DNA from: a virus
Taxonomy: Duplodnaviria; Caudoviricetes
DNA length: 63,073 nucleotides
Reading direction: 5' to 3' (one strand)
Virus record (IMG/VR): IMGVR_UViG_3300043449_000393
Coordinates: 1 to 63,073 of that record
Shown here: positions 1-63,073 of the stretch, piece after piece
How positions within the stretch are numbered: the stretch's first letter is position 1
Layout of the letters: the number at the start of each line of letters is the position of its first letter
Notes under the pieces: model-generated
Database searches by the model: none
What the model was told of the DNA's origin: nothing
Seen by the model: only the letters and a program-made list of their open reading frames with translations
Position numbers and translations under genes: made by a program

Positions 1-898
1 AGTATGTGTCAGCAACGCTGGCGATGTTGAGGTCGACGGCGCTCGTTACCAAGACTCGGTCCACGGTGTCCATGAACGAGACAATGTCGAACACCCGTTT
101 GTGCAGCGATACCGTGCTTGCGTCGGAGAATCCTTGCGTAGCGTCAAACTTGTTCAGGCTCGGTGTCAGTCGTGGACTATCCGTCTGGGAAAACTCGTCA
201 AAAATAGGAGCCTTGGTGAACTGCACGTACTTGCGTTCCAGCGCGTATGGCGTGTCCGCAAGCTGCTTGTCTACGTCGCGCCGCAGCGTGTCACTGGTGA
301 ACGCCATGTTCATGATGTTTTTCATGAACTGGTACAGCGATCCGTCGGTTGACTCGAACGAGTCGTTCATGGCAACGCCATCGCCGAACGTCTTTTTCAG
401 AACCCGCATGGGTTCGTCCGACAACTCTAAGGTGTCCACGAGCAGCCTAGCGAAATCGATCGCTCGCAGCTCCGAGAGCACAAGTGTCTCCTCGGCGTAC
501 TTTGCAACAGCGCGTGTAAGGGCATCCGTGACAGCTTGGGTGTCTGCCGCAGTTTTTGTCAGTGAAAGCGCTACATAGCTAAACGCAGTCGTTTCATCCG
601 CAAGAGCCTTGTCTACGACTAACGCCGTCGCGTCCACCATCGCCTGAATGTCTGCGATGTACCGGAAGCGCCCGGTCTCGTCTATAAAGGCGTCAAACGC
701 CAGTTCCTCGTAGATAGCCGAAGCAAGCGCGGTAGCCGATGTGGTCGACACCACCAGCGCAATGTGCGCAACGCTGGCGATCGGTACCTGAACGACTACA
801 CCAGCCGTGGGCTCAACTACAGATATGCTTGCGGAAATACGGGTCGTAGTTACGCTTGCCGACGGCGTCGGTTGAATCGGTTCAACCGTAAGGCGCAT
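1..898 (-). CDS. Partial virion fibre/decoration-like protein; diverged homolog of 59258..60181, runs off the window edge
   Basis: ATG at 898 overlaps the upstream TAA (TAATG); frame appears open to position 1 (MRLTVEPIQPTPSAS...). Shares motifs with the 59258 ORF (IDETGRFRYIAD vs LDELGWYKKVRD; AMNDSFESTDGSLYQFMK vs ALNDGADIGDGSTYAFQK). Confidence 0.75.
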   Translation of the reverse strand, partial: MRLTVEPIQPTPSASVTTTRISASISVVEPTAGVVVQVPIASVAHIALVVSTTSATALASAIYEELAFDAFIDETGRFRYIADIQAMVDATALVVDKALADETTAFSYVALSLTKTAADTQAVTDALTRAVAKYAEETLVLSELRAIDFARLLVDTLELSDEPMRVLKKTFGDGVAMNDSFESTDGSLYQFMKNIMNMAFTSDTLRRDVDKQLADTPYALERKYVQFTKAPIFDEFSQTDSPRLTPSLNKFDATQGFSDASTVSLHKRVFDIVSFMDTVDRVLVTSAVDLNIASVADTY

Positions 899-1230
899 TA
901 GAAGTCCTCACGGACCTTGAACTTCAGCAGCTCGTAGACGGTCTGAACTTGCGAGTCCGGGAACGTGATCTCGATCTCACCCTCGTAATCGCCGGGCTCA
1001 CCCAACAACATTTCGGGGGACGAGGCTGGATAGAACGCGCATTGGCCCGCCAAACCGTCTGTGACAGAGCCGATAACCGTCGCGGTCAGATCGGTGCTTC
1101 CAGCCAGCCTAAACTTCAGTCGTGGCGTTGCGCCAGTGATGTTTACAGCCGAACCGTCTGTGCTATCTGTAATGGTGCAGCGGATCGCTGGGCGGGTATC
1201 GCCCTGAACCAGTTTAATCTTTTCGGCCAT
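898..1230 (-). CDS. Small Ig-like virion protein (BppU N-terminal-like)
   Basis: IKLVQGDTRP...GDYEGEIEITF motif; paralog at 60181..60513. Confidence 0.6.
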   Translation of the reverse strand: MAEKIKLVQGDTRPAIRCTITDSTDGSAVNITGATPRLKFRLAGSTDLTATVIGSVTDGLAGQCAFYPASSPEMLLGEPGDYEGEIEITFPDSQVQTVYELLKFKVREDF

Positions 1231-1238
1231 GGTCTACC

Positions 1239-1898
1239 TCACGCTTTGGGGGTTACGCCAGCAGTGCCGCTGAGTTCAGCGTTCAGTGCGCCAGTGAACG
1301 CGCCGTAGTGCGCCTGCGCACGCTGGGCGTTGCCTGCGAACTCGGTGTCCTTGGTGTAGGCACGGTACAGGATGTAATCGGCCAGCGGGTTGGCATAGAT
1401 GTCAGGAAGGCTGATGTCGCCAGAGATGGCTGTGTACAACGCGCCGTCGGCTGGCTCCGTGATATTCGTTGGGTAAGCAGAGTACACGATCTCAACAGAC
1501 GCGTTTTCCGCCGCTGCAGGGGGATACACGTAGAACACCTTGGGGTCGCGAGGGTCATACATGTAGTGCAGAATCTCGGTCGCACCGGTTTGGTTTTGCC
1601 AGCTGGGTAGCTGCGAGTCCAAGATATTGCGTGTGGTCATACGCACAGCGCGTTGATTGCCGCCCGTGTTGCGTGTGATGTCCAACAGCTTCGATCCATT
1701 GGTGGGTAGCGCCTGCTTCGCACCGGGCACAAGTGCTTTGGTGGCGTTGGTCACCGTAGCGTCGGGGCGCAACATGGCAACTTCACGCTGACCATCGTTG
1801 AGGTAGCGCACCAGCTCGTTGGCAGGCCAACGGATGGAAGTTGTGTCCTGAAGCGTGGTGACAACACGCTGGATGATGGATTGAGCTGTGATTGCCAT
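1239..1898 (-). CDS. Head-tail adaptor / head completion protein
   Basis: RWxxxELxxYLNDGQRE motif, downstream of the capsid gene; paralog at 60523..61182. Confidence 0.65.
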   Translation of the reverse strand: MAITAQSIIQRVVTTLQDTTSIRWPANELVRYLNDGQREVAMLRPDATVTNATKALVPGAKQALPTNGSKLLDITRNTGGNQRAVRMTTRNILDSQLPSWQNQTGATEILHYMYDPRDPKVFYVYPPAAAENASVEIVYSAYPTNITEPADGALYTAISGDISLPDIYANPLADYILYRAYTKDTEFAGNAQRAQAHYGAFTGALNAELSGTAGVTPKA

Positions 1899-1906
1899 GG
1901 TCTACC

Positions 1907-2539
1907 TCAAGCGAAGGGGCGAGTGCGAACGCGCATGGAGCCACGGATCAAGCCGTAGTTGCCCTCGATGCGCGAGCTGATTGTCTGTTTCGCAGCAGAG
2001 TCCAGCAGATATTGCGCCTGTGCGAAGTTTGTGAAAGGCTGGTCTGGAATCTGCATGGCGCGTGCGATTGCGCCAGACACGATGGGGTCGATCCAGATGT
2101 TGTACAAGTCGTCATCCAACTGCGTAGCGTTGCGCGTCGGGCGCAGGTTCACTGCTACGACGACGGTGTATTTACCGTCTGGTGGCGGCGACAACATCAG
2201 AGTGAATGTGTTGTCCGTGCGATCCGAGTAGAAGCCGCGTGGCTGGGCTTGCCCTGTTGGCATGTCGTTGCGGATGGCCTCGAACATGCCGGGGTTGAGC
2301 TCTCTGCCATCAACCGTCACACCCATGATGCGGTTGATTTCGTGGTACTGCGTAGGCGGGTCTAGGTCGTACTGCACCTTGCCCGCTGTGGTCTTGAACG
2401 GGTCAAGGTTCTGACGCAGAGTCAGAGAGCTCTCGGCGAACTCAATCGCCGAGTTAAGCAGAACCTGATCCACCATGGGCTCTGAGCAGCCGGGCAAAAA
2501 CGGCAGGATTCTAGGGTAGAAAGCGCTCAGAGGTTTCAT
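1907..2539 (-). CDS. Head-tail adaptor-like virion protein
   Basis: PFLPGCSEP...AIEFAE motif, structural operon position; paralog at 61191..61823. Confidence 0.6.
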   Translation of the reverse strand: MKPLSAFYPRILPFLPGCSEPMVDQVLLNSAIEFAESSLTLRQNLDPFKTTAGKVQYDLDPPTQYHEINRIMGVTVDGRELNPGMFEAIRNDMPTGQAQPRGFYSDRTDNTFTLMLSPPPDGKYTVVVAVNLRPTRNATQLDDDLYNIWIDPIVSGAIARAMQIPDQPFTNFAQAQYLLDSAAKQTISSRIEGNYGLIRGSMRVRTRPFA

Positions 2540-2550
2540 GGTGGGCTACC

Positions 2551-2826
2551 TTATTCAGCAGCAGGGGCTTGCTCTTCTGCGGGGACTTCCGCAGGTGTGT
2601 CGGCGGATTCTACCGCAGGTGCCGCCTTTTTGCGAGTTTTCGGTGCAGCTGCTTCTGCGGCTGCCATGTTGGAGTGCAGGTTGGCCAACTCTTGACCTTG
2701 CTCCGTCAGAGCCCAGTCAGTGCCTTCCATGCGGGCGATAACGGTGATCTCACCGTTTACCATTGCGCGGATTTTGTGGCCGAGGATTTCGCCGCCGAGG
2801 CGAGCCATGAGATCAAGTGCGTTCAT
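2551..2826 (-). CDS. Hypothetical protein following the major capsid gene
   Basis: GGAG SD; conserved paralog at 61835..62110. Confidence 0.75.
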   Translation of the reverse strand: MNALDLMARLGGEILGHKIRAMVNGEITVIARMEGTDWALTEQGQELANLHSNMAAAEAAAPKTRKKAAPAVESADTPAEVPAEEQAPAAE

Positions 2827-2842
2827 TTATGTGCTCCAGAAA

Positions 2843-2869
2843 TAAAAAGGGGCCCCGGAGGGCCCCTTT
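2843..2869 (-). terminator. Rho-independent terminator after the major capsid gene
   Basis: Minus strand GGGGCCC-TCCG-GGGCCCC followed by a T run. Confidence 0.8.
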
Positions 2870-2882
2870 ACTGTATCACCGA

Positions 2883-3890
2883 TCAGGAGGCAGAGCCAAC
2901 TTGAGCGACGACCAAGGCTTGAGGTTTCACAACCTTGCGGCCATACACAGCCAGACCACGGACGATGTCGCCGAAGTCAGTCTGGTTACGCAGAGGCTCA
3001 GTCTTGTTGATGGTCATGGCGAAAGACGTAGCAGCCTTTGTACCAGCGATCATCGTACGACGTGCCTTAGCACCAGACACAGCGCCGCCTGTGGAAGTAG
3101 CGGACAAGCCAGCCACCAGAGCCTTACCGGCTTCGCCTTTTGGCAGCAGGTTCGACACGTACACAGAGAAGCGATCCAACATACCGATCTTGCCGGTACG
3201 GATGGTGCTGGACTGGTCGCCAGTGAAGTACGCCTGAGCGATGCTAGATTGCATCAACAGGTGACGATCGTAGGGCGACAAGATCAAGAAGCGACCTTCT
3301 TCAGGCACGTTCTGCTCGTCCAGCACGGTGGACATGCGCAAGATGGCCTTGAGCACGTTCTCGGGAGTGGCTTGGTCGATAGGGGTGGTGTCTGTACCCA
3401 AGTTGTAGGCAGCAGAGATAGCACCGGCAGTAGCGCCTTCGTTGGCAGCGGCAGGGCCTTCGGTCACGAAGCTGTTGAAGAACACTTCGTTTTCGATGGC
3501 GATCTTCAGTTGCTTGGCAGCGTCTTCGGTGAACATGTTCATCAAAGCGATGTCAGACTGATAAGCCAGCACGTCGTTGACTTGCACGCCGAAATACTTG
3601 CCCTTGTTCACTTGCATATCTTGGAAGATAGGAGTGGGGACTTCGTAGGACAGGCTTTGGCCAACGGTGTAGTCGCTGATGCTGATCGAAGGAGCCAAGC
3701 GGATGCGAACGGTGTCGCCTTGGTTCTTCAACTCGCCTTCGTAGTCAGTGTTAGTGACTTCGGACAGCATGGTGTTCTGGTAGAACTTGGCCAGCAGCTT
3801 GCCAGACCACAGGGTCGGGATAAAAGCGCCAGAGTACGAAGGGTTGGTGTCAAATGCACCAGAGCCCGTGACAGGATAAACAGCAGCCAT
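2883..3890 (-). CDS. Major capsid protein (P22 coat-like, HK97 fold)
   Basis: FIPTLWSGKLL, NTDYEGELKNQGDTVRI and DIVRGLAVYGRKVVKP motifs; follows the scaffold gene; followed by a terminator. Confidence 0.92.
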   Translation of the reverse strand: MAAVYPVTGSGAFDTNPSYSGAFIPTLWSGKLLAKFYQNTMLSEVTNTDYEGELKNQGDTVRIRLAPSISISDYTVGQSLSYEVPTPIFQDMQVNKGKYFGVQVNDVLAYQSDIALMNMFTEDAAKQLKIAIENEVFFNSFVTEGPAAANEGATAGAISAAYNLGTDTTPIDQATPENVLKAILRMSTVLDEQNVPEEGRFLILSPYDRHLLMQSSIAQAYFTGDQSSTIRTGKIGMLDRFSVYVSNLLPKGEAGKALVAGLSATSTGGAVSGAKARRTMIAGTKAATSFAMTINKTEPLRNQTDFGDIVRGLAVYGRKVVKPQALVVAQVGSAS

Positions 3891-3941
3891 TTTGGCCTCC
3901 TAAATTAAAACAGGTTGGGTAGTAGACCTGCTTCCAGAGAA

Positions 3942-4886
3942 TTACGCGGTGACGCGTCCTTCCTTGTAAGCCAAGTCGATTTCAGCTTCAAGTTTACGTG
4001 CCTCGTCGTGTTGCTGTCTGGACCCCAACTCCACAGCCTTTTTGAACATGTTTTGGATGTCCCGGTCTGAGTAGATTTTGCCTTTTGGAGAGGCAACAGG
4101 GGCGCTAGAAGCGCTTCGACTTGGCTGGACTTGACGAGCGATCTCTTCGGCCTTGCTGTTCGTAGGCTCCACAGCGGGTGCAAGCGTCTGCTTGAACAAA
4201 CCGATGTAGTGTGCGATACCTTCAGCGTCGCCACGGTTGAACGCTTCCTGCGCAACAGCGATTCGTGGACCACGGAGCAGCGGATCAACTTCGTTCAGCC
4301 AAGCGATCCACTTGGGATCGACATTGACATCCTGAAAGTCGGGCACCAGACGGTGCAACCGCTGTTCAAACGAGGCTTCGGACACTTTGGAGCCGGTGGC
4401 GTTCAACTGCTCGCGCAGCTGTTCGTTCTCGGCTTTCATGGCGTCCAGTTCACCACGAAACTCTGCTGCCACTTCGCGGGCAACCTTGCGTTGGACTTCA
4501 ATCAAGTCCGAGCCGAATGCTTCAACGTCAGCATCCGTGACCAACTTCTCTGCCTTGACAGGCTTGGGCTCAGCCTTCGGTGCTTCAGCGGCCTTACGGA
4601 GAGACTCCATCTGGCTCTTGAGCTCACGAATGTCTGAGTGCAAGCGAGGCACTTCGGCGTCGTACATGCCCTTGAGGGTTTTGTACTTCTGCTGCCACGT
4701 CTCTTCTGCGACGACAGGTTCCGTCGGTTCTAGCTTTGGCTCAACAGGTGTAGGCTCAGCAGGTGCAGGAGCTGGTTCAGGGGTGGGCTCTGCTGGCTTT
4801 GGATCAGGGTTCTGGCCCGCTGCTAGCTGCTTCTCTAACGCTTCAACTGCGTCTATCTGGTCTTGAACTTGTTTTGGCAATGCCAT
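3942..4886 (-). CDS. Capsid scaffolding protein
   Basis: Acidic, Pro-rich coiled coil directly upstream of the capsid gene; C-terminal EIDLAYKEGRV. Confidence 0.8.
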   Translation of the reverse strand: MALPKQVQDQIDAVEALEKQLAAGQNPDPKPAEPTPEPAPAPAEPTPVEPKLEPTEPVVAEETWQQKYKTLKGMYDAEVPRLHSDIRELKSQMESLRKAAEAPKAEPKPVKAEKLVTDADVEAFGSDLIEVQRKVAREVAAEFRGELDAMKAENEQLREQLNATGSKVSEASFEQRLHRLVPDFQDVNVDPKWIAWLNEVDPLLRGPRIAVAQEAFNRGDAEGIAHYIGLFKQTLAPAVEPTNSKAEEIARQVQPSRSASSAPVASPKGKIYSDRDIQNMFKKAVELGSRQQHDEARKLEAEIDLAYKEGRVTA

Positions 4887-4973
4887 TTGGTGTTTCCTTT
4901 TAGCTCCAACTCTGCTTCAGGCTCCTGCTGCGGTCTGCCCTGCACATAATGGTTTGCTTCGGATAAAAACCGG

Positions 4974-5219
4974 TCAGTTTCCCAACCGGGCGAGAATCTC
5001 GGGCGATTTTTCAACCGCTTCGAGAAAATCTGTTAAGACCTCGGCCCGACCTTGGAGACGATGGATGCGGGTCATGTCTTCGGCTTGCACCAGAGAAGTT
5101 TTCACTTCTTCCAGCTTGGCCCTGAACAAATCCAGCAGCGCTTCGTTTTCAGGATGCTTACAGCGATACAACGCTTGTATATGCTTCCGGTCAGGCTTTT
5201 GGCCTACAAAAATCTTCAT
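4974..5219 (-). CDS. Small conserved head-region protein
   Basis: IHRLQGRA motif, located between portal and scaffold. Confidence 0.65.
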   Translation of the reverse strand: MKIFVGQKPDRKHIQALYRCKHPENEALLDLFRAKLEEVKTSLVQAEDMTRIHRLQGRAEVLTDFLEAVEKSPEILARLGN

Positions 5220-5225
5220 GTGCGA

Positions 5226-5256
5226 ATTCTATACCCAGATACTAGGTACGTGTCAA
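5226..5256 (-). promoter_or_regulatory. Putative sigma70 promoter for the scaffold/capsid unit
   Basis: TTGACA at 5256-5251; TATAGA with a 17-nt spacer or TAGAAT with a 19-nt spacer. Confidence 0.45.
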
Positions 5257-5627
5257 GATAGGTTCTCTAATTTGTACAAAGTCGAATCCATTTGGGCCAC
5301 GATTTCGTCAATCAGGTTCTGCAACTCGCTGTGATCGCACATGCCATCACGGTTCTCGTCGATGTAGCGGCGCAGGCCGCGAATCATTTGAATCGGGTCG
5401 GACTCAGTTTTGTATGGCAACTCAGGGTAATCCAGAATGCCGTAGCGACCTTGCGTGGCCTCGGCCAGTGAGTCGGTCAGCTCGACAATGCTGTCATAGA
5501 ACTCGTTGAGCGCCACGTGCGCGGCGTAACTGCGCGTGCGCAGGTGCTGAACATGAGCGTTTGTACGAGCGTGGAAGAGCTGCATGATCAATGCAGCGAT
5601 GGTGGGGGTGGCTGAAATGCCCTTCAT
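5253..5627 (-). CDS. Ferritin/Dps-like four-helix bundle protein (DUF5856-like)
   Basis: HxxHL...YAAHVALNEFYD...DSLAE and LIDEI...TLYKL pattern. Confidence 0.7.
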   Translation of the reverse strand: MKGISATPTIAALIMQLFHARTNAHVQHLRTRSYAAHVALNEFYDSIVELTDSLAEATQGRYGILDYPELPYKTESDPIQMIRGLRRYIDENRDGMCDHSELQNLIDEIVAQMDSTLYKLENLS

Positions 5628-5628
5628 A

Positions 5629-7716
5629 TTAAGCTCCGTTCGGACGTGATGACATCATGTTGCCTTCACGACCGCCGACTTGGCTGCCGTCAGGAAGCAT
5701 GTTTTTTGGTGCAGGGCCCTGCGTCATGCCGGGCATTGGTTTGCCGTCTGGGCCGATGCCGGTGATGGCCTGCAGTTGTTGTTGTAGCTGCGCAATCATC
5801 TGTTGCTGCTGCTCCATGGTGCTCATCTGCTTACGGTCGGGGACGATGCGGTCCACGTTGCCGCTCAGATGCTTGGCTTGGCCGCGCAGCAGTTCCGCTG
5901 CACCATCCATACCGACGATCTGCTGAGCCACTGGGCTATTGAGCACGACCTGCAGGAACTCGTTGCGGCGGACAGCTTCAGCTTCCTTCACAACCAGCGA
6001 GCTTGCGCCTTTGGCCACGATGCTCACGTCACCGACCAAGTCTGGATCGTCGCTGTAGCGCAAATTGTCTTGGTACAGGCGCTCGATGGCCGGTGTGATC
6101 ACATCGTGGTCGATGTTGCTGATCACCTGCTTGATGCCCTTGCCAGCGTTGCTGATCAGCATGGACAGGCCAGACGACGTACGGCCAGCGCCCGGGGTGT
6201 TCTCGCCAGTCATGTAGCGAGGGATCATGGTGTCTTCGTCAGCGCGAGCGCTGAACTTCTCGAACACGGTCAGGAGTTCCTGTGCGTTGCTGGTGGGCTG
6301 GAAGAAACTGAGCGGAGCGCTGTTGTCGCCCACGTCAGACGCAGTGAACTGCCAGATTTTCCATGGGTGCATGTCCGTGATGTCCTCGCCGGACGGCAAG
6401 CGGCTCACGTTCACACCGACCTGTGGGCCAGAGCTGATACCCATGTTGTTGGCCAGAGCACGGGCCGAGGCGTTCACCATCGACTGCGCGTCACGGCACA
6501 GGTCAGTCACGCCCTTGCCATCCACGGAGCCGGGCAGGTTCTCGTAGCTCGACAAGTAGTACGGCTTGCGGCCCAGCGGGTCGTAGTTGAGCACAGCGCG
6601 AATTACGGTCGATCCAATGAGCCACACCTCGCATGGGTAAGTCAGGTCTGGGTCAGGAATCTCTTTCTTCGTCAGGCCCCACTCGATGAGCAGACTGCCC
6701 TTGACCGAGTCCCACAGCTGGATGGCGTCTACCAGATCACCGGAGATGACCGCGTCGGTGGTGTACTTGCCCTCGGCCTGCGCCTTGGATGAGTCAGTCC
6801 ACAGCCACTGCTTCATACCCATTGTACCAAAGTCGTTGAGCACCGTGCGGATGGCGTCGTTGTTGTAGCCGGGCACGTCGATCAAGGCTTGCAGAGCTTC
6901 CGCAGTCATGCGGTGGCGCTCGATAACATAGCCGTCGCCGAGATTCCAAGACCAAGCGGCCCAGTAAAGCATGAACGGATCAACGCGCTCCCACTCGTTG
7001 CGCACGGTTTCAATCGGGACGAGCTTGCCGTTTTGCCACTGCAGCGTCTTTCGCTTGCGCTTGATGGGGCCCTTCATGACAGCAAAAGGGAAGGTGACGA
7101 TGTCGTCGAGGAACTCGTTGAACGCTTTGTACCAGCCGCCCTCGGCCAACTGGTCTTCCATCTTGCGTTCCATGCGCTCAACTCGCTCAGCGGACTCTTC
7201 CTTGAGCATGCGATCGGCTTCGTCTTTCATCTGCTGAGCGATGACTCGCAGCTGCTCCTGCGAGGGCGGAACACCCCCCATCTCAAGGTACTGCATCAGT
7301 TGCTGCATCAGGTCTTGCTGCAGACCCTGCAAAATCTCAGGCGGCATCTCCGGGTTGGGTGTGCCAGCGATGCTCCATGGCTTGTCAGCGCCTGAGCCCA
7401 GCAGTGTGTCGCGCAGCCAGCTGGTAGCGGCCCGGCACTTCACCGACGTCAGGTTCACAAAGATGTCGGAGCCACCTTGCTCGTTGATCTCGGCCAGCTT
7501 CTCGGGGTCGTACTCGCCATTGCGTTGGCGCAGACACTGCAGCATGCGTTCTTCCAGCTTGCGCTTGGCGATGCGGGCGCTGTCCCAGCGTTCGCGGACG
7601 TGCGCGGCCAGCCCTTGGATCACGGGCTGATTCTGCATTTCATCACTGCGACGTTTGGACTCAGCCTCCAGATCAGAAGCACGAGCGACGGGAATAAGGG
7701 CGATGCCTGTGGCCAT
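5629..7716 (-). CDS. Portal protein (podovirus type)
   Basis: 695 aa, near terminase; ARALANNMGISSGPQ and GAGRTSSGLSML motifs; Q-rich tail. Confidence 0.88.
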   Translation of the reverse strand: MATGIALIPVARASDLEAESKRRSDEMQNQPVIQGLAAHVRERWDSARIAKRKLEERMLQCLRQRNGEYDPEKLAEINEQGGSDIFVNLTSVKCRAATSWLRDTLLGSGADKPWSIAGTPNPEMPPEILQGLQQDLMQQLMQYLEMGGVPPSQEQLRVIAQQMKDEADRMLKEESAERVERMERKMEDQLAEGGWYKAFNEFLDDIVTFPFAVMKGPIKRKRKTLQWQNGKLVPIETVRNEWERVDPFMLYWAAWSWNLGDGYVIERHRMTAEALQALIDVPGYNNDAIRTVLNDFGTMGMKQWLWTDSSKAQAEGKYTTDAVISGDLVDAIQLWDSVKGSLLIEWGLTKKEIPDPDLTYPCEVWLIGSTVIRAVLNYDPLGRKPYYLSSYENLPGSVDGKGVTDLCRDAQSMVNASARALANNMGISSGPQVGVNVSRLPSGEDITDMHPWKIWQFTASDVGDNSAPLSFFQPTSNAQELLTVFEKFSARADEDTMIPRYMTGENTPGAGRTSSGLSMLISNAGKGIKQVISNIDHDVITPAIERLYQDNLRYSDDPDLVGDVSIVAKGASSLVVKEAEAVRRNEFLQVVLNSPVAQQIVGMDGAAELLRGQAKHLSGNVDRIVPDRKQMSTMEQQQQMIAQLQQQLQAITGIGPDGKPMPGMTQGPAPKNMLPDGSQVGGREGNMMSSRPNGA

Positions 7717-7719
7717 AAT

Positions 7720-8526
7720 TTAGTTCCAAGGTGTTCCGGGGGCGGATGAGTTTGGTCCAGCAATCAACAAGAGTACAAACATTGACGAACAACCGTTATT
7801 GTTCGCGCTTGCTACGGCAGTTGCCTCAACGTCAGTCTTCTCTGGTATTGCAGTTGGAAACTCAAACGCGTAATCAGCCACGCCGTTGTTCAGCGTAGTG
7901 ATCGCAGCAGTGCGGCGTATACCATCTGGTCCGGCTGTCAGCAAACGACCTTGAACTTGCGTAGTCCCGCTGGGCTGACCTGTAGAAAACAAACCCTGCA
8001 TCAAATACGCTGTGTGCCCTGCGGGGACTGTGTAGTGCCCGGTCACTGTGTCGTTGTAGTTGAACTTGATGAGGTCATACACCGTCGCTGGAACCCCAGC
8101 TGTGACGGTGCCAGTGCCGATGTATATGTCGCCTGCTGCACTCTGGCCTGAGCCTGCAGTCGCAACCGCAGCGTAGTTGATCCGCAGGTAGCTGTTAGCA
8201 GTCGTCACGGCTGTCTGGCCGTTCAGTGTTACCACCTCAGAAATCTCGTTATAGCTGGCGTCCAAGCCTTGGATCAAGACTGTGCAAGCCCCCGTGCCAG
8301 CGCTCGTATCGGCAGCGTTGGATGAGCTGACCTTCATCTGAAGTGCAGCCGCTGGGTGTGGGACAAGGCCAGTGTGCGGCCAAACTGTGACTTCAGTCTG
8401 GTCAACGTCAGGGTTAAAGCCGAAGACGGTTACGCTGCGGTGGCCGGGAATCTGTCCCCTAGCAACCTGCAGGGCAAAATCCTCATGGCGGCGTTCAGAG
8501 GTAATCGACGGGTAGAAAAAAGACAT
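7720..8526 (-). CDS. Hypothetical beta-rich protein between terminase and portal
   Basis: GGAG SD and own promoter; LQVARGQIPGH...FGFNPDVD motif; T/G/A-rich. Confidence 0.7.
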   Translation of the reverse strand: MSFFYPSITSERRHEDFALQVARGQIPGHRSVTVFGFNPDVDQTEVTVWPHTGLVPHPAAALQMKVSSSNAADTSAGTGACTVLIQGLDASYNEISEVVTLNGQTAVTTANSYLRINYAAVATAGSGQSAAGDIYIGTGTVTAGVPATVYDLIKFNYNDTVTGHYTVPAGHTAYLMQGLFSTGQPSGTTQVQGRLLTAGPDGIRRTAAITTLNNGVADYAFEFPTAIPEKTDVEATAVASANNNGCSSMFVLLLIAGPNSSAPGTPWN

Positions 8527-8548
8527 GGCTGTCTCCAAGAGTTACCCG

Positions 8549-8576
8549 ATTGTACGCCGACATGTCAAGGGGTCAA
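8549..8576 (-). promoter_or_regulatory. Putative sigma70 promoter
   Basis: TTGACC-N16-TACAAT on the minus strand. Confidence 0.55.
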
Positions 8577-10045
8577 GTGTAGGCGTACTTGACCTTCTTG
8601 ACTTCCCGCTTGCCGGTCTGCAGTCCAGCCCCCCGAACGTTCATGTCGATCACCGAATCGGCGTACTGGTTGGCATCGTGGACGTGCGAAAACGCGTTTT
8701 TGTCCGGCTTGTCCTCCATCTCGCCGCTCTTCTTGATCTTGTACCGGTATCCGTACCGGAACCCCTTGATCAGCTGGTAGCATTTTGGGTCAATGAGGTA
8801 CATCGCCTTGCCCTCCAACTGTTGTACAAGCAAGCGCTCGACGGCTTGGATGCGCTTCTCCGGATCGTTGGACGGAGGCCGCACGCACTTGAACCCAGCC
8901 TGCTTAACGATATCGACCAGCGACATCTCGCCGGACTGCTGCTTGGCGTACCCAGCAGGGTCTGGAGCCACGAGGAAAGTGCAACCTTGCAGGTTGTTGG
9001 CCACGTATGGGTTCAGCTTTGTGCGCAAAAACGTCTCGATACCCATGTTCTCCGACGTCAGCTCACCCAGAGTCACGACGCGCCCGCGTGGATCACGCTG
9101 CTTGAACACTGCCGCTGGCGTGCGCCCGAAATCCAGCCCGATGATCACTGGGTAGTCTTGGCTCTTGATCGCCTTGAGCGGCTCCTTGGCCACGTGAAAG
9201 TCATGTGTGTATGTCTTCTCGTACACCGGTGTGCCCGACAGGCTGCGACCGTACTCCGAGCGCAGATACACACGTAGCCAGTCTTCTGTTTTGCCCGGGA
9301 TGATGTTGGGGTAGTACTGCTTGGGCAGGTGGTTGTAGTTGTCGCACTCCGGGTTCACGGCCCACTCGTTGTCGTCCTTGTCCAGCAGGAGCTCAGGCGC
9401 TTCTTCCCCGAACTTCTCGAGGTACACGTCCGGCTTGATGATTGCAGGCGGCTGCTTGTACACCTCCCAGTTCGATGGCGGGTTCTCCATCTTGTCGTGC
9501 CACCACGTGTCTTCGTCTGGCATGTTGGTATCGAACAGCGCACATGACCGGGTGGGCCCACCGTCCTTGGCCGACGGGTATCGGTTCAGACGCGACAGCA
9601 GGCCGTCAACAACCTCACTGTTGAGCTCTCGGCTCTCGTTGCCCCACAAGAACGTGGTCTCCAGCGACAGCGCTTTTCGCACGTCGTCCGGTGTGTCCAG
9701 CGGGATGAAAATCCATTCGGACTCCACCTGTGTTCCGTCTGGCAGTTTGGCCATCAGGATGAACGTTTTCTCCACGGCCTTCCAGATACCCGCCTCACCC
9801 GGCGGCAGCCAGTCGAACACCGTCTTTCGAGTCGTCAGGGCCAGCTGATCTGCCGTGTTACGCACGATGATCGCCCGAGTCCGGCGAACGCCCTTGGCGT
9901 TGGGCGATTGACCGCATGCCAGTCGCACCAGCTCATGTACACACGTGACGGACTTACCGCCACCGACCGGCCCGGCCAGAACTCGCACGTAGGCTTCGTC
10001 CAGCATGAAGTTCCGCTGGGTCTCTGTCGGTTTGTAGTTGCTCAC
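8573..10045 (-). CDS. terL: Terminase large subunit
   Basis: Walker A GPVGGGKS, Walker B FLWGNE, DTN coupling motif, nuclease IGLDFG and SHVHDA. Confidence 0.95.
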   Translation of the reverse strand: MSNYKPTETQRNFMLDEAYVRVLAGPVGGGKSVTCVHELVRLACGQSPNAKGVRRTRAIIVRNTADQLALTTRKTVFDWLPPGEAGIWKAVEKTFILMAKLPDGTQVESEWIFIPLDTPDDVRKALSLETTFLWGNESRELNSEVVDGLLSRLNRYPSAKDGGPTRSCALFDTNMPDEDTWWHDKMENPPSNWEVYKQPPAIIKPDVYLEKFGEEAPELLLDKDDNEWAVNPECDNYNHLPKQYYPNIIPGKTEDWLRVYLRSEYGRSLSGTPVYEKTYTHDFHVAKEPLKAIKSQDYPVIIGLDFGRTPAAVFKQRDPRGRVVTLGELTSENMGIETFLRTKLNPYVANNLQGCTFLVAPDPAGYAKQQSGEMSLVDIVKQAGFKCVRPPSNDPEKRIQAVERLLVQQLEGKAMYLIDPKCYQLIKGFRYGYRYKIKKSGEMEDKPDKNAFSHVHDANQYADSVIDMNVRGAGLQTGKREVKKVKYAYT

Positions 10046-10572
10046 TTAATCTCCTTGACCTCTGCATCTACTGGACTCACGTCCACCAGTGTAACGGGAG
10101 TCAGGGTCTGCTGGTTGCTTAAAGATATGGACTGGCCACCGCCCAAGTCGATGCTGATACTGAACCCCGGCCCAGTGTCCTTGATCTTTTCCTCCTTGGG
10201 CTCCAGACCTGCGGCCTTGATAAGCGTCTTGAGGACTTCATGCTTCTGGTTCAGGCTTGCATCCGTGCCCGACGCCTGTACGTACACCTGATCAAGCAAC
10301 TCACCGGCCATCCACGCCGCCTTAGCTTTGAACGTGACGCCGTTTTTCTCGAACTCAGACCGCTTGACCTGAACTTGCAGCTGGAACCAAGGCTGGGCCT
10401 CCAGCTCCTTGAACTTCTCCACGCTCATGCCGTGACGGGCGGCCACAACGAGCTCATCTTCCATGCCGAGGGCTATGGACGACACCATCTCATCGCTGAT
10501 CTGCGGAAACGAGACGGTCGAATGCTTGTAGTCCAACGGTACGTCATCCAAGGAGTAATCATCCAGCGACAT
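10042..10572 (-). CDS. terS: Probable terminase small subunit
   Basis: Immediately upstream of terL with overlapping stop/start; helical; GFSISIDLG C-terminal strand; GGAGG SD. Confidence 0.65.
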   Translation of the reverse strand: MSLDDYSLDDVPLDYKHSTVSFPQISDEMVSSIALGMEDELVVAARHGMSVEKFKELEAQPWFQLQVQVKRSEFEKNGVTFKAKAAWMAGELLDQVYVQASGTDASLNQKHEVLKTLIKAAGLEPKEEKIKDTGPGFSISIDLGGGQSISLSNQQTLTPVTLVDVSPVDAEVKEIK

Positions 10573-10732
10573 TTGCTGCCTCCGCCAAGCGTTTTTCGTG
10601 AGCTTCCACCGCCTGCAGGTACTTTTCGAGGGCGATTCTGACCACATCGGCAGCCGGAACACGCTTTTTTGCGGCCAATTTCTTGGTTTTTTCCAGCAGT
10701 TCATCGTCCAAAAAGAGGTTCCAGCGCTTCAT
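10559..10732 (-). CDS. Ribbon-helix-helix (CopG/Arc-like) DNA-binding protein, 57 aa, absent from the ORF track
   Basis: MKRWNLFLDDELLEKTKKLAAKKRVPAADVVRIALEKYL...; AAGGA SD; alternating beta strand then two helices. Confidence 0.85.
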   Translation of the reverse strand: MKRWNLFLDDELLEKTKKLAAKKRVPAADVVRIALEKYLQAVEAHEKRLAEAANVAG

Positions 10733-10759
10733 TTTTTGTCCTTTTTCGGGAGTTTTGAG

Positions 10760-10779
10760 GTGTGTATACGCACATTCTA
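10760..10779 (-). promoter_or_regulatory. -10 box followed by a near-palindromic operator-like site
   Basis: TAGAAT (10779-10774) then GTGCGTATACACAC, upstream of the RHH/terminase operon. Confidence 0.5.
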
Positions 10780-10908
10780 GGGGTTTTTTTAATTTTTTGG
10801 GGCGATTTTACGGGGTGGCGGGGGTAATTTTAGTACTTTTGTTACTAAATAACGTGTGTATGTCGTTAATTTTGGGCATGCTGTGAACGCGGGTCGTAGG
10901 CGGTGGCC

Positions 10909-10942
10909 GGGGCGGGGTGGGGTGTGGGGGGCCTGCCGGGGG
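10909..10942 (+). other. G-run cluster (G-quadruplex motif) at the late/early divergence
   Basis: GGGG-C-GGGG-T-GGGG-TGT-GGGGGG-CCTGCC-GGGGG. Confidence 0.6.
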
Positions 10943-10984
10943 TGGTCGGCTATCAAGGATGCCTAAGTTGTAGGGGCCCTGAGT

Positions 10985-11425
10985 TATCAAGGTTGCCTAC
11001 ATTGTGACGGTGATCGCACCGTCTCGCCCCGCCAAGTGTAGGTGACTTGTGCCGGTATCAATCGCATGGTGTAAACCATCGCGGTCATGCTGGGCAACAT
11101 GGGTCAAGTGCATGGGGACTCGATCATTAAAAATCCATATTGGAATCTCCCTTGGTGACGCGAGGGATGGGTGCGAAATAGTCTAAGACACCCTGACAGC
11201 ATCCGGCACTTCATGTGACGGCTAAGCCCGATACCCATTGCAAGCGTATCACCGGGCACTGCGATGCAGACAAACGGTAAGAGTCCGTTGAGCATAGGCC
11301 TGACAGAAAGGTGTCAGCAAGTAGCGCCGACTTAAACGGGCGATGAGGTATCCGACGCACCAAGACCAGCAAGCCGTAAGCCCCACGCAAGTGGGCTTCA
11401 GTGTGTAGTCAACCGATTACACATC
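10985..11425 (+). ncRNA. Candidate large structured RNA / early leader
   Basis: About ten local hairpins, GNRA loops, two long-range closing helices; no credible ORF. Confidence 0.5.
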
Positions 11426-11454
11426 CAAGTCCATTCAACCAACGAAAGAAATCT

Positions 11455-11901
11455 ATGTCCAATCAAGTTACAGTCCAAGACCTGCAAGTGTCCATCTACA
11501 ACAATGCCGCCAACGGTGGATTGGTCACAATGAGCGCTAAAAAATCAGGCTCATTCGCTCGTGCTATTGCTTTTGGTAATCGCGAAGCCAGAACCAACCT
11601 TGCCGCAGGCATGATGGTGACCCAACTGCAAAATGGTCAGTATCGCCCAATGGTGACTGACATCCTGACCTGCGGTCTGATTCCCAAAGCCAACTTGGAC
11701 TGGGTGTCTGCGTCCATTCCAGCGACTGGCCCAATCAACAAGGATATGCTCGTTGGCCTGTGCAAGCAAGTCAAGCAAGTGTATGACACCAAGCGCACCA
11801 AGTCCGGCGACCCTGTGGTGCTCAAAGGCGAAAAGGCCTTCGTGTTCAACTTCATCAAGGCCATTGTCGATGACGTCACCGAGACTACCGTTGACGCCTG
11901 A
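11455..11901 (+). CDS. First early-region hypothetical protein
   Basis: 148 aa ORF with phage-like codon usage. Confidence 0.75.
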   Translation: MSNQVTVQDLQVSIYNNAANGGLVTMSAKKSGSFARAIAFGNREARTNLAAGMMVTQLQNGQYRPMVTDILTCGLIPKANLDWVSASIPATGPINKDMLVGLCKQVKQVYDTKRTKSGDPVVLKGEKAFVFNFIKAIVDDVTETTVDA

Positions 11902-11918
11902 TGCTTTTGTTCCCTCTG

Positions 11919-12305
11919 CTCCCTGCGTACGCAGGGAGTGTAACATGGTTTTTGTCCATGTGAACATACACACGTACGAATAATCCAAGAAATTTAGCTT
12001 GGATAGTAGCCTTGGATTTTAGGAAACCCAATAACCATGCGGGTTTGCAGGGGTCTACTAGACAATAATCCAATAATCCAAGAATTTACATGACTCACGC
12101 AGGTGAGACGTGTTGCGGGTCATGGGGACTGCGAGCGCGAACAAAAAACAAAGTCCCAAAAACCCCTGACCCTTTTCAGAATTCTTGGATTATTGGATTA
12201 TTCGGCAAGGGTAAACCCTAACCCCCCTCGCCAAGCCAGTATTCATGCGGGTTTCAAGGCATACACACCTTGACTCCAACTATCCAAGCCCATCCCGTTT
12301 TGGAT
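11919..12305. repeat. Inverted/direct repeat cluster, candidate replication origin
   Basis: 20-bp palindrome 11919-11938; 23-bp IR 12064-12086/12180-12202; 11-bp IR 11997-12007/12279-12289; CATGCGGGTTT at 12036 and 12244. Confidence 0.7.
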
Positions 12306-12349
12306 TTCATCCCGTCCATTTTGTCTTTTAACCCACGAAAGGAACGACC

Positions 12350-12517
12350 ATGCAACATACACACCAACACTTCGTGTACACATACACACCCAATGGAGAC
12401 CTCGACGACGAGCCCTTCGTGTTCGAGTCCGACGTACATACACACATCAATCCGTTCGAGACTGATGACCCTGAGGTGGCCTATCATGAATACTTGGCCG
12501 AGCGCTTCAGCCGATAA
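12350..12517 (+). CDS. Small acidic early protein, 55 aa, absent from the ORF track
   Basis: AAAGGA SD; MQHTHQHFVYTYTPNGDLDDEPFVFESD...LAERFSR. Confidence 0.6.
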   Translation: MQHTHQHFVYTYTPNGDLDDEPFVFESDVHTHINPFETDDPEVAYHEYLAERFSR

Positions 12518-12545
12518 CGTACACATACACACCAAGGAAACAAAG

Positions 12546-12737
12546 ATGTCACCACTCACTATTCGCATTGAGCTCAAGGACCAGTATGGCAAGCAGGTTG
12601 CATATCCAGTGTGCGACAACGCCAAGACATTCTCAGACATTGCAGGCACCAAGGTGCTCACAGACATGACCCTGATGCGGATAGCCGCATTGGGCTACAC
12701 GATCATCACAACCCAACGTGAATGGAGACAGCCATGA
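12546..12737 (+). CDS. Small early hypothetical protein
   Basis: AAGGA SD; YGKQVAYPVC...AGTKVLT. Confidence 0.7.
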   Translation: MSPLTIRIELKDQYGKQVAYPVCDNAKTFSDIAGTKVLTDMTLMRIAALGYTIITTQREWRQP

Positions 12738-12947
12738 CCAGACACACAGAACATGGGAGCATCCCGTCCGTATGGCAAGACGATGGCTTCGGTAACTTGG
12801 AGCGCATCACATTTAAACAGCTGATTGCCCGTATCGAATCGGGCTGGAGGGAGTTATGACCTACACAAAACTGTGCATTGCATGGTTGATCGCCTACTGT
12901 GTGGGCATCGGCGTTGTGCTGTTAGATATGCTCGTATGGAGACCGGG

Positions 12948-13214
12948 ATGATTAACCGAGTAATACATGGCAAACGCTACTGGATGGTGCCGTCCATCAA
13001 ACATCACACAGGGTCAGGAACATGCGTCCACTGCGTATTCCACAACCCAGCAAACGAGGACTGTGAGTTAGTGGACAGAGACAAAACTGGGCGGTACGAA
13101 GACTCAAACCTCATTGGGTGCAACCCAGCACAAGGCACTGAGGACTACATCTTCATCCCACGCACCAAGGCAGCATTGGCAGCTTATGCCGCACACAAAC
13201 TGGAGGGCGTATGA
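12948..13214 (+). CDS. Small Cys-containing early protein
   Basis: GGAG SD; CxxC plus further Cys; ATGA coupling to the next gene. Confidence 0.6.
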   Translation: MINRVIHGKRYWMVPSIKHHTGSGTCVHCVFHNPANEDCELVDRDKTGRYEDSNLIGCNPAQGTEDYIFIPRTKAALAAYAAHKLEGV

Positions 13215-13450
13215 AATGGGACGACGCATTCAAAGGCGGCCACGAATGCTACGCATGGTATGACCTGCTGGCTGGCGATGGCACTGACAAAGACGACCTG
13301 CTTGGGTACGTCAGGGAGAACCTCGTCACTGGTGAGTTCATGGCCCAGATCAACGACAGACTCCAACCCACCCGGAAGTTCAACAACCTTGAGGACGCCA
13401 AGGCGCACATCGTCACCTACTACGTGACGCAGAAGCTGGAGGGCGAATGA
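13211..13450 (+). CDS. Small early protein with F-x5-AxA C-terminal helix
   Basis: ATGA-coupled; KFNNLEDAKAHI. Confidence 0.7.
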   Translation: MKWDDAFKGGHECYAWYDLLAGDGTDKDDLLGYVRENLVTGEFMAQINDRLQPTRKFNNLEDAKAHIVTYYVTQKLEGE

Positions 13451-13722
13451 AATTCATATGGGAGAACGGCGAGGTGTACTGTCGTTGCACCGTACGCCCC
13501 AAGGTACGCATCACCACCAAGGAGTGGGCGGGTAATCTCAAACCCATGTGGGTCGATGCTGTTGGGTTTATACGTATCTACGACGACGGCCTGTGTACGG
13601 GCAATTTGTACGGCACGGTATCAGACGCGCACCCTAAGAAATTTGCACACCTCGACCAAGCCAAGGCATGGGTGGAAGAGCAAGCGCTCATAGGGTTAAC
13701 CCTCAACAAACTAACACGCTAA
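13447..13722 (+). CDS. Small early protein with F-x5-AxA C-terminal helix
   Basis: ATGA-coupled; KFAHLDQAKAWV. Confidence 0.7.
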   Translation: MKFIWENGEVYCRCTVRPKVRITTKEWAGNLKPMWVDAVGFIRIYDDGLCTGNLYGTVSDAHPKKFAHLDQAKAWVEEQALIGLTLNKLTR

Positions 13723-13881
13723 CGTGTAGATGTGTAAGGACTGCGTAAGTCACATACACACAATGGGTGTGAGTTCAATTCACACCCTTACCAACCAAAT
13801 TCAGGCTACCCCATCGTCCATGCGTCACGCTTGGGGGCAGGCATCCAGACGCACACATCATCAATCCATATAGGAATCATC

Positions 13882-14880
13882 ATGCGTTACAGCAACATCA
13901 AAACATCCGTGCTCTCTCAGTTCCAAGTCGACGGTGGCAATGCCGTCGTGCCATTCATCCTCGGTGCTCCCGGCGGTGGCAAGTCAGCCTGTGCTCGTGA
14001 CATTGTGCAATCCCTTGGCATCGAGAATGTCGTCGAGTTCACTGCGTCACTGCGTGACCCTGTCGACGTGCTTGGCGTGCCTGACAACACTGGCGAGTAC
14101 ACACGCTGGGTTCCACCCCAAGAGTTCTACAACCTGCGCCAAGGTGTCGGTCGATCAGCACTCATTCTGGAGGAACTGTCGGATGCGCCTGTGCCAATGC
14201 AGAACGCGCTGTGCGGTGTTATCTACGATCGTCGTGCTGGCAACCTCAAGCTGTCTGACGAGCTGTTCATCATCGCCACTGGCAACCGCACCGAGGACAA
14301 GTCAGGTGCCAACCGCATCACATCCAAGCTGGCCAACCGCACACGACGCTTTGACTTCCAAGAGAACATCGACGACTGGACCGAGTGGGCGCTCGGTCGT
14401 GACATTGACCCTGTGTTGATTCAGTTCCTGCGCTTCCGTCCCGGCCTGCTGTCCGACTTCAGCGCTGACCGCTTCGCTAACCCTACGCCTCGTGCGTGGG
14501 AGCGTGTCAACCTCATCCCATCGACGCTCGACTCTGGCCTGTTCTTCGACAACTGCGCTGGTGAGGTAGGCGAGGGTGCAGCTGCTGAGTACACAGGCTT
14601 CAAGCGTATCTACGAGAGCCTTCCTTCGATGGAGGAAATTTTGATGGACCCAAACAAAGCCGAGGTGCCACAAGACCCTGCGACTCTGTATGCTACAATG
14701 GGGGCTCTTGCACGCAAGACCACCAAAGACAACGCTGATCGTGCGTTCGCATACCTCGAACGTGTGTCTCCTGAGTTCCGTGTTATGTGTGTCAAGGACG
14801 TTATCAAGCTGGAGCCCAAAGTGAAACACTCGCGTGCTTTTGTAAACTGGGCTTCTAAAAATGCAGAAGTTTTAATGTAA
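13882..14880 (+). CDS. MoxR/dynein-related AAA+ ATPase
   Basis: Walker A GAPGGGKS, Walker B LILEE, sensor I IATGN, Arg finger LANR, PTPRAWE. Confidence 0.9.
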   Translation: MRYSNIKTSVLSQFQVDGGNAVVPFILGAPGGGKSACARDIVQSLGIENVVEFTASLRDPVDVLGVPDNTGEYTRWVPPQEFYNLRQGVGRSALILEELSDAPVPMQNALCGVIYDRRAGNLKLSDELFIIATGNRTEDKSGANRITSKLANRTRRFDFQENIDDWTEWALGRDIDPVLIQFLRFRPGLLSDFSADRFANPTPRAWERVNLIPSTLDSGLFFDNCAGEVGEGAAAEYTGFKRIYESLPSMEEILMDPNKAEVPQDPATLYATMGALARKTTKDNADRAFAYLERVSPEFRVMCVKDVIKLEPKVKHSRAFVNWASKNAEVLM

Positions 14881-14890
14881 AGGTACTACT

Positions 14891-15484
14891 ATGAAACCGC
14901 ACGACCTGACAGGCCAGACGTTCAACCGGCTTACCGTACTTTCTAGGTACGGCAAAACAAAAAGTGGCGACATTGTTTGGCTATGTCAGTGTTCATGCGG
15001 TAAAGAAACCACAGGGCCTGCATCAAAAATAAAAGTCGGAGCAGTTAAAAGTTGCGGCTGTTTAATCTCTGACACTGTTCGAGAGCGGCTTACCAAACAC
15101 GGCAAGTCCCGCACCAAGGAATACCATATTTGGTTTCACATGAAGACTAGGTGTTACGACAAAAATAACTCAGAGTACAAAAACTATGGCGGTCGTGGCA
15201 TCACTATCTGCGACCGATGGAAAGACAACTTTGAAAACTTTTTGTCTGACATGGGAAAGTCCCCAGCTGGCAAATTTTTAGACAGAAAGGACAACGATGG
15301 AAACTACGAACCTGATAACTGCCGATGGGTTACTCGCATCGAAAATAACAATAACCGGCGCAACTCCGTCAAGTATTTTGGTATGTCCATAACCGAGATC
15401 GCCAATAACTTGGGTGTTACCCACGACGTCATGAAGTCTAGGTTCAAGCGAAACCCAGATTTGTATGTGGATGTTGTCTTATGA
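14891..15484 (+). CDS. HNH homing endonuclease
   Basis: DLTGQTFNRLTV, CxCxCG, YGGRGITICDRW, LDRKDNDGNYEPDNCRW; AT-richer than flanks. Confidence 0.88.
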   Translation: MKPHDLTGQTFNRLTVLSRYGKTKSGDIVWLCQCSCGKETTGPASKIKVGAVKSCGCLISDTVRERLTKHGKSRTKEYHIWFHMKTRCYDKNNSEYKNYGGRGITICDRWKDNFENFLSDMGKSPAGKFLDRKDNDGNYEPDNCRWVTRIENNNNRRNSVKYFGMSITEIANNLGVTHDVMKSRFKRNPDLYVDVVL

Positions 15485-15786
15485 GCGTGTCCTTCACCAA
15501 CTACAGGTGGGAGCCATCGAATGTCCGCAAGGGTGATCGGTACTACTACAAGCGCGACAGAGTGTATGTATTCCCCGGAACGCAGTCACGCAAACCTGAA
15601 GAGCAAGTAATAGCTACCGTCACCTACGACGACAACTCCAAGTCACCTCATTGGGGCAGGTGGCACGTCACCATCGGCGCTCAGTCACCTGAGCTCAACG
15701 CACTGCGCCTGTCGGACATACCCAAGTTCAGCAGCAAGGATGACGCCATCGCTTGGACAACAGCAATGGTGAGGCTAAGCATATGA
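15481..15786 (+). CDS. Small early protein with F-x5-AxA C-terminal helix
   Basis: KFSSKDDAIAWT; ATGA-coupled. Confidence 0.7.
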   Translation: MSVSFTNYRWEPSNVRKGDRYYYKRDRVYVFPGTQSRKPEEQVIATVTYDDNSKSPHWGRWHVTIGAQSPELNALRLSDIPKFSSKDDAIAWTTAMVRLSI

Positions 15787-16073
15787 GATACGTCTGGGAA
15801 GAAGATCTGCTGCCCGACATAAACTTTAAGTGGGCGGTAGAGCACCACCTCAAGAAGGTCTGGGACAAAGACCCCTTGGAGAAGCAGTTCGCCATCCCAC
15901 TGCGCGGCGTATGGAAAGTCACCGTGGCATGGGTCACCAAGATCGGCGATCGCAAGTGGCTCTGCCAATTCGTCAACAAACACGACGAGGGCCGGACGTT
16001 CCGCTCTCTGAAAGCAGCCAAGGCATACGCCGTGGCAATCATCACACTGGAGAATACAAATGACCATCTCTAA
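15783..16073 (+). CDS. Small early protein with F-x5-AxA C-terminal helix
   Basis: TFRSLKAAKAYA; ATGA-coupled. Confidence 0.65.
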   Translation: MRYVWEEDLLPDINFKWAVEHHLKKVWDKDPLEKQFAIPLRGVWKVTVAWVTKIGDRKWLCQFVNKHDEGRTFRSLKAAKAYAVAIITLENTNDHL

Positions 16074-16932
16074 ACTCTCAGACAAGGCAGTTCTCGTGAA
16101 GCTGACGATTCGTCGTGCAGCACTCACTCGCCGTGACCACGGGCTTACAGCAACCTTACAAGCTCAGGAGAACGACAAGTCGCTCACTGTGTTGACCAAG
16201 TTGTTCCGCAATCGCGAGTCGCCCATCAATCAGATCATGGCCAAGTATGGCGAGGTCTATGCGTATCACAAGAAGAACACTCTGCCTTACGTCGACGCTG
16301 GCCCACGCATCCTGCCAAACGATATGTACTTCGAGTACACACAGGAGATGAAGCATCGCATCGCTTCGGTGGACAACTTGCTTGACACCTACATGCCCAT
16401 GTATGACCAGCTTGTGCTTGACGACGTGATGTATCGCAACAGTGGCAGTGCAGCTGGCCGAGCCAACACAGACGAGTACCCCAGTTCCGAGGACTTCAAG
16501 CTGTCCATGTCAGCCGAGCTTCGGTTCCAGCCCATGCCCGATGCGTCGCACTTCCTGTTCGACCTGAGCGATGAGGACGTTGAGTCGTTCAAGCGTGCAG
16601 AGCAAGAAGCTGCTGCCCAAGCCAACGCCGATGCGATCAACCGGATGCTCAAGCCCATGGGTGCGCTGGTCACACGGCTCAAGGAATACCAAGGCGGACA
16701 GAAGGAACGCTTCCACAACAGCTTGATCGACAACGTGATCGAGGGCTGTGACATGGCCAAGAAGTTGGCAATCAACCCGACACCGGAGTTGCTCGCTGAG
16801 ATCGAAGGCATCAAGACCCTTGCTGGTTCCATCTTGGATACGGTAGAGATTGTCAAGGGTTCAGCCAATGCACGAGCCAAGGCCAAGGCAGACCTCGATG
16901 CTGTGGCAAGCAAGCTGGCTGGGTTCTACTGA
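16060..16932 (+). CDS. DUF3150-like helical protein associated with the AAA+/vWA pair
   Basis: HKKNTLPY...GPRILP, DEYPS motifs; lies between the ATPase and the vWA gene. Confidence 0.6.
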   Translation: MTISKLSDKAVLVKLTIRRAALTRRDHGLTATLQAQENDKSLTVLTKLFRNRESPINQIMAKYGEVYAYHKKNTLPYVDAGPRILPNDMYFEYTQEMKHRIASVDNLLDTYMPMYDQLVLDDVMYRNSGSAAGRANTDEYPSSEDFKLSMSAELRFQPMPDASHFLFDLSDEDVESFKRAEQEAAAQANADAINRMLKPMGALVTRLKEYQGGQKERFHNSLIDNVIEGCDMAKKLAINPTPELLAEIEGIKTLAGSILDTVEIVKGSANARAKAKADLDAVASKLAGFY

Positions 16933-17126
16933 TGTTCACCGACCTCGAGTACATCCTGATGGTCGCAGTAGCTGTGCTGCTGTGGCGTAACCAGTCCATG
17001 AAAACGTGGGCTATGTATGAAAAGTACAGGGCTAACAAGTACGCCAACTGGCTGGTTGGTGTGTACGAAAAGAAAGGAAAGATTGTGCAGAAAGACGACG
17101 GATACTTTTTTGAGGAGATCAAATGA
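16932..17126 (+). CDS. Small membrane-anchored protein
   Basis: N-terminal hydrophobic stretch YILMVAVAVLLW. Confidence 0.6.
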   Translation: MFTDLEYILMVAVAVLLWRNQSMKTWAMYEKYRANKYANWLVGVYEKKGKIVQKDDGYFFEEIK

Positions 17127-17668
17127 GCAACATGAACAACAACGAACGGGGGCGTATCACTGGTATGCCCGGCACCGAGACAACGGTAACGCTGTACCCA
17201 CAGCGGCTAGGTGTGAGGATGCGTAACAACATCATCCGCATGATCGAGAACCGTTTCATCACAGGTGGCTGGAGCTCGGGGTCAGCCAAACTAGCAAGGG
17301 CGTTAGCCGTCAAGTACCAGCTGCAGGTTAGCAACAACCGCTGGAACGGCATGCGAATCATGGGCATTACCTCGAGCGCTGCTCCACTGGTATCTGAGAT
17401 TGTGCAAGCCGACTTCACCGCATGGATACTGGAGAATCCAGATTACGCCGCCAACAATTACTACAAGAACGACATGGTATCAAGCATGCGAAACGCCAAT
17501 TCGCTCAACCCGGATTTCTATGTCAGCTTACGCGAGAAAGAGTCTATCCGTAAGGTTTTAGAAATCTTGACAGAGCACACTACACAGGAGACTAAAGACA
17601 AAGCAATGCAAGTAGCCAACCTGCTCAGAGGCACTGAGCCAATCCACCTCATCACTTTTCAGGAGTAA
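17123..17668 (+). CDS. Hypothetical protein
   Basis: GAGGAG SD, 181 aa, coupled to the upstream gene. Confidence 0.7.
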   Translation: MSNMNNNERGRITGMPGTETTVTLYPQRLGVRMRNNIIRMIENRFITGGWSSGSAKLARALAVKYQLQVSNNRWNGMRIMGITSSAAPLVSEIVQADFTAWILENPDYAANNYYKNDMVSSMRNANSLNPDFYVSLREKESIRKVLEILTEHTTQETKDKAMQVANLLRGTEPIHLITFQE

Positions 17669-17670
17669 TC

Positions 17671-18786
17671 ATGGCAGTCACCAAACTCGATCGCGCTAAG
17701 GTAGCTATCGTTACCCAGCATCCGTTCTTCGCCTCTATCCTCATGAAGCGCAAACTCATCGAGGACAACACCATCCCCACTGCGGCTGTCGACCAGCGCG
17801 GTCAGATTTACTACAACAAAGACTTCGTCGAGAAGCTGTCTGTTGACGAGCTTGTGTTCCTGCTGTGTCACGAGGTCGGCCACGTTATCGGTCAGCATGC
17901 CCTGCGTCGCGGTGCTCGTCAGCCCAAGAAGTGGAACATCGCCGGTGACGCATGGATTAACGACATGCTCAAAGACGCTGGCATCGGCGCTGTCATCCCC
18001 GGCTGTGTCAATATGCCCGGCTCCAAAGACGAGACAGTCGACGTCATCTACAACAAGCTGCCTGACGATCCCGACGGCAACGGCCCCGGCGGTACAGGCG
18101 ACGACATCATCGAGCGCGGTGGCCCTGTGTCCGACGAAGAAGCTACACGCATCGACGCCGAGACCCGTGTCGAGATTGCCCAAGCTGCGCAAGCAGCCAA
18201 GGCTCAGGGCAAGATGCCCGGTTCACTGGCCAAGATCGTCGCTGACCTGATCGAGCCTGACACCCCATGGCACGAGATTCTCGAGCGTTACATGACATCG
18301 TTCACTCGCGGTGACTACACATGGTCGCGCCCTAACCGTCGCTTCGCCAACTGCTACCTGCCCTCTGTCGGCAAGACTGCGGAGATGGGTGAGGTCGTCA
18401 TCCAAGTCGACGTGTCCGGCTCTATCAGCAAGCTCGAGCTTGACCATTACAACGGTCACATGCAACGTATCGTGTCGCTGTGCAATCCGTCCCGTGTTCA
18501 TATCTTGTATGTCGACACTGGTGTAGCCAAGCACGACGTGTTCGAGCAAGGCGAAGAAGTAGCACTCACTTTCTACTGCGGCGGCGGCACTGACATGGAA
18601 GCTGGCTTCGACTACATCGCCAAGGAAGGTATCAACCCCGAGGTGTTCGTCTGCTTGACCGACGGCTACACCGACTTCAACCCATCCAAAGCCCCTGAGT
18701 ATCCTGTCGTCTGGTGTATCTCCAGTGACATTCAAGCTCCATACGGCGACAATATCCACTTTAACTTGGAGAACCACAATGGCTGA
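17671..18786 (+). CDS. Zincin-like metallopeptidase plus vWA domain protein (DUF2201-like)
   Basis: HEVGH (HExxH), WNIAGDAWIN, MIDAS DVSGS, GGGTD, LTDGY. Confidence 0.9.
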   Translation: MAVTKLDRAKVAIVTQHPFFASILMKRKLIEDNTIPTAAVDQRGQIYYNKDFVEKLSVDELVFLLCHEVGHVIGQHALRRGARQPKKWNIAGDAWINDMLKDAGIGAVIPGCVNMPGSKDETVDVIYNKLPDDPDGNGPGGTGDDIIERGGPVSDEEATRIDAETRVEIAQAAQAAKAQGKMPGSLAKIVADLIEPDTPWHEILERYMTSFTRGDYTWSRPNRRFANCYLPSVGKTAEMGEVVIQVDVSGSISKLELDHYNGHMQRIVSLCNPSRVHILYVDTGVAKHDVFEQGEEVALTFYCGGGTDMEAGFDYIAKEGINPEVFVCLTDGYTDFNPSKAPEYPVVWCISSDIQAPYGDNIHFNLENHNG

Positions 18787-18946
18787 TACCCCAAACCTGA
18801 AAGCAAAGATCGACGACCTCGTTACCCAGTATGACAAGGTACTGAAGATGTGCTACGACGCACTAGCTGCTGATGCACCACAGGAAAACCGCGATGCTCT
18901 CCGAGAAGCAATCGAAGACCACTTCAAGCCATCCGACGGTAGCTGA
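18779..18946 (+). CDS. Small hypothetical protein
   Basis: GGAG SD; helical, 55 aa. Confidence 0.55.
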   Translation: MADTPNLKAKIDDLVTQYDKVLKMCYDALAADAPQENRDALREAIEDHFKPSDGS

Positions 18947-19115
18947 ACGATCGCCGACTGTCGGCGTCGAGGTAGTTCACAACAAGACTGGGTGGCACGT
19001 CAACGTGTCACTCAATCAAAAACCATGGCAGCATTTTGGGCCATATGAGGAGAAGCTCACGCTCCCGCAAGCAATGCAATTCGTGGCAACAACCATTCAA
19101 CTCGAAGGACTTTAA
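18873..19115 (+). CDS. Small hypothetical protein (start uncertain)
   Basis: Beta-strand core with terminal helix LPQAMQFVATTIQL. Confidence 0.45.
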   Translation: MHHRKTAMLSEKQSKTTSSHPTVAERSPTVGVEVVHNKTGWHVNVSLNQKPWQHFGPYEEKLTLPQAMQFVATTIQLEGL

Positions 19116-19117
19116 TC

Positions 19118-19789
19118 GTGGCAACTGTCTACATCACCAAAGAAGTTATCACTCGCGTCAAGACAAAGATCAACGCAATGCGTATGTCTGAGCGCAACAG
19201 TGACGTACCCAACATCGACAAGAACGCTTTCGTTGACGCCAGTCATCTGTTCAACATCGGATGCTGGGGTCAGAATTACGTACACCTCGTCAATCAAATA
19301 CCCAAGGATTGGCTCAGCAAGCTGGATGATGCCACCATATCCATCAAAGGCGAACTGGATGATGGCCGCCAACTGTCTACCGGAGTCAGGTTCAACGGCA
19401 CGAAGTCTGCGTATGCACGCCCAAAAGATAGCTACTACGCCAAGACAGACTCAGAGTTGACTATCGACTATGTACGTGCCCTGCCAGAGGGGGCATTAGG
19501 TCGCGCTGAGTTACTGCAACGCTGGGAAGAATCCATCATCGCACTGGACATTGACACACGATGGGCCAAGATAGAGACAGAAATCACCGAGTTCCTAGGC
19601 AAGTGCAAGTCACTCAACGAAGCGGTCAAGCTGTTCCCCAATGTGACGATGTACATCCACTCCGAAGATATGGAAAGACTCAATCGCAAGATCGAGCGTG
19701 TATCGCAACGCAAGGCTATCGTAGAAGAGGTCGACACTGAGGGCCTTACAGCTGCGGCTATTGCGGCCAAACTCATGGCGGTAGCATGA
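19118..19789 (+). CDS. Nmad5-like protein (nucleotide modification associated domain 5)
   Basis: FLGKCKSLNEAVKLFP motif and AAAIAAKL end, recalled as Nmad5-like. Confidence 0.5.
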   Translation: MATVYITKEVITRVKTKINAMRMSERNSDVPNIDKNAFVDASHLFNIGCWGQNYVHLVNQIPKDWLSKLDDATISIKGELDDGRQLSTGVRFNGTKSAYARPKDSYYAKTDSELTIDYVRALPEGALGRAELLQRWEESIIALDIDTRWAKIETEITEFLGKCKSLNEAVKLFPNVTMYIHSEDMERLNRKIERVSQRKAIVEEVDTEGLTAAAIAAKLMAVA

Positions 19790-19974
19790 CAGCAAAGATC
19801 ACACACCCAACCATTCCCGTGGGTCATCCCGATTACAAGTGGACGTCAGGCGCTGATGTGCAAGCCACATGGCGACGCTTCGGATGGAAGCCTACGTTCG
19901 GAAATGTGTTCGTGCCCATCCCGCCAAAGGATGAGGTCGTGGAGACAACCAAAAGATATTGGAGAGTCAAATGA
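19786..19974 (+). CDS. Small hypothetical protein
   Basis: DVQATWRRFGW motif; ATGA-coupled. Confidence 0.65.
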   Translation: MTAKITHPTIPVGHPDYKWTSGADVQATWRRFGWKPTFGNVFVPIPPKDEVVETTKRYWRVK

Positions 19975-20056
19975 CATGGCCATTCCCCACACAACCCTTA
20001 CCCAACAAACCCGGCGAGCCTAAGTTCAACCCAGACAACTATGAGGATGCACCGCT

Positions 20057-20704
20057 ATGACACCCATCGAAAGATTTGAGGCGCTGACCAAGCGCCAGCA
20101 AGACGAGATACTGGACAAGCATCGCAACTTCAACACGGAACATCTTTACTGGTGGGACAATGTTTACAGCGACTTCAAGCGTGACATGGACGTCATCGGT
20201 ATCGAGGTTGAGCGCATGTACTTCAGCGGCTTTAGTTCACAGGGTGACGGTGCATGCTTCGATGGTCGTGTGTATTCGTGGGGAGACTTCTTGCCATCCA
20301 TCCTACGCGCAGACCCAGCACTCATAACGCTGGCTGAGCAGGCTTGGGGCTTCCGAGTCGAACACCGAGGCCACTACTACCACGAGAACTGTACGTCGTT
20401 CACATCTGACATGGCATGTCCAAGCGACTATTGCTATTCCGAGTTGGACGAGTTCGTCCATGCTTACAGCCCATACAAGACAGAGATACAGGACGCAGTG
20501 TTCCTAGCAAACTTGCGAGAATACGATTACGACAAGCTGCATGATGAGTTCGAGGAAGCCTTCAAGGACCACATGCGTGACCTATACAGCCGACTCGAAG
20601 TCGAGTACGACGCCATGACCTCTGACGAATCCGTTTTGGAAGCGCTGCATGCCAACGACATGCTTGATGAAATCATTGACGAACTGGAGAATGAATATGC
20701 CTGA
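20057..20704 (+). CDS. Acidic hypothetical protein
   Basis: YFSGFSSQGDGACF and GHYYHEN motifs; GAGG SD. Confidence 0.75.
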   Translation: MTPIERFEALTKRQQDEILDKHRNFNTEHLYWWDNVYSDFKRDMDVIGIEVERMYFSGFSSQGDGACFDGRVYSWGDFLPSILRADPALITLAEQAWGFRVEHRGHYYHENCTSFTSDMACPSDYCYSELDEFVHAYSPYKTEIQDAVFLANLREYDYDKLHDEFEEAFKDHMRDLYSRLEVEYDAMTSDESVLEALHANDMLDEIIDELENEYA

Positions 20705-21185
20705 CTTGAAAACAGAACTTATGAAACTCAACAACCTGAAATTCGACGACGCCGACGAGCCTACACAACCACCCGTTGTGGGCGAAGCTACCACCGAGCG
20801 TGAGCGCGTGTGGAACTACATCAAGGCCAACCCCATGTCGAGCGTCAATGGCGTAGCAGCTGGACTTGGCATCAGCGATTCACATGCTTCGTCGCAAATC
20901 TTTGCACTGCACAACAAAGCAATCCTTGCTCGCGGTCTCATTGGAGACAAGTACCACTACCAAGTAGTCGGCGACTCGTACCCACGGTTCGACCGCAAAG
21001 CCCACGGCAAACACCTGAGCAAGATCATGAAGGGCCGCAAGCACGGCAAGCGCGTGTTGGTCAAGCGAGAGCCTGTGGCTCCAGTCACTGCGCCAATCAG
21101 CAACGTCGACGCCATGATCAACTCCATGAGCGTGATGCAAGCGCGAGCCATCTACGACAAGCTCAAACAAATCTTTGGGGGCTGA
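20697..21185 (+). CDS. Winged-HTH DNA-binding protein
   Basis: VWNYIKANP-SSVNGVAAGLGISDSHASSQIFAL pattern. Confidence 0.65.
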   Translation: MPDLKTELMKLNNLKFDDADEPTQPPVVGEATTERERVWNYIKANPMSSVNGVAAGLGISDSHASSQIFALHNKAILARGLIGDKYHYQVVGDSYPRFDRKAHGKHLSKIMKGRKHGKRVLVKREPVAPVTAPISNVDAMINSMSVMQARAIYDKLKQIFGG

Positions 21186-21186
21186 C

Positions 21187-21489
21187 ATGTACCTGAAGTC
21201 AATCGACAACCCTGTACACCGTTCAGGACACATTGTTGACTACGAGCTATTGCAAAAAGCGTTTGATGACATGAACCGTAACTTCAACGAGCTACAGCTG
21301 CGTGTCCACAGCCAAGGCATACGTAACGTTGAACTTAAAACAATCAACAAGCACCTCATGCAACTTCTTAACTGGATTGCAACAACCAACCCGCAGATAC
21401 TCAATGAATTCCAAGCCACCGCGACTGCCTTCGACAAACTCCTTCCGCCAGACAGAGGAGGAGCAGATGAACAGGCTGCACAGGCTTAA
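21187..21489 (+). CDS. Coiled-coil hypothetical protein
   Basis: 100 aa ORF within the operon. Confidence 0.6.
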   Translation: MYLKSIDNPVHRSGHIVDYELLQKAFDDMNRNFNELQLRVHSQGIRNVELKTINKHLMQLLNWIATTNPQILNEFQATATAFDKLLPPDRGGADEQAAQA

Positions 21490-21593
21490 GAAGTGCGACA
21501 CATGTGGCAACGACGCAGAGCCGTTAGGTGGCATAGAGATGCGCGGCAAGTGGATGTGCCACAGATGCTGGACAAGGTATGCCAACAGAAGAT

Positions 21594-21627
21594 AAAAAGC
21601 CCCAGCGGCTTGTGGCTGCTGGGGCTC
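21594..21627 (-). terminator. Rho-independent terminator oriented for a minus-strand transcript
   Basis: AGCCCCAGCAGC-CACAA-GCCGCTGGGGCT followed by TTTT on the minus strand. Confidence 0.65.
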
Positions 21628-21643
21628 AACCTAAGCTTGTAGC

Positions 21644-21805
21644 TCAGTGGAAATGGAGCGATATGTTAATCGTCCTGTTGCAGCACTCCGGCTCCGGCTT
21701 CGGAGCTGGCTCCGGGTCCGGTTTCGGGTCTGGCTTGTCGTGGTACACAACCTCATCGTGCTCGATGACGCCGCCGTGCCCGTTCACAATAACGCTAAAC
21801 AACAC
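21644..21805 (-). CDS. Possible small Pro-rich protein, counter-oriented
   Basis: GTG start; ...DKPDPKPDPEPAPKPEPECCNRTINISLHFH; ends just before the terminator; no clear SD. Confidence 0.4.
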   Translation of the reverse strand: MLFSVIVNGHGGVIEHDEVVYHDKPDPKPDPEPAPKPEPECCNRTINISLHFH

Positions 21806-22048
21806 ATGGTCAGATAGGGTGCTGCGGTTTGGCCATGCAATAGAAAAAAGGACAAAAGGATAACGAATAGCTTCGGTAGCAACCGACTTTCACTGGGGGT
21901 TTGCCCACCCCGGAAACAGCGCCTTATGCCTTGTAGCGATTTTCCGATGAGACTTTGCGGTCGCTACACAGAGGTCAAGCACGAGGTTGCGTAATTGAAT
22001 ACGTGTAATTTGGCGAACGGGCTTTTACTCAATCACAAGGAACACTGC

Positions 22049-22243
22049 ATGAGAAATGTATCAGGCTATGTCACCGATGACGGCAAGTTTTTCGAGGACA
22101 AGAAACATGCGGAGGCGCACGAGAAGCTGCTGTCCGTTGGTAAGTACATCGACGAGTTCATCCGCGTGCGGTATGAGCAGAAGATGCCCATCGGCGAGAC
22201 CATTCGTCTGTGGGAGAAGTACAAGAGCGAGGTAATCAAATGA
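22049..22243 (+). CDS. Small hypothetical protein
   Basis: AAGGA SD; YVTDDGKFFEDK-AEAHE. Confidence 0.7.
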   Translation: MRNVSGYVTDDGKFFEDKKHAEAHEKLLSVGKYIDEFIRVRYEQKMPIGETIRLWEKYKSEVIK

Positions 22244-22325
22244 CCTGCAAACACCGCTGGGAACCCGGCGACAACAAAGAACGCCCTGCTTATAGATGCG
22301 CCCGTTGTGGCGATTGGAGGTTTGT

Positions 22326-22736
22326 ATGAAAGACAAAGCATTGAAGTTTGATGTGGCTATGCGTGATGCAGCATTTGTACAGAAGCCTGTGGCGTGGGCG
22401 TATGTCAACGAAGATGGAGAGTGTGAGCAGATTGAATATGGTGAGCCGTTTAATGACCCAGATGTAACGCTTCTCTACACCACCCCACCCGCAGCAAAGC
22501 GGCAATGGGTTAGGTTGAGTGAGGAAGAGATTGACGAGATTTTTAACAACCAACCCGGATACTGCTTGGACCATTACATATTTGCCGAAGATGTCATGTC
22601 CAAATATGAAGAGAAAAACGCCGTAGCACAGTTAGTCGTGCCCGATGTTCTTAACCCGAAAGATGAGAACCCTGCATATGCAGCGGGATGGAACGATTGC
22701 AGAGCAGAGATGCTGAAGGAGCGCAACAATGGATAA
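22326..22736 (+). CDS. Mosaic early hypothetical protein
   Basis: GGAGG SD; KPVAW...LYTTPP...WVRLSEEEI...GWNDCR blocks. Confidence 0.7.
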   Translation: MKDKALKFDVAMRDAAFVQKPVAWAYVNEDGECEQIEYGEPFNDPDVTLLYTTPPAAKRQWVRLSEEEIDEIFNNQPGYCLDHYIFAEDVMSKYEEKNAVAQLVVPDVLNPKDENPAYAAGWNDCRAEMLKERNNG

Positions 22737-23004
22737 GACAATACAAATGGCCCGTGAGTCATGGATTGACGTTTACGGGCTTGGACATGAAAGAGTTAAG
22801 TTTATTGATGCACTGAAGCATTTTGAAGCCCTTGTCCGTGCTGATGAACGTGAAGAAATCAATCGCAGAGCAAACGCAAGCTGGACGCTAATGTGCGAAA
22901 AGATGGTGGCGGCAGAGCGTGAGTCAATACTTGATCTTGTTGACGACTACGCTAAGAACAACACTGACCTTATCGCCGCCATTCGAGCAAGGGGAAACAC
23001 ATGA
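22729..23004 (+). CDS. Hypothetical protein ending AIRARG
   Basis: AAGGAG SD; ADERE/AAERE repeats. Confidence 0.7.
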   Translation: MDKTIQMARESWIDVYGLGHERVKFIDALKHFEALVRADEREEINRRANASWTLMCEKMVAAERESILDLVDDYAKNNTDLIAAIRARGNT

Positions 23005-23140
23005 TTGACTTTAAAAATTACCTGACCCGCAAGATCATTGCCGCTGTGTTTGGCGTACTGGTTCTGTTTCCACTGTGCCTGTGGTGGCTGAACCACCGTG
23101 ACAACGAGCGCAAAGACAAACGTGAACAAAGGGGCGTGAA

Positions 23141-23467
23141 ATGACACCAATACTTTTAGACCTAGCATTGAAGGCCGGATTCTCTGATCCCATTGAGGGC
23201 TGGATGGGCGAGGCATATGAAGAACGCCTTGAGGCTTTTGCCAAACTCATCATTGAATCAGAGCGCAAAGTCCTGATGCAACTGTTCACCGACCCAGAAA
23301 ACCAGCCTACTCAATACGGCACAGTGACAATTGAGTATATGCGTTGCGAAATGGCAGCCGAACGTGAGGAGTGTGCTGAATTGGTCTATAACTCGCCACC
23401 ATCTGATGAGTACGAAAGCCCGTTAAAAGCTGTTTATGACGCTATCCGAGCAAGGGGACAAGCATGA
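23141..23467 (+). CDS. Hypothetical protein ending AIRARG
   Basis: LEAFAKLI, AAEREECA, AIRARGQA; related to 22729..23004. Confidence 0.7.
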   Translation: MTPILLDLALKAGFSDPIEGWMGEAYEERLEAFAKLIIESERKVLMQLFTDPENQPTQYGTVTIEYMRCEMAAEREECAELVYNSPPSDEYESPLKAVYDAIRARGQA

Positions 23468-23646
23468 GAGACACTAAGACCAAACGGGTAACCATCCCTG
23501 TCAGTTGCGACATTGACCGTATTCGTGAGCGCTTAGCTGCAGACACTGGCATCACCATGACGTACTCACAAGTCTTTAACTTCTTGGTTCACTTCTACGT
23601 AGAGCGAGCAAGCGAGCCCAAAAGCAAATGGAAGTCACTGACATGA
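23464..23646 (+). CDS. Small RHH-like DNA-binding protein
   Basis: KRVTIPV strand then two helices (TYSQVFNFL). Confidence 0.5.
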   Translation: MRDTKTKRVTIPVSCDIDRIRERLAADTGITMTYSQVFNFLVHFYVERASEPKSKWKSLT

Positions 23647-23861
23647 CCGAACACAAACTTACACATGACCGCTTTGCTGTGGTCGACGTCAACAACCACT
23701 GGCGTGATGCCAAAGAATTCCCACCACCGAAAAGCGCAAAGATGCTGATGATCGATAAGCGCCTTGGCGTTGCAGTCCTTGGCTCGTGGCGCGACGCCGA
23801 CGGCTGGACACACTGGTGCCCATTGCCCACATTTGACAGGAGCCGAGATGGCACAGAGTAA
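23643..23861 (+). CDS. DUF551-like protein
   Basis: WRDAKEFPPP...WTHWCPLP. Confidence 0.6.
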   Translation: MTEHKLTHDRFAVVDVNNHWRDAKEFPPPKSAKMLMIDKRLGVAVLGSWRDADGWTHWCPLPTFDRSRDGTE

Positions 23862-24330
23862 AAAGCCGCGCAAGAAGTACAAGCCCAAGGGTGTCATCCT
23901 CGACACCATCAACTGGGTAAGAGCCGGATTCAAGAAGGTGGACGACGTTAGCGCAGGCACCACCCTGAAAATCCGCAACTACGACGCGATGAACAACCTT
24001 CGCATGGGAGTGGCGTCGCGCCGTGACGTGGATTCGATCATTGACGCGATGAACATGGCCGAAGCGCTGAGCCGACGCGGTATCGGTGGCGACTGGCTGC
24101 CTGAGATCGGCGATGCACAAGACAAGCTGCTGGAGATGGCACGCCGTGGTGTGGCCAACGACTATCGGTTCATAGTGAAGGGGCCGGAACTTACAGCTCT
24201 GAACCTTGCCATGGAAGTGCATGATGTGCAGCTGAGCACCGTGACCGTGCGAGAGTTGGAGATCGCCATCAACGACGTGCTGGAAACACAGCGTCTAAAG
24301 AAGATGCGCCGCATCGTGGAGCTAGCATGA
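23848..24330 (+). CDS. Hypothetical protein
   Basis: AGGAG SD; SKKPRKKYKPK N-terminus. Confidence 0.75.
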   Translation: MAQSKKPRKKYKPKGVILDTINWVRAGFKKVDDVSAGTTLKIRNYDAMNNLRMGVASRRDVDSIIDAMNMAEALSRRGIGGDWLPEIGDAQDKLLEMARRGVANDYRFIVKGPELTALNLAMEVHDVQLSTVTVRELEIAINDVLETQRLKKMRRIVELA

Positions 24331-24572
24331 GAACAGCAACTGCCAAACAAGTTCGCGAGCTACTCAGAGCCAGCGCAGATGGTTTGACGATACGTCAGCT
24401 CAACGAAATACTTAACCGTACTGAATGCAACTTGCGACGAGTATTGCAGACAATGCCTGACACGTACATCGACCGATGGGAGTCAGTTCCACGTCAGACT
24501 TTTAGCGCAGTATGGTGCGTGGTTATCCCACCAGAAGATTGTCCCCATCCAACCAAAGGAACTACAAGATGA
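24327..24572 (+). CDS. Small winged-HTH protein
   Basis: VRELLR-DGLTIRQL-LNRT-NLRRVL. Confidence 0.6.
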   Translation: MRTATAKQVRELLRASADGLTIRQLNEILNRTECNLRRVLQTMPDTYIDRWESVPRQTFSAVWCVVIPPEDCPHPTKGTTR

Positions 24573-24793
24573 CAAACGCACTAGACGTTCAAGTCGACGG
24601 CAGTCACTACAAATCAATGGCCATACAGCCAGTCGAGTTCATCCACGCCAACAGCATCCCTTACCTCGAAGGCAACGTCATCAAGTACGTCAGTCGCTGG
24701 CGCAACAAGAACGGTGTTGCTGACTTGGAAAAAGCCAAACACTACATCGAACTATTGATCGAACTGGAGACACGCGCATGTTCAAAGACCTGA
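24569..24793 (+). CDS. DUF3310 family protein
   Basis: QVDGSHY, IQPVEF, GNVIKYVSRW, DLEKAKHY. Confidence 0.85.
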   Translation: MTNALDVQVDGSHYKSMAIQPVEFIHANSIPYLEGNVIKYVSRWRNKNGVADLEKAKHYIELLIELETRACSKT

Positions 24794-25101
24794 TGCACGC
24801 CTTAACAGGCCACCCACTGCAAAACGCTGCACAAGGCTCAGTCATAGGGGCACAAAACAGCATTTACCCCGGTGGCATTTCCCCAGCGCAATACAACCAG
24901 ATCATGCAAAAGGAGCAGTTGCCAAAGTCTAAAAAGCTGTTTCACGGTACTGTTGAGGTGCTGCAAGCGGCCAACGGATACATCGTCAACATCGGACGCA
25001 AAGAAGGCTACGAGTACGAGACGTATATAGCTGAGACCATCACAGACGTGAACGAGCGCATCGCCGCCGCCATCGTCGCATTCCAACTGGAGAGCAAATG
25101 A
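24778..25101 (+). CDS. Hypothetical protein
   Basis: VLQAANGYIV motif; related to the next ORF. Confidence 0.65.
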   Translation: MFKDLMHALTGHPLQNAAQGSVIGAQNSIYPGGISPAQYNQIMQKEQLPKSKKLFHGTVEVLQAANGYIVNIGRKEGYEYETYIAETITDVNERIAAAIVAFQLESK

Positions 25102-25382
25102 GTATCAAACAATGGCTGCGTAACTGGCTGCTGGACAGTGACCGCCTCTCCTCGCCTATGACGGCTGAAGCAATTCGAGTAGCTAATGACGTCGAAGTGG
25201 AGGCTGCACAGCTAAGCTTCGCAATTATCAAAGCAGTGAACGGTCGCATCGTCAAGGTGTCGGCTTACAAGCCCGCTACTCGTGGCCCTGACTGGACGCA
25301 CGAACTCTACATCGTCAAAGACGACGAAAAAATCCCGGACGTGATCGCTCGGATCATGGCCATCAAAGCACTGGAGCAGTAA
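25098..25382 (+). CDS. Hypothetical protein
   Basis: IIKAVNGRIV motif. Confidence 0.65.
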   Translation: MSIKQWLRNWLLDSDRLSSPMTAEAIRVANDVEVEAAQLSFAIIKAVNGRIVKVSAYKPATRGPDWTHELYIVKDDEKIPDVIARIMAIKALEQ

Positions 25383-25825
25383 TGAGCGTAGACCAAATTG
25401 AACTGTGGCACAAAAGAGCCAGACCTGAGCCAACCGAGGCAGACTTCAACGTACAGCTTGGCTGTCACTTCGAGGAGATTGTTGAGATGCTCGACGCGCT
25501 GGACTTCACCAACGAAGAAGGCATTGAGTACGAAGTACGTGCTACTCGTGTAGCGATCAACGCACTAGCGCGTATGCTCAAGAGCGGAGAACTCAGAGCT
25601 TTCATGGCAGACCGCAAAGAGTTCTTGGACTCGTTGGCTGACCAAGTCGTGACAGCTATCGGCGCTGGCTACTGCGCTGGCATGAAAACAGCTGATGCGG
25701 TCGCCGCTGTGAACCGTAGCAACTACAGCAAGTTCGACAAGAACGGCTACCCCATCTTCAATGAGAACGGCAAGATAGCCAAAGGGCCTGACTATGCACC
25801 ACCAGACTTGGAAGGCATGTACTGA
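25382..25825 (+). CDS. MazG-like nucleoside triphosphate pyrophosphohydrolase
   Basis: EEIVE, LDSLADQVV, VNRSNYSKF, GKIAKGPDY-PPDL. Confidence 0.85.
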   Translation: MSVDQIELWHKRARPEPTEADFNVQLGCHFEEIVEMLDALDFTNEEGIEYEVRATRVAINALARMLKSGELRAFMADRKEFLDSLADQVVTAIGAGYCAGMKTADAVAAVNRSNYSKFDKNGYPIFNENGKIAKGPDYAPPDLEGMY

Positions 25826-26082
25826 TGACCACCAACTGGTACCAATCGCCGCAGCTAACCGTGCAACCAAGAATGACGCTTGATTCTTCCGGCAACCTTG
25901 GTATTGGGACGAGTTCGCCGGGGAGCAACCCGTCAATTACTTTGGGCGAGGAGTCTATTACACTCGAGGACTTAAAATCGTTCAAGAGGGTGGCTGCTTT
26001 TGCAGAGTTCGCTGCAAAGACCGACCCTAGGTTCGCTGAGCTCTGGACTGCTTTCAACGTCGCAAACAAACTGGAAAAATAA
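25825..26082 (+). CDS. Small protein carrying one tail-fibre repeat unit
   Basis: RMTLDSSGNLGIGTSSP; coupled to both neighbours. Confidence 0.65.
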   Translation: MTTNWYQSPQLTVQPRMTLDSSGNLGIGTSSPGSNPSITLGEESITLEDLKSFKRVAAFAEFAAKTDPRFAELWTAFNVANKLEK

Positions 26083-28037
26083 TGACTCCCATCTATATCG
26101 ACTTTGAATCGTACTGGAGCACGACTCACACGCTCACAAGAATGTCTCCAACGGAGTACGTTATGCACCCGGACACTGAGATCATCTCTGTGGCCATCAA
26201 GGTGGGCAACTCGCCTACCTACGTTCTGTTCGGTGAGCAGAAGATCAGAGAGCACCTTCAAGCCCTCGACTGGTCGAACGCTATGGCCATCGGCCACAAC
26301 ATGTCGGGCTTCGACTCGATGATTCTTGCGTGGCGCATGGGCGTCAACCCCAAGATGTACGGCTGCACTGCGGCTATGGCTCGCTCCAAGCATTCCAAGA
26401 CTGGCGTGAAGGTCAACGGCAAGTTCCTGACTGGCGTGTCCCTGAAGAAGCTCTCCGAAGAACTGCGTGTTGGCTCCAAGCTTGACCTCGAAGCCACGAA
26501 CACCAAGGGCAAACACCTGTGTGACTTCAGTGAAGATGAGCTGGCTCAGATGGAAGACTACAACAAGGTCGACACCGACCTGTGCGCTGCGATCTTCAAG
26601 CAGCTGTACAACGACTTCCCCAAGGCCGAGTTGTTGCAGATCGACATGACGACACGCATGCTGGTCGAGCCTAAGTTCTTGCTCAACTATGCGATGGTGG
26701 ACAAGGCCTTGGATGACGTCAAGGAAGAGAAGCGTCGCTCGCTGCTGGAGCTCGCACACATCTTAGGCATCGACGAGTTCGTGGCCAACCACCTTGAGCA
26801 TGGCACAGCCATAGAAGAACAAGTCCGCACTGAGCTGGCGTCTGCCGCGAAGTTCTCTGCGCTGCTGGAGCGCCTTGGCGTCGAAGCGCCCATGAAACGC
26901 TCACCTACCAATCCCGAGAAGATGGTGCCTGCGCTGGCCAAGACTGATGATGCGTTCATTGATTTGCAAAAGCACCCTAACCCCATCGTGGCCGCTGCTG
27001 CATGCGCTAGGTTGGAGGTTAAGTCCACGCTGCTGGAGACACGACTGCAAGCGTTCCTGCGAGCCGCTGATGCCTGCGACGGTAGGCTGCCCGTGCCTTT
27101 GAAGTACGCTGGTGCTGACACGACAGGCCGCTGGTCTGGTGAGCAGTACAACATGCAGAACCTGCCACGCATCGACCCCAAGAAGCCAAAGCCATCTGAT
27201 GCCCTGCGCATGTCACTGAAGGCACCCAAGGGTCACAAGGTGATCGTTGCTGACTTGTCTGGCATTGAGTTGCGAGTCAACATGTTTCTGTGGAGAGTCC
27301 CGTATGCCATGGAGCTGTTTGCATCAAGCCCCGACAAGGCCGACCTGTACCGCTACTTCGCGGCGCATGACCTCTACAACATCACAGAAGATGAAGTCAC
27401 GAAGAACCAGCGTCAGGTGGGCAAGGTAGCTCACTTGGGTCTAGGCTTCGGTGCTGGCGGTGCTACGTTCCAGAAGGTTGCCAAGCTGATGGGCGGCATC
27501 GACCTGACTCTGGAAGAAGCCACTGATGTGGTCAACAAGTACCGCGACGCTCACGGCGAGATCGTCAACGGCTGGCGTCAGTTCCAGAACAACCTGACCA
27601 ACATCCGCCAAGGCATTGCTGGTGCCATCGACCCGTGGGGTATGTGCCAAGTAGAGCACGAAGCTGTTCGCCTACCGTCCGGTCGTCGCATCTATTACCC
27701 GTCGCTGGTCAAGGAGATAGACAACGGCAAGTCCGAATGGTGGTACGGCAACGGTCGTTCACGAGCACGTATCTACGCAGGAAAGGGTGTTGAGAACTTG
27801 GTGCAAGCCCTTGCACGTGACGTCATTGCAGAGCACAGCGTTAAGTTCTTCAAGGACACCGGCCTGCGCCCATCGCTGGCAGTTCATGACGAGTTGGTCT
27901 ATGTGGTTCCAGAGCATTCCGCAGAGCAACATCTCGACCACTTGCAAGGAATTATGCGGCGCGGCGTGTCGTGGTGGCCTGAGTTGGTGACGTGGTCTGA
28001 AGGCGATATTGCTGGCTGCTACGGCGAAGCAAAATAA
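26082..28037 (+). CDS. polA: Family A DNA polymerase with 3'-5' exonuclease
   Basis: ExoI IDFE, ExoII GHN-FD, TTGRWS, NMQNLP, motif A DLSGIELR, motif B RQVGKVAHLGLGFG, motif C VHDE. Confidence 0.95.
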   Translation: MTPIYIDFESYWSTTHTLTRMSPTEYVMHPDTEIISVAIKVGNSPTYVLFGEQKIREHLQALDWSNAMAIGHNMSGFDSMILAWRMGVNPKMYGCTAAMARSKHSKTGVKVNGKFLTGVSLKKLSEELRVGSKLDLEATNTKGKHLCDFSEDELAQMEDYNKVDTDLCAAIFKQLYNDFPKAELLQIDMTTRMLVEPKFLLNYAMVDKALDDVKEEKRRSLLELAHILGIDEFVANHLEHGTAIEEQVRTELASAAKFSALLERLGVEAPMKRSPTNPEKMVPALAKTDDAFIDLQKHPNPIVAAAACARLEVKSTLLETRLQAFLRAADACDGRLPVPLKYAGADTTGRWSGEQYNMQNLPRIDPKKPKPSDALRMSLKAPKGHKVIVADLSGIELRVNMFLWRVPYAMELFASSPDKADLYRYFAAHDLYNITEDEVTKNQRQVGKVAHLGLGFGAGGATFQKVAKLMGGIDLTLEEATDVVNKYRDAHGEIVNGWRQFQNNLTNIRQGIAGAIDPWGMCQVEHEAVRLPSGRRIYYPSLVKEIDNGKSEWWYGNGRSRARIYAGKGVENLVQALARDVIAEHSVKFFKDTGLRPSLAVHDELVYVVPEHSAEQHLDHLQGIMRRGVSWWPELVTWSEGDIAGCYGEAK

Positions 28038-28039
28038 TG

Positions 28040-28067
28040 TTGACAGCACTCACGATGCTGCTACCAT
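28040..28067 (+). promoter_or_regulatory. Putative sigma70 promoter
   Basis: TTGACA-N16-TACCAT. Confidence 0.5.
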
Positions 28068-28133
28068 AGAAGTTCAGAACAAAGCCCCCAACCATCAAAT
28101 GATGCCTTGGGGGCGCAACCGCATTGGAACAAC

Positions 28134-28790
28134 ATGACAAACCCAGCATGGACGTATTCACAATTGGACACGTTCGAGAACTGCCCGCGAAAGTTCTACC
28201 ACTTGAAAGTGAAGCGCGATGTTGTTGAGCCGCCTACCATCCACACTGAGTGGGGTACAAAGGTTCACACGGCGTTTGAAGACTTCATCAAAGACGGAGT
28301 CATGCTCCCCGAGGGCATGGAGCAGTGGCAGAAGCTGGCGTACAAACTGGCTGCGCTGCCCGGCACCAAGCTGTGCGAGAAGGAATACGCCCTCGACCGC
28401 AACTTCCAGCCGACAGCATGGAAAGGCGCATGGACTCGTGGCATCGCTGACTTGATTGTGCTCCATGGGGACAAGGCCATCGTCGCTGACTACAAGACCG
28501 GAAAGCGCAAGCCAACTGAACAGCTTGACCTCTACGCCAACTACGTGTTCGCACACCACCCAGAGATCAACAAAGTTACCACGGGCTTCATCTGGCTCAA
28601 GGAAAAGAAGATAGACTGGAAGCCACGCGAACGCACCGAGGTGCCGATCATCTGGCAGAACTTCGTACCCCGTGTTAACAAGCTGGAGTCGGCATACGAA
28701 CGTGATCGCTGGCCAGCGAAGACGTCAGGACTTTGTAAGGCTTGGTGTTCAGTATTGAGCTGTGAATTCAACGGGAGGAAGAATGGCTAG
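28134..28790 (+). CDS. PD-(D/E)XK exonuclease (Cas4/RecB-like)
   Basis: YSQL-F-NCP, GTKVH, GIAD, DYKTG, QL-LY, C-terminal CxxCx4C. Confidence 0.88.
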   Translation: MTNPAWTYSQLDTFENCPRKFYHLKVKRDVVEPPTIHTEWGTKVHTAFEDFIKDGVMLPEGMEQWQKLAYKLAALPGTKLCEKEYALDRNFQPTAWKGAWTRGIADLIVLHGDKAIVADYKTGKRKPTEQLDLYANYVFAHHPEINKVTTGFIWLKEKKIDWKPRERTEVPIIWQNFVPRVNKLESAYERDRWPAKTSGLCKAWCSVLSCEFNGRKNG

Positions 28791-29127
28791 TACACCAGAA
28801 GGCAAGGTCAAAGACGCTTGCAAGAAAATGTTGAACCGGCATGAGGTGTACTTCTTTATGCCTGTGTCCAACGGCATGGGCTCCATGGGCATATTCGACA
28901 TTGTCGCTTGCGCAGATGGCGTGTTTGTCGGCATTGAATGCAAAAGCGACAGCAGCAAAAAGCCTACCGCGTTGCAGACACACAACGCTACAAAAGCTAA
29001 GAATGCTGGGGCCGTTATTTTTTTAGTGCATGTTGACAACATAACGGATTTGGAGAATACTATAATCCAGATTAAAGGAGGCGAACGTGGAACTGACAGG
29101 CTTTCGTTTTGGCCGTTTAGTGGCTGA
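28783..29127 (+). CDS. VRR-NUC nuclease (Holliday junction resolvase-like)
   Basis: PEGKVK, GIFD, GIECK, PTALQ. Confidence 0.85.
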   Translation: MASTPEGKVKDACKKMLNRHEVYFFMPVSNGMGSMGIFDIVACADGVFVGIECKSDSSKKPTALQTHNATKAKNAGAVIFLVHVDNITDLENTIIQIKGGERGTDRLSFWPFSG

Positions 29128-29710
29128 GTCAAGAACAACCAAAGGCAAACGAGTTGCATGGATTTGCCTGTGTGACTGCGGTGTGCGCACGGTTAAAGCG
29201 CAAGTTGACTTGCGAAGTGGCGACACAACGTCCTGCGGGTGCCGCAAAAATGAAGTTACGGCTGCAAGAAATACTACCCACGGCATGGCCCACACTGCGG
29301 CATACGCAAAATGGCTTGGCATGAAGGCCCGGGTGCGTAACGCAAGCCGAAAAGAAAACCGATGCTATGCAGGCGTCACGATATGCCAGCGATGGCTTTC
29401 GTTTAAAAACTTTTTGTCGGATATGGGTCAGCCACCTGACGGGTATTCCCTAGACCGCAAAGACAACAACAAAGGCTACAGCAAAAGTAACTGCCGTTGG
29501 GTTCCACTTGTAGAGCAATCCAGAAACACGCGAAGGCTAAGAATGCACGAAGGATTTTGCATTTCGCAGTCGGCACGAAAAAATGGGCTGTCGCCTGACG
29601 TTGTTTTAGACAGGATCAACAAGCTGGGGTGGACAATAGAGGACGCCCTAAGTACCCCCAAGCGTAAACAGAGGAAATCAAATGACCAAATCAACACCTC
29701 GCAAACTTGA
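29087..29710 (+). CDS. HNH homing endonuclease
   Basis: LTGFRFGRLV, CLCDCG, SLDRKDNNKGYSKSNCRW. Confidence 0.85.
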   Translation: MELTGFRFGRLVAESRTTKGKRVAWICLCDCGVRTVKAQVDLRSGDTTSCGCRKNEVTAARNTTHGMAHTAAYAKWLGMKARVRNASRKENRCYAGVTICQRWLSFKNFLSDMGQPPDGYSLDRKDNNKGYSKSNCRWVPLVEQSRNTRRLRMHEGFCISQSARKNGLSPDVVLDRINKLGWTIEDALSTPKRKQRKSNDQINTSQT

Positions 29711-29948
29711 ATACCAAAAAGCCTACAACGCTCGCCCTGAAGAGGTGGCCAAGCGTGTGAAGAACAACGCCGCACGGCGCGAAGCCATCAAAGATGGCAA
29801 AGCCCGAGTCGGTGATGGCAAGGACGTAGCCCACAAGAAGTCACTGGAGAACGGCGGTGGCAACGGCAAGGGCAACACCGCAGTCCAAGATCGTGCAACC
29901 AACCGTGGATGGAGAAAAGGCAGTGGCAGTTATAACCCAGACAAGTGA
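29682..29948 (+). CDS. Small basic HNH-like protein
   Basis: GDGKDVAHKK-L-NGG-N...NR. Confidence 0.65.
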   Translation: MTKSTPRKLEYQKAYNARPEEVAKRVKNNAARREAIKDGKARVGDGKDVAHKKSLENGGGNGKGNTAVQDRATNRGWRKGSGSYNPDK

Positions 29949-29979
29949 GGACTATCACCTAAATAATCCGACCAGCGTC

Positions 29980-30162
29980 ATGTTCTTTGGGAGGAGGATG
30001 CCTGATCGGATTCTCGCAACACAGCTTTTCAGGGATTACCTCAACGATCAGTTGGAGGTTAGGTGGCGAGTACGAGGCGACCCAGTCGTCCACAGCATGC
30101 CATTTGAAACGTCAGATGAAGGAGTCATGGCCGCTCTCACCGCAATGAAACTCACATGCTAA
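29980..30162 (+). CDS. Small hypothetical protein (start uncertain)
   Basis: Fills the gap and overlaps the helicase start. Confidence 0.4.
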   Translation: MFFGRRMPDRILATQLFRDYLNDQLEVRWRVRGDPVVHSMPFETSDEGVMAALTAMKLTC

Positions 30163-31727
30163 TTCACAAAGAAAAGAAGGCGGTTGTCCTACGCCTCAAA
30201 AACCCAAGTCGGGTGACTACGGTTATCCCGACTGCCAAACTGGTCAGCCACAACGGATCGACACTGGTAGCAGTGCCACACAGACCTGACGAAACTCGGG
30301 TTCTTCGCAACTTAGGCTTTGAGGTTCCTGACCCCATGCCTATGCACTATGACTGGCCCAAGGTCAGCGGTCGCTACGACCCATTCGACGCGCAGCGTGA
30401 TACAGCATCGTTCCTGTCCATGAACAGCCGCGCCTTCTGCCTCAACGGTATGGGCACTGGCAAGACCAACAGCGCACTGTGGGCATACGACTACTTACGT
30501 CGTACCAAGCAGGTCAAGAAGGTTCTTGTGGTGTGTCCGCTGTCCACCATGGAGCGCACATGGGCCGACTCTGTGTTCAACACGTTCTCGCATCTTGATG
30601 CTGTCGTGCTGCACGGAACACGCGAGCGCCGTAACAAGCTGCTCAAGCAAGAAGTTGACGTCTACATCATCAACATCGACGGGCTGGCATCCATCAAGGC
30701 GGAGCTGGCCAAGAGACCTGACATTGATCTGATCGTCGTGGACGAGCTGGCTCTGGCTCGCAACTCTGGCACAGACCGGTGGAAGATTCTCAACGAGATT
30801 TGCAACAAGCAGACCACCCGCCGCGTGTGGGGCATGACAGGCTCGCCAACACCTAACGCACCAACCGATGCTTGGGCACAGTGCAAGCTTATAACGCCAG
30901 ACAACCAGAACGTGCCCAAGTATTTCAGCGCGTTCCGCGACAAGGTGATGCGCCAGCTGACGCAGTTCAAATGGATTGCCCGGCCCGACGCCAACGACAC
31001 CATCTACCAGATGATGCAACCTGCGATTCGGTTCTCGCTGGATGACTGTACCGACCTGCCTGAGCAGACCTTCATGACCCGTGAGGTTGCGCTGACACCT
31101 GAGCAAGCCAAAGCCTACAAGGACATGCTGTCCAAGCTGGCGACGGACTACCAAGGCGGTCAGATTCTTGCGGTCAACGAAGCGGTCAAGGCCAACAAGT
31201 TGATTCAGATCGCATGTGGTGTCGCGTACGGGACAGGTGGCGAAGAGATCGTCATCCCATCCAAGCCCCGGCTCGACGTGGTCAAGGAGATCATCGAAGA
31301 ATCCGAAGGCAAGGTCATCGTGTTTGTTCCGCTGACTGGTGCGCTCGAAAGCGTGGCGTCAGAACTGCGTAAGGACTGGGCGGTAGAAACGGTACATGGC
31401 GGCACAAGCAAGAGCGAACGTGACCGGATATTTGGCGAGTTTCAACGTAACGATGAACCCCGAGTACTGGTAGCCAACGCAGCAGCTATGAGCCATGGAC
31501 TGACCCTTACGGCGGCTACAACCATCGTTTGGTACGCACCAGTCCACTCGAACGAAGTGTACGAACAGGCCTGTGCCCGTGTACGCCGACCCGGCCAGAC
31601 GAGAACCACGGTGATCGTCCACATTGCAGGCACTGACGTTGAGCGTCGGGTCTACAAAAGACTTCAGGACAAGCAGTCCATGCAAGGGCTGCTGCTGGAG
31701 ATGATGAAAGAGCAGATCAAAGATTAA
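30156..31727 (+). CDS. SNF2-family (SF2) helicase
   Basis: MGTGKT, VVDE, MTGSP, HGLTLTAA, QACARVRRPGQ. Confidence 0.92.
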   Translation: MLIHKEKKAVVLRLKNPSRVTTVIPTAKLVSHNGSTLVAVPHRPDETRVLRNLGFEVPDPMPMHYDWPKVSGRYDPFDAQRDTASFLSMNSRAFCLNGMGTGKTNSALWAYDYLRRTKQVKKVLVVCPLSTMERTWADSVFNTFSHLDAVVLHGTRERRNKLLKQEVDVYIINIDGLASIKAELAKRPDIDLIVVDELALARNSGTDRWKILNEICNKQTTRRVWGMTGSPTPNAPTDAWAQCKLITPDNQNVPKYFSAFRDKVMRQLTQFKWIARPDANDTIYQMMQPAIRFSLDDCTDLPEQTFMTREVALTPEQAKAYKDMLSKLATDYQGGQILAVNEAVKANKLIQIACGVAYGTGGEEIVIPSKPRLDVVKEIIEESEGKVIVFVPLTGALESVASELRKDWAVETVHGGTSKSERDRIFGEFQRNDEPRVLVANAAAMSHGLTLTAATTIVWYAPVHSNEVYEQACARVRRPGQTRTTVIVHIAGTDVERRVYKRLQDKQSMQGLLLEMMKEQIKD

Positions 31728-31744
31728 CTACAAAGGAAACCAAA

Positions 31745-32128
31745 GTGAAATTATCTGAAGCAGTCGAGATGTATATCAAGATGCGCGACAAAAAAGCTGC
31801 GATGAAAGCTGAATTTGACGCTAGCATTGCACCCCTTAACGAGAAGATGGAAAAACTGGAAGCCAAGCTTCTGGACGTCTTCAATAAAACTGGCATGGAC
31901 TCTGTGAAAACTGAGTTTGGTACTGCGTACTCCACGGTGCGCACAACAGCCAGCGTTGCCGATCGTGAGGTCTTCATGGATTACGTGAAGGCCAACGAAG
32001 AGTGGAGCTTGCTCGAGACGCGTGTTTCCAAAACCGCAGTCGAGCAGTTCCGCGCCATCCATGACGACTTGCCTCCCGGAATCAATGTCCGTGAAGAGCG
32101 TGTAGTCAATGTCCGCCGTTCGTCGTAA
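31745..32128 (+). CDS. Conserved replication-region protein
   Basis: AAAGGA SD, GTG start; coiled coil then KTEFGT...LPPG. Confidence 0.75.
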   Translation: MKLSEAVEMYIKMRDKKAAMKAEFDASIAPLNEKMEKLEAKLLDVFNKTGMDSVKTEFGTAYSTVRTTASVADREVFMDYVKANEEWSLLETRVSKTAVEQFRAIHDDLPPGINVREERVVNVRRSS

Positions 32129-32154
32129 ACTCTCAACCTCAACCACCAAAGACC

Positions 32155-33102
32155 ATGAACATCATTCCTTTTGACAGTGGCAGCAAGCTGCCTGCGTACC
32201 TCAAGCAAGTTGACGTAGCATCCCTGAACTCCGACCTTACCAGCCACGCTGGCGGCGGCTTCCCCGCAATCTCCATCAAGGGCAAAGTCTTTGCCGTGGT
32301 GCGTGATGGCGAGCGCGAAGTTCTGCGTAACCCCAAAGACCCTGACAGCGCCGCGACCAGCTTGGACGTGGTGTTGCTTAAAGCCAACAAAGGCACAAGC
32401 AAGGTGTTCTACCTGAAGGGCTACAACCCTGAGCAGAGCGAAGGCCAGAAGCCTGACTGCTACTCCGGCGACGGCATCACACCCGCTGGCGATGCCAAGA
32501 CACCTCAAGCCAAGAAGTGCGCTACCTGCCCACACAATCAGTGGGGCTCGCGCATCACTGAGAAGGGTGCCTCCAAGGGCAAGGCCTGTAACGACACCGT
32601 TCGTATGGCTGTGGCTGCTGCGGGTCTGTTGAACGACCCCATGCTGCTGCGTGTGCCACCTGCATCCATCCGTGCGTTGGGTGAGTACGGTCAGACTCTG
32701 GCCAAGCGTGGCGCTGCGTACAACATGGTTGTCACCAAGGTTGCCTTCGACATGGACGCTGAGTCCCCCAAGTTGACCTTCAAGCCAGTCGGCTTCCTCG
32801 ACGACGCTGCATACGCAGAAGTCCAAGAGACCGTTGACTCGGACATTGTGGCCAGCATCTTGGGTGCCAGCTTCAACGCTGTCGAAGCCGCTCCTGCTGC
32901 CGAAGACACTGAAGTGCCCGAAGAAGCACCAGCCCCTGTGGCCAAGCCAAAGCCAGCTGCCAAACCTGCTCCGGTGCAAGCCGAAGAGGAAGCCCCAGCT
33001 CCTGTGGCCAAGCCAAAGCCAGCTGCCAAAGCTGCACCTAAGCCAGCTCCTGTTGAGGACGACCTCGATCTGGACTTGGACGGCATCAGCTTCGACGATT
33101 AA
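32155..33102 (+). CDS. Probable ssDNA-binding/annealing protein
   Basis: PDCYS, CATCPHN, GKAC Zn motif; acidic tail DDLDLDLDGISFDD; duplicated APVAKPKPAAK linker. Confidence 0.7.
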   Translation: MNIIPFDSGSKLPAYLKQVDVASLNSDLTSHAGGGFPAISIKGKVFAVVRDGEREVLRNPKDPDSAATSLDVVLLKANKGTSKVFYLKGYNPEQSEGQKPDCYSGDGITPAGDAKTPQAKKCATCPHNQWGSRITEKGASKGKACNDTVRMAVAAAGLLNDPMLLRVPPASIRALGEYGQTLAKRGAAYNMVVTKVAFDMDAESPKLTFKPVGFLDDAAYAEVQETVDSDIVASILGASFNAVEAAPAAEDTEVPEEAPAPVAKPKPAAKPAPVQAEEEAPAPVAKPKPAAKAAPKPAPVEDDLDLDLDGISFDD

Positions 33103-33144
33103 TCAACACGGGGAGCTTCGGCTCCCCACAACTTAGGAAACATC

Positions 33145-33354
33145 ATGAACTACAACATCAAACTCGAAATGAGCATGGACGCCAACTCTTTGAACACACT
33201 GCTCGGTACGCTCGGTAGTGGTCCGCACAACTTTGTGCGGCCTATCATAGACAACGTGCTGGCGCAAGCCAAGGAGCAAGAAGACGCTGCTAGGGCAGCA
33301 CAAGCTGCTACAACCACTGACGCCGAAGTCATGGAAGTCGGCGGCACTGACTGA
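33145..33354 (+). CDS. Small hypothetical protein
   Basis: AGGA SD; followed by a terminator. Confidence 0.6.
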   Translation: MNYNIKLEMSMDANSLNTLLGTLGSGPHNFVRPIIDNVLAQAKEQEDAARAAQAATTTDAEVMEVGGTD

Positions 33355-33374
33355 CTTTAGCGCCAAACCCAAGG

Positions 33375-33400
33375 AGCCCGCTTGCGGGCTTTTTCCTTTT
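33375..33400 (+). terminator. Rho-independent terminator
   Basis: AGCCCGC-TT-GCGGGCT then TTTT. Confidence 0.65.
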
Positions 33401-33448
33401 CTGGAGTAGTCATGAGTAGCAAAAAAACAACAGCGGGAGGGGAGAGCT

Positions 33449-36400
33449 ATGGACACCCTTGAATTTCTGAGAGTCATACTCCCTGAGCATGGCATCCACT
33501 ATCTGGCCCTGTTCAAAGAGGGCTACAAATTCCCCGCTCACAAGGTCTACACTGACCTTGAGACAATGGCCGAAGCCATCGAGGGTATGGCTGGCAGCAA
33601 GCAGCTGTCGGTGTACCACGCATGTGCGTCCTATCAAAAAGCCGTCATCGAACTGGACGAGCTGGACAAGAACGGCAACAACAAACGCAAGTATCGCATC
33701 CCTGAGAACTGGGACAAGGCCAAAGCATTCTGGGTGGACGTTGACTGCGGTCAAGAGAAGTTCGACAAGGGTCAGGGATACCTGACCAAGAAAGAAGCTG
33801 TTGTGGCCATGGCCAAGTTCGCCAAGGACGTCGGCATCCCACGCCCCATGCTTGTAGATTCAGGCAATGGCATCCATGCCTACTGGCCACTGACCCACGA
33901 GATTGGCCCTGAGCTGTGGCGCAAGGTCGCTACGGTGTTGAAGTCCACACTGGCCCACTGCAAGGTCATCGCTGACCCAACCCGTACAGCTGACTTTAGC
34001 TCCATCCTGCGCCCCGTGGGTTCGACCAACCGTAAGAACGGCGACGCCAAGACAGTCAAGGTGCTGGCCACCTGCGAAGCCATTGACCCGAAAGAGTTTG
34101 CTACGCCGCTGTTTGCCTACGCCAAAGAGAATGACGTCAAACTGATTCGCGAAGCGCCCAAGAAGCAGTACAACAACGACCTGAACTCTGACCTGACTGC
34201 CCACCTGCCGCAGTACCCTGAGATTCCCGCCGATGCAAACGTCATGGCCGACAAGTGCCAGCAAGCCGCTACGATGCGCGACACCATGGGTGACGTGGAG
34301 TACGAGGTCTGGCGTCGTGTCATCGGTCTGCTTACCTTCTGCGAAAGTGGTCGGGAGACTGCCCAAGCATGGACGTCCAACCGCGAAGAGTCTGGCCATA
34401 CCAGCCTTGACTGGGATGTGAAGTACGACACGTGGAACGCTGGCCCCAGCACCTGCGAGTCTTTCCAGAGCTGCAACCCGGATGGCTGCAATGGCTGCCA
34501 GTTCAAGGGCAAGATCACCACCCCGCTGCAACTGGCTAGGGTTATCCCTGAGCCCGAAGAGACCGTTGAGGAGACCGTCAACGAAGAAAGCGTCACCGAG
34601 GAAGTGTCCATCCCTGCGCTGCCCCGTGGCTACCAGTGGGACTCGGGCTTGCTCAGCCGCTTATTGCCAGACAAGGAGGGTGTCCTCCAAGCGTTCCCGT
34701 TCTGCGAGAACCTGTTCTACCCCATGACCCGTATCCGTGGTGAAGACGGCACGTTCCGTTATGGCATCCGTCTGCACCTGCCCGACAAGCGCATCCGTGA
34801 CTTCGAGATTTCCGGTGAGTCTGTGGCGTCGCCAACCGACTTGCTTCGGGCCATGGCCCGCTACGAACTGACCAAGAGCAACCACAAAAACGCAGGAGAG
34901 CACATGGCCGCGTATCTGCTGGACCAGCTGCAGTCACTCAAGCGCAGCATCACTGAGACCAACACCCTCACATCGTTTGGCTACAAGGACGACAACAAAG
35001 CGTTCCTATTAGGGGAAACCCTATACGAAGCGGACGGTTCGGAGCGCAAAGTTTTGGTCGGCGGCAACGCCAAGGAGCGCATGGCCACGTTCAAGAACGG
35101 TCGAGGCAGCTTGGAAGGCTACGCCAAGGCTCTGAACTTCATGTACAACCGACCCGGAGCTGTTCACTGGCAGTACACCATCTGCTCTGGCTGGGGCTCA
35201 CTGCTTGCCCACCACTGCGAAGACCTGTACAAGGGCTTGATTCTGGCCCTGCAAGGCGGCGAGTCAGGTCGCGGCAAGACCACGGTATGTCACGCTGCGC
35301 TGGCTGCGTTTGGCAACCCTGAGAAGTTGACCCTGAACTCCAAGGACGGCTTCACCACCAACGCTCTGTGGGCGACTCTCGGTGTGTTCAACAACGTCCC
35401 AATTCTGGTGGACGAGCTCACGGGCATGGACTCTGCTGTGTTCAGCGACGTTGCATACGGCGTGTCGAATGGCCAAGACAAAGTTCGCCTCACATCCAAG
35501 AATGGCGGCGTGGTGTTTGCCAAGTCGTCGGAGTGGCGTCTGAACGTGTACATCACCGGAAACCGGGATTTCTACGGTCTGCTGGCAGCCAACCAAGCCA
35601 ACTCACAGGCAGAAGCTGTGCGCTTGATTCAGCTGAACGTTGATCGCTACGAAGGCCTGATGCTGGTTGATCGCGCAAACTACCCCAAGACACCCGAGGG
35701 CAAGAAGGCATGGGAAGCTGCTTCAGGTCTGGTTGCTGCGGAGCACATCAAGAAGATGACCGCCAACTCCGGCCATGCCGGTGCTGCGCTGATTCAGTAC
35801 ATCTTGGCCAACCACGATGAAGTCCACAAGGACATACACACCATGCTCGGCAAGTTCACCGAGGTGCTATCCAACCCCAAGTTCCGCTTCTACCGTGCGC
35901 ACAGCGCCTGCACCATCGTGATCGCCAAGATCGCTCGCAAGCTGGGCATCATGGAGTTCGACATCAAGGAGATGTACAAGTTCACCGTGAACCTGTTGCG
36001 CGAGCTGTCTGAGTCTGTGGCTGAGAACAATACCGTGACCTCAGAGGACGCCTTCCAGCGCATGGTCAGTATCTTGAGCTCTCGAATTATTGTCACTACC
36101 GAATGTCGCGATCGTCGTGATGGACGCGGCCCTGAGACTCCGCGCAACCGAATCAACGGCCCGATCGCTGGCCGCTACATCTTGGGCAGCCAGAGCAGCA
36201 AAGAGTTCGCTGGGCGGTTGATTCTGTCTCAGAAGGAAGTGCGCGACTGGTGCATGGCCAACCGCATGGACTTTCACTCGATGATGAAAAGCTTGCAGGA
36301 CGCCAAAGCCTTGGTGGCTCAGGGCGACAAGTTCGTTATCACTCGGGGGACTGACTGCCCATCCATGCAGACTCGCTGCATCATCGTTGACATGCACAAG

Positions 36401-36478
36401 CTGAACGCAGAGGCCAACGCCCCTGTACTGTCTCTAGTCACCAATCAATTTGACGGGGAAGCTGCTGAAGCAGTATGA
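33449..36478 (+). CDS. Primase-helicase (RepB/AEP-type primase, Cys cluster, DUF927-like P-loop domain)
   Basis: WVDVD, DSGNGIHAYW, ILRPVGS, CxxFxxxNPxxCxxC, Walker A GESGRGKT, Walker B LVDE. Confidence 0.9.
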   Translation: MDTLEFLRVILPEHGIHYLALFKEGYKFPAHKVYTDLETMAEAIEGMAGSKQLSVYHACASYQKAVIELDELDKNGNNKRKYRIPENWDKAKAFWVDVDCGQEKFDKGQGYLTKKEAVVAMAKFAKDVGIPRPMLVDSGNGIHAYWPLTHEIGPELWRKVATVLKSTLAHCKVIADPTRTADFSSILRPVGSTNRKNGDAKTVKVLATCEAIDPKEFATPLFAYAKENDVKLIREAPKKQYNNDLNSDLTAHLPQYPEIPADANVMADKCQQAATMRDTMGDVEYEVWRRVIGLLTFCESGRETAQAWTSNREESGHTSLDWDVKYDTWNAGPSTCESFQSCNPDGCNGCQFKGKITTPLQLARVIPEPEETVEETVNEESVTEEVSIPALPRGYQWDSGLLSRLLPDKEGVLQAFPFCENLFYPMTRIRGEDGTFRYGIRLHLPDKRIRDFEISGESVASPTDLLRAMARYELTKSNHKNAGEHMAAYLLDQLQSLKRSITETNTLTSFGYKDDNKAFLLGETLYEADGSERKVLVGGNAKERMATFKNGRGSLEGYAKALNFMYNRPGAVHWQYTICSGWGSLLAHHCEDLYKGLILALQGGESGRGKTTVCHAALAAFGNPEKLTLNSKDGFTTNALWATLGVFNNVPILVDELTGMDSAVFSDVAYGVSNGQDKVRLTSKNGGVVFAKSSEWRLNVYITGNRDFYGLLAANQANSQAEAVRLIQLNVDRYEGLMLVDRANYPKTPEGKKAWEAASGLVAAEHIKKMTANSGHAGAALIQYILANHDEVHKDIHTMLGKFTEVLSNPKFRFYRAHSACTIVIAKIARKLGIMEFDIKEMYKFTVNLLRELSESVAENNTVTSEDAFQRMVSILSSRIIVTTECRDRRDGRGPETPRNRINGPIAGRYILGSQSSKEFAGRLILSQKEVRDWCMANRMDFHSMMKSLQDAKALVAQGDKFVITRGTDCPSMQTRCIIVDMHKLNAEANAPVLSLVTNQFDGEAAEAV

Positions 36479-36479
36479 T
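36450..36479 (+). promoter_or_regulatory. sigma70 promoter at the 3' end of the primase gene
   Basis: TTGACG-N18-TATGAT. Confidence 0.6.
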
Positions 36480-36484
36480 CCACG

Positions 36485-36555
36485 GGCCGGTTGTCATGGC
36501 CGGTTCCTTTGTGGTTGATGAACTCGCCCCCGGCTTAAACACCGGGGGCTTTTTT
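36485..36555 (+). ncRNA. Candidate ~70-nt sRNA with an anti-Shine-Dalgarno seed
   Basis: Promoter, 5' hairpin, UUCCUUUGUGGUUGAU seed, intrinsic terminator. Confidence 0.5.
36526..36555 (+). terminator. Rho-independent terminator ending the plus-strand block
   Basis: GCCCCCGG-CTTAAACA-CCGGGGGC-TTTTTT. Confidence 0.88.
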
Positions 36556-36734
36556 CACTTCTTACCTTTGTGCATGCCGGGCTCAAACTTCTTCTCCATG
36601 GCGGCGTAAGCCTTCTTGGAGGGAGCCATTTTCTTCTCGGCAGCTTCCATCTTCTTGGATTCGCCTTTACCAAATGGGTTGGCTTTGGCTTTGTTGGTAG
36701 CGGTACGTTGACCGCGCATTGGCATCGACTTCAT
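36555..36734 (-). CDS. Small basic (Lys/Met-rich) protein
   Basis: GGAG SD; MKSMPMRGQRTATNK. Confidence 0.7.
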   Translation of the reverse strand: MKSMPMRGQRTATNKAKANPFGKGESKKMEAAEKKMAPSKKAYAAMEKKFEPGMHKGKK

Positions 36735-36753
36735 GGGAATCTCCAGTTGGGGG

Positions 36754-36987
36754 TTAGCGGTACTTCGCGGTTTTTGCAGCAATCTTTTTGGGTTGCGCTA
36801 CAAACTGTTTGCCTTGCGCCTTACCTGCACGCTTGGCCTTGGTCGTTTCTGCATACTCAGCAGGACTCAGTGATTTGATGGCGGCTTCTGGCAAGTACCG
36901 CTCACCCGTTTTAGAGGACGGCTTGCCACTTTTTGTTCGCCATTTAGCGTCCGTCCAGTCCTTCAGAGATTTTTGAGGGGCTTTCAA
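36754..36987 (-). CDS. Small basic protein, C-terminal half of a DUF5872-like pair
   Basis: TTG start overlapping the upstream TGA; QKSLKDWT-KWRTKSGK, GERYLP, GKQFV. Confidence 0.7.
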   Translation of the reverse strand: MKAPQKSLKDWTDAKWRTKSGKPSSKTGERYLPEAAIKSLSPAEYAETTKAKRAGKAQGKQFVAQPKKIAAKTAKYR

Positions 36988-37172
36988 TCTCGATACCCCC
37001 CACCAGCAGCCTTGTATTTCTTGGCTACGAGCTGTGCCTTGCGGGCAGACCACTGACCCGCACCAGTGCCTTGGGTAGCTGCGGCTTTTACCTGAGACAC
37101 AATCCGCCTGCGCATCTCGGGTTTGGTGTAGTTGCCAGCAGCGTTGACTGTAGATTTAGACTTGGTGGCCAT
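36984..37172 (-). CDS. Small basic protein, N-terminal half of a DUF5872-like pair
   Basis: NYTKP, GQWSARKAQL, YKAAGGGY. Confidence 0.75.
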   Translation of the reverse strand: MATKSKSTVNAAGNYTKPEMRRRIVSQVKAAATQGTGAGQWSARKAQLVAKKYKAAGGGYRD

Positions 37173-37173
37173 G

Positions 37174-37428
37174 TCAGCACTTCCACGCACGCAACGACTT
37201 GTTGATGCGGCTGTTGGGGTCGTTGGCAGTTTTGGCGCTGGTCAACTTCTCCTTCATGCCTTCCATTCTGGCACAAAAAGAGTCCTTGCGGGGACCACCT
37301 TCGGGTTGAGGAGCCTTGAGTCCCGGCTTGCCGGGGTTAGCTTTATTGTAGGAGGCACGCCCTTTGGCGTTGAGCCCACCCTTGGGGTCTTTGCCTTCTT
37401 TGCGTGTCCATGCAGGTGTCTTAGCCAT
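37174..37428 (-). CDS. Small basic conserved phage protein (DUF6321-like)
   Basis: GGLNAKGRAS, SFCARM, SRINKSLRAWKC. Confidence 0.75.
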   Translation of the reverse strand: MAKTPAWTRKEGKDPKGGLNAKGRASYNKANPGKPGLKAPQPEGGPRKDSFCARMEGMKEKLTSAKTANDPNSRINKSLRAWKC

Positions 37429-40400
37429 TAGATTTGCTCCTCAACGAATCGTTTGTTTGCCTTGTTGAACTGTACACCATCAACGACTTGCCGCTCACGC
37501 TTGGCTTGAGACTGTGGAGCCTTAAGCAATTCAGACAGTGGTTGGCGAGTGTAGCCGTTCTTGACTCTGGCTTCCTGCAGCTTTGCCCACGCATCGCGAG
37601 CTTCAGCCGTAGACTCACCAGCGCGGATGGCCTTGATGTAGTCAGCCTTGACCTTGGTAGACCGGTCTTGGTAGAACTGGTTCATCTCCAGCGTGTTCTG
37701 CTGGCGTTCCATTATCACGGACTGCTGGACTGGCTGAATACCCATGGCCTGCACAACAGCTTCCCAAGCACTGACCTCCGACGCTGGCAGTACTATGTCA
37801 CCGTTACGGCGTGTCATTCCTTGCGTGGAAATGCGGTAAGCCTTGGCGGCGTCACCCAGACCCTTGGGGAGAACTTGCTCCATGCCCTTGTACCATTCAC
37901 CGCTGAGCATCTGGCCGAGGCCGTCAGCCACACGAGCGGCCATACCAACTGGAGCGCCGCCCAGCAAAGTACCAGCAGCCTCAATCACGCCGGACTTGGT
38001 AGTCAGGTCAGCTTGGCTGAACGGCATGATGGACAGCATGTTGCCTGCGCCCACTTTGCCAGAGATGTCCACACCAGCCAGCGTCGGAGCACCGCGCATG
38101 ATCAAGTTGGCCATGTCCTCGTCGCCGATAAACTTGCGCAACTCAGCTGTGACATCCAATGGATCGTCGTCATCACCGAACAGAGCTCCGATAGCCCAAG
38201 CAATCGCGGAGTAGCCGGGCAAGCCCATGGCACCAGCCAGCAATGCAGTGTGGCCAAGTGAGTAGGCCAGAGCCTTGGTAGCTGCGAGTTTTTCTTTGCT
38301 GTCAAAGCCAGCGTCCTTGAGCAGCTTGGCGTAGTACGTCAGCTGAATCAACTGGAACTTGCGGAACTGCAACGCCACCTTGCCGACTGGATTGTTGAAG
38401 AATCGTGGGGCGTTGAACGCCGAGTAGTCACCATGGGTCTCAGTCAGGATGCGGTCAGCGTAGTTGATGGCGGCTTCTTTGTCACCAGTCTTGGCCAACT
38501 CCAAACGGTATGCAGCCATGGCTGTGGACAAGCGGTTGATAGATTCAACCTTCTGCACGGCAACACGCAAGAACTTATCGACCTTGTTCCAGCCTTTGCT
38601 GAACGCGCTATCGCCGTCGATCTTGAACTCGCCCAGTTCGGTCTCCAAGCCAATGTCGATCTTGCCTCGATTGGCCAGCTCTTGGATGGCGTCGCGCACG
38701 TCGGCAGGAACCTTGCTAAAGTCAAACTGCTGGTCGTACCGAGCAGACTTCATAACGTTGCCCAGCTGGCTGTACGCTGTGAACAACGCAGTGGAGGTCT
38801 TGGTGTAATCGTGGCGACCGGCCATGGCTGGAACCGACATCATCCAAGGCTGTGTCAAGTTCTGCATGTAGTACGCAGGGCTTGTGGCCAAGAAGTAGAT
38901 CGAGCTTAGGCGCGTGACCTTGCTGATAGCTGGAATAGGCTTGACGTCCAACGATGAGTCGTATCGGCGCGTGATCTCATTCAGAATTTCTGACTTGCGG
39001 TTCAAGTCACCGCTGCCAGCGTTTTCCTCTTTGCGCATGGCCTGAATCACGTCTTGCACCTGTGGGTTGTACTCCACGGACGCCACGAAATTGGCATCAG
39101 CGCGACCCTGAGAGGCAAACGAGCGCAGCATGTCGATCTCACCAGACACACCACGGCGACGCATCTCTGACTTACGAGCGCTACCTTCGGCCAAAGCCTG
39201 CAGGTACATGTCACTGACCATGCGTTGAATCTGAGCTGCGCCTTTGTCGCCAGCGTTGGCCTTGGCGTCTGCCATAGCACGCAGTCGGGTAATTGCGCCA
39301 AGTGAGTCACGGCTACCGAACAACTCTTTGTCAGCAACAGAACGCTCTTTGAACGCAACCGTGCCGCCGTTAAAATGGCCTTGGGCGGTCAACTGGTCTG
39401 CCAAATTGCGAGCTTCATTCTTGGTCTCAGTGAAACTCACGTGGTAGTGGTCTGGGTCTTTCTCCAGACGAGACAGCAGTTTAGTGTCGTTGGCAGCCTT
39501 GGCAGCAATGTACTCTTTGGACTTGGCCACAACAACATGGTCGCCGAAGCGCTTGATTGGAGCGTACGGGATGCCCTCACGAATCTTGAACAGTCGAGCA
39601 AATCGCTTCAGGTCGTTGGCCTTCTCTTTGACCAACTTGGCTTTCTTCAGTGGATCAGTCTCGGCGGCAATGCGAGCGTCGTACTCGGATGTGGCGTAGT
39701 CCACCACAGCCTTCTTCTTGGCCGACAACATCTTGTCACCGTGGGCAAAGATAGCCTTGGCATACGCTTGAGCCTTCGGGCCCAGTGCGTTGAACATCGC
39801 AGCCATCTTAGGGTCAGCCTTAAAGGTGCCCTTGTCGTAGCCCCACTTGCCGGTGCGGGTGGACTCAAAGAGGAACTGGTTGACGCTGTTGGGGCCGTCG
39901 CCTTTGTTGGCTTCTTCGATGGTTGCGTACATGTCAGCAACGCGCTCGACTTCGCGCTCCAAGGAACGAGCCTTGGTATCACGCTTGGCCAACAGGCTTT
40001 CAAACGTAGCGGCAGACTTGATGCCGACATCCACAGCTCGCTTGATGAGATCGCTGGTAAACACCACGCGGTCCAAACCCTGACGAACCCAGTCGCCGAT
40101 GGTGTTGATGCTGTCACTCACAGGCTTTTGGGCCTGCTCAGGCAGCTTGGAGACGGCCTTGTTTACTTGGGCTTGTCGGCTGGCTCGAGAAACTGCGCCA
40201 ACAGGCTGCGTGCCTTGCTGTCCAGCTTGAACTTGTCCTGACTGAGCACCTTGCTGGGCACCTTGGGCGCGTTGGTAGTTTGTGGCTTTGACTTGTTCAT
40301 GTGCTTTCTCCATAAAAGCGTGTGTTGCTGGCAGGTTATCACGGAGGAAATCCATGCCGCCGTTCATGTTTGAGAAAGCCCACACCTGTGCAAAGACTTC

Positions 40401-43400
40401 CTCACGCAGTTCTTGCATAGTCAACGAGCGGTTCTCTGCATCCGACATGTCGAGCGGATAGTTAAGCAAATAGCCGATGGGCGAAGTTTCGCTGCTGTCA
40501 TCAAAGTGGTTCAGGATTTCGTCCATAACGGAACCGGGGCGCAGGGCCAACAGCTCGCCGTTAACACGAGAGACCTTGAACTCCTTGTCGTTAGAGAACT
40601 TACCAGCGCCGCCCTCAACAGCGTCGATGCCATGACCGACTTCGTGGAGCGTAGCAACGGTCGCCAGCTGCTTGTCCTTGAGAATCAAGCCGTTATAGAT
40701 GATGGTGCGTTTGCCGTCAATCACGGTGTAGAGTGCGTCCCACTTTACAGGAGAGAACGTAACCATCCAAGAGTCAATGGCATCAACAGCGTTGCCCATG
40801 CCCATGTTCTGCAACCCACGGATACCGGCGGCAATACCTTCGGAATAGCCCGACAAGTCGTCGAGCGAAGCCTCAACGGACTCAAACTCAGTCCCGCTCT
40901 GGTCAGCAGTGCGGACGCTACGACGCGACTTACGAGCAAACTTGGTCAACTCAGTCTCAACGTCAGCCTTGGTCCAGTTGCCTTCACCGAAGCCGATGAA
41001 TGTGTTCTGCTGAGCCTTGGTCAGGTCAGCGAACTTGGGAGCTTGCGGATACTCAGAAGCGACTACATCCCACGCTTGGGCTGCTTGCTCGGCTTGAGTA
41101 AGGATGACGCTTGGGGCTTGGGCTTTACCTTCTGCGGCAGGCTTTTTGACACGCCGTACTTGTCCGCCCACTCCTTTGCCAGTTTCGGCTTCTGGCTGAA
41201 CAGATACGCTTGTTGGGCTTTTGACTTGAACGGCATTGGTTTTCTCCAGTTTGGCCAGTTTGACGGACAGCTCTTTGGTCTGTCCGCTTTGGAACGCCAC
41301 AGTCACCGTGGTCGCATCGCCATCACCGGCAAAACTCTTGACCACACCAGTACCCAGCTTGGGGTTCATAACGGTGTCGCCAACAGCCAGACCTTTGCGA
41401 TCAGCTTCCAGCTTGGCAGCACGCTCAGCGCGGAACTTGGCAGCCTCAGCTTCTTTGGCAGCGTCTTTTTCCTCAGCAACCACTTGAGCAGCTTCAGTCT
41501 TGGCTTTGCCTTTCTTGCGCTCACCTTTTGTCTTGGTAGCGTTGGCCACCAGAGCTTCGTATTTAGCGGTCAGGCTTTCAATTTGTTCAGCAGCCGCAGC
41601 AGCGGCTTGTGGCAGATTCAGCTGTTGTAGCTCTTCGGCAGCAGTTCGCAGTGCATCAATAGAGTCAGCAATGGCCACCAGATCGACGGCCATTTGGCTA
41701 CCAGCGGTACTGGCTTTTTGCCATTCGCGGGCGTCGTCCATGGTCGAGAACGCTTCACCAGCCTCGCCCTCAAACCCCATGTCCTTCAGCGCAGCGGCCA
41801 AGTCGCCGGATTCGATATTGCCTTTGACGCGATCAATTTGCTCGCTGAGCTCGGACATGCGATCAATATCAGCCTGAGTTGGCTTGCCCTTGGACTCAAG
41901 GCGGCTCAGTTCGCCTTCCAACTTACCCAGTTCGGTAGCGGCTGCTTTTTTGGCAGACTGAATGCCGAGGCTATCAAACACTTGGCTGCGGTCAAACCCC
42001 ATGGATGTCGCAATGTTTGCGAGCAACTCAGGGTTGCCGATCTGTCGCACACGAGACTCTGCAATACCAAAGGACGCAGCGATCTCCTTGGCAATGTTGC
42101 CTTTGTACCCTTCGGGCACAGACCGACGCGCCGTGATGTAGGCGTTCAAGATTTGGCGGTCGCGCTCTTTGTCTTTGGATTTAGACAGGTGCTGCTCGAT
42201 AACAGCTTCCAAGTCGTCCGCCGTAAAGTCAGTCTGGTTGCCGCGCAAGCCAGCTTCGTCTTCCAACACAGCATCAATGCCACCAGCGTTGCCGGTCATC
42301 CGGGCAATGTCAGCGATGTTTGTGATGTCAGTCTCGCCGGGCAGCTTTTCCTGCTTGGGCAGACGCAGAGTCGTGTTGGGCTTTATCGCAGGGGCGGCAC
42401 TTGGGACGGTGGTTGTGGTTTGTCCTTGCGGCGCTGTTTGGATGGTTTGAGAGGCTTGAGTGCCACTTGGGGCTCCAGTAGTTACAGTGGTAGTCGGTTG
42501 GCCGGGGGTGACTGAAAGAATGCCAGCTTCTCGAAGTGGGGCTCCAGTTGTTGGGGTAGCTCCAACCACCGCTCCTGCGACAGGAGCAGCTGGTCCTGCA
42601 TTTCCCACAGTTCCTTGAACGTCAACGCCCCCGACTCCCACGCCTCCTGCAGGCTGCTGTACAGTAGAAACTCCTGTGCCACGTGGACTCCTTGCGCGGA
42701 TGATTTCACCGACTGCCTTACGGGCGTCGACAAGCTTACTACTGGCCAGAGCATTCAGAACAGGCTCAGCTTCTGGCGAAGCAGGATCAATGCCCTTGGA
42801 CACCATGTATTCATAGATGCCGCGAGTACTCTTGGTAGGCTTGATGCCGTGGCCGTTGAGCTCCTCATCCAGTGGACTGAAGATCGAAGGCGCAGCGGGC
42901 TTGGTTTCCGCAGCAGGTGCGGCGGCGGTAGGAGCAACCTCAGCAGGCGTAGCCGCAGGCGCGGTCAGGTCTGTCTCTTGACTGAGAATGGTCGGTGTTA
43001 CCAGCGATGACCCAGCGTAAGCCCCACCAAGCAAATTGGCGTTTGCGTATGGGCTGCCCATCAGCGAAGCTGTATCCAGCCCGGTCAGGGTTCCAGTTCG
43101 TGGCGCTGGAGCTTGTTGCTCCGTGCTTGTGTCTGGCTGGGTCAAGTCAATTTGACCCGACTCAGGGCGTGGGGCTCGAATACCACCAACGCCGCCCATT
43201 AAGCCGCCAAGAGTAGCTCCGCCTACGAACGAGTCCAAATAGCGTTTGTTGGCCTCCTCATTGAACAGTGTCTCGTTGGGGTTGACCGCCATACGACCGG
43301 CGTACTGGTTGATCATTTCTTGGCCGGTTTCGCCAAGGCTTTCGCCCACCGTACCTTCAGCAATTCCAGTGGCTACGCGGCGACCAATACCAGCTTCGCC

Positions 43401-44087
43401 CCGAATAAGTGGTCGCAGGCCACGAGCTGCCATACCCTCAACGCCAACAGCATTTAACGCAGCATAGGGGATACCGCCGAGAGCTGCGGCTCCAAGGTTT
43501 TCACCGCCAGCTTCGCGCTGAGCAGACAGGATGTCACCAACTGCACTGGGATAGCTAGCACCGACAGCACCTGCGGTAGCGGCAGCAGCGCGGCCAAGAC
43601 CCATTCGAGCCGCAGTACCGCCCAAAGCCAAACCGCCAGTCAGACCGCCAGCTACAGCCTCGCCAAGATATGGAAGCGACTGGGCAGCTAGACCACCGGC
43701 ATAGTTAAGGGCGCTGCCAACACCAGTAATGTCACGCCAGTCTTCAACGCCACCGAGCTCACGGGCGCGTTGAGCCGCATAGGCAGCGGCACTTTCATTA
43801 GCAGCACGACGTTGGTCAAACGCTGCGGCTGTGTCCTCCGCACCAACACCTCGAGCAATAGCTCCGCCAAGGCCGAGCAGGTTAGCTTGGTACTGGTCAA
43901 TGCCAGCAGAGATACGACTGCCTGTAAGACCGCGCTTAGCGCCCCCATACCCTATTTCAGCTGCGTAATCGTCTAGTGAAGGGTAGTAGCTTTTGTACTG
44001 TTGGAAGGTGCTTTGCAGAATATCTTCGTCAGTGAGGTTTTCAAGACCGCCATTGGCTTTACGAATATCTGCAATGGAACGTGGCAT
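37428..44087 (-). CDS. Giant polyvalent internal virion/ejection protein, 2219 aa
   Basis: Last of three ejection-type genes; Gly/Ala hydrophobic N-terminus, HTH, Tudor-like domain, HEVGH metallopeptidase, PLxRFG-like YAPIKRFG, conserved helical C-terminus. Confidence 0.85.
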   Translation of the reverse strand: MPRSIADIRKANGGLENLTDEDILQSTFQQYKSYYPSLDDYAAEIGYGGAKRGLTGSRISAGIDQYQANLLGLGGAIARGVGAEDTAAAFDQRRAANESAAAYAAQRARELGGVEDWRDITGVGSALNYAGGLAAQSLPYLGEAVAGGLTGGLALGGTAARMGLGRAAAATAGAVGASYPSAVGDILSAQREAGGENLGAAALGGIPYAALNAVGVEGMAARGLRPLIRGEAGIGRRVATGIAEGTVGESLGETGQEMINQYAGRMAVNPNETLFNEEANKRYLDSFVGGATLGGLMGGVGGIRAPRPESGQIDLTQPDTSTEQQAPAPRTGTLTGLDTASLMGSPYANANLLGGAYAGSSLVTPTILSQETDLTAPAATPAEVAPTAAAPAAETKPAAPSIFSPLDEELNGHGIKPTKSTRGIYEYMVSKGIDPASPEAEPVLNALASSKLVDARKAVGEIIRARSPRGTGVSTVQQPAGGVGVGGVDVQGTVGNAGPAAPVAGAVVGATPTTGAPLREAGILSVTPGQPTTTVTTGAPSGTQASQTIQTAPQGQTTTTVPSAAPAIKPNTTLRLPKQEKLPGETDITNIADIARMTGNAGGIDAVLEDEAGLRGNQTDFTADDLEAVIEQHLSKSKDKERDRQILNAYITARRSVPEGYKGNIAKEIAASFGIAESRVRQIGNPELLANIATSMGFDRSQVFDSLGIQSAKKAAATELGKLEGELSRLESKGKPTQADIDRMSELSEQIDRVKGNIESGDLAAALKDMGFEGEAGEAFSTMDDAREWQKASTAGSQMAVDLVAIADSIDALRTAAEELQQLNLPQAAAAAAEQIESLTAKYEALVANATKTKGERKKGKAKTEAAQVVAEEKDAAKEAEAAKFRAERAAKLEADRKGLAVGDTVMNPKLGTGVVKSFAGDGDATTVTVAFQSGQTKELSVKLAKLEKTNAVQVKSPTSVSVQPEAETGKGVGGQVRRVKKPAAEGKAQAPSVILTQAEQAAQAWDVVASEYPQAPKFADLTKAQQNTFIGFGEGNWTKADVETELTKFARKSRRSVRTADQSGTEFESVEASLDDLSGYSEGIAAGIRGLQNMGMGNAVDAIDSWMVTFSPVKWDALYTVIDGKRTIIYNGLILKDKQLATVATLHEVGHGIDAVEGGAGKFSNDKEFKVSRVNGELLALRPGSVMDEILNHFDDSSETSPIGYLLNYPLDMSDAENRSLTMQELREEVFAQVWAFSNMNGGMDFLRDNLPATHAFMEKAHEQVKATNYQRAQGAQQGAQSGQVQAGQQGTQPVGAVSRASRQAQVNKAVSKLPEQAQKPVSDSINTIGDWVRQGLDRVVFTSDLIKRAVDVGIKSAATFESLLAKRDTKARSLEREVERVADMYATIEEANKGDGPNSVNQFLFESTRTGKWGYDKGTFKADPKMAAMFNALGPKAQAYAKAIFAHGDKMLSAKKKAVVDYATSEYDARIAAETDPLKKAKLVKEKANDLKRFARLFKIREGIPYAPIKRFGDHVVVAKSKEYIAAKAANDTKLLSRLEKDPDHYHVSFTETKNEARNLADQLTAQGHFNGGTVAFKERSVADKELFGSRDSLGAITRLRAMADAKANAGDKGAAQIQRMVSDMYLQALAEGSARKSEMRRRGVSGEIDMLRSFASQGRADANFVASVEYNPQVQDVIQAMRKEENAGSGDLNRKSEILNEITRRYDSSLDVKPIPAISKVTRLSSIYFLATSPAYYMQNLTQPWMMSVPAMAGRHDYTKTSTALFTAYSQLGNVMKSARYDQQFDFSKVPADVRDAIQELANRGKIDIGLETELGEFKIDGDSAFSKGWNKVDKFLRVAVQKVESINRLSTAMAAYRLELAKTGDKEAAINYADRILTETHGDYSAFNAPRFFNNPVGKVALQFRKFQLIQLTYYAKLLKDAGFDSKEKLAATKALAYSLGHTALLAGAMGLPGYSAIAWAIGALFGDDDDPLDVTAELRKFIGDEDMANLIMRGAPTLAGVDISGKVGAGNMLSIMPFSQADLTTKSGVIEAAGTLLGGAPVGMAARVADGLGQMLSGEWYKGMEQVLPKGLGDAAKAYRISTQGMTRRNGDIVLPASEVSAWEAVVQAMGIQPVQQSVIMERQQNTLEMNQFYQDRSTKVKADYIKAIRAGESTAEARDAWAKLQEARVKNGYTRQPLSELLKAPQSQAKRERQVVDGVQFNKANKRFVEEQI
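40163..40300 (-). CDS. Nested +1-frame ORF D, 45 aa, basic
   Basis: GGAG-N7-ATG; MNKSKPQTTNAPKVPSKVLSQDKFKLDSKARSLLAQFLEPADKPK. Confidence 0.55.
   Translation of the reverse strand: MNKSKPQTTNAPKVPSKVLSQDKFKLDSKARSLLAQFLEPADKPK
41063..41236 (-). CDS. Nested +1-frame ORF C, 57 aa, MPFKS-type small basic protein
   Basis: GGAG-N7-ATG; MPFKSKAQQAYLFSQKPKLAKEWADKYGVSKSLPQKVK... Confidence 0.75.
   Translation of the reverse strand: MPFKSKAQQAYLFSQKPKLAKEWADKYGVSKSLPQKVKPKPQASSLLKPSKQPKRGM
42383..42466 (-). CDS. Nested +1-frame ORF B, 27 aa, basic
   Basis: GGAG-N6-GTG; MALKPLKPSKQRRKDKPQPPSQVPPLR. Confidence 0.5.
   Translation of the reverse strand: MALKPLKPSKQRRKDKPQPPSQVPPLR
42482..42682 (-). 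CDS. Nested +1-frame ORF A, 66 aa, acidic and helical
   Basis: AAGGAG-N5-GTG; MAQEFLLYSSLQEAWESGALTFKELWEMQDQLL... Confidence 0.65.
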   Translation of the reverse strand: MAQEFLLYSSLQEAWESGALTFKELWEMQDQLLLSQERWLELPQQLEPHFEKLAFFQSPPANRLPL

Positions 44088-44148
44088 GGCAACAACCTTG
44101 TCTTAATCTAGGTAGCTAGTATAAAGTCGTTTGCCATGCCGGACAACA

Positions 44149-45585
44149 TCAGTCTTTAGGGCTAAACCGGTTAATGCCAGCTCCATATGAAGGTGTACGC
44201 AGCAATCCACGAGCATCTATAGTGGCGTATCCCGGATTTACCAAGCCAACAGGCGAGCCCATATAGTCTTCGTCGTTTGCATACAGCGGACCTCTAACGG
44301 GCACAACAGTTTTAGTTGCGGATGCTGCGGCGGCTTTTGCTTTGTCAGCATTAGCTTTTTGCAACCCTGCATCAATGTTAGCGGGGCCACGACCATACAG
44401 CGTATCAGCTTCGATCTTTGCCGATGCAGGAGTCATGCCAGCGTTTACGAAACTCGCCACGGTAACTGCGTAGTCTTTGGGATCAAACTCTTTTGGAGGT
44501 TTGCCCAAAGAAACCTGACCGCCAGCTTTGACGTTCGCCATGTTGAACTGACGAATGAGGCCTTGGCCAACTGGCCCAGCTTGTTCTGTGGGTGTAAGGT
44601 TGTTGTACTTGTCTGCGATATCAGCGGCAGCAATACGCCCGGCGGTGGTGTCTTTGATGACGCCAATCTGTGCATTACGAAGTGCAGCAGCCGACGACGC
44701 GTTAAGGCCTGCCGTAAAATCAGTGTTAGCGTAATGCGCGGCAGTGTTGCTGGCTGTGACACCCTTGGTCTGGGCTTCAAACGCTTGACTGGCCAGCTGA
44801 CGAACCTTGTCGGAGACTTTATCCATCTCACCGCGAGCCCGCATGGGATCGTGCTCCATGGCATTGGTCAGGGCGAACAGCTCACCGGCTTCCTTGGCCG
44901 ACAGCTTGATTGGGTCTTGGCCGGGAGCCATATAGTTCATGTAACCGGCCTGCTTGCCTTTGCCGGGCACCCACGTGCCGAAGCCCTTGATGTTGGTGTC
45001 GTAGCTGGCCTTGTCGATCAACGCTTGCTTGGCCTCGTCATCCATTGCGCTCCAGTCGGCAAGGGATTTCTTGTACGCGTCTTCGTACTTGTAGCCCTTT
45101 GCGGACACCTGAGCGGCACGGAAACCGGCGGTATCACCTTTGAGCAAAGCCATGCGACCAAGAATCTCTTCGGCACCAGCGCCTGTAGGGGCAGCATTGA
45201 ACGTGGGTTGACGGGTGTCAGCCATAGGAGTCCGCAGCCCGCCGGGCGCAGCGGCTTCACGCATACCAAGACCGCCAGCGGGGGCAGCCATCTGAGGCAT
45301 GGCCAGACCTTCTTCTGGTAGCTGAGCAGCCGGTTGAGCGCCCATGCGCAAGCCGACACCCTGACCGGGCGCAGCCAATGCGTAGTTCTCGGCGTTGGGT
45401 CGAGTCAACTGCTGACGCAGCATGTCCTCTTCGTTGCGAAGACCGATCAGCCGTGCGCGATCTTCCTGAGCCTGTGCAAACTCAGTGGCGCGGCGATCTT
45501 CAGCTGCCTGTTCAAGACGGTTACGTTCGGCTTGGTTATAGGCGCTGCCGCCCATCTGAAAGCCTGCTGCAAATGATCCAGCCAT
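44149..45585 (-). CDS. Ejection (DNA transfer) protein
   Basis: AAGGAG SD; SFAAGFQMG N-terminus; Ala/Gly/Gln-rich; position between the small and giant ejection genes. Confidence 0.65.
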   Translation of the reverse strand: MAGSFAAGFQMGGSAYNQAERNRLEQAAEDRRATEFAQAQEDRARLIGLRNEEDMLRQQLTRPNAENYALAAPGQGVGLRMGAQPAAQLPEEGLAMPQMAAPAGGLGMREAAAPGGLRTPMADTRQPTFNAAPTGAGAEEILGRMALLKGDTAGFRAAQVSAKGYKYEDAYKKSLADWSAMDDEAKQALIDKASYDTNIKGFGTWVPGKGKQAGYMNYMAPGQDPIKLSAKEAGELFALTNAMEHDPMRARGEMDKVSDKVRQLASQAFEAQTKGVTASNTAAHYANTDFTAGLNASSAAALRNAQIGVIKDTTAGRIAAADIADKYNNLTPTEQAGPVGQGLIRQFNMANVKAGGQVSLGKPPKEFDPKDYAVTVASFVNAGMTPASAKIEADTLYGRGPANIDAGLQKANADKAKAAAASATKTVVPVRGPLYANDEDYMGSPVGLVNPGYATIDARGLLRTPSYGAGINRFSPKD

Positions 45586-45597
45586 GTTTGTTACTCC

Positions 45598-46344
45598 TTA
45601 ACCGAATTTCTTGAGGCCGTAGGCCGTACCTACACCTGCAGCAGCGCCGAGAATAGTGTTCATGGGGTCTGTCTGAGCAGAGGTGTTGTACACGCTTGTC
45701 TGCGAGTTGAGGATGCCACCCATGGTGTTACCAGCAGAACTGAGCCCTTGCATGTACTGGTTGCCCGGAGCCATTGCAGACCCCAGCCCAGCGGAGCCAG
45801 CGCCAGTAGCACCCTGATATGCAGCGGTCGATGCGCCTGCGAGGCCCCGACCAAGACCTGTGACGTCCATACGGCGAGCAAAGCCGAGCTGTTCCGCCTG
45901 ATTGCGTGCGCCGGTCATGGCATTGGCGCGTTGTGCGGCAAGACCCAAATTACCCTGAGCCTGCAGCGCCATCGCAGCGCCGGAATTAGGATTTACCCCA
46001 CGTGCCGCCATGGCGCGTTGACCCATGTCCTGCTGAACACCAAAAGCGCGACTAACCGCAGCAGCAGCTTGACCCGCCAGCTGTTCGCGGTACCCTTCGG
46101 TGCTGAAATTCTGCGCGTCTCGAACAAGCCCCTGCTCTACCGGGCGAAACGTCTGCTGTTGGTAGTCGAAGTAGTTCTTCGCTTGTTCCATCTGCTGGCG
46201 CTGCGCGTCCATCTGCTGGCCATAGACCTGACGGGCCAGAGGCATCATCTCAGCATACTGTTGTTTGGAAAACGCCAACTGCTCTCTGCCGAGAGCTTCC
46301 ATGCCAGAATAGTCTGGTGGTGGAGGACTAGATTTACCGCCCAT
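45598..46344 (-). CDS. Ejection (DNA transfer) protein, P22 gp7-like position
   Basis: MGGKSSPPPPDY; Q/A/G-rich; hydrophobic Gly-rich C-terminus; follows the GNAT gene. Confidence 0.7.
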   Translation of the reverse strand: MGGKSSPPPPDYSGMEALGREQLAFSKQQYAEMMPLARQVYGQQMDAQRQQMEQAKNYFDYQQQTFRPVEQGLVRDAQNFSTEGYREQLAGQAAAAVSRAFGVQQDMGQRAMAARGVNPNSGAAMALQAQGNLGLAAQRANAMTGARNQAEQLGFARRMDVTGLGRGLAGASTAAYQGATGAGSAGLGSAMAPGNQYMQGLSSAGNTMGGILNSQTSVYNTSAQTDPMNTILGAAAGVGTAYGLKKFG

Positions 46345-46347
46345 GAT

Positions 46348-46764
46348 TTACTCCTTGCGCAGCCACCGACAAGTGTCAGGCCGCATAACCAAAACGTGCA
46401 TGTCGGCACCCGGTGCGCCGTCCTTCATCACAAACTCTTCCTCAAACCCGAGGTGTTTGTCGAATGCCAGTATTTTAGGCTCATTTGACGGAACCATGCC
46501 AGTCAATCTTTTCAGGCCACAGTGGCGGAACGCGTAGTCGCACACCGCTTGGAACAGCGGGACGATCTGTTTGGTCTGCCGAGCGATGGCAATGTGACAT
46601 GTGGCGTTGGCCCCATTGTAGTTGTTGATGACCACTCCGGCCAAGACATCGTCACCACTCATAACGCCAATGGCGTAGAAGCTGCCCCAGTCCGCGTTCT
46701 GGTCGACCTGCTCGGCGACCCATGCACCGATACGTTCTTTCTGGTCGTAGACAAGATGAGGCAT
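46348..46764 (-). CDS. GNAT acetyltransferase-like virion assembly protein
   Basis: YAFRHCGLKRLTG-V-SNE...HLGFEEE; typical position before ejection genes. Confidence 0.75.
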   Translation of the reverse strand: MPHLVYDQKERIGAWVAEQVDQNADWGSFYAIGVMSGDDVLAGVVINNYNGANATCHIAIARQTKQIVPLFQAVCDYAFRHCGLKRLTGMVPSNEPKILAFDKHLGFEEEFVMKDGAPGADMHVLVMRPDTCRWLRKE

Positions 46765-46783
46765 GTGCGGATTATGGCTCGTG

Positions 46784-47845
46784 TTAGCTTGGATACCTAG
46801 CTAGGTCGATTGTATACACACGAGCAAGACCGGATACAGTAGTAATAGGAAAAAACGTATTGTATGGGGAACTTGCCCAGTAGTCTGTAACCCAGCCAGA
46901 GTACATTGTCCCGCTTTGCTTTTTTATACCGCCGTGGTAGTATTTTAAATATATATTACCGCCGGAATTAACTTCGCCGCCGTGAAAACTTTGCATAGGA
47001 CAAAATGACGCAGAGCTAGTTGGTATGGTTCCAGAACTACTAAGAGCTGTGTTAGACAACAACCTGAAAAATATGGTTCCATTATTGCTATATGTAGTGG
47101 GTGCTACAACATAGTTTGCGTAAGAAGCCGCCGATAAAACGCGTTTTGTGGAGTCAAAGTCTATACCCCCACTACTGGAAAATACCTGAATCCCGTTGCC
47201 CGTACCCACGGACGCAACTGGAGCAAAGCAGAGCACCCTTGGGTTTGCGTCACTCGACTTTACAACGCGTATGCGCCAGCTTCCGCTGATCAACCTTACT
47301 CTAGTAATAGAACATGTTTGGCCTTCTATATTTTGTACGAAGGGGATAGGCACAACACTAGACGCAATGCTGTACTCTGCGAAGCTATCAACATAGGCGT
47401 TAGTATTTACACTACTAACTAACGTAGCATCGCCTATATAAGCATAGTTTTTAGTGAAGTCTGTACTAGCCAGTTCAAACTCGTCGTTGGCCACTACAAA
47501 CCCATATGTGCTAGCTGCGGGGGCAGTTTTTACAACTACAAATACTACCATTTCTGCGTAGTTTAGCGATCCGTTGGAGTATGCTTGGTTATAGTCCCAA
47601 GACACAACAGGATATCCAGCCGCATACGATATGGAAAATAAACGCGGCGCGTTACCAAATAAACCGACTGTGTCTGTGTTTATCGTCGCGTGAACATCTA
47701 TCGTGCAGCCAGCCAACTCAGGATAAGCCTTAGAGGACCTTGTAACGCGTGGTATGGTGAACACGTCATACATACTAAATGCTCTAGAGTTAGAGTCAAA
47801 CACTAGGTTACCAGCGCCGTCAAAAGTTTGCAGGCCAAAACTCAT
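46784..47845 (-). CDS. Tail tip-associated / receptor-binding protein
   Basis: Repeated FGLQTFDGAGNLVFDS / GIQVFSSSGGIDFDS motifs; coupled to the J-like gene; AT-richer. Confidence 0.65.
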   Translation of the reverse strand: MSFGLQTFDGAGNLVFDSNSRAFSMYDVFTIPRVTRSSKAYPELAGCTIDVHATINTDTVGLFGNAPRLFSISYAAGYPVVSWDYNQAYSNGSLNYAEMVVFVVVKTAPAASTYGFVVANDEFELASTDFTKNYAYIGDATLVSSVNTNAYVDSFAEYSIASSVVPIPFVQNIEGQTCSITRVRLISGSWRIRVVKSSDANPRVLCFAPVASVGTGNGIQVFSSSGGIDFDSTKRVLSAASYANYVVAPTTYSNNGTIFFRLLSNTALSSSGTIPTSSASFCPMQSFHGGEVNSGGNIYLKYYHGGIKKQSGTMYSGWVTDYWASSPYNTFFPITTVSGLARVYTIDLARYPS

Positions 47846-50800
47846 GCTGACAAGTCTCCAATCTTTACCCTCAAAACACCCGCCGAGTCAAACACCTTGA
47901 TGACGTTATTCTTGATTTCCATACGAGCACCGGAAGCAGCGCTTTTGACGTTTAACCCGCCAGTAAATGTCCCAGTAGCCGCAGATATATCGCCAGCAAA
48001 CGTGGCATTACCCGTCGCCCCATCCAACGCAAAAGTAACTTCCCCCGCAGAGTTGTAAGCCGCAAGACCGTTGGCACTGAACCCCACGCCATAGCCGCTT
48101 GTGCGCACACCGGAAGAGTTCCACTGCAGACTCCCAACAGCCAAACCGCCAGAGCCTGCCAACACGTTGCGTGCGTCGGAGTTGAGCTTGGTGGTCAGGC
48201 CAGTTAACGCAGCAGTGGCATCTGTTTGCGCTGCATCAGCAGCATCCTGAGCCGTAGAAGCCGCAGTGGCTGCGTCGTTCGCCGTAGTTACCAAGGTGCT
48301 TGCATCAGTGCCGTCTACTGTGCCTATGACGTTGCCAGAGAATTCACTTGTGCCAGCGTTCAAGATGACAGCGCCAGCAGCAGTTCGGATCGTCAGCCCG
48401 TTAGAGTTAATTTGAGCCGCAGTCAATTGCCCACGAATGGAAGCAGCAGCAAATTCGGCTGTGCCGTTGCCAGTAATTCTCCAGCCTGCCGAACCCGTGA
48501 CAAACCCAGTGGACTGGATGTAATCATCTACGTTGATAGAACCGGCAGTGAGTTTGCCTACATTAAGGCTTGCAATCTTGGCGTTGTCTACAGCAAGGTC
48601 AGCAATCTGCGCGTTCTGAATCGTAGCGTTCAGGATGTAACCAGCGTCAAAATACACACCAGCAGGGACTGGTTGCCCGTTGATACTGCTTGGCACTGCC
48701 TGCACTGAGAGAGGAACTCGGCTGGCTACCTGCCACGTCACCGTGCCGTCTACGATCAACGTGCCAATGTTGCCAACAGTGATGCTGCCCGTACCTGTCG
48801 AGCCGCCGATCTTGCACACCAGAGTTTTGCTGTCTTGGCCAGCCACACGAGCAATGGCTCCTTGAGCGTACGTGGTGCTTATAGCCCGGACTTGGATGGA
48901 TGTCTGCGGTGTCGTCACCGCGAAGCGGTCTACGTTTGCAATGAATTCGGAGCCGCCTTCGTCAGCATAAACACCATAGCCCGCCACATTGCCATTGACG
49001 TCCAGCTTGACGAAGTACTGGGCCTGCAAGCCATCGTTAAGGGTCTTCTGGGCAGTAGCGCGGGTCTCCAAAGTGGCTGAGTTTGTGCCGTCGCTGACAC
49101 TTACCTGCTTGACCGCCGTGGCTATGGGGATGCCGACGTTCCATGTTCCGCCTGCAGCTTCGCAAGCTGCCTTGTTCGTGTTGTCAGAAGCAAGACCGCC
49201 AATGGTGCAGTAGCCAATCTTGGTATTCTCAACCGTCGTGACACGAGCATCTACAGCCGTCACAGAACCTGTGATAACAGCATCGGGCGAGTACACCCAC
49301 GCAGTGCCGGACCAGAGGTACAGTTTGTTGCTGTCGTTCGTGTCGTACCAGACATCTCCTGAGCGCAGTGGGATGTCGACATCAGGGTCTGGTTCAGCGT
49401 TCACACCACGTTTGGTAGGGGGGTCCGCTTGCCTGAACACCTTGGACTGGATGTCCGCATACGCACGCAAAAACGTAGCGCTTTGGGCGATGGCATTCTC
49501 AGTGTCAGTAGCCGTCAGATAATCTGTAGTCAGTGTGGCAGACAGCGCAGTCACAGACGCTGTGATGGCCCCATCAGGGGAGTACACCCACGCAGTACCA
49601 GACCACTGGTACAACTTGTTCAGGTCGTTGCTGTCCACCCACACGTCGCCTGCCTGTAGGGATATGTCAGTCGCCCCATCTACACCGCGTTTTGTAGGTG
49701 GGTCGTTTTGTCTGAAGGTGCGAGATGCTGTAGTGTTGGTGTATGCCTTGAGCGTTGTAGTGCTGTTAGCGATAGCTGTGTTAACTGTAGCCGTCGTTGA
49801 GTAGTCGTTGATGAGCGTAGCCCGAGTAACTGGCAAGCCCGTCGTGGCGTTGTTGACTTGCGAATTAAGCGTCGTAATCTGTGAAGACAACGCAGTGTCA
49901 GCATTGGCTCGTGTGGTGGTCTCTACCTGAAGGTCTGCACGAATAGCCACATCATTGGCGTTGACGCCTGCATTGAGCGTCAAAATGTCTTGGGCAAGCG
50001 CGTCATCGGCTGTGGCTCTGGCAGTTTGCTCGCGCACGACCAGTGCGAAGTTGTCTTCAATGTCAACGTCAGTAATATCCAGCCATGCCGCGCCGTCCCA
50101 CTGGTACTGCTTGTTCTTGACCTTGGAAAAATCCTGCTCAAAATACGATTCCGAGTAACTGACCTTTGTGTCCACCCAAATGTCGTTGGCCTGCGGTGAC
50201 GATGGTGCTGTAGCCTGACGAAAAATTCTGTTCTTGCCTGCAGCAGTGGCGCTAACTGACGAAATGGAAGAGGCAAGTCCTGTGTCAGCGCTTGCACGCG
50301 CTGTGCGCTCAGAAAAAATCAACCCTGTGGTAACAGAGGCAAGGTCAGTGCCAGTGTAACCCCCGCGCATCTGCGTAGCCAGAGCTTGACGAGCAGTGAC
50401 TTCACCGCCAAGGTCCGTTGTCAGCGTAGCAATGTCTGCTGTATGAGCGGCCACAATGTCGGCCAGCGACGAGTAGTCGCCAATCTTGAGCCAGAAAGTA
50501 GCGTTCGTTGGCAAGTTGCCAGTCGTGGAACTCAGTGCCTTGTACAGTCCGCCGTTGTATTTAACGATGTCGCCCGTAGCGTAAGTTGTTCCCCCGGCGT
50601 AGTCAGGGTACGAAGTGATTGCGTCTACCTGCCCCTGCAAAAAAGCCAGCTGGTTGGGGATGGTTCCCGTTGTTGTGGATGGGCCGTCGATCAAGTTGAT
50701 GCGGTTGTTCAGCGCCGTAGCCAGCTGCGTGGTGGTTATTTGCCCAGCCAAAAGCCCTAGCGTGTATGTAACATCAGAACCTGTCGTAGCGGATGTGCTC

Positions 50801-51255
50801 ACCAGTGCGTTGTAAGGCCCGGGGGTGTCGTTGGTGTTGACGAACCGCACCCAGTAGTACCGAGTGACGCTAGGCCCAACTTCATCCACATAAATGGCTC
50901 CGGGTGTCATGCCCAGAAGAACTGCAGCAGACTGCAAAGTAGTGCTGGAACCCCACACTTCTGCGTGCGCATGGCCGACGTACGCCGGGTTATCCCATGT
51001 GACGATGATGTTGCGGATTGCAGCAGTAGCTGTGACTGTTGTAGGCGGCGGGGGAGTACCTACGAAAACCGCTGGTGGAGGTTTGATGTTTCCGGCACCA
51101 TCCACAGACGCAAGACCTGAACCAACCAAATCATTGGCGGACAGCAAGCGATCGGCACCGGAGCCAGATACGAGCTCGCGCACGCGATCAAGGAACGACC
51201 GCAGGTCGCGGGGAATATCAGACGTTACGAACGGTAGTTTTTTAGACACCGGCAA
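47842..51255 (-). CDS. Long tail fibre / host-specificity protein with lambda J-like C-terminus
   Basis: FN3-like start, CBM5/12-like YATGDIVKYNGGLY, three GD-W-D repeats, DUF1983-like VKLDVNGNVAGYG, terminal LRVKIGDL. Confidence 0.8.
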   Translation of the reverse strand: MPVSKKLPFVTSDIPRDLRSFLDRVRELVSGSGADRLLSANDLVGSGLASVDGAGNIKPPPAVFVGTPPPPTTVTATAAIRNIIVTWDNPAYVGHAHAEVWGSSTTLQSAAVLLGMTPGAIYVDEVGPSVTRYYWVRFVNTNDTPGPYNALVSTSATTGSDVTYTLGLLAGQITTTQLATALNNRINLIDGPSTTTGTIPNQLAFLQGQVDAITSYPDYAGGTTYATGDIVKYNGGLYKALSSTTGNLPTNATFWLKIGDYSSLADIVAAHTADIATLTTDLGGEVTARQALATQMRGGYTGTDLASVTTGLIFSERTARASADTGLASSISSVSATAAGKNRIFRQATAPSSPQANDIWVDTKVSYSESYFEQDFSKVKNKQYQWDGAAWLDITDVDIEDNFALVVREQTARATADDALAQDILTLNAGVNANDVAIRADLQVETTTRANADTALSSQITTLNSQVNNATTGLPVTRATLINDYSTTATVNTAIANSTTTLKAYTNTTASRTFRQNDPPTKRGVDGATDISLQAGDVWVDSNDLNKLYQWSGTAWVYSPDGAITASVTALSATLTTDYLTATDTENAIAQSATFLRAYADIQSKVFRQADPPTKRGVNAEPDPDVDIPLRSGDVWYDTNDSNKLYLWSGTAWVYSPDAVITGSVTAVDARVTTVENTKIGYCTIGGLASDNTNKAACEAAGGTWNVGIPIATAVKQVSVSDGTNSATLETRATAQKTLNDGLQAQYFVKLDVNGNVAGYGVYADEGGSEFIANVDRFAVTTPQTSIQVRAISTTYAQGAIARVAGQDSKTLVCKIGGSTGTGSITVGNIGTLIVDGTVTWQVASRVPLSVQAVPSSINGQPVPAGVYFDAGYILNATIQNAQIADLAVDNAKIASLNVGKLTAGSINVDDYIQSTGFVTGSAGWRITGNGTAEFAAASIRGQLTAAQINSNGLTIRTAAGAVILNAGTSEFSGNVIGTVDGTDASTLVTTANDAATAASTAQDAADAAQTDATAALTGLTTKLNSDARNVLAGSGGLAVGSLQWNSSGVRTSGYGVGFSANGLAAYNSAGEVTFALDGATGNATFAGDISAATGTFTGGLNVKSAASGARMEIKNNVIKVFDSAGVLRVKIGDLSA

Positions 51256-52861
51256 GCTCCTGCATGGATTGCGCTGTAGCTACCGAGAATACCTCAGTAT
51301 TGCCCTCAATGCGGAACTCCCAGTCACGACCAACTATCACAGGCAGTCTGAACGGATTGCGGTTTGCTACGGTCTGTGTGTGGACCAGCGACCCGTTGAC
51401 GTAGTACTTGGCAGTGACAGGGTAGGCCTCAGCCTCCACCTGCGAGCATGAGTAAGACATCTCGTAGGGCATGGTGAATTTCTTGGAGGTCCAGATGTAG
51501 CTGAGCGGTGTGCCTGCCTGCCAGACTTTGATCGTGCGGTCTGCGAATGCCAGAAACAACTTGTCGTTGACAAGGTCCGTGTAACCCGCAGTAGCGTACA
51601 CACTGTGCAAGGTAAACTGACCAGTGAGAAGATCGTAGATGAAGCCGCCTGTCGTCGTCCCGGTGTCGTAGAACGCCACGTACTTGCGGTCGTGCATGTA
51701 GGCATGGATCGACGATGGGTTGAACAGCGCTTGCCACTGGGCGTAGGTGAACGCAGCCTCTGACACGAGCTTAGAGCCCCCAGAATTAAGCATCACGAGG
51801 CCGTCAGGGCTGGCGTACATCACCACACCGTTGGCGCTTACGATACTGCGCTTGGATGCACAGGCTTGGTCCAGATCGGACTTGACCACCACCATGGAGT
51901 CAGGGTGGCTACCCTGCAGGAAATACGGCGTGCCCGTCGTCATCACAGCGAGAGTTGTATCCATGCGCCCAAGGCCAACCACAGGGAAGTCAATGGTCTG
52001 GTTGTACGCCACTGGCCATGCGTGCGGGCGATAGGGGTCACAGAAGTAAATGTCCCGGCCCACGAAGCCAGCCATGATGCCGTTGGGTAGGTTTATGAGT
52101 CCTCGCATCGTAGCAGGAGGCGGGAGCCACGTTAGACTTGGGATTTCTTCGCCGAGGTTTTCGGCCAGCACGGAGTCTGTGTAGCTGGTGGTGGCCGCTG
52201 TGATCTCCGCAACAAACAGGTACGTGCCCGATACCGAGCGGTAAATTCGTCTGTGGGTGGCTGTGTACCCAGAAGGAATCGCGTCGAAGTTGGTCACTGC
52301 AACGGTCTGGCCAACCTTGACATCAATGCTTGCTGAAGCAGGCGCTGGTGCGGACTCGAAGTCGTATCCAGCTTCTTTGTTGATTAGCGTGTATGTGTAC
52401 ACACGTGTTTCAGGCAGGGCTGTAGCATCAGTCGGAGTGCCTCCAAGCGTCAACAACGCAAGCGTCGTGGGAGCTGGGATACCAAGAGGTCGAGATACTG
52501 TGGGGTAGTCCGTACCAGACAATGCGATCGTGGAGTAGGTAGCCTTTGGCAATGTGCCGTCAGTGTAAAAGGTCCACTCAGACGTATCACCGGCGATTTG
52601 GCTGCGGCATGCGTCTACGTCAGTGGTCCAGTGGAACCAGTATTGCGATGTGGAGGTGATGTCTTGGCCAAAGCGGTAGATGGTCAGCGGCGTCCCAGTC
52701 TTTGTCAGTGTAGCCACTGCAGCGCTTACACCTTTGAGCGGCTGCAAAGAGCCGTTAAATACAATGCAGTTGCTGGCATCCTGCGCACTAGTGTCGGGCA
52801 GATAGCGCGGCGGCACCTTGGGCGAGATGCCACCAAAAGACTTGATCGGAATTACGGCCAT
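51242..52861 (-). CDS. Tail nozzle / DNA stabilisation protein
   Basis: FGGISP-V-PRYLP, RPHAWP, YASPDGLV, WTSKKF; beta-rich. Confidence 0.7.
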   Translation of the reverse strand: MAVIPIKSFGGISPKVPPRYLPDTSAQDASNCIVFNGSLQPLKGVSAAVATLTKTGTPLTIYRFGQDITSTSQYWFHWTTDVDACRSQIAGDTSEWTFYTDGTLPKATYSTIALSGTDYPTVSRPLGIPAPTTLALLTLGGTPTDATALPETRVYTYTLINKEAGYDFESAPAPASASIDVKVGQTVAVTNFDAIPSGYTATHRRIYRSVSGTYLFVAEITAATTSYTDSVLAENLGEEIPSLTWLPPPATMRGLINLPNGIMAGFVGRDIYFCDPYRPHAWPVAYNQTIDFPVVGLGRMDTTLAVMTTGTPYFLQGSHPDSMVVVKSDLDQACASKRSIVSANGVVMYASPDGLVMLNSGGSKLVSEAAFTYAQWQALFNPSSIHAYMHDRKYVAFYDTGTTTGGFIYDLLTGQFTLHSVYATAGYTDLVNDKLFLAFADRTIKVWQAGTPLSYIWTSKKFTMPYEMSYSCSQVEAEAYPVTAKYYVNGSLVHTQTVANRNPFRLPVIVGRDWEFRIEGNTEVFSVATAQSMQELAGV

Positions 52862-52874
52862 GATGATTTCCTCA

Positions 52875-53492
52875 CTAGGCCAGATTGTAATTGGGATCAC
52901 CGAACAGGGCCAGAGCTTGGTTGGTGTGCAAAATGCGGTCGTTCAGGCCGATCGTGCCGCCGTTGATCTTCTTGGTCAGGGCAAGGTTGTTACCCGACTC
53001 GGCAACGGCATTCAGCTTCTGCGTGCTCCAGAAATACCCTGCCGTCAGGGCGGCGTACTGGGGCGTGGCCACTAAGTCGGGCTCCATGATGAAGTCGATG
53101 CCCAGCGCCTTGCCTGCGTGGAAGTAATTTGCAGAGCCTGTCAGCTGGATGCAACCTCTGCCCCTGAACCGGAACCCGTCACCCGACGCCTCATCACGGT
53201 TTCCCATGCGGTTGGCGTAGACAAAGTTGGCGATCTTCTTGGGGTTGCGCTCAAACGTCTTGGCGAACTCCAGCGTCGGAAAGCGCTTGGGCCAGAGCTT
53301 CACCAGCGTCTCGGCGCGGTAGTTCAGGTTCTCCTCCAACACGCGAAAGTTGCCGCACTCGTGGCCACACTGCCCGATGAAAGCGGCTTGTTGGCGTGGC
53401 GTCAGGATGCCGAAGCGCTCAAACGTCTCGTTCAGGGGGTCGACCCACTTGGGGTCGATATGCAGTTGTTTGAGTTGGCTAGCGTTGACCAT
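52875..53492 (-). CDS. Endolysin, glycoside hydrolase family 19
   Basis: AAFIGQCGHE, ENLNY, FRGRGCIQLTG, TKKINGG-GL-DR. Confidence 0.92.
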   Translation of the reverse strand: MVNASQLKQLHIDPKWVDPLNETFERFGILTPRQQAAFIGQCGHECGNFRVLEENLNYRAETLVKLWPKRFPTLEFAKTFERNPKKIANFVYANRMGNRDEASGDGFRFRGRGCIQLTGSANYFHAGKALGIDFIMEPDLVATPQYAALTAGYFWSTQKLNAVAESGNNLALTKKINGGTIGLNDRILHTNQALALFGDPNYNLA

Positions 53493-53952
53493 TCACAATG
53501 CTCCTCATTTCGTCATAGGCTGCGATGCAGGCGTTGAGCTGGTTGATGGCCCGGTCTCCGTCGGCTGCGATCTCAGCAATAAGGCGGAGAGTCTCTCGGT
53601 CAGATTCGCTTGCCGCTTCTGGGCTATTTCCGGGGGCAGGGGCGGCACTTGGGCTGGCTTGTACACAACTGGCGGTGGGGAGGCGCACCCGGCCAGCAGC
53701 AATGAGGCGATTGAGATCAGTTTGTTTCTTAGCGACATCGGTGTTGGCCTTTCTCAGCTCTTCGTCTTTGGACGCGACGGCCTTGGCCATCTCCTGCTCT
53801 TTGGTGCGTGCCTCGTCGTTCTTTCGGGCAATCTCCACCTGCATCTGAGCATCACGCTCGTACCAGCCGTTGTGGTGACCGTAGAAGTACGACCCTAGGC
53901 CAATGACGAGCGCACCCGTCGCGGCCCATGGGAGCGGCACGCCAAACATCAC
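53479..53952 (-). CDS. Rz: Inner-membrane spanin (Rz-like)
   Basis: N-terminal TM, coiled coil, GRVRL, GDRAINQLNAC. Confidence 0.8.
   Translation of the reverse strand: MMFGVPLPWAATGALVIGLGSYFYGHHNGWYERDAQMQVEIARKNDEARTKEQEMAKAVASKDEELRKANTDVAKKQTDLNRLIAAGRVRLPTASCVQASPSAAPAPGNSPEAASESDRETLRLIAEIAADGDRAINQLNACIAAYDEMRSIVNGQR
53505..53738 (-). CDS. Rz1: Outer-membrane spanin lipoprotein embedded in Rz
   Basis: Signal peptide with lipobox LLAGC, Pro-rich, alternative frame inside Rz. Confidence 0.8.
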   Translation of the reverse strand: MSLRNKLISIASLLLAGCASPPPVVYKPAQVPPLPPEIAQKRQANLTERLSALLLRSQPTETGPSTSSTPASQPMTK

Positions 53953-54455
53953 GCCTTCACTTCCTGACGGGCAGCGGCCAGAACCTCGCGCTCAGCGTCG
54001 TCTTCCATGTGCTCGGGCGGAGTCGTCGGGGGTGGGCCGGGAGTCCATGACTCGTCCAGCTCTGGGTTCTGGTAACCCATCCAGTTGAAGTTGGGCAGGG
54101 CGGAAGCGACTGGCAGCGGTGCCGGTGGAGTTGGGCCGGATACGGGCGGTGCCTCAGACTTTGGGGGTGGATTACCCGTCACGGCGTTGACAGCCATGCC
54201 CACGCCCTTTTTGCCAACCACGCCACCAATACCACCTACTATCAACAGCACGATGTCGTTGAGCATCTTGGTGTACGCCTGATCAATGGGGGCCATCGAC
54301 TTGATTGGCTGAGTGACAAAGGTCACCGAATACAGCAGTGAGAACACAATGCCCGCGAGGATCAGCGTGATCATGACGACCACAAAAGCCCAAACGTACG
54401 TCTCGATCATCTCAGCGCTTAGCGGCTGGCTCGGATGCTTGTTTTGTTGACTCAA
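53949..54455 (-). CDS. Two-TM holin-like membrane protein with Pro-rich tail
   Basis: GGAG SD before TTG; two hydrophobic segments; lysis cassette position. Confidence 0.6.
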   Translation of the reverse strand: MSQQNKHPSQPLSAEMIETYVWAFVVVMITLILAGIVFSLLYSVTFVTQPIKSMAPIDQAYTKMLNDIVLLIVGGIGGVVGKKGVGMAVNAVTGNPPPKSEAPPVSGPTPPAPLPVASALPNFNWMGYQNPELDESWTPGPPPTTPPEHMEDDAEREVLAAARQEVKA

Positions 54456-54630
54456 TTTGCTTCTCCAAAATAGGGGCAACGAGGTACTCAGGGCACTGCT
54501 GAGTGAACTGGCACTTGGGTTTTTGGCAGGCTTCTTTGTAGAAGTTATCTGGGTTTTGGCAGGGGTACCTGTACCTGTCCTCACAGGCCGTCAGGACCAA
54601 GGCAACGCACAGCGCAATGACATATTTCAT
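54412..54630 (-). CDS. Cys-rich lipoprotein
   Basis: Lipobox LTAC, RYRYPCQNP, four additional Cys. Confidence 0.75.
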   Translation of the reverse strand: MKYVIALCVALVLTACEDRYRYPCQNPDNFYKEACQKPKCQFTQQCPEYLVAPILEKQIESTKQASEPAAKR

Positions 54631-54785
54631 ATACCCAGTTTCCCCAACAAACCTTCAATGATTCTATCGACGAGCTTTGGCGGCAGGTACTTCAGCAGGT
54701 CGATGAACACCCAGAAAAACGCAAGGTAACAACTTATTTTAAGCCACTGGTTGAAACCATTCCTGACCTCTTCCCAGCGGTCCAT
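54627..54785 (-). CDS. Small membrane protein
   Basis: One hydrophobic segment; ATGA-coupled. Confidence 0.55.
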   Translation of the reverse strand: MDRWEEVRNGFNQWLKISCYLAFFWVFIDLLKYLPPKLVDRIIEGLLGKLGI

Positions 54786-54786
54786 G

Positions 54787-55281
54787 TCACCGCACGCACT
54801 TACCTGCAGAGTAGCAGTAGTCCATAAACTCCACCAGCCCCCAGAGCGCAAACACCAGCATGACCGAAATCAGCCCGATGGCGAGGAACAGTTCGTTGAG
54901 CTCAGCCTGACGCTTCTTGGCGTTCCGCACACGGTCTTTCTCGCGGGAAGCCTCGGCTTTGTCCTCGGCGTCCATCTCGATTACACGCTGCATGATGCTG
55001 TCCCACACGTCCATGTTGTTGGAGGCGAAGAACAGATTTTTGAGCTCAGTCTCAAAGTCACGCTGGGACTTCAACGCCAGCTCGATTTCGATGGCTTTGC
55101 CCATGTTGGAGCCACCGGCCTTCTTCGCCTCGCGTGCGGCCTTGGTTGCCGTGTGCTTAGCGTCAAAATACTTGCCGATCAACGGGCCGAGACTGGCCAC
55201 ATCGTCGACGGTCGACGATGCTTTTTTGATCAGTTTGACAGCGGACTGAACCGCCGCAAAGGCCGTGATCGGGTCAATCAT
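54787..55281 (-). CDS. Coiled-coil protein with C-terminal TM
   Basis: GAGGAG SD; MIDPITAFA. Confidence 0.7.
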   Translation of the reverse strand: MIDPITAFAAVQSAVKLIKKASSTVDDVASLGPLIGKYFDAKHTATKAAREAKKAGGSNMGKAIEIELALKSQRDFETELKNLFFASNNMDVWDSIMQRVIEMDAEDKAEASREKDRVRNAKKRQAELNELFLAIGLISVMLVFALWGLVEFMDYCYSAGKCVR

Positions 55282-55315
55282 TATGTGCTCCTCAGCTTGG
55301 ACTTGATGACCGCGA

Positions 55316-55408
55316 TTATCGCAGCACCTCAACTAACACCTTCGCCGTCCAGACGACGATGCCAACAAGAAGGGCCGCAGCAATAAAGCTAACAGCCCAT
55401 TCTTTCAT
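55316..55408 (-). CDS. 30-aa single-TM peptide, absent from the ORF track
   Basis: MKEWAVSFIAAALLVGIVVWTAKVLVEVLR; ATGA overlap; AAGG SD. Confidence 0.55.
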   Translation of the reverse strand: MKEWAVSFIAAALLVGIVVWTAKVLVEVLR

Positions 55409-55653
55409 GACACCTTAACCCCGTGATTTTTTAAGAAGTCTACAAGTATGTAGCCAACCCCGACAATTGCCGCCCATACAAGGCCAGCAAGACTTTTCTC
55501 AATAACTGCATCACGAAAACGGATTTTTCTTGCTTGTGCAGAAATAGCTAGTCGAACCCATTGGAGTTCTTCTTCACTAAGATTATGCTTTGCTGACGAC
55601 TGAATAGCAGACGCAATTTCAGCAATTAACAAAGCTCGGTCTTCTGGCGTCAT
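55405..55653 (-). CDS. Small membrane protein
   Basis: C-terminal TM. Confidence 0.6.
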   Translation of the reverse strand: MTPEDRALLIAEIASAIQSSAKHNLSEEELQWVRLAISAQARKIRFRDAVIEKSLAGLVWAAIVGVGYILVDFLKNHGVKVS

Positions 55654-55711
55654 CTTTTCAACCTTTGATACTTTTATCAAATTGCCGATTTTTGAAAAAC
55701 GATAGGGTCAT

Positions 55712-56020
55712 TCATACGTTTCCCCAAGGCGTACCAGTAGCGGTCACAGGGTTTTTCTGCAACTCAATCTGAGCAGCCAGAGCAGCTTCAGTAGCGTCTT
55801 TGTCCACGCCATCAGACCAGCACCAGCCAAGAACGTCTTGCTCTGTAATCTCATCGTAAGGCGTAAGATCAACATTTTCTTCAGGTTTTGTGAAAGAGCA
55901 AGTCGAATAGATGGAGGCTGTGTAGTCGCCATCAGTGGCTGTGGCAGTCCAGTGGGCAACATTTATGAAATTGTCTGCTGTCAAGCGGTCGCACTGAGTG
56001 ATTGTCCAAATGATATTCAT
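55712..56020 (-). CDS. Tail fibre-associated acidic protein
   Basis: WTITQCDR, PYDEITEQDVLGW, GTPW end; AAGGA SD. Confidence 0.65.
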   Translation of the reverse strand: MNIIWTITQCDRLTADNFINVAHWTATATDGDYTASIYSTCSFTKPEENVDLTPYDEITEQDVLGWCWSDGVDKDATEAALAAQIELQKNPVTATGTPWGNV

Positions 56021-56029
56021 GATGAGTCC

Positions 56030-56218
56030 TTACTTTTGGTTAATGGGTTGAGTGGTAATGATTCGCAGCAGCGTGACAGCAACTGCAATTGCTACGCCCA
56101 CAAACATCTGTTCTGTGGGGCCAAGCGGGAGGAGACCGATGTAACCTTGCACAACAGACAGCACTGCAAGGATGATGGAAAACCAGACGGTTCTTGACTT
56201 GAGCATTTGCATCAGCAT
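56030..56218 (-). CDS. Holin-like two-TM protein
   Basis: LKSRTVWF...LRIITTQP. Confidence 0.65.
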   Translation of the reverse strand: MLMQMLKSRTVWFSIILAVLSVVQGYIGLLPLGPTEQMFVGVAIAVAVTLLRIITTQPINQK

Positions 56219-56230
56219 TGTGATCTTTCT

Positions 56231-56485
56231 TTAAAAGTAAGAGCAATAAAAACCAAGAGCGCCACCAGCCGATGTAACCAGAGCGTCCCAAATGTCAGGT
56301 GTATGGTTTTCCTTGTTTAAAGCGTCATAGAGTTCTTTTACAAACCCTGCAATGACGGATATGACCAAGGCGTAAACCGGGGCAGTAAAAGGTACGGCCA
56401 CAGCGAACAGCACCACCCCCATCAGGCAGTGCATTACTTTGTCTGCGGGGATGCTGCTTAGGCGTGTGAGGGCTTGCTCAATCAT
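56231..56485 (-). CDS. Small multi-TM protein (VanZ-like)
   Basis: DKVMH, KELYD, WDALVT-GG motifs. Confidence 0.6.
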   Translation of the reverse strand: MIEQALTRLSSIPADKVMHCLMGVVLFAVAVPFTAPVYALVISVIAGFVKELYDALNKENHTPDIWDALVTSAGGALGFYCSYF

Positions 56486-56531
56486 GCTGTGTCCAGTTGT
56501 ATGCGATGGTCATGATGAGTCCTTTCGGGGG

Positions 56532-58775
56532 TTAAGGGTGCGATGCTTTGTAGGCATCAAATTCTGCTTTGAGTTCTTGCAATGCTTTCATCAGGGCGTA
56601 TTGCAAATCAGTCTGGTAAATGGACAAGCGCATTTTTGGGTCTTCTTCGGTGCCCCAGTTGCTTTCCACCACCAGTTCAGGCGCAACGGCTTGAACATCT
56701 TGAGCAACAACACCAAGAGTCAGGCCGGCGTCATCTTCCATATTTTGGTCGGTGTAATTGAAGGTCTGCACAGGGATAGCGCAGATGGTTTCAAGGTACG
56801 ATTTAGCTGGTGCAAAGTTTGTTTTTTCCCTGCGATCAGACAGGTTTGTGTTATTGGCTTGGTAGTTACTGATACCGCCATTTTGACCAACAAAGAATTT
56901 GGCTCCTGCCGAGTTTTGGTCATACGCATAATAAAAGTACGCCGAGCCGCCACTGCTTGTTGTGGCCATGGTGGCGTAGTTGCAATACGCAGAGCTAAAC
57001 GCCCCTAAGTTTTTTGAAATCTCTTGGTAGACCGCGTATTGAGTGTTATAAACGCCCGTAACCTTGGCATTGATGCCGGTGCAATTGCCTTGATCTACCT
57101 CGTTAATGTCAATTGAAATACCAGTATTTATACCTTGCCCTCTGCCTTGCTGACCGTCAATTCGGATTGATCCTAAATTGGCAGAACCGCTATAAGCAGC
57201 GTTGTTCATGCTCAAATGCAAAGCGTATTTGTCTGCTGCTGCGCCTAAAACGTAAACTCGATCTGGATTCGTCCCTTGGACAGTAGTATTGATGCCCCAT
57301 CTGCCGCTGGAGTCGATACGGGCGCGTTCTGCGCCAGCCGTGTAGAACGTCTGGTAACCTCCATACGCATTTGGGCCGACATATAGCTGAAGCTCACCGG
57401 AGCTAGCATTTAATTTTAGAAATCCGTACTCAGCACTATCGCCAGACGTTGCTCCGATAACATAGCCACGCCAACTATTAGTCGTTCCGTCGCCAACACG
57501 AACTACAGTACCGCCATTTCCGTAGAAAAAAGCGCGGTTGGTTCCGGCATTTGAAGTTGAACCAACCAGCAAGTTACCGCTGGAGTCGATACGGGCGCGT
57601 TCGGTGTTGTTGGTTGCAAACACCATTGGAGAATTGACAGTGCTCCAGAGATAAGTTCCGTATGCGGCCCCTGTCTGATTTGAGCCAGTGCTGTTATCAA
57701 TACCAAGTGATAAATTACCACCTGTATTGGCCATCTGGTAAATCACATCTTGTGTTCCAGTTGTTGACTGAATTCTTGATAAGGCACGGGCAGCCTGAAC
57801 ATCAAGTCTCCACCCGCTTGTAGGCGATGTAGTCCCCACCCCCAAATTCCCACTCGCATCCAGCGTCATCGCCTGAGTAAAGCTAATAGCGGCGTTTGCC
57901 GAACCAGATGCGGCATTGAACCATTTGAACGTGCCTGAATCTGCTGAAAACTTGTTTGCTGCACCTGCTTGGTAGTAGCGTTCAACTGTTGATGCGTCTA
58001 TGTAGCCGTTTGTGTACTGGTCAAAATTCAAACCAGCAGCAGCAATAACGCCAACAGAGCCGCCAATTTGCAGTGCTTTGCGGTTGCTGAACCAAGCACT
58101 CGGAGTAACCCACAAGCCGAGGTTGCCGGAGGAGTTCAAGGTCATCAGAAGCGTTCCGTCTGAGTAGCCCTTGCCCCCATATCGCCAATTAAAATCGCGC
58201 CCCCCTATGTTGTTGTTGGCGTCAACTTGAAAATTCAAACTGTAATCGGATGCAATAGTAGCGTTGTCGGTGTTGTTCCCGCCCGTGACATTCAACGTTG
58301 AGGTTGTTGCACCTCCCCCCACAACATTTAACCGCTCACCCGGCGAACTCGTCCCAATACCCAGACCTGTGCTGGTCAGGCGCATTTGTTCGGAGCCGTT
58401 GACGTTGTAGATCGTTGCCGACCCATCCAAAGTCAGTGGCGCATAAGCAGAGTTGGCGTTGTTGGTGACGAGAAGCTGAACGCCGCTACCAGCAGTTTGC
58501 GGAAATACGTTGAGACGGTCGCCTGTGCTTCCATAGAAGAATGCGTTGCCAGCAGACCTAAACGTAGGCGTGGTCAGCAATGAACCATCAAACGTCAGCG
58601 CAGACCCAGTGGTCAGTACTTTGGAGCCGTTGAGGTAGGCCACGCCGTTGGCTGTGCCGGAGGAGTATGTGCCACCAAGCTGAAGTTTGTCCGTGTTCAG
58701 GTTGTCAAAGTTAGCATCGACCTCAGCATTGGTCAGGGGTGTTCCCTTGACACTGCGCAAAACGATGGTGCTCAT
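56532..58775 (-). CDS. Tail fibre with C-terminal intramolecular chaperone (peptidase S74-like)
   Basis: PLTNAEVDANF anchor; repeated MxLxSSGNLGIG / ERARIDSSG units; SDRREKTN, GVVAQDV, LMKALQEL. Confidence 0.88.
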   Translation of the reverse strand: MSTIVLRSVKGTPLTNAEVDANFDNLNTDKLQLGGTYSSGTANGVAYLNGSKVLTTGSALTFDGSLLTTPTFRSAGNAFFYGSTGDRLNVFPQTAGSGVQLLVTNNANSAYAPLTLDGSATIYNVNGSEQMRLTSTGLGIGTSSPGERLNVVGGGATTSTLNVTGGNNTDNATIASDYSLNFQVDANNNIGGRDFNWRYGGKGYSDGTLLMTLNSSGNLGLWVTPSAWFSNRKALQIGGSVGVIAAAGLNFDQYTNGYIDASTVERYYQAGAANKFSADSGTFKWFNAASGSANAAISFTQAMTLDASGNLGVGTTSPTSGWRLDVQAARALSRIQSTTGTQDVIYQMANTGGNLSLGIDNSTGSNQTGAAYGTYLWSTVNSPMVFATNNTERARIDSSGNLLVGSTSNAGTNRAFFYGNGGTVVRVGDGTTNSWRGYVIGATSGDSAEYGFLKLNASSGELQLYVGPNAYGGYQTFYTAGAERARIDSSGRWGINTTVQGTNPDRVYVLGAAADKYALHLSMNNAAYSGSANLGSIRIDGQQGRGQGINTGISIDINEVDQGNCTGINAKVTGVYNTQYAVYQEISKNLGAFSSAYCNYATMATTSSGGSAYFYYAYDQNSAGAKFFVGQNGGISNYQANNTNLSDRREKTNFAPAKSYLETICAIPVQTFNYTDQNMEDDAGLTLGVVAQDVQAVAPELVVESNWGTEEDPKMRLSIYQTDLQYALMKALQELKAEFDAYKASHP
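57304..57602. repeat. 26-bp exact direct repeat inside the tail fibre gene
   Basis: CCGCTGGAGTCGATACGGGCGCGTTC at 57304 and 57577 (encodes ERARIDSSG). Confidence 0.85.
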
Positions 58776-58810
58776 ATATTCCTCTCTGGTACTGGACTCA
58801 TGGCGTCAAA

Positions 58811-59248
58811 TTACGAGACTGTAATGGTCCAAGTCACTGACATGCTGTCGTCCGCGCCCTTGTTGACCACAGCAAAAGTAGTTCGGCACAACAGAGTACC
58901 AGCGCTTCCAGCGTTCAAAATACCGGCCTCTGTTACCGCGCCAGTTCCAACTCCAGCCCCAAAAGACGCTACGTACGTCACCACTGCGCCAGCTGAAGCG
59001 CTAGAAGTCAAAGTCACACGGCCCAGTTCAGTTTGCAGCGTAGTGTCGCCGACAGCTGGCGCAGTGGTGCCAGAGCCAACAGACATATGGCTCATAGCCG
59101 TGGGGGTTCCCACCATGCGAGCTGCGATGAACGTCTTACCAGTCGTTACAACCAAGTTGGGGACAATCTTCTCGCTCTTGAGTTTGCCGTCTGGGCCGAA
59201 CAGTTTAATGCTCAACTCGCCTTTGGCTTTGATGGTTTCTTGGATCAT
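58811..59248 (-). CDS. Small virion fibre-base protein
   Basis: NLVVTTG, VGSGTTAP-GDTTL, VTEAGI, WTIT motifs. Confidence 0.65.
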   Translation of the reverse strand: MIQETIKAKGELSIKLFGPDGKLKSEKIVPNLVVTTGKTFIAARMVGTPTAMSHMSVGSGTTAPAVGDTTLQTELGRVTLTSSASAGAVVTYVASFGAGVGTGAVTEAGILNAGSAGTLLCRTTFAVVNKGADDSMSVTWTITVS

Positions 59249-59257
59249 GGCAATCTC

Positions 59258-60181
59258 CTATGCAAACGTGCGGTACTCACCGACGTAATCAGCTTCAAAA
59301 TATGTCAGGTCACAGTATCCTTGCGAGATCACCAAACCTGACTCCGAAAACCCAAATGAATCTACGACCGCTTTGGTGGTGGACCATACTGCTGAATCCG
59401 CTGTACCTGCTGTGTCAGAGAAAAGTTTGGTGGACGCTACAGCCGCAACGTCTGCAGCCGTTAGTGTATCCGCAAGTGCCTTACTAAAGCTAGTAAATGT
59501 GGCAGAACTTGCGCCAAACGCATCCGCAAGGGCTTTTACAGCTCTTAGAGCTACTTTGTCCGCCACTCCCAGTGTGTCAGTAAGCGTCTTGGCAATGTCA
59601 AAAAACCGGGCATCTCCTATAGAGGCTACGTTGCTGATGTACTTTTGAAATGCGTACGTAGACCCATCTCCAATATCCGCCCCATCATTCAAAGCAAACG
59701 CGTCGGCTAGCACTTTGCTGACAGCCCGGGACACGGCGTCTGAAGTCACTACCGTGTGCTGCAGGTTTTTAAAGGCATGCTTTGTCGTAGTTGTGCCCAC
59801 GGCCACTGTGTCGTTCACAGTTCGCAGCGTCGTCTTGACGATGTTGATGACGTCCACCACAGACACCGAGTGGGTCAGACGCTTTGTTACCGCTGCGCGG
59901 GTGACGTCAGTTACCGCCACGACGTCAGTCTTCAGGCTACTCAACGCGAACGTTTTGTTGTCCGCCACAGATACAACGTCCCGAACCTTTTTATACCAGC
60001 CCAGTTCGTCAAGAGCTGCAGAAGCCGCTATAGCCATATAGGACAGCGTAAAACCAGCTACCGAGGCCGAGGCACTAGCCTGAGCTACTACGGACACAGA
60101 AATGGCGGAAACACCAGACGCGGCCTCCACCAAAAAAGTAGAAGCGCCAACCAGACTTACGCTGATGTTAGCGCTCGTCAT
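59258..60181 (-). CDS. Virion fibre/decoration-like protein with short K-x-x-x-D repeats
   Basis: A/V/T/S-rich repeats; YF-DYVG end; homolog at 1..898. Confidence 0.7.
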   Translation of the reverse strand: MTSANISVSLVGASTFLVEAASGVSAISVSVVAQASASASVAGFTLSYMAIAASAALDELGWYKKVRDVVSVADNKTFALSSLKTDVVAVTDVTRAAVTKRLTHSVSVVDVINIVKTTLRTVNDTVAVGTTTTKHAFKNLQHTVVTSDAVSRAVSKVLADAFALNDGADIGDGSTYAFQKYISNVASIGDARFFDIAKTLTDTLGVADKVALRAVKALADAFGASSATFTSFSKALADTLTAADVAAVASTKLFSDTAGTADSAVWSTTKAVVDSFGFSESGLVISQGYCDLTYFEADYVGEYRTFA

Positions 60182-60513
60182 CAGAAGTCCTGACGCAGCT
60201 TGAACTTGAGCAAGTCGTACACAGTCTGAATGGTGCTGTCAGCGAACGTGATCTCGATCTCACCTTCGTAGTCACCGGGGGCCCCATCAAGCGATGTGGG
60301 TTCATCAGACCAATCAAATACCACAGTACCTGCTGCGCCGTTGGTCACAGTGCCAACAATCGTGGCCTGCAGCGTGGTAGCTCCAGCAGCTCGGAACTTC
60401 AGGCGAACTGTAGCCCCGGTGATGTTGATCGCAGCGCCAGTCGTAGAGTCTGTGAGGGTGGTTACGAGGCTTGGGCGGGTGTCGCCCTGAACCAGTCGAA
60501 TCTTTTCGGCCAT
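60181..60513 (-). CDS. Small Ig-like virion protein (copy 2)
   Basis: Homolog of 898..1230. Confidence 0.65.
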   Translation of the reverse strand: MAEKIRLVQGDTRPSLVTTLTDSTTGAAINITGATVRLKFRAAGATTLQATIVGTVTNGAAGTVVFDWSDEPTSLDGAPGDYEGEIEITFADSTIQTVYDLLKFKLRQDF

Positions 60514-60522
60514 GATATTTCC

Positions 60523-61182
60523 TTACGCCTTGGGAGCCACGCCTGTGGTACCACTGAGCTCTGCGGCCAGAGCTGCGGAGAAGGCTCCGTAGTGGGCTTG
60601 CGCCCGAGTTGCGTTACTAGAAAACTCAGCGTCTTTTGTGTACGCACGATACAGAACGTAGTCAACCAACGTGTTGCCATAAATGTCAGGGACACTTATG
60701 TTTCCAGAAACAGCAGAGTACAACGCGCCGTCAGCTGGTTCCGCGATATCCGTCGGGTAAGCGGAGTAGACCAAATCAACTGACGCGCCTGACGAAGCAG
60801 CTGGGGGGTAAACGTAGAATACTTTGGGGTCGCGCACATCGTATACGTAGTGCAAGATTTCGGTCACGCCTGTCTGGTTGTACCAGCTGGGAATCTGCGA
60901 GTCCAAAATAGTTCTGGTCGTCATGCGAACCGCTCGCTTGTTTCCGCCCGTATTTTTGATGACATCAATCAACTTGGAAGCTGCGGAAGGCAGCGCTTGC
61001 TTTGCGCCAGCCGTAAGCGCAACAGTTGCATTGGCAACCAGTGCGTCAGGACGCAAAAGTGCAATCTCGCGTTGACCGTCATTGAGGTAGCGAACCAGCT
61101 CATTTGCAGGCCAACGTATCGACGTAGTATCCTGAAGAGTGATTACAGCACGCTGGATTAGTGATTGCGCGGTTAAGGCCAT
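60523..61182 (-). CDS. Head-tail adaptor (copy 2)
   Basis: Homolog of 1239..1898. Confidence 0.65.
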   Translation of the reverse strand: MALTAQSLIQRAVITLQDTTSIRWPANELVRYLNDGQREIALLRPDALVANATVALTAGAKQALPSAASKLIDVIKNTGGNKRAVRMTTRTILDSQIPSWYNQTGVTEILHYVYDVRDPKVFYVYPPAASSGASVDLVYSAYPTDIAEPADGALYSAVSGNISVPDIYGNTLVDYVLYRAYTKDAEFSSNATRAQAHYGAFSAALAAELSGTTGVAPKA

Positions 61183-61190
61183 GATTTACC

Positions 61191-61823
61191 TCAAGCAAAA
61201 GGACGGGTGCGAACGCGCATGGAGCCACGGATCAAGCCGTAGTTGCCTTCGATGCGGGAGCTGATTGTTTGTTTCGCGGCGGAGTCCAACAGGTACTGCG
61301 CCTGCGCGAAGTTTGTAAAAGGCTGGTCTGGAATCTGCATTGCTCGGGCGATCGCGCCGGACACAATGGGGTCGATCCAGATGTTGTACAGGTCGTCGTC
61401 CAGCTGCGTAGCATTGCGAGTCGGACGCAACGTAACAGCAACGATTACGTCGTATCTGTCATCAGGAGGGGGTGACAACATCAGTGTGAATGTGTTGTCT
61501 GTGCGGTCAGAATAGAACCCGCGAGGCTTGGCTTGTCCAGTAGGCATGTCGTTGCGGATGGCCTCGAACAAGCCCGGTGTGAGCTCTTTGCCATCGACAG
61601 TCACACCCATGATGCGGTTGATGTCGTGGTATTTTGTTGGGGGGTCCAGATCGTACTGGACAATGCCTGCGGTCGTCTTGAACGGATCAAGATTCTGGCG
61701 CAGCGTCATCGAGCTTTCGGCAAACTCGATGGCGGCATTGACCAAAACCTGATCCACCATGGGCTCTGAGCAGCCGGGGAGAAACGGCAGGATTCTCGGG
61801 TAAAAAGCGCTCAGAGGTTTCAT
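61191..61823 (-). CDS. Head-tail adaptor-like protein (copy 2)
   Basis: Homolog of 1907..2539, about 15 substitutions in 210 aa by eye. Confidence 0.65.
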   Translation of the reverse strand: MKPLSAFYPRILPFLPGCSEPMVDQVLVNAAIEFAESSMTLRQNLDPFKTTAGIVQYDLDPPTKYHDINRIMGVTVDGKELTPGLFEAIRNDMPTGQAKPRGFYSDRTDNTFTLMLSPPPDDRYDVIVAVTLRPTRNATQLDDDLYNIWIDPIVSGAIARAMQIPDQPFTNFAQAQYLLDSAAKQTISSRIEGNYGLIRGSMRVRTRPFA

Positions 61824-61834
61824 GGTGGGCTACC

Positions 61835-62110
61835 TTATTCAGCAGCGGGTTGATCGGCCACAGCTTCTGGCTCAACAGTTGGTTCAGCGAATTCTACCGC
61901 AGGTGCTGCCTTTTTGCGAGTTTTTGGCGCAGCAGCTTCGTCTGCGGCTAAGTTGGAGTGCAGGTTAGCCAACTCTTGACCGCGATCGGTGTACACCCAG
62001 TCTTGGCCTTCCATGCGAGCCAAGATGACAATCTCGCCGTCGATGATGGCGCGAATCTTGTTGTTGAGGGTTTCGCCACCAAGGCGAGCCATGAGGTCGA
62101 GTGCGTTCAT
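61835..62110 (-). CDS. Hypothetical protein following capsid (copy 2)
   Basis: Homolog of 2551..2826. Confidence 0.75.
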   Translation of the reverse strand: MNALDLMARLGGETLNNKIRAIIDGEIVILARMEGQDWVYTDRGQELANLHSNLAADEAAAPKTRKKAAPAVEFAEPTVEPEAVADQPAAE

Positions 62111-62128
62111 GTGTGTTCTCCAAAAATG

Positions 62129-62152
62129 AAAAAGGGCCCCGAAGGGCCCTTT
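62129..62152 (-). terminator. Terminator after capsid (copy 2)
   Basis: GGGCCC-TTCG-GGGCCC followed by TTTTT on the minus strand. Confidence 0.8.
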
Positions 62153-62165
62153 ACTGTATCACCGA

Positions 62166-63073
62166 TCAGGTGGCAGAGCCAACTGTTGCGGTAACCAAGG
62201 CTTCAGGCTTCACAACCTTACGGCCATACACAGCCAGACCACGGACGATGTCGCCGAAGTCAGTCTGGTTACGCAGAGGCTCAGTCTTGTTGATGGTCAT
62301 GGCGAAAGACGTAGCAGCCTTTGTACCAGCAACCATCAAACGACGGGCCTTAGCGCCGGACACTGCGCCACCGCTGGAGGTAGCGGACAGACCAGCCACC
62401 AGAGCTTTACCAGCTTCGCCGCGTGGCAGCAAGTTGCTGACGTACACGCTGAAGCGGTCCAACATACCGATCTTGCCGGTACGGATGGTGCTGGCTTGGT
62501 CACCAGTGAAGTACGCCTGAGCGATGCTCGATTGCATCAACAACTGGCGGTCGTAGGGGCTGATGATCAGGAAGCGGCCATCTTCAGGCACGTTCTGCTC
62601 GTCCAACACGGTCGACATACGCAGGATCGCCTTCAACACGTTTTCAGGCGTGGCTTGGTCAATAGGGGTAGTGTCGGTGCCGAGGTTGTAAGCGGCAGAA
62701 ATCTTGCCAGCGGTAGCGCCTTCGTTGGCAGCAGCAGGGCCTTCGGTCACGAAGCTGTTAAAGAACACTTCGTTTTCGATGGCGATCTTCAGTTGCTTGG
62801 CCGCGTCTTCGGTGAACATGTTCATCAAAGCGATGTCAGACTGATAGGCCAGCACATCGTTGACTTGCACGCCGAAGTACTTGCCCTTGTTCACTTGCAT
62901 ATCTTGGAAGATAGGAGTGGGGACTTCGTACGACAGAGATTGGCCGACGGTGTAGTCGCTGATGCTGATCGAAGGAGCCAAGCGGATGCGAACGGTGTCG
63001 CCTTGGTTCTTCAACTCGCCTTCGTAGTCAGTGTTAGTGACTTCGGACAGCATGGTGTTCTGGTAGAACTTGG
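62166..63073 (-). CDS. Major capsid protein (copy 2, 5' end cut by the window edge)
   Basis: Nearly identical protein to 2883..3890. Confidence 0.92.
   Translation of the reverse strand, partial: KFYQNTMLSEVTNTDYEGELKNQGDTVRIRLAPSISISDYTVGQSLSYEVPTPIFQDMQVNKGKYFGVQVNDVLAYQSDIALMNMFTEDAAKQLKIAIENEVFFNSFVTEGPAAANEGATAGKISAAYNLGTDTTPIDQATPENVLKAILRMSTVLDEQNVPEDGRFLIISPYDRQLLMQSSIAQAYFTGDQASTIRTGKIGMLDRFSVYVSNLLPRGEAGKALVAGLSATSSGGAVSGAKARRLMVAGTKAATSFAMTINKTEPLRNQTDFGDIVRGLAVYGRKVVKPEALVTATVGSAT
62947..63073. repeat. 127-nt exact repeat of 3664-3790
   Basis: Base-by-base identity; first mismatch at 62946/3663. Confidence 0.9.

Follow-up and report, generated by a model that had tools for sequence, protein, structure and literature searches.

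A small phage gene probably nested in the +1 frame of a giant virion-protein gene

The DNA analysed here (the window) is a 63,073-nucleotide stretch of a Caudoviricetes virus. The open reading frame (ORF) at 41063-41236 on its minus strand is likely to be a genuine second gene inside a giant virion-protein gene, a reading that we take together with the explanation of its origin given below and that draws on the ORF call, on homologues and on the substitution pattern. The nested gene, called C, consists of 57 codons and a stop. Its position, its length of 57 aa and its first residues, MPFKSKAQ, agree with those given in the earlier note, which had been made from the sequence alone. The ORF begins 2851 nt into the host gene (37428-44087, minus strand); division of this offset by 3 leaves a remainder of 1, which places the ORF in the +1 frame relative to the giant ORF.

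The host gene, the last of a late minus-strand operon, encodes a 2219-residue giant protein of the virion or ejection type. Its C-terminal residues 1503-2176 match phrog_10089, ‘DarB-like antirestriction’ (E = 8.6e-55), and its upstream neighbours encode a virion structural protein, tail fibre proteins and an internal virion protein. Since 30 ORFs of at least 30 aa overlap a 2.5-kb stretch round the site, ORF length by itself is uninformative, and homology is what exceeds chance.

A family of small basic phage proteins

The peptide is a member of an extensive family of very small basic phage proteins that is related to phrog_1375. Searched against a library of 5.8 billion entries, it matches 12 small proteins (43-80 aa) with E-values from 8.7e-19 to 1.6e-4, and 309 relatives were confirmed among at least 600 pattern matches in viral contigs. 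A profile built from 62 members retrieved 4409 cluster representatives at E ≤ 1e-3, 801 of which score at E ≤ 1e-10. The earlier note had named a recurrent family of stand-alone small phage proteins, and these searches bear it out.

Residues M1, P2, F3, K4, S5, Q8, P17 and A20 are invariant in the 62-row family alignment, the first row of which is the window's peptide, and L33 and P34 are nearly so. The window's peptide fits a size class of about 40-75 aa with a Lys-rich tail. Among the best 150 of the 4409 representatives, 84 are at most 80 aa long, 31 measure 81-150 aa and 35 exceed 150 aa; the motif opens the protein in 105 of these 150. In ten long forms examined (189-980 aa), the domain starts at residue 1 and a long protein follows, and a PHROG scan of ten long in-frame fusions revealed an N-terminal phrog_1375 alone in nine and nothing in one.

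The phrog_1375 family (PHROGs v4, no function given) matches the window's peptide over the first helix region only (E = 2.1e-4, residues 3-26 on profile positions 17-40 of 70). It is matched by 36 of the 62 members (best E = 2.3e-7), while 26 miss E ≤ 0.001. We found no mention of nesting for phrog_1375 in PHROGs. The family is absent from Pfam, and no Pfam family matches it; in the 150 best representatives, DUF5661 occurs in two, along with three single hits. PF10668 (Phage_terminase, small subunit) was rejected, since its match (17.8 bits, E = 0.0027) falls below the gathering cut-off of 22 and is found in 1 of 62 members at E ≤ 0.1. Membership in PF11450 (DUF3008) was rejected as well, with no match among the 62 members at E ≤ 0.1 or among the 150 best representatives at E ≤ 0.001. 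The nearest Pfam-labelled Atlas cluster is DUF3008 (score 0.80), a lead only; the N-terminus of DUF3008 is presumably a look-alike of that of the family.

Searches of 50,697 phage records gave no blastn match for the 2.5 kb round the site. With tblastn the peptide found weak matches (best E = 0.09), which became useful once the loci were read by eye. The available portions of the literature on the motif, DUF3008, overlapping or embedded phage genes and polyvalent proteins contain nothing on the family or its nesting.

The predicted product is a 57-residue protein made of a helix-Pro-helix hairpin of about 38 residues and a disordered Lys/Pro-rich tail. In the AF2 model, obtained from the 62-row alignment with a mean pLDDT of 76, the conserved core (codons 1-38, 41123-41236, minus strand) is predicted to form helices at residues 6-15 and 17-27, with Pro17 between them, followed by an LP..K motif; successive blocks within residues 1-30 reach pLDDT values of 83, 92 and 80. 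The basic tail (codons 39-57, 41066-41122, minus strand) varies in the alignments and is modelled at a pLDDT of 64-68. The 57 residues include no Cys and no hydrophobic signal segment. Foldseek comparison of the model with viral models gave no matches at E ≤ 0.001, and the top rows held only uncharacterised small proteins. The most likely function, suggested tentatively by gene neighbourhood, fusions and charge, may be that of a small head-interior protein.

Free-standing and nested loci

In most phages, the family is encoded by a free-standing gene of the head and packaging module, or forms the N-terminal domain of long Gly/Ala-rich proteins. The earlier note had asked whether homologues exist as independent genes. 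They do: no same-strand ORF of at least 300 aa crosses the small gene in 52 of the 80 viral loci compared, and free copies adjoin portal, large terminase or major head (capsid) genes. For instance, gp8 of the cultured mycobacteriophage Papyrus, a 53-aa hypothetical protein, is encoded directly after the portal gene; tblastn picked it out at E = 7, and the likeness was judged by eye. In three contigs, the small gene lies 5-12 nt past the stop of a giant gene; each of these contigs holds one copy, and no remnant of the host-frame motif was found inside the giant. Family members are also present in phages with no giant gene nearby.

The small gene is nested in 28 of the 80 loci, always in the +1 frame; 15 of the hosts are ORFs of at least 1000 aa, 12 are ORFs of about 400-430 aa and one is doubtful. 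Because the 80 loci are the best of the 309 relatives, selected for resembling the window's clade, they give a biased estimate of the nested share. BLASTP detected no likeness among the three host-gene families. The same nested arrangement is seen in the Flavobacterium phage record MT497067.1 (GC 0.32), which belongs to the cultured ‘elemo’ phages and has Flavobacterium sp. BAL314 as its host. The small gene is missing from the annotation of this record and from that of Synechococcus phage S-CBS2; the family has gone unannotated because gene finders forbid genes within genes. On the peptide tree (62 rows, 40 columns), which is too weak for counting origins, nesting needs five changes, but an AU test does not reject a single nested clade (p = 0.17). 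Among the contigs examined, we found no intermediate in which the small gene separates two parts of a giant gene or which displays the fusion event.

Start signals were compared among the nested loci. ATG is the start codon in all 28 nested copies. In the window, it is the earliest ATG, GTG or TTG after a nested-frame stop located 22 codons upstream; across the nested loci, this stop is 1-43 codons away. A Shine-Dalgarno (SD) sequence, GGAG, is found at 41244-41247 (minus strand), 7 nt 5' of the nested ATG, and is made by the host codons CTG GAG (Leu-Glu), as the earlier note had noticed. The sequence (A)GGAG is kept 6-7 nt before the ATG in the window and in the four relatives closest to it (L002-L005), including those whose host protein differs upstream. 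SD-like sites occur in just 6 of the 28 nested loci, all with a GC content of at least 0.47, and AT-rich nested loci have none. These signals suggest that translation may start independently at an internal GGAG-N7-ATG on the late mRNA.

The same signals bear on programmed frameshifting, in which a +1 slip on the giant mRNA would yield a truncated giant with a basic tail, or a -1 slip from the internal ATG would yield a C-terminal half tagged with MPFKS. Frameshift products such as T7 10A/10B or lambda G/GT have no start of their own, and the alternative frame is entered at a slippery site. The existence of the 35 representatives longer than 150 aa among the best 150, together with the ten long forms that carry the domain at residue 1, would suit such a process, as would the Lys-rich tails of AT-rich loci, which correspond to A-rich runs. 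We nevertheless consider frameshifting quite improbable, and rejected an extension of the T7 or lambda type, given the nested gene's own ATG and SD, the latter kept in the window's clade, and the upstream nested-frame stop. Moreover, no common slippery heptamer was noticed in an unsystematic look, and the tail in the window is not A-rich.

The sequences preceding the nested gene vary. In the window, residues 902-949 of the giant (41241-41384, minus strand) resemble a Tudor domain (PF21196, E = 0.0032, 17.7 bits, below the cut-off of 23.9), and this weak match stops two residues before the nested start, in line with the earlier note, which had the nested gene start where the domain ends. Of the window and L002-L005, only the window, L002 and L005 have the Tudor-like domain ahead of the nested gene, while L003 and L004 carry an unrelated coiled-coil segment upstream of the same nested gene. 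No host of the other two families features a Tudor segment at that place. In the 80 loci, the Tudor stretch of the giant matched nothing outside related giant genes, L002 and L005 being the only matches. The proposal that a Tudor domain and a downstream gene had been absorbed as a unit finds no support, as L003, L004 and the other two host families have the nested gene without the domain. The gene may have entered through stop loss and fusion, or through cassette recombination.

Selection and codon usage in the two frames

Differences between loci were counted by codon position in pairwise comparisons of the window, L002-L005 and L017, pairs with common ancestry that are not independent of one another. 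Outside the overlap, the differences at the three host-frame codon positions amount to 0.416/0.347/0.604 (20481 codon comparisons); within it, they amount to 0.287/0.137/0.099 (415 codon comparisons). When the differences in the latter set are assigned to the nested frame, 119 fall at the wobble position, against 57 and 41 at the others. Along the entire giant gene, host position 3 varies less than position 1 at three places only, one of which is 41267-41088. A similar pattern was observed in 11 distinct hosts of about 400 aa, where the entropy by host codon position drops from 0.84/0.56/1.00 upstream to 0.58/0.34/0.35 in the overlap and rises again to 0.63/0.45/1.09 downstream. Free-standing genes display the periodicity of ordinary coding sequence in the small frame (entropy 0.62/0.49/1.42), and the values for nested copies are 0.72/0.56/0.86. 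Together, these substitution patterns indicate selection on the nested frame.

The same patterns bear on the idea that the nested gene is a fossil, swallowed and no longer expressed, whose conservation reflects recent ancestry or selection at the DNA level, as expected of a recombination patch or an internal regulatory site. The core does sit between host modules that differ among relatives in the five genomes compared (the window and its four closest relatives). Its nucleotide identity is 0.82-0.94 in all 10 pairs, whereas that of the tail falls to 0.37-0.44 between sub-clades, and so sharp an island between mosaic flanks would suit a recombination or regulatory element. A fossil is nonetheless hardly probable: a pure DNA element would show no codon periodicity, whereas differences within the island fall mostly at the nested wobble position, and the nested start, stop and open frame are kept across GC contents of 0.30-0.56 and three host families.

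Codon usage was scored in both frames. In the 38-codon core, the nested frame scores 0.246 bits per codon against 0.137 for the host frame; over all 57 codons, it scores lower than the host frame (0.075 and 0.163), so that the nested frame wins only in the core. The host-frame score of 0.163 is in the lowest 6% of giant-gene windows, and the score of the nested ORF is reached by only 2 of the giant's 204 other +1-frame windows. The host-frame linker that spans the overlap (residues 951-1008, 41064-41237, minus strand) is of low complexity, and its charge differs between hosts. Segments of this kind are confined to nested loci, while 4409 cluster representatives contain the small frame. Given its codon score and the suppressed host wobble, the linker is a putative overprint.

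The relative age of the frames could also be read in the reverse direction, with the host-frame motif original in giant virion proteins and the small ORF born inside it and later escaped. The tree is compatible with monophyly of the nested copies (AU p = 0.17), and the host frame restricts the nested wobble, the entropy of which is 0.86 as against 1.42 in free copies. Such an origin is very improbable, however, since the small frame has a far wider distribution than the low-complexity host-frame segment of varying charge and is found in phages with no giant gene nearby, and since no other likeness was detected among the three host families. Least probable, to the point of being barely credible, is a chance open frame in DNA of 55% GC whose likeness merely mirrors conservation of the host protein: the number of ORFs near the site and host-frame strings that are alike over the small gene in all nested loci would fit it, but free homologues exist without a host, periodicity tracks the small frame, the host wobble is the most conserved position inside the overlap in two host families, and the nested frame stays open in AT-rich phages (GC 0.30-0.38). 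The frame equivalent to that of the host is open in 28/28 nested copies and in 15/40 free copies; the stops in the remaining 25/40 contradict the suggestion, raised as a test in the earlier note, that main-frame conservation explains the similarity.

The evidence therefore supports the small frame as the probable ancestral one and the host-frame linker as the overprint. This had been proposed in the earlier note and agrees with the low variation of the host wobble in the overlap, with the restriction of the host-frame segment to nested loci and with the codon score of the core. The giant ORF would have come to read through the small gene, giving rise to a young host-frame overprint.

Known overlapping genes and biological meaning

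The gene Rz1 lies in the +1 frame, and Rz1-like o-spanins are defined by a lipoprotein signal with a lipobox Cys. The arrangement described here is similar in that a small phage gene with its own start lies wholly within a larger gene of the same strand, in the +1 frame. Lambda Rz/Rz1-type spanin genes feature embedded, overlapped and separated architectures (Kongari et al. 2018, PMC6139136), and the occurrence of one gene in both embedded and separate form, depending on the phage, is a further likeness. In contrast, the nested protein has no signal peptide and no Cys, hence no lipobox, and the gene around it encodes a virion-type protein of 2219 aa at the end of a structural operon rather than an i-spanin. 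In addition, one small family is found here in three host families without detectable similarity, and of the two genes the small one appears to be the older. An embedded o-spanin was thus rejected: the +1 embedding is present, but the lipobox Cys and an i-spanin host in a lysis cassette are not.

In viral overprinting, the ancestral frame is judged by phylogenetic spread and codon usage (Pavesi 2021, PMC8227390; Pavesi et al. 2013, PMC3744397); here, too, two proteins would derive from one DNA stretch, and the ancestral frame was judged by the same criteria. The direction differs, as the classic case is a new short ORF inside an old gene, whereas here the short ORF appears to be old and the linker of the long gene the newcomer. 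Polyvalent proteins of phages, reportedly described by Iyer, Burroughs, Anand, de Souza and Aravind in 2017, offer another likeness, as the host in the window is giant, mosaic and probably carried in the virion, and its modules vary among close relatives. To our knowledge, the concept of polyvalent proteins does not extend to genes that are concealed in the linkers and translated on their own.

The small protein may be produced late in infection together with the giant and be packaged alongside it and the DNA, as gene neighbourhood, fusions and charge suggest. Possibly, although this is a tentative proposal, giant virion genes grow by engulfing small head-module genes that stood alone, an overprinting in reverse in which the small gene stays alive in the +1 frame and its conserved DNA serves as a homology patch for module swaps. 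Hidden genes would then be both cargo and joints, and the window would have at least two joints, the nested gene and, at 42482-42682, a conserved ORF with a GTG start. Should the peptide be made, many phage giant genes would encode at least one extra protein, and a very common head-module microprotein would become a target of study. Gene overlaps could then also form when a large gene comes to read through an older small gene, besides forming by the birth of a new ORF within an old gene, and a conserved island between mosaic flanks would provide a testable handle on module exchange in polyvalent virion proteins.

The nested gene and its protein family

On the minus strand of the window, a 57-codon ORF (nested ORF C, 41063-41236) lies within the 2219-codon ORF of a giant virion-type protein (37428-44087, minus strand). 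The small gene begins 2851 nt from the start of the giant gene and is therefore in the +1 frame. Its ATG is the earliest start codon past a nested-frame stop 22 codons upstream, and a GGAG (41244-41247), provided by the host codons Leu-Glu, lies 7 nt ahead of it. A Tudor-like match in the giant protein (PF21196, residues 902-949), which is weak (17.7 bits against a Pfam cut-off of 23.9), stops two residues ahead of the nested start. The start string, the Tudor edge and the Leu-Glu GGAG described in the earlier note were all correct, as verified from the ORF, its translation and the Pfam position. ORF length alone is no evidence for the gene, since 30 ORFs of at least 30 aa overlap the 2.5-kb stretch around it. 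The giant is the final gene of the late operon and is preceded by tail fibre, internal virion protein and virion structural protein genes. An acyl-CoA N-acyltransferase-like gene (46348-46764, minus strand; phrog_4470, E=5.3e-26) is found in this stretch of virion genes and immediately precedes those for the structural protein and the giant.

A word-indexed search of 5.8 billion proteins with the nested peptide yielded 12 matches of 43-80 aa (E 8.7e-19 to 1.6e-4). The alignment of these 12 small proteins matched at least 600 stretches in IMG/VR, of which 309 were confirmed as relatives. A profile built from 62 distinct members retrieved 4409 of 1.84 billion cluster representatives at E<=1e-3, 801 of which also pass E<=1e-10. 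Among the best 150 of the 4409, 84 proteins measure at most 80 aa, 31 measure 81-150 aa and 35 are longer; the motif is at residue 1 in 105. In the ten long forms scanned, in-frame fusions of 189-980 aa, the domain starts at residue 1 and long, often Gly/Ala-rich, glycine-zipper-like sequence comes after it; by eye, these extensions look like the Gly-rich N-terminal part of the giant protein in the window. PHROGs recognised the N-terminal domain alone in nine and nothing in one. Apart from DUF5661, seen in 2 of the best 150 representatives, the extensions matched no PHROG or Pfam family.

The family, here called MPFKSKAQ, has no model in Pfam. PF10668 was discarded as an identity, as its one match among the 62 members is the window's copy, and that falls below cut-off. 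DUF3008, which we took to be similar, was also discarded, being matched in Pfam by none of the 62 members and none of the 150 best representatives. In PHROGs, 36 of the 62 members match phrog_1375 (no function given), and 30 viral 'hypothetical protein' clusters are listed in the ESM Atlas. The AlphaFold2 model (62-row alignment, mean pLDDT 76) has two helices (residues 6-15 and 17-27), followed by a basic tail that is disordered; Foldseek returned no viral model at E<=0.001. A literature search on the motif and on DUF3008 returned nothing, and a wider search on overlapping or embedded phage genes and polyvalent proteins returned nothing on the family.

Nested and free-standing copies

The best 80 of the 309 relatives were all classified by script, and eight loci missed by the motif pattern were read separately (seven free-standing, one nested). 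No same-strand ORF of at least 300 aa covers the small gene in 52 of the 80 loci. The gene is nested in an ORF of at least 1000 aa in 15, in one of about 400-430 aa in 12, and in a 451-aa ORF of GC 0.70 in a single doubtful case (L074). Each of the 28 nested copies is in the +1 frame relative to its host. Flavobacterium phage MT497067.1 (GC 0.32) likewise carries a 42-codon copy, left unannotated, in the +1 frame within a CDS of about 3,694 codons that is annotated as 'structural protein'. The three host families show no BLASTP match among one another, and host C-terminal domains hit different PHROGs (phrog_10089 in the window's type, phrog_32588 in other giants). The hosts of about 400 aa have the portal gene on one side and a 'virion structural protein' gene on the other, where a scaffold gene is usually found.

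Free copies adjoin head and packaging genes. In one setting, they lie between the major head protein gene and a 640-aa portal-position gene, which comes after the large terminase gene and has no PHROG match; in other groups, they are found before or after the large terminase and portal genes. Gp8 of mycobacteriophage Papyrus, a distant family member, is encoded directly after the portal gene. In Synechococcus phage S-CBS2 (NC_015463.1), an unannotated 36-codon family ORF (3501-3611) occupies a gap between annotated genes. A tblastn match in such a gap marks a candidate member in Phage C75C1 (OQ984151.1, about 3501-3572).

In three contigs (L011, L051 and L069), the only copy of the small gene is free, 5-12 nt past the stop of a giant gene encoding about 2580-2640 aa. 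Over its first 100 and last 1200 residues, this giant matches one in which the small gene is nested at residue 807; their middle parts are different. The small gene has moved relative to the same giant family. Free copies just past a giant's stop were also seen in L087 and L088.

Selection on the two reading frames

Host wobble positions coincide with nested second codon positions and nested wobble positions with host first positions, which provides a clean test of the selected frame. We compared pairwise differences in the window's clade (the window, its four closest relatives L002-L005, and L017). Outside the overlap (20481 codon comparisons), values at host positions 1, 2 and 3 are 0.416, 0.347 and 0.604; in the first 38 nested codons, the core (415 comparisons), they are 0.287, 0.137 and 0.099. 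The reversal is complete, though it is not a probability, because the pairs share ancestry. When the whole giant gene was scanned against the four relatives with a 30-codon sliding window, host position 3 fell below position 1 in only three places: 42707-42438, 41267-41088 (the site of nested ORF C) and, weakly, 40307-40068.

The first place surrounds nested ORF A (42482-42682, minus strand; 66 codons, +1 frame, GTG start after AAGGAG), which by its sequence features also looks like a real gene. Nucleotides are conserved over 42438-42707, with host-frame wobble differences down to 0.07-0.19; the window and L002-L005 all retain the SD, the GTG start and the TAA stop, and in +1-frame codon score ORF A ranks within the top three windows of the giant. 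Nested ORF D (40163-40300, minus strand) gives a weaker signal than A and C, with a slight drop over 40068-40307 (host position 3, 0.41-0.57; position 1, 0.46-0.63); the best +1-frame codon score of the giant begins nearby, at 40337.

A second, independent host family was analysed by column entropy in 11 distinct hosts of about 400 aa. Entropies at host positions 1, 2 and 3 are 0.84, 0.56 and 1.00 upstream, 0.58, 0.34 and 0.35 in the overlap, and 0.63, 0.45 and 1.09 downstream, indicating host coding on both sides and dominance of the small frame in the overlap. Over the first 24 small-frame codons, of which 1-8 are partly constrained by the search pattern, entropies are 0.62, 0.49 and 1.42 in 40 free-standing genes and 0.72, 0.56 and 0.86 in 26 nested genes. 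The damped wobble of nested copies is what double coding predicts. The host-equivalent frame is open in 28/28 nested versus 15/40 free copies; the loci of 14 of these 15 have a GC of 0.58-0.66 and that of the other 0.48, while AT-rich free copies have 2-8 stops in this frame.

Nested ORF C scores 0.075 bits per codon in codon usage over its whole length and 0.246 in the core. By comparison, the mean of the other +1-frame windows in the giant is -0.44 (sd 0.22), and only 2/204 reach the score of the nested ORF. Host-frame scores are 0.163 in the overlap, which ranks in the lowest 6% of host-frame windows yet exceeds the nested frame across all 57 codons, and 0.137 in the core. An (A)GGAG is found 6-7 nt ahead of the ATG in the window and L002-L005, including L003 and L004, despite their unrelated upstream host sequence. 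SD-like sites occur in 6/28 nested versus 21/39 free loci. AT-rich nested loci have A-rich leaders and no SD-like site, and we infer putative SD-independent initiation in their hosts.

Origin of the overlap and possible function

The proposal that the nested gene is ancestral and the linker overprinted fits the frame spread, the codon usage of the core and the low-complexity host-frame segment. On this reading, the roles are the opposite of those in classic overprinting (PMC8227390 and PMC3744397). The gene pair is arranged like embedded spanin genes (PMC6139136), but the small protein has neither Cys nor signal peptide and its host is not an i-spanin.

Joint absorption of the Tudor domain and a downstream gene, also proposed in the earlier note, is at odds with the upstream modules. 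The Tudor-like segment precedes the nested gene in the window, L002 and L005, whereas L003 and L004 feature a different, coiled-coil-like module. All ten pairs have nucleotide identities of 0.82-0.94 between positions -15 and +114 relative to the ATG. Over the 285 nt upstream, identity is 0.54-0.59 wherever modules differ, probably about the level of a global alignment of unrelated DNA. L004 and L005, for instance, have an identity of 0.94 in the core and 0.95 downstream of it, against 0.56 upstream. On these alignments, the small gene behaves as an island of conservation bounded by recombination breakpoints rather than as the tail of the Tudor module. Nesting may have one or more origins: the peptide tree requires five changes between nested and free states, but the AU test does not reject one nested clade (p=0.17).

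An assembly role and portal binding are candidate alternatives for the function of the small protein. Our preferred guess, a tentative one, is a predicted head-interior protein that would be packed with DNA and internal proteins, because the gene is steadily placed in head, packaging or virion modules, the domain is also N-terminal in long Gly/Ala-rich proteins, the gene is linked to giant virion proteins, within or just after them, and the tail of the small protein is basic.
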